From Salpingoeca rosetta (Eukaryota > Protista > Choanoflagellata), in contig JAWQFM010000033.1 in assembly GCA_033442325.1 (NCBI GenBank), positions 413,029 to 477,028 of the forward strand: DNA of 64,000 nucleotides, read 5' to 3'. Numbering within the stretch: position 1 is the stretch's first letter; each line of letters starts with the position of its first letter. Of the stretch, positions 1 through 64,000 are shown in pieces. The notes under the pieces are model-generated. The model did not search any database and was not told where the DNA came from. It saw only the letters and a list, made by a program, of their open reading frames with translations. The position numbers were made by a program, and so were the translations under genes.

Positions 1-1999
1 CCACGCTGCTCTGCCGCCACCGCCGCCGCCAAACTGTGTGCGGTCGTCGGATGAGCGAATGGCGGCGCTCGCGCGGGTGTGGAACGCGGCTGACATGCAG
101 GCAATGCGCGCAACCATTGCGGCAGCTGCATCTGCCCGCAACTCTCGCCCGGCATCGCTTTACGAGGCCAACAGCACGCTTGGCTCGACGATGTCAATGC
201 CTCAGGAAGGGCACGCTCTTTGCACCCGGTGCAGCAGCGGCAACGGCCATGCCAGTTGCATGCAGGCGGGTTTGGATGAATCCGTGCATGCACACTCTCA
301 CCACAGCGTCAATGAGGACAACGAAGACAATGACCACACCAACGAGCGGCACGATGAGCAAATGAACGGTGCTGCGGTATTGGACCGCCGTCACCAATCT
401 TACGGGAGGCACCAGCAGTCTGCAACGACAGCACCAGCAACAACAGGCACCACGCCAACTGCAAAAACAACAGCAAGTCCGTCTTCGCCAACAGAAGCAA
501 CCGTGAGAAGCGTTCGCACGACATCAAGTGGTGCATCTCGCAAGGCGTTCAGCCCCGCGTCGTCATCGCCATCGGAGACGAACTCCAGATTTGCGTTTGC
601 GCAACTGATGCGAACGCAACGCACGTCCATGTCATCCCCCGTGCTCGCCGTGCCTGGCAGTGCTTCCGGTCATCACATCAGCAGCAGTCGTGGTGGCGAT
701 GATGGCGACGGTCATGGTGATGGTGTGTTGATGGAAGCAGTGATGCTGAGGTCTGGCTCGTCCATGGCTGACACGCTGTGCAGCTGCAGCTGTGGCGGCG
801 GCCCCCGTGTGCCGAGTGCCACTAGTGGCTGCGGTGATCTGAGCAGCACTTGTCATGACAGCCACAGGGCGTGCACAAGCAGTGGCCACAACGGTAGTAG
901 CAGCAGCAGCAGCGTTATGGATGATGGCAACGCACGTGCAACATGTGGGCAAGCAAGTGACATCACCACACACAGGGGATCCTCCAAGGCCGTTAGCACC
1001 GTCGATTGCAACGACTGCAACAACCATGATGACTGCGCAATTGACACGGACAGTGGACAGGCTGAGTCATGGAGCGTGCCGAGTGATGCCGCTGCCGCGC
1101 ACACGCAGGCGGCCGTGGTGCAGCACTTGCACATTGCACGTGGTCGCTTGCACGGCACCTTTGCAACGCCGCCGCAGCTGCTTGTTCGCTGCTCGTCACT
1201 GCCTGCATCGCTTCGCTCCACGCCTGCTGCGAGCAGGGCCGCGTCCACCACGCGCACGAACAACGCACCAGCAGCAGCAACAGCAACAGCGGCAGCGGCC
1301 CGGGCAATGGCCAGGCCGCCAACACCTCTTTCCAGTATGACAGCGGCGTCAGCAGTGCGATCAGGCCAAAGCGTGCGGAGCATGCGACCAAAGCAGCAGC
1401 GATCCTCGCTGGCATCTGTTGCGTCTGCGACGTCCATTTGCTCCATGCGCAGCCACGATATTGGTGACAGCAGCAGCGTGGCTGCAAATGGGAGACTTGC
1501 GGTTGTACCAGAACAACAGAGACGCACGCTGATGTCGTCTGCAGCGATGCACAAGACGGCGTCTGCTCTGTCTGTGTCTGCAATGAACAGACTCACGCAG
1601 TGTCGCGCACGCTCAACGCCACCCACGTCTGCGGCCCTGGATGCCATGAACATCATGGGGAACGTGAACAGGACCAGCAACAGAAGCAGTGTGTACAGCA
1701 ACGTCTGTGACAGCGACGACAACAGCGTGCATGGTGTCGGTCTGGTTGGCGCAGGATGCAGATGGGACGATGACCGCACTGCATCGGAAGAACCACGGCT
1801 GCCGCTGCATGGTGTGAGGACACACGTGCGACCAAACACCGCCGATGTCAGCAATGTTGGTGTTCGCCGACACCGGCTCGACAGCATTGGCAGCATTGAC
1901 AGTAACGGCAGCACTCGTGGTGGTGGTGATGGTGGTGGCATGCTCGTGCTGATGCGAACACGTGCGCGACAGCGCAGACCGCGCGTGAGCAACGTGTGA
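1..1999 (+). CDS. 3' terminal exon of a gene starting upstream of the window; Ser/Thr/Ala/His-rich low-complexity protein, function unknown
   Basis: Frame 2 is open from the window start to TGA at 1997-1999. Coding-like composition, followed by GT-rich 3'-UTR-like sequence. No recognisable domain. Confidence 0.7.
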   Translation, partial: HAALPPPPPPNCVRSSDERMAALARVWNAADMQAMRATIAAAASARNSRPASLYEANSTLGSTMSMPQEGHALCTRCSSGNGHASCMQAGLDESVHAHSHHSVNEDNEDNDHTNERHDEQMNGAAVLDRRHQSYGRHQQSATTAPATTGTTPTAKTTASPSSPTEATVRSVRTTSSGASRKAFSPASSSPSETNSRFAFAQLMRTQRTSMSSPVLAVPGSASGHHISSSRGGDDGDGHGDGVLMEAVMLRSGSSMADTLCSCSCGGGPRVPSATSGCGDLSSTCHDSHRACTSSGHNGSSSSSSVMDDGNARATCGQASDITTHRGSSKAVSTVDCNDCNNHDDCAIDTDSGQAESWSVPSDAAAAHTQAAVVQHLHIARGRLHGTFATPPQLLVRCSSLPASLRSTPAASRAASTTRTNNAPAAATATAAAARAMARPPTPLSSMTAASAVRSGQSVRSMRPKQQRSSLASVASATSICSMRSHDIGDSSSVAANGRLAVVPEQQRRTLMSSAAMHKTASALSVSAMNRLTQCRARSTPPTSAALDAMNIMGNVNRTSNRSSVYSNVCDSDDNSVHGVGLVGAGCRWDDDRTASEEPRLPLHGVRTHVRPNTADVSNVGVRRHRLDSIGSIDSNGSTRGGGDGGGMLVLMRTRARQRRPRVSNV

Positions 2000-3200
2000 C
2001 GTTGACATCAAATACGCACGCACGCGCGTGCGCATAAGGACATGTATGTTTGTGTTTGTGTTTAGTTTTGTTTCCTTTGTTTGTTTTTGAACAGATTTCT
2101 GAATCCACGAGCCATACGTGCGTTTTGTACGTTTGCTCGTTGTCTTTCTTGTTTCAAATGTTGCTTGCTCGTTCACTTGCGAATGTCACCCACGTTCTGT
2201 GTGGGTGCATGTCGTTTTGTGCTTTCTTTGGCTACATTCGAATCTTTACTTCACGTCACAGTGCTGTCATGGTGGGCACCGTGCCTTTGATACGTTCATT
2301 TCACTTTCATGCTGATAGGCTGATATGGTCAGATCAGCCAGAGAATCTTCCGTGTATTCATCGTATTCATTTGTATCTGTACATTCACTATTTCATTGCT
2401 GCGAAGCACACACCTCTGCACATCCCGATACCCTTCCTCGCTTCTCGCGTTGGTGTGAGCATGCACTCCCCGTTGGAGGATTGTTACGTGACGCATCACG
2501 CCTGCGTGTTTCCGCTGATTATCAACATCTCCAGACCATGCGTTCGTTCATTCATTCATTCATGCACAGAAGCTTGTACCAATTTGTGCGAATGCGCCTT
2601 TTGTGTGTTTGTGCGTTTGTTGTGTCCTGCAACATTTTCGTTGATCGAATACACGCGAGTTCGGAACAACATGGAGGAAGACGCATGTTGTGTGTGTGTG
2701 TGTCTGTGTGTGCGTGTGTGTGTGTGCGCCTGTGTATGCGTGTGTGTGTCTGTGTCTGTGGCATTCATATGGTGTGTGTTTGGTTGTCTGTGTATGCGTG
2801 TGTGTGTCTGTGTCTGTGGCATTCATATGGAGTGTGTTTGGTTGTGTATATTGCAAGAGGTGTAAAGACAAATGAGCAAACCCCAAGCAACGCATGCACA
2901 ACTACCATCGATCAATCTCTCTTTGCACACATCAATAAAGACGAACGAACAGGAAGCTATCAGGTAATCATACAACACAACATTATCATGTACACAATCA
3001 TCATGAACGCCAAACTGCTATGAACGGTCGCCAGCGACACGCACGCATGTGCTCTCCCAAAAAGAAAGAACAGTGATGTTTCGCCACACAGTGGCACACG
3101 GGAGGGGGGGGGGGGTTGAAAACACGCGGATGAGTGATGAAAACAGAAAAAAACACACGATACACAACGTAACCAAAGCATGAACGAAGAGAGCCCTTTC

Positions 3201-3357
<157 letters not shown>

Positions 3358-3374
3358 TCGAATGCACATCAGTA

Positions 3375-3686
3375 TCAGCAGTTTAGCACGCGAAATCCGC
3401 TTGTGTTCCTCACAACACGGTTTAACTGCGTACCACCAGTGCCGCGCTGCTGCTGCTGCTGCTGTTGTGTTGAATCATCGTCAGAACGCAACACCGCGCA
3501 AACAGTGTCGTTCTCCAAAACTGACGCGATGGTGGCCAGGCTTTCTGTTGCTTCCTCCAGGCTTCCATCCTCCAATCCAAGCTGCACCAGCGTGTGGATG
3601 CACATCATCTCCTTGGCAGCAGTCTGTCGAGCAATGGCAGTTGTGGTGGCGGTAGTGTGCGTAAGCATGAGAAAGTGTATGTGTGT

Positions 3687-3756
<70 letters not shown>

Positions 3757-6700
3757 AGGGGGGCCAGAATGTCGAGCATCTTGGCTTGTGGCTGCGCGTA
3801 TGATCTGCATCCTGGGTTCACCCACTGCTTTGCACGTGAAGAATTGCCTGCAAGCACAAACCTTGATGTGTTCGGTGGTGGCCTGGGTTCCGGACTGCGA
3901 CGCAACGAGCTTCTGTCGTTCAACATCACATACGCACAACGCAATGTGAGTGAATACGGGAAACCGACGACAGACCCATCAAAACAAGCAAACACAAACG
4001 AAGAAGCACGTCGAAGAATCGCGTACGAGTGCACGCAAATCAAACACACACGCAACACTCACACAATCAAATACACAAATTAACACCACAAGCACAATTG
4101 CCACCAAACACACAAACACACACGCAACACTCACACACCACTCACACAAACACTCATGCAACACTCACACACAATCAAACACAAGCAAATCAAAAATGCA
4201 CTCGTACCTGCAGAGCGCGAATGGCGCGCAGGCGGAGGGGAACAAGGTGCGGATCCGTCAAGTGCTGATGTGATGAGCAGTTGATGAGGTGTGTTAGCAA
4301 CATCAGCAGCGACCAGTCGAGTGTATTCGCATCATCTGCATCATGTTGGCGACTGTGGCGAGCTTCAATGCCCCCGCTGCTCTTGTGGGCTTGCTCGTTG
4401 CCACCTTCATCAGCATCACCATCATCGTCATCGTCATCGTCAAACACGCCGCCGTCGCTGTCATGGTCAGCGTCATCGTCGTCTGTCGTGTCGTCATCGG
4501 TTGTGTCTGCAATCACGTCATATGAGCCCACGTTGTTCACGACGCAGCTGGCAGTGCTGTCTGTGCTACCCCTCGCTGCTCTTTCACCTTCTGCTTCGTC
4601 GCTTGAGCTGAACGCAAACGTGGACTCGTAACTCAACCGCGCCAATGTGTGCGCAGGTAGGGATGACGCGTGCTGTGAAAACCGGCTCGACACCAGCGCC
4701 GCGTAGGACTTGCGGCGATCGCGTCCACTCGCTGTAAGGGCGGACAAATCCTCCACATCATCATCACCATCATCCCCACGATCGTCACCGCGACCATCGT
4801 CATAATCACCACGATCGTCACCACGACCATCGTCATAATCACCACGATCGTCACCGCGACCATCATCATCATCATCATCATCATCATCATGATCTTCGCC
4901 ATCAGCATCAACAACGCCGCGGTGGAAGCTGTCACGGTGGCGGGGATGCTGGTCCTGTACACCATCAGCGCGATCCTCATCGCCTGCATCCATCTCCATT
5001 TCCACGTCATCTGCAGCAGGTGGTGGGCCCTCATCACCGCCACCGCCATGGCGCGTGTCACGATTGTCGTCGCCTTGTTCGCTGTGCAGGCGGTGAAGAA
5101 GGTAGCGGTCGTGTGGTGGCGACAGCTCACGCGCGTGCTTCCGACCACGACCACGACCACGACTGCGACTGCGGGCATGAGAACGCGCGTGATGCGTGCG
5201 TTGGTCGCGTTTGTGATCGCGATAATGATGAGGGTGCGCGCGGTGGTGGTCAAGGTGTGCGTGCTGGTGGCGGTGATGGTGGTGAAGATGATTCTCGACG
5301 TGTAGCTGTTCAACACGCGTTTCATCTTCGTTGTCGTCACCATCGTACCCATCGACACGGGGTCTGCAACCATCATCATGACCATGCCCGTGGTGGTGGT
5401 GACCGTGGTGATGATGAACGTGGTGACGGCCGTGCATGGCTGTGTTCTCTGCCACTTCCGCAGCATCGAGTTCATCATCGCTCTCATCATCATAGTCTGT
5501 GTCGGTTGTTGAGCCAACCTCCACATATCCATCATCGTCATCGTCATCGTAGCCATCAGCGCTGTCATTACGCGCACGGTAAAGGCCTGCCGAGACGTCA
5601 AGCACAGAAGTGTGCACGCTTTCAGCTGTCTGATCTGCTGTCGCTGCTGTTGCACGCGCTCCTTGTGCTACATGCACTGCTTCCACTGTATGCTGGGCCA
5701 CCGGTGCGTGAATGTCCGAGCTTGCAGTGCTGGAGCCACTGCCACGTTGGCTGTCGGTGTTGCGGCTGCGATGGCGGCGACCAAGGTGCAGGTGCGACAG
5801 TCCTTTGCGAAGACCACGGCGAATAGGCGATTCCCCACGCGTGCGCCCGCCCCCGCAAAGTTGTTCTGCGTCACCATCTGCGCCACGCTCAGCCACGCTG
5901 AGCGCGTCAACCATTTCCACCTCCACATCGGTGTCTTCACTCTCGGAGGCGCGGGAGGAGCGGCCGTTAATTGATGATCGAATCATGTGCACAAACCGCG
6001 ACATGCCCGAGCGGGAGCGATGATCTGATGCATGTTTACGGTGCGGGTGTCGCACGCTGCTGCCTGGGCTGCTGGTATTGCTCGCACCCTGGCTGTTGCC
6101 TGCGGTGGGTGCACTGCTCCAATCACCAGACGTGTCCAGCTCGTACACCCCATGCGCTTGCTGCAACACAGTCGTGTTTGGAGACTGTGGGGACGCACGT
6201 GTCACGTCTCGGGTCTCTGCCCCTGCTGTTGTCGTTGCCGCTGATGCTGATGGCGAGAGGGGTGACTTGGTTCGCGCTGCCCTGCTTGCGTGCGAGGAAG
6301 CCGACACCAGCGCAGAAGAGAGTGGGCTGGGTGTGCGTGGTGGTGTCGTCACATTCTCCATCAGTGCCTGTGATGACAGCATGCGTGGTGGGCTCTGCGC
6401 ATGCAACCGCTGGTGCTGCTGCTGGTGCTGCTGCTGGTGCTGGTGCTGGTGCTGTTGTTGTTGGTGCTGGTGCTGTTGTTGTTGGTGCTGTTGGTTCTGC
6501 TGTGCGGTAGTAGCTTGTGAAAACGAGAATGAGAGCGGAGAACGGTTGCCTGGACTCTGTGAAGCAATCGTGTCGCTGTCGGACACCTCCGTGTGCTCGG
6601 ACAAGCAGTCCTCATCTCGCTGAGGTGGGCGCCGGTGGCGGTGAAAGTACGTTGCAGCGCTCACAAACGTCGGATGATCACGATCATGGTAGTGGTGGTG

Positions 6701-9700
6701 ATGATGGTGATGGTGGCGACGGTCGTGGCGATGGTGGTGTGTCTGTACAACACTCCTTTCACTCTCCTGTGAAGCTGAAAGACCAGCTCTATCACCACCG
6801 TCATCTGCATTGTCCGCATCGTCGTCATCATCGTCGTCATCATCGTCATCATCGTCGTCATTATCGTCGTCATCATCGTCGTTGTCGTCGTCCTGCCACA
6901 CATTCTCCACCAGGTCGCCAGAAACGCTTGCACCTTCGTTGACATCGCCCGCATCGCCTTCTTCATCAAACATCCCCGACATGGTGACGGCGGCTGCACT
7001 GCTACGACGCTGTTCCATGTTCTCAAGTACAACCTGCAGTGAACTTCGGCGCGTCGCCGGGGCGCTCGTGTTGAACACATCAGCGTCAAAGTCCTGGCTT
7101 GCACGCGAGTAGCGGCGGCGTGCTGTTGCCGTTGGCGAAGTTGTCGCTGATGTTGGTGTGTACACACCACTGCTCAGCGCCTGTGCGCGCGTAGACGCGT
7201 GTGTCTCTCCAGTCTTTGCCGCCAAGTGTTTGGCGATGGCGTTACACAGCAGGCGCCGCTGCACCTCGCATCGCACCTGTACGCTGACTTCGCTGCCGTC
7301 TTCAAAGCGAAGCAGCATCGTGTTGTTGCTCTTGCGCACCTTCCATGTTTTCAAAAACTTGAGGGAGAGCACGTGTTGCATCTGGCCTGTCTCCGGATCA
7401 AACGTCATCACCTTTCCACCGCCAATGAGTAGGAAGCGGGGTTGCATCAGGGCGGTGCTGCGCTTGTGCGTGACAAAACGTTTCAGCCTGTTCCATGGGC
7501 TCATGGCACTCGACGTGGACGTGCTGCCGCGACGAGATGAGGGCGTGGAAGACACAGCAGCAGCACCTGCCGAACTCACGCCACGAGAAATGACCGAAGG
7601 CGCCATCGCCATCGCTGGCGTAGCAGCAGTCGCAGATGTTGCACCCTGTGCTGCGGCTGTGGCAGTTGGTGTTGCGGCTGTGGGAGCCGCAGTAGGTGTT
7701 GTTGTTGTTGTTGCTGCTGCTGCCGTTGCTGGTGTCGCCGTTGTTGTCGTTGTCGTTGTTGCGGGCTTCGTGGAGGAAGAGGTTGCTGCTTGGTCGCTGC
7801 TGTTGCTTCCACGTGCACTTGACAAGGTGGACGGTGGGGTGCGCTGCTGCGTCGCCGCGTGTGATGCTGACGAGTATGGAGCGGATGTGGGCGCACCAGC
7901 AGTCACCGCGTCGCCGGACACAGACGGCGCGCGCTCGTGGCTGCGGCTGAGGGGCGAGGGTGCACGGTGCTGGCTTGCACCAGGGGAGCGGGCTCGTGCG
8001 GGTGATGTTGGAGGGATTGCTGGCAGCGGGGATGGCGGCGGGGATGTCGCTGACGTGGTGACACGAAGGCTGCTCGTGCCGTGGGCACTTGTGGTGCGTG
8101 CAAGAGGGTGAACGCGCGTATTTGCACGCTCGCCGCTCTCTTGAATCATCGGCTGCGTGAGAGGATGCGGTGACGCAGCCACACCTTGCTGCTGCTGATG
8201 CTGGTGGTGCTCTCGTACTTCATCTTCTTGTCCCTGATCTTGCTGCTGTTGATCGTGGGGAAAGACCAGGGATGGTGTGCGTCCCACACCTGCAAGCCGT
8301 GATTGCTGCTGCTGCTGCTGCCTCTGCTGCTGCCTGTGTTCCTGTAGCGTCGCAGGTCTGTCTGTGCTGACAGAGGGATGACGCTGCGAGCGAAGACGTG
8401 AGAGAACTGGTGCGTGTGCATGTGTGCTGGCGGCTGTGTTGCGCCCAAGCGAGAGCACGCTTGCAGCCAGTGACGACGTGGACACTGAACTCCGACGGTA
8501 GCGCTGCTGATCTGCAGCGGCGGCGGCGGCTGTTGGCGCCATTGGCGACGCTGTGGATGTGGTGGATGTGGTGGACGACACCGTGTTGGTGCGGGAGCGA
8601 GGGCGCCCGTCTTGGTCGTCACCGGCGCTCAAGTGCACATAGAAGATGAACACGTCGCCAAGCACCGTCTTGCGCAGGTCTGGGAAGCAGTGGCGCAGGA
8701 AGAAGAACGTGTTGTGCTCCAAATGCGGGTGTGTCAGTGGAGGGAGGACTGCGTGCTCGCTGTCCTCCAAGTCCTGCCTGTGGGCAAGGACCAGTTCTTC
8801 ACCAGGCGCCAGATCAACGCCACGCATCTCGCAGTATTTGTCAACGATGTCCACAACCTGGTCCGTTTCAGACACGCGCACAAAGGACAGCATGGTTGGC
8901 TGGGCGGCGCTGCTTGTCTCGCATGCGTGCACAGCCTCGTCCTCCTCATACATTCCAACGTGGATAAACACGTTCGCATGCAACAGCGGATCAGACTGGC
9001 TGTCCACGGCGTCCTTGATGTCGCACGTGAGCGTCCCACTCGGCGAATGCGACGCACCACCTGCACAGCATTGATGGCAAACATGTGGTGTGAGCACTGA
9101 CTGCACAACACACGCACGCCCCGACGAGCACAGGTTCATGCAGCACGACGCACAACACACGCACACGTTCACGAGCAACACAAAGCGCAAGCACACACAC
9201 GTTCACATGCAATGCGCACGCACACATTCACACAAAGCCAGAAACAACCACCACACGCACCTCGCTTCGACTTTTGGAGGCTGTTTGTCTTGCGTTCGGC
9301 CTGCAGGTCCAACAGCCTGCCGAATGTGGAGGAGCGATGGCGTGGACGACGGGTGGACGCGGCGTCCTGAATGTGAACGATGAGCGTTGGTGGAAGGCTG
9401 TTTGCGCTCGCCATCTGTGTGCCAGGCAGCGTAAAGCTCGCACACACATCTTCCTTGCTGTTGCTGCTGCTGGTGCTGCTTCCCACTGATCGCGTTGATC
9501 CCTGGGTGCTGTGCGGTGTGACTGAATCGGATGGCTTTCTGGTGTTTCGTCCACTCGCCACCCCACTCCGCCCATCATCACAGCCGCCACAATCACCGCT
9601 GCTGCGAGTGACACCGCCGGTTTGCGTGAGCGAGAGGGTGGATGACCAGGCTGACACACCAGAGCGACCAGAGGCAGCAGATGCCGGGCGTGTTGACATC

Positions 9701-12571
9701 AATGGTGCCGCAATTGTCGCTGTTGATGTCGATGATGTTGACAACAGCGATGCCTGCGTGCCCTGTTGCTTCTGCTGCAGCTGCGACGAGGATTGTTTGT
9801 TGCGGGTAAACACACGCCTGGCCCGTCCAGCCATTGCCTTGAGTGACGGCGACGTCAGTCTGTGGCCACCGTGCTTCACATGCTCGTGGCTCGCCCTTCC
9901 AGCAACAGCGCTGCTGTTTGACCCGCGCACACTGCGCGCATCGGCTTTGGGGCCACACTCCCCGTGCTGCGTGTTGTTGTTGCTGTCCCGGCGACTGTCA
10001 CACATGCTGTCGCTTCTGCTCGGCGTGTCGTCGCTCGCTGATGTTTGTGATGAGCGCGCTGTGCCTGCATCTGCCGTTGGTGTCTGCGCGGCGACAGTCG
10101 GCGGGGTAGATGACGGTCTTGCACCACCGTTAGTGCCGGTGTCATCGTCATTCAGCAAGGAGGACAGGATTGACGTTTGCGAGGCAAACGATGAAAGGAC
10201 AGCCGAAGGACCTGCCCCATGCGAGTGGGAGCCGCGCCGCCGTGACGCGCGCATGGATGAAGCTCCTGTACCGCTTCGATGACGCCGCCCAATGCTCTTG
10301 CTGCGCGAGCGTGTGTGGCTGCTGCTGCGGCTGCGTGTGCGGCGGAGGCTGTGATGGCGTGAACGCTGTGCAGAGCGCTCCCGTCGTGGGTGAGGGGTGT
10401 GCGCGTGTGTGAGCTCGCTGTGCTTGTCGCAGCAGCTGTTGTCAGGGTCATCGTCGTGGTGGCACGTGTTGCTGTATGGGCTTAGGCTGTTGCCGCTCGC
10501 GCGGCTGGCCGTGCTGTTGACTCGCCCCCGATCAGTGCCTGCAGCCACCTCGCCGCTGTCCACATCATCAACAGTGAAGCTTGCATCAAAGTGCACGTGA
10601 ATGTCGTCACTCTGATGTTGGTGCGCATCATCATCATCATCATCATCATCGTTGTTTCTGTTGTTGCTGTTGTTGTCGTTCTGCGTCGCCGTTGCTGCGT
10701 CGTCGGCAGTTGACACGACAAGGCGTGGGCCCCTGCTTCCAACATCAGGAGACTGCCGCGTTGTTGCGTCACGTCCACCAACGTCAGCGACATCATTGTT
10801 GTGATGACCACCACCGCACGCGGAACACACAACGCCACCACACGACCCACAGACAACTGCATCAGCACCAATGTTGTCGTCGTCGTCGTCATCGTCGTCG
10901 TGGTGATGGGTGCTTGTTGTGCTCGTGCCCTTTGCCGTAATGTCTGTGCTCTCTTTGCGCCTGCGGCGGAGGCGAGGCGAAAAAAACCGCCGCTTTCGCT
11001 CCGTTTGGGGACTTGCACTCGGGTCACGCGATCGGTTGCGTCCGGCAGACTTTGACCTTCCCTTTTTGGAAAGTGCTGTCAACGAAGGCTCACGCCCCTT
11101 GCGAGTGGCAGCTGCATCGGCGCCGCTGCTGGCGTCGTTGATGCCGTCGCCATGTGCTGCGTTGTGCTTGTCGCGTGCGTTCTTGTCCACACATGGACAC
11201 TCGCACGTGCAGATTCGCACACCAGCACCATGGTGACACAGGGAGCGTTGTGCAGTGCATTGGCTGGTGGCGTTGGTGCTGCCGCTGGTGTGGCATTTGG
11301 GGTTGCACGGATTTGCAGTGTCGGGCGCAGTGGTGGGGGTGGTAGCTGCTGGCTGCTGTTGTGCAGGGCGCCGCACACTCACACCTTTGGCGAGTTTGCC
11401 GTGCTTGAAGGCGAGGAACGACGGGTTGAGCGCGCCCGGTGGTGCGAGACTGATTTTCCTATACCCTGTTCGAAGCGTTACCACAGGTAGCCATGCTTCG
11501 AAGAGCGGATGGTCGACGGCGTCGGCATCGCTCGTGTCACTGCCACCGCATGCAGCTGTTGTGTTCGTTGCGCAACCAGTGGTGGTGTCGGTGTTGGTCC
11601 CGGTATTGCTGTTGCCGGTGTTGGAGGTGTTGTTGGTGCTGGCGTTGTTGTTGCCGGTATTGGTGTTGGTGTTGCCGCTGCCACGCCTGCCACCTGATGA
11701 AAATCGTGGCTCAATCCACACGTGCAGCATCTGCAACTCCGGCAGCGTGCACCTCAAGTGTTGAAGGAGGAGATGACCAAGGAGAACAGGAATGAGATGG
11801 TGCGGAGAGGTGGGAAGAAGACGAGAAGAACAAGATGGAACTATGACACCCGTGTGCGTGTATGTAATATGTGTGTGTGTCTGTGTGTGTGTCTGTGTTG
11901 TGCAGAGATCACATGATAGCCGCTTACTTGATGACGAATGTTTCCATCCAGAGAGCGGATCCTTTGCAGTTGGCGTTTTCGCGCACGTTCGACGTTGTAA
12001 ACTCTTCAGTACCGGTTGTCGAATGCATTTCAATGTGAACGGTGTAGTGGGTGCCGGGTGGAAGGTTCAACCCAGACACCACAGTGAACGTCAGCGTGCG
12101 CTCAAATTTCGCGGGAAACAGCGACCGTTCCATCAACCTGAAGGAAAAGACAGACAGAACATGGGCATTAGGGTGGAGGAAGAGAAGGGTGAAGAAGGTG
12201 TGGGTAAATGTATGCGTGTGCGCGTGTGCGTGTGTGTGTCAATGTATGCGTGCGTGCGTGTGCGTGCATGCGTGCGTGTGTGTGTGCTGGATGCCTGATA
12301 AGACGCAATGATATGTTTGGTTGAGAGTGCACATGACATGGTGTGGCATGCATGCATGGTTGCGCTGCGTATTCGCCCTCATCATCACAGTGTCCAGCCA
12401 TTGCACGTACAGTTCTGGGTCGCGCATGAACTTTGGCTTGAGGACATATCCACAGCCGCCGTTCAAGTGCTGGAAAAATGCGTTGTACAGCAGCATGTTC
12501 GTGTCGGGCGTCTGCCAGTTCGGTGACACTGTGTTGTGTGTTGTGTTTGTGAGTCAGTGAGTGAGTTAGTG

Positions 12572-12616
<45 letters not shown>

Positions 12617-13143
12617 TTGTGTGTGATTGTGTGTGAGGCAGTGTGCAAGTGTGCGAGCACGAAGAACGGAAGAATGAAAAGTGTTTATGCATGTGCACAC
12701 ACGTGTGCAAGCATGGACAATGCCGTACCAAGTTGGCATCCCGCGCTCCAAAATGGAAGAGGATTGAAATTGGACGAGTCGATGCTACAAGAAAAACAAA
12801 AAGAACAGGGGCAGAATGCATTGGCGAGTGAGAGAGGATACTCGGAAGGTGTACGTGTATGTGCTTGCTTTCTTGCATGCATGCAACGTGAAGGCCGGAA
12901 CATACACGTACAAACACAAACACACACACCCATACACGTACGCGCGTCAGACACACGCGCAACATACCGCCTTCCATGTGGGTAGACGCGCGTGAGCTTG
13001 TAGATGTTGTGTTCCGTCAACTTTTGCCGCCGTTTGTTCACAAGACGCAGCGCAGCGCTCTCTGTAGTGGTGAGAATGTGTGCATGTGTTTTGGGGGTGG
13101 GAGAATGTGAATGAACATGGACGTGTGTGAGCCATGGTTAATG

Positions 13144-13235
<92 letters not shown>

Positions 13236-13633
13236 CAGAGATCACAGCGACTGCACCAACACACCCGGCAACACGTACAGCAGTGGCATACAGCACACGC
13301 AGCGACAGAACCAAACGCACCATTGAAGCTTGACATTTCGTATGCAAACACGGGCGCATGCACGCTGTCGTCGTCATCATCATCATCACTGTCGCCATCA
13401 CCACCATCGCCAGCGTCGCGGCGACGGTGTTTGGAGATGGCATCACGTTCAAGCGCCTTTGACGCAAAGCGCGTAAACTTCACCGCGCGCGTGTAGATGA
13501 CGAGATCTGACATGCTCTGTGCAACCACGGGCTGTTTGTGCCCATAGAACTGGAGTTCTTCAATCGTCTGATAGCGGGCGATGTGCTGTGCACGCTCCAA
13601 CCGCCGCGCCAGTCGCCGCTGTGCTGTTTCCTG

Positions 13634-13722
<89 letters not shown>

Positions 13723-14396
13723 TCGGGGGGGGGGGTTAACGGGTGTGCGAATATGTGTGTGTGAACAGGGGTGTTTGCATGTGTATGTGTGCGTGGGCAG
13801 GCTTCGCAGTTCAGCAACAGCCATCACACACAAACACAATATCACACACAAACACAATATCACACACAACACACACACACAACACAACACACACACACAC
13901 ACACATAAATGCAACACGATCAAGCCCTGACCGGTTCGAGAACGCCAGAGGATGGCTCTTCGCTGATTTCATCTTCGTCAAAGTTGGGAGCAGCTCCGTT
14001 GCAGTTTGCACAGCTGCCGGCACCATGCGAGCATCGTGTTGATGGTGGTGATGGTCCGTTGTACAATCCAATGCCAGTCGCAGACACGTGACTGGAACGC
14101 TGCTGCTGTGGTGGTGATTGCAACGGCGTGTCAGCATCGCTGGATGGATAACGCCCACGCCCTGGCCGCTGATGCTGTAGATGCTTTTCGTATCGCATGA
14201 GCCTGCCACCCTCCGACCTTCGCCCCCCTTCGCTCGTGCGTGGTCGCCGATGTGCAGATGCGCTTCTGCTGCGCGCGTGTGTTGATGGGATCACAGATCG
14301 TGAGCGCGTGTGCCCATTCGTTGTCGTCTCATCGCCGTCATCAGCCTGTGCTGGACTGTCACGTCTGGTACGTGCGACAGAGCGAAAGTGTGAATG

Positions 14397-14427
<31 letters not shown>

Positions 14428-15168
14428 AAGAGAGAAAGAAAATGTGTGTGCGAGGAAGCGAACCACCTATCTGTGTTCTGTCCATCATAAATGTAACAAC
14501 AACCCGCCCAAAGCACCAACACCAACCATACACACACAAACAGCCATTGCCATGAGTGATTTGCGCTCACCTGAAGCGAGCTGTGACTGCGAGATATTGA
14601 TCGACATCGTCCAGCGACGCAACGGGGAAATGATTCGAGCGTCTGTCATTCTTGTCATTGCCACCACCATCACCATCTTCGTCGTCGTCACTGTCACAAT
14701 AGAGATCACGTTGGTGGTGGCTGCGATGCTGTGTGGGCACACGTGTCGTTTCATCTTCCTCCTGCACTGCTGTGAGCGCAGAGTCTCGCGAACGAAACTG
14801 GGGGGAGATGCTTGTTGGCGGCGTTGCTGTCGAGTAAAACACACATGCCAGGCGTTGTACGAAACAGAGAGAGAGGGGGAGAGAAGAGCGAAGCACGTGA
14901 GGGTGAGTGAGGTACATTCGTGTGTGTCTGTGTGTGTCTGTGTGTGTGTGTGTGTGCGCGCGTGCAGTTGCTGAGATGGAAGCAATTTGTCTGGCACTGG
15001 CTGGTCTTGAGAAACACAATCAAGTACAAGAAGAAATCGTGCATCACGTGTATCACACACACAGACCACGCAAGCACTAGAGCACTCACTTGGCCTGGCA
15101 CTCATGTGTGCAGTTGAAGTCGAGAACGAAAACACATCGGAGTCCTCCCGTGATTGCGACAACTTGCG

Positions 15169-15266
<98 letters not shown>

Positions 15267-15887
15267 TTGATGTAGAAGTGAGCGAATGGCTGCATCACAT
15301 CAACAGCCCTCTTCCCCATCCCATCCCACCTCATTCCGTTACACCACACCACCACTGCCACCACCACTCACCGCGCGCGTGCAAGGCGACGGGGCGATGA
15401 TCCAGCCGACTTTGATCGCACTTCAGTTGGCGAGCTGCTGCTGTGTCGCCGCCGCTGCTGCTGCTGGTGTTGATGTGAGGGTTCTGGTTGGTGCGATGGC
15501 TGTTGCTGTGTTTGCTGGTCATCGTCGTATTGGTGGCTGCTGTGGAGTGGTGGGGTTGTGGGTCGCGACGACACGAGAACACACGCGTCCATCTCGTTTG
15601 GGCTCTCGTCCTGCTCATACACCGTCGCAGCTCCCTCGCCACAGCCATCTTGCATTGTAGTCGATGCCACTGATGCCTCGTCCTCATCTTCGTCCTCGGC
15701 GATGTGGGGCATGCGCATGACATACCCAGCGCCACTGCCACCCAGCGCACCAGTGCGGCTGCCGTTGCTGCTGCTCAGCGATCGATCCCCGCGCTTCGGA
15801 AGGGCCTGCAGTGAACGTGAGGAGGAGGAGGAGGGAGTACATTGTTGCATGTACGTGAGTGAGAGCGAGAGAGAGAGAGAGAGAGAG

Positions 15888-15955
<68 letters not shown>

Positions 15956-16978
15956 CATGCATCTGAAGAGGGATTCTCACCAAACCACGTGCACATACGT
16001 AACCACCACATCACAACTACAACCATCAATCACAATCACCACCCACCCCCACCCCTTTAATCACCATCGCCATCATCGCCGTCACCACCATGCATGTACC
16101 GCGGGAATGAGGGAGCGAGAGCGGTTGCGACCCGGTCGCGGATGATGCGCCATCGGCCCTCCAAACATCGCCGATCGACTTCGCTGTCGCCCATTCCTCC
16201 CTCTGCCACCATCACCGTCGTCACCAGTACCACTGCCATGTTGGTGGTGGTGGTGGCTGTTGGTGACGGAGTGTGAGTAGCCACTGTAACCGCTGAATCG
16301 GCCAGCTGTGCTGATGCTGTCACGATGTGAGCTCATAACGATGGACGACACACAGCTCTCATCACGGGAGCAAGGTAACGCGTGCTCGCGTGCCATGATC
16401 ATCTCACTCAAGTTCACATGTCCACCATCATCGCCATGGCCATCACCATCATGATGATTGTCGTCGTCGTCACCATCGTCGTTGTCGCTCGCACCGCTGC
16501 CAACAGCCATGCGAGCGCGGTGTGTGCTCCTCCTCTTGCGGTTTCTGGCCTGTCTGCCATGGCCACTGCTGCTGTTCTTGCTGTTGGTGGTGGTGCAGGT
16601 GAGTGCTGCCAGGTCGTCGTCATCGTAGCTGACACGGATGCCACCGCTTGCCGTTGCTGGCCGCTGCATGTTTCCATATGAAGTGCGACAGTGCTCATAC
16701 TGCTCGTGATGCAACTGCTGTGCTGACGCAACATGGGGCAGTGGCTCCAATCGATCCTCGGTCTCCATGTCACCTCGACCTTGTTCACCTTCTCCTACAT
16801 CAGAAAGTCGAGCTCCTGGCGCTTGTGACGATGATGAAGGTGGTGGTGGTGGCTGTTGTTGTTTCTGTTGCTGCTGTTGATGTTGTTGGTCTGTCGCGGT
16901 CGCATTCTGAACGCGTGCACGCCAACGGTTGCTGATCTTCAACACAGCGGCGCCATTCGATTGCGCAAGTGCTGTGCA

Positions 16979-17053
<75 letters not shown>

Positions 17054-19500
17054 TACGGGTGAGATATGTATGTGGTGTATGTGTGGATGTGTATGTGTGC
17101 GTAGATCGCGCGCGTGAAAAGCAAAGGAAAAACATGCGTGTGGGTGGGGGAGGGTGGATTATGCTATGGATACAGCAGCATAGAAAACATCGGAAGGTCG
17201 TGGGTATGCACGCGCGCGTGTGTACCTTGCAAGTCGCTCGAAAGAACGTCGTGCTGACTTGGCTGACGATCAGCACTCTCATGTGGCAATGAAGGCTCTG
17301 TTGCAGTGTTGTCGGGGTGGAATGGAGTTGCAGGCATGCAAACGGTGGCAGACGTTGATGATAAGGGTGCAGACGGCGAGAATAGTAGACACAGTCTGCA
17401 GCAGCAACACGCACACGCACACGCACACGCACACGCGCACGCAAACAGGCATGCACCCGCTTATACAGCTACATATCACTCACGGTGGTGGGTAGGGGAA
17501 GTGGTTTCAGCACGAAGAGTGGATGATTTGTCCGGTTTTCCATCCTTGGGGCGAAACGCGCGCTGATGGGCACGACGCACTTCCGGCGGCACAGACTAGT
17601 GGTGGTGGCGGTGACGATGATGTGTATGTATGTATGTATGTGTGTGTATGTGTGTATGTATGTATGTATGTGTGTGTGTGTGTGTTTGAATAAGAAGGGC
17701 AACACAACAAGTGCAGGCATGCAAAACACATCTCTGTGCAAATGCATGTACAACTCGACACCACGAGCACCTCTGATCGTCGTTCCCTGCAGGCCTGACG
17801 TGCAATGTCTTCCTCTTCATCGTCAAGACCATCTGTATTGTGGTGGCAGTGGTGGAGATGGTGGAGGTGATGAAGATGATACTGGCGTGCGCAAACACGC
17901 GGACACATGTACACATGACAACACATCACATAGACACATGCACAGACACGCGCACACAGACACACACGTACACTCAACTTACCGTCGGATGCTGTGCGAA
18001 GGGCACGGAGACGCAACAAAGAGTCTCTATCCTTTGCGCTCACGCCGAGTTTCTTGTGCTTGATGAGGATTTTGCCTCTGAGGGCCTGTGGTGACGGCAG
18101 TTCATCCTTGTCGTGTCCAGGCAGCATCTGCGTCAACAACTTGTCGCCAAACACTTCCACAAAGTACCGTGCCATCTTCTCTTGCTGCAGTAGTGGTGTG
18201 TTGGGGGGGGGGGCAAAACGTGATGGTGGTTGTGATGATGGGTGGGTGGGGATGAGTGAGGGCATTTAAGTGTGACAAGCACGCTTATTTGCATTGTTCT
18301 TCTTTCAACACAGAATCCCTCGAAAATGAGCACACAACACAAGCACCACACACGGCATCGAGAGAAACAAGCACACGGCACCTGCTTGATGCTGCAGTGG
18401 TCTTCGAGGGAGAGGATGAGCGGATAATCCGAGCTGACAAATGCATAATCGTTGATGGCCCGCACCACAGACGCGAACTTGATGCGCGATGTGAATGCAA
18501 ACGCTCCGTTGAACGGCAGCCTGTTATCGTGCACAGTTGCACAGGCAAGCGAGGTATGTGTGTGTGTGTATGTGTGTGTATGTGTGTATGTGTGTGTGTG
18601 TGTATGTGTGTATGTGTGTGTGTGTGTGTTAGGGAGTGGGTGAGCGGGGGAGAGAATGAGTAAATACACATGGGTGAGGCTTGAGCGTACAGGTTGGCAT
18701 CGCAGTATTGAATCTGAAACTGTACTCCCAAACCTTCAAGCACACGCTCGCGCACATACGCAGGCACACAGTCTTCACAGTCTTCACAGTCTTCACACCA
18801 ATGTCGGAAAAGTAAGACCAAGGTGCGTTCGCGTGGACAAATCATCGCGACTTACGCTGCGGCGTGCGTGATATCTGGTTCGCCATCATCGCCATCCCAG
18901 CAGTCCAACTCGACGGACCGGCAGGCGCGCAGCAGGCACTGCACATACATCTCCACGGACGACTCACAGCCTTTCTGGCGCTCGCTCACGTATGTGTTGT
19001 GGGAGGAAGAGGCAAAGTAGTGCGAGAGCGGCTGCGTCATATCTTGGCACACGTGGCGGTGGGCCGGATCAAGGGCGCTCCCGTGCTCGTCGCTCAGCAG
19101 ATACGCAACGAACCTGAAGATTGGGAGAAGTTCGGGGAAATGTTGAGATGGGAAGGATTGGAAGGCGGTGAGTTGTGGCTGCAGTGAGCATTCTTTTGCA
19201 CACGCTCACGTGTGCGTGTGTGAACAATGAAATCGAACAACACCCGCGATGGTGGCGTGCGAACGAATGTTTCCATGACATACGCACGCGATAACGTGTC
19301 CTTATTTCCAACATACCCTGCTAGTGAGAGCCGGTGGTGGTGTCGCAATGTTGGTGATGGTTCATATTGGTCCACAATCTTCCATCGCTCCTCCTTGGAT
19401 GGCTCCTCCTCTTGCTCGCAATGGAGGAACAAATCAAACGCGTCATCCGTCATCCTAACACATGGACGTGCGCGTTTGTGGGTGATGGGTGAGATGTGTT

Positions 19501-19532
<32 letters not shown>

Positions 19533-20649
19533 ATGGGTGTGATGTGTTTGTGTGTGTGTGATGGGTGTGTGTGTGTGTGTGTGTGGCAGGGCGAAGGTGT
19601 GAGTAGACGAGTGTGCATGTCTGTAATCGACCGTAAGCCATCACAACCGTCGTCGCTGTCGTGACTCGCATGTGCTTGTGCTTGCAGGCAAAAGAGCATG
19701 CGTCAACCACCAACCACCAACAACTTACGCTTGATAAACGCTGCCTGTGTATTTGACGAACACATCTGCAAGTTCCGGATGCATCACAGCCACGTGCGCG
19801 TAATAGACTGCGCTCGCATGCACCAGCGTGTCCTAGATGGGTGGAAATATAGAGCAGTGTGTGTGTGAGTGTGAGTGTGTGTGTGTGAGTGTGAGTGTGA
19901 GTGTGTGTGTGAGTATGGGTGTGTGAGTGTGAGTGCGCAGCATGTACTGCAGTGCGAAGACACTGACGCCTTCTCTCGTCAACGTCGACAACCACTATTC
20001 TCATCACGCACATAAGCACATCACATCAAAAGCCATGACATGTACACATTCTAGTCTTACTGGCGTGTCAGTGTCTGTCAAGGACAGGAATTCGCGCACA
20101 CGCAATTGCGTTGCAGCCAATGTGGAGACGCAGCTATAGCCACGGAGACAGGACAAAACCACCAGAGGGAGCGACGTGTGATGGTGTGAGGTGAGGACTC
20201 GTGGAACCGCAGATGTGTCAGGGGTATGATACCGCCTTCAAAGGGAGAAGAAAAAGGCCATCTTTGCTGCATCAACAAGGGTCAGGATGCGTTGTGCACA
20301 CACGCGCGCGCACACATGCATGCACACATTTGTACACGTTCTTCATTCACACATGTATGCAAACACGTGCGCACCTGTGGTCCACTGGCATTGCGTTCAC
20401 ACCGCGCGCCAGCTTGGCAAGAAGTGTAGTGTCTGAGAGTGGCTGATTGCCTGCATGCAACGCGACAAACAGCCGCTGCAGCCGCACTGCAAAACTATCA
20501 AAACGCGGCTTCATTGAAATGCGAAGCAGCGCCCTGAGTCCTCCCACCCATGCTTGCACCGCTGTTGCATCTAGGCCTCTGAGGTTCAGAAATGACCAGT
20601 CCATCCAGTGGTGCCAAAACACTGCGGTGTGTGCGTGTGCGTGTGTGCG

Positions 20650-20706
<57 letters not shown>

Positions 20707-20758
20707 GTGAGTGTGTGTGTATGTGTGTGTGTGTGTGTAAGTGTGTGTGTAAGTGTGT

Positions 20759-20792
<34 letters not shown>

Positions 20793-22163
20793 TGTGTGTG
20801 TAGTGTGTGGTGTGTGTGTGTGTGTGTGTGTGTGTGTAAGTGTGTGTGTGTGTGTGATTGTGTGTGTGTGAGTGCACGCGTATGTGTCGTGCCATTGCAT
20901 GTTCGTAAGCATAGGGAACGCATGCATAGCGTACATGTGCTTGCTCGCAACCAGTCATACCAATGCAGAATGCGTCGTGAACTGGCACGACTTCGCCGTG
21001 TTTCGCTTTGAGATCGTTGCCTGCAGGCATGAGTCCCCATCTGGCATCACAGATGCTCTCGATCTCGATGCGCACACGTGGCGTGCCATTGCGAAAGATG
21101 ACAATGCGGTCATACTGCGACGACAACTGTGGTGTGTATGTGCGTGTGCGTTGTGTGTGGAAAGAGTAGCGTGAGGCAGGTGAGGTGTTGGTAATGGCGT
21201 GTGTGTGTGTGTGTCTGTGTCTGTGTGTGTGTCTGTGTATTCCACCTGCTTTTGGTTTCACTGCAATGACATGTGTACATACGCGACTGAGAACCATGCA
21301 GCGAATACTCGCGTGTGCTCACCTGAAGTGTGACGCGGACAATTGCACTCTTCTCACGCACACTGAAGAAATCAGTGCCCCTGTCGTGTTGAATGGTGGT
21401 GGTTGAGACACGTGTGAATGAGTGCGGAGTGTGCACGTGACGGGAGAGTGCATATCAGCGGGAACAGAATCAGCGAGTGCGCAGAAACAGCTGTGCTTCT
21501 AGCATGAATTGTACGATGGTACGATGCATGCAAGCAAACCACCATGCATGCTTGCAAGCAAAAAGCATACTTGGTCATGATGGCCAGGGCATCTTCAAGG
21601 TGAAGGTCTTGTTGGTGCTCGTGAGCGGCGTGCATTGACACAGCGCCCTCTACTTCGACTGTTTGGAACGTGTCCACGGGATGCCTTGCTTCGGCTTGCG
21701 TCTGCCAGATCAAAATCCACCCAACGACGGTTCGTGCACGTATTGAATCAAGGATGTGATCTCGCCCAAGCACACACGCACACACATGCATACACACATT
21801 CACACATTCACATACACACACATATACATACACAAGCACACACACACATGTATACACACATACACACATACACACATACGTGTGTACGCACCAGGGAGAA
21901 GACGGGGGCGAGTGTCGTGATCTCGTCATATCGAAGGGCCGTGGTGTACGGCCGTCTTCTTCGCTCCATGACTGGGGATGACTGTTTGCTTGCGGTCGCT
22001 GCGGGTTGCAAGCCGTGCCGAGAACGGGACGAGGGAAGGGAATGAAAGTGTGAGTGAACAGTTGTGTCAATGTAAGACTTGCGACATCAAGCACGCACAC
22101 ACAAGGGATATACACATATACAAACACACAAAACACACACGCAAGCAGAGATACACACACTCA

Positions 22164-22247
<84 letters not shown>

Positions 22248-22251
22248 GAGA

Positions 22252-22298
<47 letters not shown>

Positions 22299-22342
22299 GT
22301 ACGTGATTGAACCTGTGTCGTCCCAGCTGGGGACGACAGCAT
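3375..22342 (-). CDS. Giant multi-exon phosphoinositide-specific phospholipase C (PH, EF-hand, X, Y, C2) with long C-terminal extension
   Basis: X box [19 protein letters not shown]...VELDCWDG...SLEDHC...[17 protein letters not shown]; Y box SDLVIY...MSSFN...[17 protein letters not shown]...GCQL...[10 protein letters not shown]; C2 GYRKISL; PH end [10 protein letters not shown]. In-frame GT-AG junctions checked by eye: 22303/21971, 21892/21701, 21571/21380, 9261/9060, 4208/3623. ATG at 22342 and the X-Y linker exons are less certain. Confidence 0.9.
4775..4865 (-). repeat. 33-bp coding minisatellite ([11 protein letters not shown], ~3 copies) in the PLC tail
   Basis: Read directly from the sequence and translation. 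Confidence 0.9.
7225..7500 (-). other. Talin/kindlin FERM-F3 (PTB/PH-fold)-like domain in the PLC tail
   Basis: [73 protein letters not shown]: predicted beta strands plus a C-terminal helix, resembling the F3 pattern D-x-x-T-G...L-x-x-(L/M)-K-x-W. Confidence 0.6.
8630..8985 (-). other. Ubiquitin-fold/RA-like globular domain in the PLC tail
   Basis: VFIHV...[24 protein letters not shown]...ELVL...FIFYV: beta-beta-alpha-beta pattern embedded in low-complexity sequence. Confidence 0.4.
12420..13513 (-). other. PLC catalytic Y domain (4 exons)
   Basis: [65 protein letters not shown]. Confidence 0.95.
18045..19050 (-). other. PLC catalytic X domain (3 exons)
   Basis: [25 protein letters not shown] and KILIKHKK motifs. 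Confidence 0.95.
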
Positions 22343-23615
22343 GGTGGCAATCCCTTTCTCTTCCTCTTCTCAGCACACGTGGTGTAAGGATTGTGCCGGG
22401 TGTGTTGAATGGACCTCTCCGCTGTGTTGGTGTCTGTTGTGTGAAGCCGCAGTCAAGGTCATGCAGAAAGATAAATGAGGAAATAAGTCGAGCGACTTGT
22501 GTGTGCACCCGGTGTACGTCGTGTGTTGTGCTTCTTGAGACATGGGGGTTTGTCGGCCAAAGGAACCGTGCCTTCTTTTTGCGCTGCATCCAAACCTCGC
22601 AGCCAAACATACAAAGGCACACACATGCACACATGCAGAAAAGCGGTGCGTGGCTTGTGCATGTGCCACTCGCGCCCATGCTATGGCCCAACAAGCAGCA
22701 TGCATGCCACGACGCCGCACCTTTGTGGGTTTTGAAAGTTGCTGCTGTCGCAGTGTTGTTGTCAAACTGTGACAGCAAAACACACACACACACATGCAAG
22801 GGTTGCCGGTGTGGTCGTGTGTGGTGGTGGGAAGCAAGGCACACGTATGCAAGCCGTGAGTATTCGAACACAGGAGGTCAGCAACATGCAAACAACGCAA
22901 CAAAGACGATTGTCACGGAGCTACCCCATCCAAGCTGCTCAAGTGACAGAACCGAACAAACATCAACCAACCAACCAACCAACCAATCAACCAGCCATAT
23001 GAATCTTGCAGATAGGGGACCAACCTTCTCGTCACTGCTGATTGGTGGGGTGGAGGTGATGAGGAGGATGCTCCTCAAACTCAACCAGCAAGCAAGAAGC
23101 AGGCAAGAGAGAGCAAGGGAGCGATTGAGGGAGCGAGAGCGAGTCTGTTCGGGGTTGTTGGTTCTGCGTGTTGTTGGTTCGGTCGGTTGGACGTGCATGC
23201 ATGTGTGTGCGCGATCGGCCTGTCTGCCTTGATTGCGTCTTTGTTCGCTCGGGTTGTCACAGTCAAATTCGTCAGCCGTGTGGGTGTGTGAGGCGTGCTT
23301 CACACACTCCCTCTGCAACGACAAGCAGCCAACCTGCTGTCGTTGTTGATCTGGGGTGGCTGCACACTCGCCAAACAAAACGAGAAACCAGGCACAGAAA
23401 AAACCCAACCCTGTTAAACGCCTTCATCGCCACCTGCGACGCCTCGAACAAGTGCGATTGTATGCCGATTCGTCAGGCAGAACGCAACCACAAAGTCCTT
23501 CCCACCTCGTGCAAATGTGGTAAAAAAGATTTTGCCTTTGTTGACGGTTGTTGGTAAAACAAAAGTCTGCGAAGGACGTTGTGAACGAACAGGAAGCAAA
23601 AGAGCGGAAGTGGAG

Positions 23616-23742
23616 ATGGCTGCGTTGGCTGTGAGGCGGATGGACGCCACGGTTGGCAGTGTCATCGCCGTCGCCATTATGCTGTGGTGAGTGCGTGTGA
23701 GTGAGAGAAAGAGAGCGAGAGAGTGTGTGTGTGAGTGAGTGA

Positions 23743-23787
<45 letters not shown>

Positions 23788-23819
23788 CGTGCGTGTCGTG
23801 TGTGTGTGTGTGTTGTGTG

Positions 23820-23859
<40 letters not shown>

Positions 23860-24240
23860 CGGGTGTGTGTTCTTTTGTGTGGGTGTGTGGGTTAGCCTGT
23901 GTGTGTCTGTTGCTGACCCTCCATTCCGCGCGCACACACACGCACACACACACACTCACACACGTGCGCGCATAAAATCAATTTGCAGGCTGATGCTGTC
24001 GCTGCGACCAGCAGTGCGGCCTGCACAATCCATGGACGACATTGCGGTGGACATGCACTGTCACACCACGGAGTCTGATGGAGATCGCACAGCAGAGGAG
24101 CAGCTCAAGGTCGGTCGCAACGAAAGGAGAACAGAAGAAAAAGAAGGAAGAGGCGGAGTAGGAGTAGGAGGAGGAGGAGGAGGAGGAGGAGGAGGAGGGA
24201 GGAGGAGAACGACCATACGTACGCACCCGTGTATTTGCAT

Positions 24241-24282
<42 letters not shown>

Positions 24283-24995
24283 GCACGCACATTCATGCAC
24301 GCACGCGCACACGCACACACACGCACACACACACACACACACGCACGCACATTCACGCACGTACGCGCACACGCACACACACGCACCACCCCACCCCAAA
24401 TATCAACGAACAGGAGGCTGCACGCATTGGGCTGGATGCGCTGTGGATCACAGACCACGATATGATCCGGGACTTGCCACGCACACGGGAGATTCAGAAG
24501 GCGGCAAAGAAGGCCGGCGTTGGTGTTGGGTTTGGCGTTGAGATCACGGTTGAGTGGGAGAAGAAGGAACACCACCTCCTCGGCTATTTCCCAGACTCCG
24601 CCTGGAGTGCACGCCAGCTCTCCCCCGAGATGGTCACGTTGCAGCGCGAATGTGCCAAGGTCCGCATTCATGCATCCTTGTGCATGCGACTGTGTATGTG
24701 TGTGTATGTGTGTGCAGCAACATGTTGCTCTTCATTGCTCTTCATTGCTTCCCATTGCTGCCCATTGTTGCTCGTTGCTGTGACTTGACTTTGTCGTGCC
24801 GCTGATCGACTGCTTCTCTGCCACACTACCTGCACTGTACAGGTCAAGACGAGCCGTGAGACGCGCAACAACAACATGGTCTCCTTCCTCAACACGCTGC
24901 TGGCTTCGGACGCGGGCAAACCCTACTTCATATCCGCCGATCGCCACGCCGCCTTTAAACCCCTCGTCGTCAATGAGGTGCCTTGCGCGCGCATG

Positions 24996-25093
<98 letters not shown>

Positions 25094-25298
25094 TTTGTTT
25101 GTCTGTATGTTCGCGCGCATGTTTGTGCGTGTGTATACATGTGTGTCTGTATGTGTATGTACATGTGTTCACTTGCCACCCCTCTCATTATTGCTGTCAG
25201 GTTGCCGAGTGGGCGAAAGAAAACGCCAACTTGATGGAGCCAACTTCTCTCGGCCGCCCACACTTCCGGTGTGTACGTGTGCCTCTGTGTGCGTGTGC

Positions 25299-25365
<67 letters not shown>

Positions 25366-26001
25366 CGTGTGTGTGTTTGTGTGCACGCTCGCCCCCCTCT
25401 CTGTGGATGCCTTTCCTTGTCAATGCACCCTTGCAGTTGCACCACTCCAAACATTCCGTTCACGCTGCACACGTGTGTCCATCCACCAGTGCGTACCTGA
25501 TTGAGGTGGTCGGCATCCGCGAAGATCTCATCTTTGGCCCACGCGCAGGCGATGGTGTTGCAACGGTACGTACACGCACACGCGCACACACGCGCACATG
25601 CAATGCGGTGTTGCGAATGTGATTGGTGCTGTGTACCTGTTGGGTGTGTGTATGTGTGTGTGTATGTGTGCGTGTGTATGTTTGCATGTGTGACCCTCTT
25701 TTTTATGTGTACGTGTGTGTGTGTGTTTGCATCCGTATGGCTGTTGCGCTGCAGCGTGTCGCTTGACATGTACATTCATTCATTCATTCACGTGTGCCTT
25801 CATGCCCTCTCCCCCTTCCTTTATCGCCACCAACCACCACCACCACCATCAATCATTGGTGCCGCCAGCTGACGGCAGATGGTGATGTGTTCTACGATGA
25901 GGATCGCGAGGGCAAAACCGGGGTTGAGCTGGAAGCCCTCATGCACTCCGCGGTACACACACGATGGATTGGTGTTGTTGTTGTTTAAGTTGTTGTTTAA
26001 G

Positions 26002-26035
<34 letters not shown>

Positions 26036-26052
26036 AGTTGTTGTTGTTTAAG

Positions 26053-26086
<34 letters not shown>

Positions 26087-26107
26087 AGTTGTTGTTGTTG
26101 CTGTTGC

Positions 26108-26147
<40 letters not shown>

Positions 26148-26773
26148 GCTGATTTGGTAGGGCCTTGCTATCACTCACAACATTCAACCCAATCACCGTC
26201 TGCATCACCATGCTCGCCATCACGACGACCATCGCCATGACCACTCACGATCACCGTCGCCTGCTCGTGTTCAGACCCTCGCCAAGCGCGACATTGCGTT
26301 CCGCCCGCTCCCAATCATCGACGCCATCAAACTCATCAACGCAGCAGGTGTGTCTGTTTGTCTACGTGCGTGTGTGTGTGTGTCTGTTTGCATGCGTCTG
26401 TGTGACTGTTTGCCTGTGTATGTGTGTGTGTCTGTGAAATGACTGTGCCATGTGTTGCTTTGCTCCCCACATTTCCCCCACACTCCCTCTTACCAACACA
26501 CAATCACCCCTTCGTTCAGGTGGCCGCGCTGTGCTCGCCCATCCGCCCACGCTCGGCTCAAAGTGGAAAACCGTCTTCGTCGACAAGTACGATGCGACCT
26601 GGGTGTGGTGTGAATTGCGAGTATCAACATCTTACACACACACACACACTCACACACTCACTCACTCACTCACTCATTCACACACTCACTCACTCACTCA
26701 CTCACTCACTCACTCACTCACTCATTCACTCACTCACTCACACACTCACACACTCACTCACTTACTCACTCAC

Positions 26774-26805
<32 letters not shown>

Positions 26806-27270
26806 TCACTCACTCACTCACTCACTCACGCTCACTATTGCGCGCACAGGGTTGGCGACCTAGCAGCCGCCGGGCTGTGGGGCATTGAGGCGTTCAGTTC
26901 TGAGATTGATGAGGAGAATCACGCCATTATTGCCGGTCTCGCTCAGAAGTACAATCTCGTCATGACCGCTGGATCAGACAATCACGGCTCCCTCAAGGTG
27001 GCGTCTGTGTGTCTGTGTGCGTCTGTCTGTCTGTCTGTCTGTCTGTGTGTGCGTTTTCGCCCACCTTCCAGCTTATCGTCTTGTCTCAACTCTCCCCCCC
27101 CCACACACACACCCTCACATCCTCACACATACACGTGCACATACACCCACCAGATCTATGCGCACCTTGGCGAGGTGAAGCGGCACGGCACTGCCGCGTA
27201 TGCTGAGCTTGAGTACTGGGCCCGCCACGGTCTCAGGGAAAGCGCTCGCCTGCAGAACGAGGAGCTTTAG
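23616..27270 (+). CDS. PHP-family (polymerase/histidinol phosphatase) metal-dependent phosphoesterase, TrpH/YciV-like, about 11 exons
   Basis: Motifs [21 protein letters not shown]...[34 protein letters not shown]. Exon 1 (23616-23686) joins in frame to 23989; stop TAG at 27268-27270. Confidence 0.9.
25972..26199 (-). mobile_element. Short repeated element (~53 nt head + (CAA)n tail), copy B, intronic
   Basis: Head at 26147-26199 is 51/53 identical to 51713-51765. CAA tail is interrupted several times by CTTAAA. Confidence 0.6.
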
Positions 27271-28116
27271 GCTTTCAGTCCCCTCTGGTTCATACTTCAT
27301 ATGCATGTGTATGTGTGTGTGTGTGTGTGCGTGTGTGTGTGTGTATGTGTGTGTTGTTTGTGTGTGTGTGTGTGTGTATGTGAGTCACACATGAAATACA
27401 CCTCGACTGGTCGACCACGTTTGGCAACGCCAAAAAGCACAAGGAATGTACGATGGATGGCACGTGCAGTAGGTGTGTTATTGCTGGGAGCATCAAACAC
27501 ATCCCCAACAGAAATTTGCGTCGCTGGGCAGCTGAGAGCGCGTGAGGGCGAGTAGACGACAAGAAGCAACTCCATAGCAGCAAGGAAGCAAAACGGCAAC
27601 ACTCGCGTCTTCACACGCCGATAACGGCTGGTGGCTTCGATCCGTCAACTCTGATCGCTGGGCGAAGCCGCTGGCGGCTGTGCTAGCTGAGGAAGGAAGG
27701 TCACAGTAGTATCACACATGACCTCGTCATCACAGCCAGCAATGCACATGGAACACGTCAGGGCATCGCCCTTTGTGCGTTTGCTTTTTTTTTTTTTTCT
27801 TGTTCTTGTGGGACGTTGTCATCACGTCACGTCACATCATGTCACACATCGTGTCACACATACACGTCGTCCACGCCATCGTCAACACCACGTCGAGGCG
27901 CTTTCATCTCCCCTTCCCCAAGCATTATGCATCTCTCTGATCGCTTCGTTCCGCCGTTGCATGTGTATGTAACACCGTGTATGGACTGACGACTGAGAAC
28001 AACAAACTTGTGAAGATCACACAGAAATGAAGGAATGCAGCAAACACGCACACACACACTATGCTAACACGCTCTCGACCGCACACAAAAACCCGCCCCT
28101 GCGTTTCGTACACTGC

Positions 28117-28172
<56 letters not shown>

Positions 28173-28419
28173 TCTCACGCTGCCCCTTGTTTGGTGGCTG
28201 CCAAGTACGAGGTGGCCAGCAGGAAACCAACGAAACGGAACGCACAAGCAAACACACACAACAAACGCACAACAAGACGCGCAAAAGGACATCAACAGTC
28301 ATCACAAACGCGCACGCGCTCTGATGAGCAAACACCCGCTGTCCTTTGTCCCACTCTGCTTTTGGGTCACCCACTGCGTGCCCTTTCCCTCGCACGCTTG
28401 TGCTCCCCTCTCAGCAAGA

Positions 28420-31400
28420 TCACCTGCGCTGGGGGTGCCTGCGCGGGCTTGCGCTTCGCTCGCGTCGCTCATCACGCGGGACCGACCAGTACCTGCCACC
28501 ACGGCCCTCACCCTGCAGTACGCTGGACGTTGACGACGATGGTAGTGGCGGTGGTGGTGGTGGTGGTGGCGGTGGGGACGCAGAACGAGAGCGGCGACGC
28601 AGGCGAAGGGGGCTGCCATAGTCGCGGCGGTACGCGTGCGCTCCAGGTGGTGGTGGTGGTGGTGGCGGTGGTGGCGGTGGGGCTGCATCATGCCTGTCGT
28701 CGGCCTTGCGCGGGCGAGCACCATCATCGCCAGTGGGATAGCGGTATGGGGGCGGCGAAAAGCGCCGGCGTTCCAGCCACTCCTCTCTCAGGTCCCAATC
28801 ACGCGGGTCCCTGTCCCTGTCCCTGTCCCAGTCTCTCTCCCGCTCCCTGTCCAGCTCTGCATCTCTGCCGCGCCACCCGCCACCGCGCCTAAACCTGCTG
28901 GTAAAGCGACCGCGGCCACGGCCACGACCGCCCTCGCTGCCGCCACCGCCGCTGCCGCCGCTTGTGGCTGCTGGCGGCGGTGTTCTTCCCGGCGAGAGGG
29001 ACGCTGCGCGGGCCGCTGGGGGCGGGCGGGCGTGTATGCCCTGCCGGCCGTCATCGCGCTGCGGGGACGCAGACGACGAGGGGATGGACGGCGCACGTGG
29101 CGGTGTTGCTGGCGGAGACGCACCGCGTCCAGCGGGGTGCCGTGGGTGGTGGTGGTGGGGGTGGGGGTGGTGGTGCGGAGGAGGGTACGGGTGGTGTGGT
29201 GGGTACGGGCGGCGGTAGGATGGCGGCGGTGGCCCGTACATGGGGTGGTGGTGCGGTGGCGGCCCTGCCGGTGGTGCTGGCCCTGGCGGGCCCGCCAGGC
29301 CTGGTGGTGGGGGGCCTTCTTCCCACCGTCGACCGTCATCGCGAAGCCCTGGCGGTGGCGGCGGCGCGCGCCCATACCGCCGCATGTCTCTCCTGTCCCG
29401 GTCCCACTCCCGATCGCGTTCCCTATCGCTGTCCCTGTCTCTGTCTCGGTCCCAGTCGCGCGGGTCACGCATCAAATCACGTCCCCTTTCACGGTCACGG
29501 TCACGATCACGATCACGATCCCAGCCTGGTCGGTCGTGCATGCGCTCCCAGCCGCCGACACCGCCGCGATCGCCCCAGTCCCGCTCACGCCCACGGTCCC
29601 GCAGATCCCATTCGCGCTCGCGTTCACGCTCACGGTCTCTTTCGTATGGCAGAGGTGGTCCCCCTGGTGGCGGTGGTCCCGGTGGCGGCGGTGGGCCAGA
29701 ATCGCGTCCCCACATGTGGTCACGACCACCATAACGGTCGCGGTCACGGTCACGATCACGGTCACGATCACGTGGCCAGGTGCCGGCCGCCGGGTGCGGT
29801 GGTGGCGGCGGAGATGACGACGACGATGGTGGGCCATTCGTGTCACCAAGCCGACTCCACAGGCGACGGTCATACCCACGGTCACGGTCGCGGTCACGGT
29901 CGCGGTCCTTGTCTCTGTCCCTGTCCCGGGGCCAGTCCCGATCACCACCAGGGCGAGCTGCGGAAGACGCAGAAGTCGTCGAAGTGGACGCAGAGGCCGG
30001 TGGCGGCATGCGGCTGCCGCGCTCACGCTCACGCTCACGATCGCGTCCAGGCTCCAAGTCGCGCATGCTGCGTTCTCTGTCCCTGTCACCACGGTCCCGC
30101 TCTCGGTCAAGCGGTACCTGGTCTCCATCCCTGTCCCTGCTCCTGTCATGAGGTGGCGGCGGTGGCGGCGGTGGAGACATGTTTCTTCGCCAGCGCCGGC
30201 GGCTTCCGCTGCGTGACACACTGCCGCTCCTGCTGCTGGCCCGGCTCGCCCTGCTGCTCCCAGCCCGGCTCGTGCTAGCAGTCGTCGTCGCCGTGGTGGC
30301 CGCCGTGGTGGCCGCAGCAGCAGACGTGGCGGACATGGTGGTCGTGGTGGCAGACCTGTCCTCTGTTGGCGTGTGCGCACGTGAGGGGCGGCGGGAGCGT
30401 GGGCGCGACGATTCCCGCGACGGCCGTCCACTGGACGATGATGCCGTTGATCCCATGCGCCGCCGCCGCTGTCGCCGTTGCTGTTGCTGTTGTTCGCGTT
30501 GGCTTGTGTGCTCCTGCGCGTCTGTGGGCGGAGCTGAGCGCTTCGCGCGCTTGGGCGGCTGTTCGGATCCTGCATCCAGTGAGGGCTGCCGATCCACACC
30601 AGCAGTGTCAGCAGGCACGTCACGCTTGCCAGAGTCAGCAAGGGCCGCTCGCACTGCTGACGGCTGCGACGTTGTTGCAGTGGGTGTCTCGTGTGGCGCC
30701 TCTGTTGCTGTTGCTGCTGTTTCTGCTAGTGCTGGGTTATCAGCAGCAGCGGCAGCAACATCATCATCATCATCATCATCACCGCGACCGGCCTTTGCTG
30801 GTGGCGCCGGCTGCTCCGTGGCAGATGGCGGTGATGGTTGCGCTGCAGATGTTTTGGCTGCTGGTGTGGCTGGTGGTGTTGTTACCTTTGCTGGTGGTGG
30901 TGGTGCTGGTTTGAATTCGTCGTCTGCATTTTCATCATCACCAGCAGCACCGGTGGCAGCAGCATTATCAGCACCGCTGCTTGCAGGCGCCGCAGCACTC
31001 TGCTTGACTTGATCGCCGCCCGCTACCGCTGCTGTCATCGCACCCGCACGTGCGTTTCGTTCCACAGCGGTTGCGCCATCATCACTTGGCGAAGGCGCCC
31101 GCTGTTTCGCGCGCTTTCGTGGCTGCTCACCAGCATCGTCACGACCAGCACGATCAGCACGATCATCACGGTCGCCATCGACATCATACGTGGGCGCAGG
31201 TGCGGTTGCCGTAGTCTTGACAGCAGGCAGGGTCGCGTGCGTTGAGGTGGCAGTGGCCAATGCAGGCTGAGCCGTATGCACGGGCGTGGCTCCGCTCTTC
31301 CGCTGCTGCGGGCTGCTTTCCTGCGCCTTTTCGTCACACTCTTGCTGCACTTTCTGCTGCTGCTGCTGCTCTTGTTGCGCTTCCTGTTGTTGTGCGGCGC

Positions 31401-32180
31401 TTTGCGTCTGCTCAACAACAACATCAGCGCCACCACCTGCTGCTGCTGCAGCTGCTGCTGTTGTGTGGAGTGTCTTGGTCTTTCGTGCAGTTGTCGTGTC
31501 GGCTGTGCCCGTGCCGCTTGCGGTGAACTCATCTTGCTTCTTGGTTTGTTTCACCGCAGCCTGCTTCGCTTCATCAGTCACTAGAGCGGCAGTAGCAGCG
31601 GAAGAAGAAGACAGCGCCTTGGCATCTGCTTCCTGTGTCTTCTCACTTGCCCCTGGCTGCTGCTGCTGCTGCTCCGGCTGCTGCTGCTGCGGCTGCTCTT
31701 CCTGAGGTCGTTTGGTCGACTGCTTGTGCTCCTGTACCTTTGATGCCACCCCAGCCCTGTCGTCCTGTGTGTAAGGGGGCTGTTGCTTCTGCTGCGCCTG
31801 CACCTTCTTGCGTGTCTGTGGCAGCTGCGTCGCTTCTTGCGATTTGGCAGCGACCGGCTGCTGTTCCTTGTTGCCTTCATCACTCACAGGTGGTGGTGCT
31901 GTTGCTCGTGTCGTGTTGCTCGAAGACGCTGGGCCGGCATCACTGCTTGCTTCCTTCGGTGTCACAACAGCACCTGAAGCCGTCTTGGCGTCGTCCTTTG
32001 CAGCACGGGATTGCGGAACAGCCGCAGCCTCAGCCGCCTTTGCCATTGATTTTGGCTTCGCTGCGGTTGGTTTGGGAGTTTGTTTTGGTGTTTTTGTGGA
32101 AGGTTCTGGCTTTGCTGCGGTGGTTGCAGTCGCAGCCGGTGCTGCTGCCTGTGGTGGCTGGGAACTGTCATGCGCTCTGT

Positions 32181-32222
<42 letters not shown>

Positions 32223-32835
32223 CAGGTGTTGTTGTTGTTGTTGTTGCTGCTGTTGTTGCTGTTGGTGTTGTGGATGCAGCAACCGGTGTTGCTGTAGAAG
32301 GCGCAGCGACACCCGTGGTGGCTGAAGACGCTTTCGCAGGCGTCGCAGGCGCCTTTGTAGTTGTGGCAGGCATGGTGGCTGAAGGTGTGCTAGCTGGGGC
32401 AGCCTTTGTGCTAGCTGGGGCAGCCTCTGTGCTAGCTGGGGCAGCCTTTGTGTTCGAAGCTGCACCGCTCCCGTGACTCGTCGCGACCGCTGGAGATGTC
32501 GTCTTTGGTGCTGCCGCTGGCGACTTGGTGGCTGTAGCCGATGCCGTAGCAGATGCAAGCGATGATGATGATGATGATGATGGCGATGGCGATGAAGGTG
32601 GGGTGGGTTTTGAAAGGCCGCGGCGCTTCAGGTAGTCTGCCAGCGACAACTTGCGTTTCCTCCCAGATGCAGGGCTACCACGCGCTGCCGTTGATGCTGG
32701 CGCTGCAGGCGACGACGGTGTCGCTGATTTTGCTGCTGCTGCTGCTGCTGCTGCGTTTGATGGTGTCGGGATCGCCTCTGCCTTCAGCTCCGCAACGCGC
32801 CCGCTCTTGTGTTTCTGGTGGGGGTGGTGGTCTGG

Positions 32836-32930
<95 letters not shown>

Positions 32931-33325
32931 GCAGCAGCATTGGTGACGGCAGCGACGATGGGGAGCTGGGCGCTGCTGGGGAGGAGGATGCCGGTGAGTC
33001 GGGGAGGAACACAGACGACCCCTGTGCCGACAGCGGTGACGACACGCCAGGCGACGTTGCACCGTCCACAATTGATGGTGGTGCAGATGCATTCACCCGC
33101 AGGCCATGCACATTGCGGTGCACAGCCGGTCTGGATGGCATCTGGCTCACCACGGCCCCAGGTGCAACAACATTAGTGGTGGCGGTGGTCGTCGTTGTGG
33201 TTGTGGCACTGCTGCCCGCAGTTATTCCTGAAGCACTCGTTGCTCCTGTTTGTGGTGTCGTGACCAATGGTGCTGCTACGGTCTTGACTCCAAGCATGGG
33301 AGGCTCCTGCTTCACCTGTACAACA

Positions 33326-33361
<36 letters not shown>

Positions 33362-36300
33362 GGTAGTAGTGGTTGTTGATGCTGTTGTAGTTGCTGCTGC
33401 GTGCGAGGTGTCCCAGCAGCGCTTTCGCTCTCGGCTTTGACGCCAGAGTGTGCAGCATCAGGGGCCGTGTCCATGGCCGTCGTCGTGGCTGCTGCTGGTG
33501 CTGCATTCATCGTGCCAGTCACAGCACCATCCTGGCCATCATCACGACCACCATCAGCGGTGGTTGCAGGGTGGGCGGCCTGTACTGTGCGCAGCGATCG
33601 TCGCAACCTCTCCTTGAAGCTGACAAAGGGAACAGGCTGCGCGGCGGGCTCAGCCGTCATGCCAGGCGTTGCACTCTCCTTCGACCACCACCACGACCAC
33701 GACAGCGCCGATGCCGCGGTGCTGCTCGTTGTGCTCGCGTTCGCGTTGTTCGTGTGGGTGTGGGTGGTGGCGCCTGTAGTTCCTGTGGACGATGAGAGTG
33801 TGGTGGTGTTGTTGGTGGTGGTGTTGGTGGCGCTGGCGTCCTGGGCGCTGTTGCGGCGTGTGCTGGTGCTGCTGTTGCTGACGCAGTCGTCGTTGTCGTT
33901 GTCGTTGTCGTCGTCACCCAAACGCGATGGGCCAACACCGCCACAGTTCGGGCTGGACCTGCTGCCGTCAATCGCAAACCGCACCCTGCGCGCCGCCTCC
34001 CCGTCGCCACCCGCGTTGGCGGTTGTGCTGGAATGAGCGTTGGTCTTTGCGTTGGGCGCTGCGTTAGTGGAGGGGTTGCTTGCCATCTTCGCTTGCTGCC
34101 CATGGCTCTGTTGCTGAGGATGCGTTGTTGACGGTGTTGTTGTTGTTGTTGGTGTCATTGGGGCTGTGGCGGCTGCTGTTGATGCTACGGGGGTGGTTGA
34201 GGGTGTGAGGTCGTCCGTGTCGAGACTCGGCACACACTCCGGCATCCACTGGCTCATGTACTTCTTGCGAGCATACACCCCGCCCTGCGGAGCGCGTTCA
34301 AAGGCGACGGCCACCACACGGCCAACGTGCGGGCTGCTGTACTCAAATGGCCGCGCAGCCTTGCTGATGCGCCCCTTCAGCCCTTGGAACAGCAGCTGCG
34401 TACATGGTGGTGGTGGTGGGCGTGGTGAGTTTGGCGAGTTTGGGGAGCTAGTGAGGAACAGGAAGCACAGCGTGTAGGCGAGTAAACTTGTGATTATAGG
34501 GGCAAAGGGCTGGAACACACGCGCGCGCGCGCGTTCGTTCAACGTCCATGAAAAATGCACAGGTAAGACGAAGCAAGTCAGCGAGCAACGTACATCAGAG
34601 AGAATTTCGCAAGCGTCGTTGTGGTAGGCGGCAAACGGGGTCTGGCTGGCGCTGCTGATGGTGTTGTAGTTCTCCAGCTCCTCCTTATGCGGGGTGCTGT
34701 TGCGGCGGCGACGGCTACGACGACCAACACCCCCACCACCGCCGCCACTTCGCCCGTGCGGGGGGTCGGGGAAGGCATCCATCGCCCGCGCGTCGTAGTT
34801 GTACCCGGGCGTTAGTGCTGATGCTGACGCCGATGCGGAGATGAGGGAGGGCGAAGAGGGCAGGCGACCAGCAGCATCAGCCAGCGGGTTCATCTGCAGA
34901 TGCAGTGACGCAGGCCGACGCCCTTTCGTGCCGCCGCTGTACCATCGACACAATGGGAACGGGGGAGGTGGTTGTAGGTGGAGGAGGTGGTTGTAGGTGG
35001 AGGTGGAGGCGGTGGAGGAGGTGGTTGTAGGTGGTTGGGAGGGGCGTGAGGTCAGCTGTGAGTGGCTTGCATGCCGTACGCAATCGAACGATGTGCCCAT
35101 GCATTCAGCCAATGTGCGCGCAAGCATGTGTTTGTGCATGTGTGTGTACGTGCATGAACATGCACGTTACCTTGCAGGCTTTGCGGAGGATGCTCTGCGG
35201 CCCTTTCCGCCGCTCGACCGGCGCCCCTCCGACGCCCGCGCTTCAGAACCGCCTTCAGCAGCAGCAGCAAGCAGCAGCCATCATGCAGGACACACGTGAT
35301 GATAATGACGGTGGTGGTGGTGGTGGTGGTGGTGGTGGTGAGGGAGGTAGGTGAGGGTGGTGGGGGTGAAATGAGTAATGCAAGAGTTCAGTGCATGTTC
35401 ACATACCACACGTACACGCACAATCCAATACACATGAACACCATGGGTGCGCACCTGCCGGTGTGTGCTGTTGCTGCTGCTGCTTTGCCACCTCACCACA
35501 CGCCTCATCGATGCGTCTGAGAGACATCATGAGCTTGCGCTCCTCGCGTGACATGCGGGCAGTCGGCGTGCCTGCTGGTGATTCAGGCACAGACGACACC
35601 TGAACCAGCGCAAATACGTGGTGGGGGTGGGTGATTGTGTAAGTGAGCAGGTTGGGGTTGGGATTGGAGGTTTACGGTGTGAGTGCATGGCGAGGGAGCA
35701 GCAGTGCTGTGTAACTGTCGGCAATCATGACATCAATCATGACAGCACCCTCCATCCAACCCCTCCCACATCCCGTCCACGCCCCTCCCCCATCTCTCCA
35801 CGAGACACTTTCAAGTGTGCCAAACGCACTGATTTTGACTGCTGCTTCGGCTGCTTTGGCTGCTTGGGTTGCTTCGGCTGTCGCTGTTGCTTCGGCTGTG
35901 GGCGGCGTGGTCCCTTTGCAGCCAACGACCGCTGCCGCCGCTTCATCGCTTTCGCGACTGGCGGCAAGAGAGACGGTGATGGTGGCGGTGGGGTAGGTTG
36001 GTGACGGTGAAAGTGGGGATTACATTCAGGGACAAAGGCAAGCCATGAATGAACACGCACACTTGCACACTCACTCAAACACGCACACACACACGCACAC
36101 ACACACACGCGCACACACGCACACGCACACGCACACACACACACGCGCACACACGCACACGCACACACGCACACACACACACCGTCCACACAGCGACCGC
36201 CATTGTTGCTGCTGTACCTTGGCAGAGGGAGGAGCCGCATGCGCAGTCGAGGAGGTAGGAGACGGACGCCCAGTCCACATCAAAGGGGATGGTCACCTCC

Positions 36301-38177
36301 GCGCCCTTGGGCAGATTGCGTGATGCCGTAAGGGCAAGGGCCAGGCGGCCGCGGGCCTGGAACACGCCCAGCGACGCCGACGCATCGCACGCCCGCCGCA
36401 CATAGCGCGCAATAGACCCTCGCGTGCTGAGAAACGGAAGGAGGGGGGAAGGGAGGGAGGGAGATTGGGGAAGGGATGCAAAGAAAGGTATTGGAGGCAG
36501 AGTGTGGACCCATCACGAGCACAGGGTGAGAAGACAGCTTGTGCAACAAGCTTAGTGGCATCGACAGAAACACACGCACACACACACATACACACATACA
36601 CACACACGCACACACACATATACACACACATACACACACGCATACACACACATACACACACGCATACATGCAGACATGCACACACACACACACGCACGCT
36701 GCCGCCAAGCTCACGTGGCGTCGACAGCCAGGGAGAGGCCGGCCGTGTCGAAGAAGATAACATAGGGGAGAAACGTGTCCTCCAACTTGTACTGCTTGGC
36801 TAACTCCGAGCGCAGGCACAAGCGGCCAGATACAACCGTGATTGGCGCCCCCTTTGGCACGTCCTCTTGCACAAACAGCGCCTGCAGGCAGGCAGCCAGG
36901 CAGGCAGCCAGGCAGACAGCAGCAAAAGCGAGACGCGCGCGGTTGAGTTGGTGGTGGTTACGTTTGTGGTTGTGACGGTGTGCAGAAAGCAAGCCAGTGG
37001 AAGGAGTGTTGCAGAAACGACAGCAGCCCATGTGAGTGCACAGGATTCAACGTGTATGAGCGCACCTGTTTGCCGGAGACAATGGTGTGATGTTGGACAA
37101 CGTGGTGGTCCTGGTCCTTGATAAACTCTGTGATGTCATCCAGCTGATTAATCTCGATGTTCTTCGCAACGGCCGCTTTGGCGGGTGCTCTGCAAAACGC
37201 AAGTGCAACACGGGCGAGGGCGTGAGAGTTGGAGATGGCGGGAATTCGGTGGGCTTGTGCTCCGAATTCATGTCACATATTGACGGGAAGTGGTGTGTTT
37301 GCGTGTGTTCGCATGTGTTAATGTGTGTTTGCGTGTGCTGTGCGCACAGGTACGAGTGAAGTTGAGCATGTGCAGGTTGTGTTGCTGTTGTTGTTGCGAG
37401 GAGTGACGTACGAGAGCTCGAGGACATTTGTTTCTTGGAAGGGCGTTGCCTGGATGGGCTCTGGCAACGGCATGCGCTTTCGTCGCCGCGCCAGCGCACG
37501 CGCCTTCTTGTCCTGGATTCGCATGGCCCGCAGCATGTCCACTTGCCTGTCGAATGATGCACGAGGAAGTCGTTGTGGAGAGCAAGGGTCGACACGAGCG
37601 AGGTGAACACGTTGTGTTGGCAGAAGGAGTGAAAAGGTGGCAGGTCGACATGGAGGGAGAACACCGCAAAGGGGGTGGGCGGGACACCGTGCAGCAAAAC
37701 AGAAACAGCAGCACCGTGTTGCAGAGATGCAGCCACACAGAGGCCACAACAGCACAGACAGCACAGGACGCACGACACAAGGAACGTACAAACACAAATC
37801 ACACACAACACACACACACACACACAACACAACACACGATGTACATATGCACGCAACACACGACGTTCACATGAACACAACACAACACACACACACACAC
37901 ACACACACAAAACACGACGTTCACATGAACACAACACAACACACACACACACACAAAACACGACGTACATATGTACAGACCTTGGCTTGCACCTCTCGCA
38001 GAGGTAGACCTCGGGGATATCATCTGTGTCGATGTCTTCGAAGCAGGCAATGTGCTGCCAGACGTTGCACGAGTCGCAGCACACCATGGACTCATCATTG
38101 TGACGGTAGCAGCACACGCACCGCGTCTCACCAACGTCGCCGCTGCTGTCTGAGCGCGATGCACGCCCCGATGACAT
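28420..38177 (-). CDS. MLL5/SETD5/UpSET/Set3-family PHD finger + degenerate SET domain protein with long low-complexity and RD/RE-rich tail
   Basis: [31 protein letters not shown]...YLCERCKPR; SET VDAT...IARYVRRAC...[10 protein letters not shown]...DCAC; family motifs SREERKL and [10 protein letters not shown]. The true stop may lie beyond 28420 if a donor near 28422 or 28512 is used. Confidence 0.85.
32389..32452 (-). repeat. 21-bp coding minisatellite (KAAPAST-like, 3 copies) in the PHD-SET protein
   Basis: GCTAGCTGGGGCAGCCTYTGT repeated. Confidence 0.85.
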
Positions 38178-38461
38178 GGTGTGCTGTGTCGAGACAGCGA
38201 CAACCTACAGCTGTACGTATGTCGAAGGTGTGGCTTGCCTCTTGTCGTTCTGGCTGAGCATTGACAACCCCAAGCAACTGTTGTTGAGGCAAGCGTGGCT
38301 GCGTGGAGGGTGGTTGGCGCTGCTGGTGTTGGTGTTGTGTGTTGTGTGCGAACGCGCCAGCCGAGCGCTTTGCTTGGTCTGAAGGGTGCGAGTGGGGAAA
38401 AATGACCGTGACTTTGCACGAAATCCCCCAAGCAGCTGTGAGGCTGGCAAAAAAAAAGGTG

Positions 38462-38533
38462 AGGCCACGGAGAGGATCGAACTCCCATTTTGAGATTCAG
38501 AGTCTCATGTACTAGCCATTATACTACGCGGCC
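38462..38533 (-). tRNA. tRNA-Gln (anticodon CTG)
   Basis: 72-nt cloverleaf: acceptor GGCCGCG/CGTGGCC, D stem GTAT/GTAC, anticodon arm TGAGA-CTCTGAA-TCTCA, T loop TTCGATC; downstream oligo-T Pol III terminator. Confidence 0.95.
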
Positions 38534-38601
38534 GTCATCTTGATGGTATATGAGGAGAATTTTACATATTTCAAATAATGTTGCAGAAGCTGGCTGCGTT
38601 G

Positions 38602-38657
38602 TTGCTGTGCTTGCTGTGCTTGCTGTGCTTGCTGTGCTTGCTGTGCTTGCTGTGCTT
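38602..38657. repeat. 9-bp tandem repeat (GCTGTGCTT)x6 between the tRNA genes
   Basis: Read directly from the sequence. Confidence 0.9.
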
Positions 38658-38872
38658 GGGGCGTAGGAATGCCCGCAGCGAACTCGCGAAGAAGTATTGC
38701 AAGCACCGTGCTCAAAGGTGCAGTGGATGTGTCTGTGCGAGGACACAACACACTTGCAGAACTCCAGCTCCCACTGTTGCAAATCACACACAGACTCTCT
38801 TCGCTACTATCGTGTCTATGATGTCATTTTGGCCGCAGCCGTCACAGAAGTCCAGCGGACCCGAATGTAAGC

Positions 38873-38944
38873 GGCGACATAGTATAATGGCTAGTACATG
38901 AGACTCTGAATCTCAAAATGGGAGTTCGATCCTCTCTGTTGCCT
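38873..38944 (+). tRNA. tRNA-Gln (anticodon CTG), G4:U69 isodecoder
   Basis: 72-nt cloverleaf with acceptor GGCGACA/TGTTGCC; the rest is identical to the minus-strand copy; T-run terminator immediately downstream. Confidence 0.95.
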
Positions 38945-38970
38945 TTCTTTTTTTCTTTTTTTTTCTTCCT
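38945..38970 (+). terminator. RNA Pol III oligo-T terminator
   Basis: Two runs of >=7 T directly after the tRNA. Confidence 0.8.
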
Positions 38971-39331
38971 CCAGCCTTGTTCTTTCAACGTACGGGACAG
39001 TTGTTGGAAGGCACAGCAGATTTTCACACACCCCGTTCATACAATGCCAGGCAGCAGCTTCGTCAATTTCAGTCGTGCAGTTTTCCCATCCGCTGCTGTG
39101 TGTCAGGGTGAAGGTGGTTCTTCTTCGTCGTTGACTTGACCTGGTGCTCTCAGCTTGTGTTGTAGCACTTCTCAATCACGCAGGCAACGCATACGAAGCC
39201 ATACACTCGCACGCACGCACACACACACACAGCACACACACACACACGCACGCTTCCACATCTTACAATCGTCCATATTCTCATTCCCGAGACAGCAACA
39301 TCAAACCATTGCCCCAACAAAGTCGAGAAGC

Positions 39332-47210
<7,879 letters not shown>

Positions 47211-48348
47211 TGTGAACGAGCACGATGATGATGAAGGGCGGGCGGTAGTTGGTTGGTTATCGAGGTGGTGGTGATCGCGGTTGGTTGGTATTGATCATGT
47301 TGATTATGGCAACGACGATGGTGCTGAAGGGAATAGCTTGCCCTTGCCGATGACGATGTCGCTCTTGCCTTCACCGTTGTGCTGGCGACGGGTGCGACCA
47401 TCTTTCGATTGTCGTCAAGCGAAAGGAGACACGCATGAGTGCGTGCAAAGCAGTGCACTGCTTGATAAATTAACCTGTGTTCTTGTACATATTTCGAGGG
47501 TATGGTTGACTTGGTCTTTGTCTCTTGTTGTCATCGTTGCTGTCGTTGTAGACCTCATCATCTTCACACTGCCGCTTACTGTACATAGGCAACATAGGCA
47601 GCAGAGCAAAGCTGCCTTGTTTACCACCCACACATATGATTGACTAACGTATGCTTATGCAAGGAAGCAATGAGTGCTTGTGCTTGTTCTTTGACCGGAC
47701 TTGTCGCCGAAAGCATTTTCAATTTCACCCTTTGTCTGCTTTGCTTGCAGTCTTTCTTGCTTCTAGTCGATTTATTTTCTCTTGTGTCTACTTGGAAGTG
47801 GCTTGTGTAAGACGAAGTGAACACGATCTCGCTCAAGCAACGATAATAGTCTTGAAGAACTCTTCTGCGTTGTCTTTGCTCGAGTGACGAGAAAGGTCGG
47901 TAAGCAAACATGCAGAAATACCCACACTCACACACACACACACACACACATACTCACACACACACACATACTCACACTCACTCACACACTCCCATACACA
48001 CTCACACACACACACACTCACTCACACACATACACACTCCTCCCCAAGATCACGTCATCGCACGAGGAAAGCTGTGAATGACACACAGCAAGTTTCAGCG
48101 CACCCCGCCATTGGCTTTGTGTACAAATGCCAACAAACAACGTCACACCCACCCACCTTTTGCTTGACATGATCGCAAGAACCACCACAGCAAGTACACA
48201 GACAGACACAGAAGCTTCCTTCCTTCTCGATGCACTCGCGAAGCAGCGAGCGATCATCATCACCACCAGCACCCGCACCAGCAGTAGCAGCAGCAGCGGC
48301 GACGCTGTCCTTTGTTGTGTTTTGCGCCAAAGGTCGCAGAGAACCACG

Positions 48349-63424
<15,076 letters not shown>

Positions 63425-64000
63425 TGATCATCTACAATGTATGTGTGTGTTGCATGTATGCATGTGTGTGTTTGCGTGTGCATGTGTGGGAGTGTGTGTG
63501 TCACGGGGTGGCCCGTGGAACGGAGTCAACACACACAGCAAGACGTGCTTTTCATGTCGTGTGCTTTTGAGGCATGTTGATGAAGAAGTAAAGGCACACC
63601 GTTGGCACGCGCCAGTCAGATTGAAGGATTGAAAGACAAGCAACACGGCAACGTTCACAATATCCAAACGTCTCCTCTCCTCACAGGCTCACAAGCACAA
63701 AAGCACACACACACACACGCATGTGCACACACACATACACACACACACATGTGCACACACATGCACACATGTGCACACACACACACACACACATGTGCAC
63801 ACACACACACATACACACATGTCATACACATTCCCCACCAACTCGAGTTGTTGGCGGCGCGGCTGGCCTTGGAAAGATTTTCGGTACAACAACACCACGC
63901 CCATTCACAAAGAACCTAAGAACCACGCTCTTTCCAAGAAGCAAGAAAGCGTGGAAATTCACGGTTGTGCCAGCAGCTACAGCAATCAACAGGAATCACG

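What the first reader, a model, noticed from the sequence alone, without database searches (positions are those of the whole stretch)
38873..38944. tRNA-Gln(CUG) isodecoder carrying G4:U69, a known alanyl-tRNA synthetase mischarging determinant
Seen: acceptor pairs G1-C72, G2-C71, C3-G70, G4:U69, A5-U68, C6-G67, A7-U66, discriminator U73; the neighbouring copy has C4-G69 and G5:U68 instead. Known: eukaryotic AlaRS can alanylate non-cognate tRNAs with G4:U69 (tRNA-Cys, tRNA-Thr), and the ATD deacylase proofreads Ala-tRNA-Thr(G4:U69). Inference: this isodecoder could insert Ala at CAG codons, or need a trans-editing factor, in a proteome rich in polyQ tracts (three neighbouring genes have CAG/CAA runs).
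Basis: partly seen in the sequence, partly recalled or inferred. Interest (0 to 1): 0.75.

Follow-up and report, generated by a model that had tools for sequence, protein, structure and literature searches.

The report
Known G4:U69 glutamine tRNA gene
This is a real glutamine tRNA gene of a choanoflagellate (almost certainly Salpingoeca rosetta) carrying a G4:U69 wobble pair that lets the alanine-charging enzyme mis-load it weakly. That fact, and the matching proofreading enzyme ATD, were already published in 2020.

Summary
Window 38873-38944 (+) is a 72-nt tRNA-Gln(CUG) with acceptor pairs G1-C72, G2-C71, C3-G70, G4:U69, A5-U68, C6-G67, A7-U66 and discriminator U73. The neighbour at 38462-38533 (-) has an identical body but C4-G69 and G5:U68. 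Contigs from independent studies carry both letters, G4 in three studies and U69 in two, so it is not an assembly error.

It is not an odd one-off. The genome has four tRNA-Gln genes, and the only tRNA-Gln(UUG) gene also has G4:U69, as do all three tRNA-His genes. No tRNA-Thr has it, including the circularly permuted Thr(AGU).

The genome encodes one AlaRS, a canonical DTD, and an ATD with the mixed PQATL/NDGPFT motifs.

These features match what Kuncha et al. 2020 (eLife, PMC7302879) published for Salpingoeca rosetta. That paper also reports AlaRS charging tRNA-Gln(G4:U69) to 4-7% in vitro, and an active S. rosetta ATD. Ala insertion at Gln codons in vivo remains unshown.

Seen in passing and more interesting: a single-copy class-I tRNA with a full alanine identity set (G3:U70, A73) and a UAA (Leu) anticodon.

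The parts
38873..38944 (+). tRNA-Gln(CUG) gene, isodecoder 1, 72 nt. G4 is at 38876, U69 at 38940, the anticodon at 38906-38908 and discriminator U73 at 38944.
   Evidence: ARAGORN. Rfam RF00005 63.3 bits. The cloverleaf equals the minimum-free-energy fold at -18.6 kcal/mol. Independent contigs agree.
38880..38890 (+). Internal Pol III A-box region (tRNA positions 8-19, TAGTATAATGG). It is identical in all three CUG genes.
   Evidence: Read from the sequence. The comparison with the A-box consensus is from general knowledge and was not tested.
38924..38934 (+). Internal Pol III B-box region (last T-stem base, the T loop and the start of the 3' T stem, G-TTCGATC-CTC).
   Evidence: Read from the sequence. 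Function is inferred.
38945..38964 (+). Pol III terminator-like T runs (T7 at 38948-38954 and T9 at 38956-38964), starting 4 nt after the gene.
   Evidence: Sequence. All four tRNA-Gln genes have a T run of at least 9 within 7 nt of their 3' end, or T7 plus T9 here.
38462..38533 (-). Neighbouring tRNA-Gln(CUG) gene, isodecoder 2 (C4-G69, G5:U68, G7-C66). It is transcribed divergently, with 339 bp between the two 5' ends. A T9 terminator lies at 38449-38457.
   Evidence: An identical third copy lies at G000:C2:1475897-1475968.

Best explanation
This is a working, Pol III-transcribed gene for cytosolic tRNA-Gln(CUG) of a choanoflagellate, almost certainly Salpingoeca rosetta. It is one of four tRNA-Gln genes. 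It and the single tRNA-Gln(UUG) gene carry C3-G70/G4:U69 in the acceptor stem.

The tRNA is charged by GlnRS and reads CAG. Because eukaryotic AlaRS tolerates a G:U pair shifted from 3:70 to 4:69, the tRNA is also a weak off-target for AlaRS; 4-7% charging in vitro has been published.

In the cell the small amount of Ala-tRNA-Gln is probably kept out of translation in two ways. One is competition from GlnRS. The other is the trans-editing deacylase ATD encoded in the same genome. GlnRS has no editing domain, so ATD is the only obvious proofreader.

Shown here: the gene, its fold, its paralogues, the presence of AlaRS, DTD and ATD, and support from independent assemblies. Taken from the literature: alanylation and ATD activity on Ala-tRNA-Thr. 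Inferred: expression, the GlnRS/AlaRS competition, and ATD acting on Ala-tRNA-Gln.
For: - The tRNA calls and the exact acceptor pairs come.
- The cloverleaf is the minimum-free-energy structure, and a T7/T9 terminator follows the gene.
- The five differences from the sister copies all lie in the acceptor stem and all keep pairing. The 4:69 and 7:66 pairs changed on both sides and 5:68 on one side, while the 58-nt body has no change. If five changes fell at random, all landing in 14 of 72 positions has probability about 3e-4. This argues for selection on a functional stem.
- The full tRNA-Gln set is four genes, by BLAST and a pattern scan. The only UUG gene is also G4:U69, and it alone reads CAA. 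CAA is about 31% of Gln codons in 10 long open frames (169 CAA against 382 CAG).
- All three tRNA-His genes have G4:U69. Thr(CGU), Thr(UGU) and the permuted Thr(AGU) do not.
- ATD exons carrying PQATL and NDGPFT were found, and their best solved relative is mouse ATD 5XAQ (E 1.3e-6). A canonical DTD (SQFTL/NDGPVT) and one AlaRS locus are also present.
- These features match Kuncha et al. 2020 for S. rosetta, including the 4-7% alanylation.
- Contigs of independent studies support the letters: G4 in three, U69 in two.
Against: - There is no RNA evidence for this gene. The runs guessed to be RNA did not cover it, and ordinary RNA-seq loses tRNAs.
- The published alanylation does not say which tRNA-Gln isoacceptor was used. 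The paper's methods name only mouse AlaRS, so the host enzyme is untested.
- Deacylation of Ala-tRNA-Gln by ATD was explicitly not achieved in that paper.
- The species name is inferred. The grounds are the 55.4-Mb genome, the matching ATD motifs and G4:U69 pattern, and notes by other agents in this scan. No named record was seen.
- My tRNA census is partial: 63 of 498 candidates were scored.
Confidence: 0.85

Rival explanations
1. G4:U69 is a selected feature of this lineage's tRNA-Gln. It might be part of what its GlnRS recognises, or a device for low-level regulated Gln-to-Ala ambiguity at CAA/CAG (for example in the many polyQ tracts), tuned by ATD activity.
For: The pair occurs in two otherwise only about 65% identical tRNA-Gln families: CUG-1 and UUG match at 47 of 72 bases but share pairs 1-4. 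The sole CAA reader has it. None of 36 environmental tRNA-Gln genes with the same D arm has it; all have U3-A70. Long CAA/CAG-coded polyQ tracts lie next door.
Against: Two of the three CUG genes do without it, so GlnRS does not need it. In vitro alanylation is weak at 4-7%. [quoted passage not shown] No proteomic or expression data exist here.
Confidence: 0.08
2. The copy is a silent or decaying duplicate that contributes nothing to translation, so its G4:U69 has no consequence.
For: It is a single copy against two copies of the other isodecoder. Its acceptor stem is weaker, with three A-U pairs and a fold energy of -18.6 against -21.5 kcal/mol. No transcript evidence was found.
Against: It has a perfect cloverleaf, a body identical to the sister genes, changes that all keep pairing, and a strong T7/T9 terminator. 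Even if this copy were silent, the single tRNA-Gln(UUG) gene carries the same pair and cannot be silent.
Confidence: 0.06
3. G4 or U69 is an assembly or sequencing error.
For: None found. One run (X14) shows T>G at 38925 in a contig 31 nt from its end, which shows that the unitig ends in this repeated tRNA body are not fully clean.
Against: Contigs from three independent studies contain G4 with unique upstream flank, and contigs from two contain U69 with unique downstream flank, with no differences at those places. A further public contig (L119) agrees on G4.
Confidence: 0.01

Closest known systems
S. rosetta tRNA-Gln(G4:U69) as described by Kuncha et al. 2020 (eLife 9:e58118, PMC7302879)
   Same: Most likely the very same molecule or its UUG sister. 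[quoted passage not shown]
   Different: The paper does not give gene coordinates, copy numbers or the isoacceptor. New here: two of the four Gln genes carry the pair, including the only UUG gene. The hidden, permuted tRNA-Thr(AGU) also lacks G4:U69. The paper's methods name only mouse AlaRS.
Vertebrate tRNA-Thr(AGU/CGU) with G4:U69 (Sun et al. 2016; Chen et al. 2020, PMC7337962; Kuncha et al. 2018, PMC5802732)
   Same: Same C3-G70/G4:U69 acceptor context and same off-target enzyme (AlaRS). It is also proofread by ATD.
   Different: Different amino-acid identity. ThrRS has an editing domain that cross-edits Ala-tRNA-Thr, whereas GlnRS has none (general knowledge). Alanylation of tRNA-Gln is 5-8 fold lower than for tRNA-Thr, at 4-7% against 30-40%.
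tRNA-Ala with the G3:U70 identity pair
   Same: A G:U wobble in the acceptor stem next to G1-C72 and G2-C71 is what AlaRS reads.
   Different: The wobble is one step lower. The discriminator is U73, not A73. The body and anticodon are those of tRNA-Gln. This genome's own tRNA-Ala genes are GGGCCCA/UGGGUCC with A73.

Membership tests
Cytosolic tRNA-Gln (class I tRNA, anticodon YUG) | Canonical cloverleaf scoring above the Rfam tRNA threshold | tested here: met
   RF00005 63.3 bits against a gathering score of 29. The cloverleaf equals the minimum-free-energy fold.
Cytosolic tRNA-Gln (class I tRNA, anticodon YUG) | Anticodon CUG or UUG in a 7-nt loop with U33 | tested here: met
   Loop CUCUGAA at 38904-38910.
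Cytosolic tRNA-Gln (class I tRNA, anticodon YUG) | Body and discriminator like other eukaryotic tRNA-Gln | tested here: met
   The D arm and anticodon loop are shared with 36 environmental tRNA-Gln genes, most with U73. The body is identical to two sister genes.
Cytosolic tRNA-Gln (class I tRNA, anticodon YUG) | Aminoacylated by GlnRS | not testable with these tools
   Needs an enzyme assay.
G4:U69 non-alanine tRNAs mischarged by eukaryotic AlaRS | G at position 4 paired with U at position 69 | tested here: met
   38876 G and 38940 T, confirmed in independent contigs.
G4:U69 non-alanine tRNAs mischarged by eukaryotic AlaRS | Acceptor context as in proven substrates (C3-G70 above the wobble) | tested here: met
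   C3-G70 here. Human tRNA-Thr substrates have 'original C3:G70 and G4:U69' (PMC7337962).
G4:U69 non-alanine tRNAs mischarged by eukaryotic AlaRS | Measurable alanylation by AlaRS | not testable with these tools
   Published as 4-7% for S. rosetta tRNA-Gln(G4:U69), isoacceptor not stated and enzyme apparently mouse AlaRS. One AlaRS locus exists at G000:C35:238192-241284.
Substrates of the ATD trans-editing deacylase | ATD encoded in the same genome | tested here: met
   L069 exons at 785-886, 1495-1626, 1973-2050 and 2440-2520 carry PQATL and NDGPFT. The best solved relative is mouse ATD 5XAQ.
Substrates of the ATD trans-editing deacylase | Ala-tRNA-Gln deacylated by ATD | not testable with these tools
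   Also not achieved in the literature, because too little substrate could be made.
tRNA pseudogene | Broken stems, a diverged body or a missing terminator | tested here: not met
   All stems pair, the body is identical to its sisters, and a T7/T9 run follows the gene.

The most novel reading that the evidence does not exclude
G4:U69 is kept on purpose in this lineage's tRNA-Gln, in both isoacceptor families and in the only CAA reader. Ala-tRNA-Gln, not Ala-tRNA-Thr, would then be the original substrate for which ATD arose before animals. ATD activity (for example under stress) would set a tunable low level of Gln-to-Ala ambiguity in a polyQ-rich proteome.
Probability: 0.07. Interest if true: 0.6.

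Novelty: already known. Interest (0 to 1): 0.22.

Why it matters
The case bears on how translation quality control (ATD) arose just before animals. In this close relative of animals, the tRNAs that could be mis-loaded with alanine are glutamine and histidine tRNAs, not the threonine tRNAs of animals.

That story is already in print. This check adds five things:
- the gene-level map;
- the point that the only CAA-reading tRNA carries the risky pair, so the cell cannot avoid it;
- the point that the hidden permuted tRNA-Thr(AGU) really lacks it, which closes a loophole in the published claim;
- the host AlaRS has not been tested;
- ATD has not been tested on Ala-tRNA-Gln.

Tried and rejected
- **Whole-genome tRNA census.** The RF00005 search scored only 63 of 498 candidates, so "only Gln and His" rests on the paper plus my partial set.
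- **BLAST with tRNA-Leu(CAA)** to find Leu paralogues found only itself.
I did not try to read more genome by other means.
- **TTA-containing open frames in DNA already held.** Four were scanned against Pfam and none hit a family. The rest look like read-through introns or microsatellites. No codon-level test of TTA was therefore possible.
- **Kinase HRDxKPxN motif scan.** It gave 51 sites and no TTA. About 0.3 were expected, so this is uninformative.
- **First pattern for the permuted tRNA-Thr** found nothing. A looser one worked.
- **Sun et al. 2016** (PMC5356932) is not held, so it is cited only through reviews.
- **RNA evidence.** No listed run is on record as RNA, and the one guessed RNA run laid did not cover the tRNA. 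This says nothing about expression.
- **Species name.** The tools hide it, so it is inferred.

Full report
**What is there.** ARAGORN finds two tRNA genes in the window, both tRNA-Gln(CUG). One is at 38873-38944 (+) and one at 38461/2-38533 (-). Rfam's tRNA model scores them 63.3 and 62.7 bits against a threshold of 29.

Read directly from the sequence, the plus-strand gene has acceptor strands GGCGACA and UGUUGCC. The minus-strand neighbour has GGCCGCG and CGUGGCC, giving C4-G69, G5:U68 and G7-C66.

The two genes face away from each other with 339 bp between their 5' ends. Each is followed by a run of T: T7 plus T9 for the plus-strand gene and T9 for the neighbour. Both fold into the cloverleaf as their minimum-energy structure, at -18.6 and -21.5 kcal/mol.

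**Is it an error?** No. Contigs assembled from three independent studies each hold a 281-nt piece covering 38629-38909 without a difference, which includes G4 and unique upstream flank. Two of them hold pieces across U69 and unique downstream flank. A public metagenome-collection contig is 100% identical to window 37908-38936. None of the laid runs gives RNA evidence for the tRNA, as expected for ordinary libraries.

**The gene family.** The window's genome (G000) has 55.4 Mb in 68 contigs. BLAST with each tRNA-Gln, plus a pattern scan for any YUG anticodon loop at the right distance from a T loop, gives four tRNA-Gln genes and three chance hits that are not tRNAs. The four genes are:
- the G4:U69 CUG gene in the window;
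- the neighbouring C4-G69 CUG gene in the window;
- a third CUG gene at C2:1475897-1475968, identical to the neighbour;
- a single tRNA-Gln(UUG) gene at C1:1526578-1526649.

The UUG gene has acceptor GGCGGUA/UACUGCC, that is G1-C72, G2-C71, C3-G70 and G4:U69 again. So the pair is not a quirk of one isodecoder. The only tRNA able to read CAA has it. CAA makes up about 31% of Gln codons in ten long open frames (169 CAA against 382 CAG).

The CUG isodecoders differ at five positions. All five lie in the acceptor stem and all keep pairing: two pairs changed on both sides and one on one side. The 58-nt body has no change. That pattern is what selection on two working genes would give, not decay.

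**Other G4:U69 tRNAs.** In my partial census G4:U69 occurs only in tRNA-Gln and in all three tRNA-His genes. tRNA-Thr(CGU) and tRNA-Thr(UGU) have U4:G69. tRNA-Cys and tRNA-Ala do not have G4:U69.

Notes from other agents of this scan say that this genome's tRNA-Thr(AGU) is circularly permuted and therefore missed by standard tools. I located it with a pattern: three copies at C2:1298527-1298595, C2:1311323-1311391 and C23:274270-274340. Its acceptor is GGGCUCG/CGGGCCC, giving C4-G69 and U5:G68. The hidden Thr(AGU) therefore also lacks G4:U69.

**The enzymes.** Pfam Tyr_Deacylase finds a strong two-exon gene on C14 and a weak hit on C24.
- The C14 gene has SQFTL and NDGPVT, which are the DTD motifs.
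- The C24 gene has PQATL and NDGPFT. I traced four exons. Searched one by one, two of them find mouse ATD (5XAQ) as the best solved relative, at E 1.3e-6 and 0.03.
- One AlaRS locus lies on C35.

**Prior knowledge.** Kuncha et al. 2020 (eLife, PMC7302879) state the following for Salpingoeca rosetta:
- The choanoflagellate ATD is a transitional form with PQATL and NDGPFT beside a canonical DTD.
- S. rosetta ATD deacylates Ala-tRNA-Thr.
- tRNA-Gln(G4:U69) is charged by AlaRS to 4-7%, against 30-40% for tRNA-Thr(G4:U69).
- Too little Ala-tRNA-Gln could be made to test deacylation.

Every genomic feature I checked matches. Together with the genome size and the other agents' notes, I take the organism to be S. 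rosetta; this is an inference, about 90% sure.

The last paper also shows that human substrates have the same C3-G70/G4:U69 context, and that U4:G69 is not mischarged.

A search for later work on this point found none.

**Relatives.** A scan of public metagenome contigs for tRNA-Gln genes with the same D arm and anticodon loop returned 37 contigs. Of their 36 recognisable tRNA-Gln genes, 35 have U3-A70 and none has G4:U69. The remaining one is the contig that is the window's own locus, which carries the C4-G69 copy. The taxa are unknown, so this is only a rough baseline. It suggests that C3-G70 with G4:U69 is special to this lineage.

**How it most likely works.**
- The gene is transcribed by Pol III from its internal A and B boxes and ends at the T runs. 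This is inferred.
- GlnRS charges the tRNA and it reads CAG. This is inferred from its tRNA-Gln identity.
- AlaRS occasionally accepts it because the G:U pair sits one step below the canonical 3:70 position. This is published in vitro, though the paper's methods name only mouse AlaRS.
- ATD, the only editing factor likely to act since GlnRS has no editing domain, removes the alanine. This is inferred and untested.
- Whether any Ala reaches Gln codons in vivo is unknown. In mammalian cells no Thr-to-Ala change was found even from much better substrates.

**Seen in passing.** The best-scoring tRNA of the genome (71.9 bits, C11:132321-132392, single copy) is a 72-nt class-I tRNA.
- Its acceptor is GGGCCCU/AGGGUCC with G3:U70 and A73, and its D arm is almost identical to the genome's tRNA-Ala.
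- Its anticodon is UAA, which reads the Leu codon UUA.
- Two pattern scans found no ordinary long-arm tRNA-Leu(UAA). The second design does find Leu(CAG), Leu(UAG) and Leu(CAA).
- TTA is the rarest sense codon in long open frames, at 0.63 per 1000.

This looks like the tRNA-Ala(CAG) that recodes CUG in Pachysolen (PMC4937558). It could mean Ala at UUA codons.

The caveat is serious. This genome hides tRNA genes in odd formats, and tRNA-Leu(AAG) also escaped my scans. It is a lead, not a finding.

Noticed in passing
G000:C11:132321-132392 (+), which is L004:1501-1572: A single-copy 72-nt class-I tRNA, the best Rfam tRNA score in the genome (71.9 bits). It has a full alanine identity set: G1-C72, G2-C71, G3:U70, A73, and an acceptor and D arm nearly identical to this genome's tRNA-Ala. 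Its anticodon is UAA, which reads the Leu codon UUA. No ordinary long-arm tRNA-Leu(UAA) was found by two pattern scans, and TTA is the rarest sense codon (0.63 per 1000). The first T5 run lies about 40 nt downstream. It is a candidate UUA-to-Ala decoder, comparable to Pachysolen CUG-Ala, or a natural mistranslating tRNA. Caveat: this genome hides tRNA genes (permuted or with odd introns), and tRNA-Leu(AAG) also escaped my scans.
   Followed up: partly
G000:C6 (L083:1471-1541) and G000:C15 (L092:1489-1559 minus strand, L093:1471-1541): All three tRNA-His(GUG) genes carry G4:U69. Two isodecoders differ at 5:68 (C-G against U-A). This matches the published statement for S. rosetta.
   Followed up: yes
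G000:C2:1298527-1298595 (-), C2:1311323-1311391 (+), C23:274270-274340 (-): Three copies of a circularly permuted tRNA-Thr(AGU). The order is T arm and 3' acceptor strand, a 10-12 nt linker, then the 5' acceptor strand through the anticodon. The acceptor has C4-G69 and U5:G68, so there is no G4:U69. This confirms, for these parts, the earlier scan notes on a permuted Thr gene.
   Followed up: partly
window 38602-38658: A perfect 9-mer tandem repeat (TTGCTGTGC x6.3) sits in the 339-bp spacer between the two divergent tRNA-Gln genes. Contigs in all four laid runs include a form lacking 3 nt at 38617, so repeat-length or sequence variants exist.
   Followed up: no
window 39509-39629 (+) and 32835-32931 (-): Long polyQ tracts lie next to the tRNA genes. 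One is about 40 Gln (CAA x21.7 then CAG x19) in the open frame 39140-40813. The other is 32 CAA codons in the minus-strand ORF 28420-35139. The CAA-coded parts depend wholly on the single G4:U69 tRNA-Gln(UUG).
   Followed up: partly
G000:C4:2362482-2362556 (L019:1501-1576): One tRNA-Lys(CUU) gene in a cluster of identical copies has a C4-A69 mismatch in the acceptor stem, where the others have U4-A69.
   Followed up: no
G000:C2:1473703-1473743 (-); genome-wide scans: Only six long-arm tRNAs share the usual GGCCGAGTGGT D arm: Leu-UAG, Leu-CAA, Ser-AGA x3 and Ser-UGA. Leu(CAG) has a different D arm. No tRNA-Leu(AAG) was found although CTC is a common codon. More hidden or unusual tRNA genes are likely.
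   Followed up: partly
window 38925: One run (X14) has a contig with G instead of T at T54 of the tRNA, 31 nt from the contig end. This is probably a unitig-end artefact in the repeated tRNA body, and the other runs do not show it.
   Followed up: no
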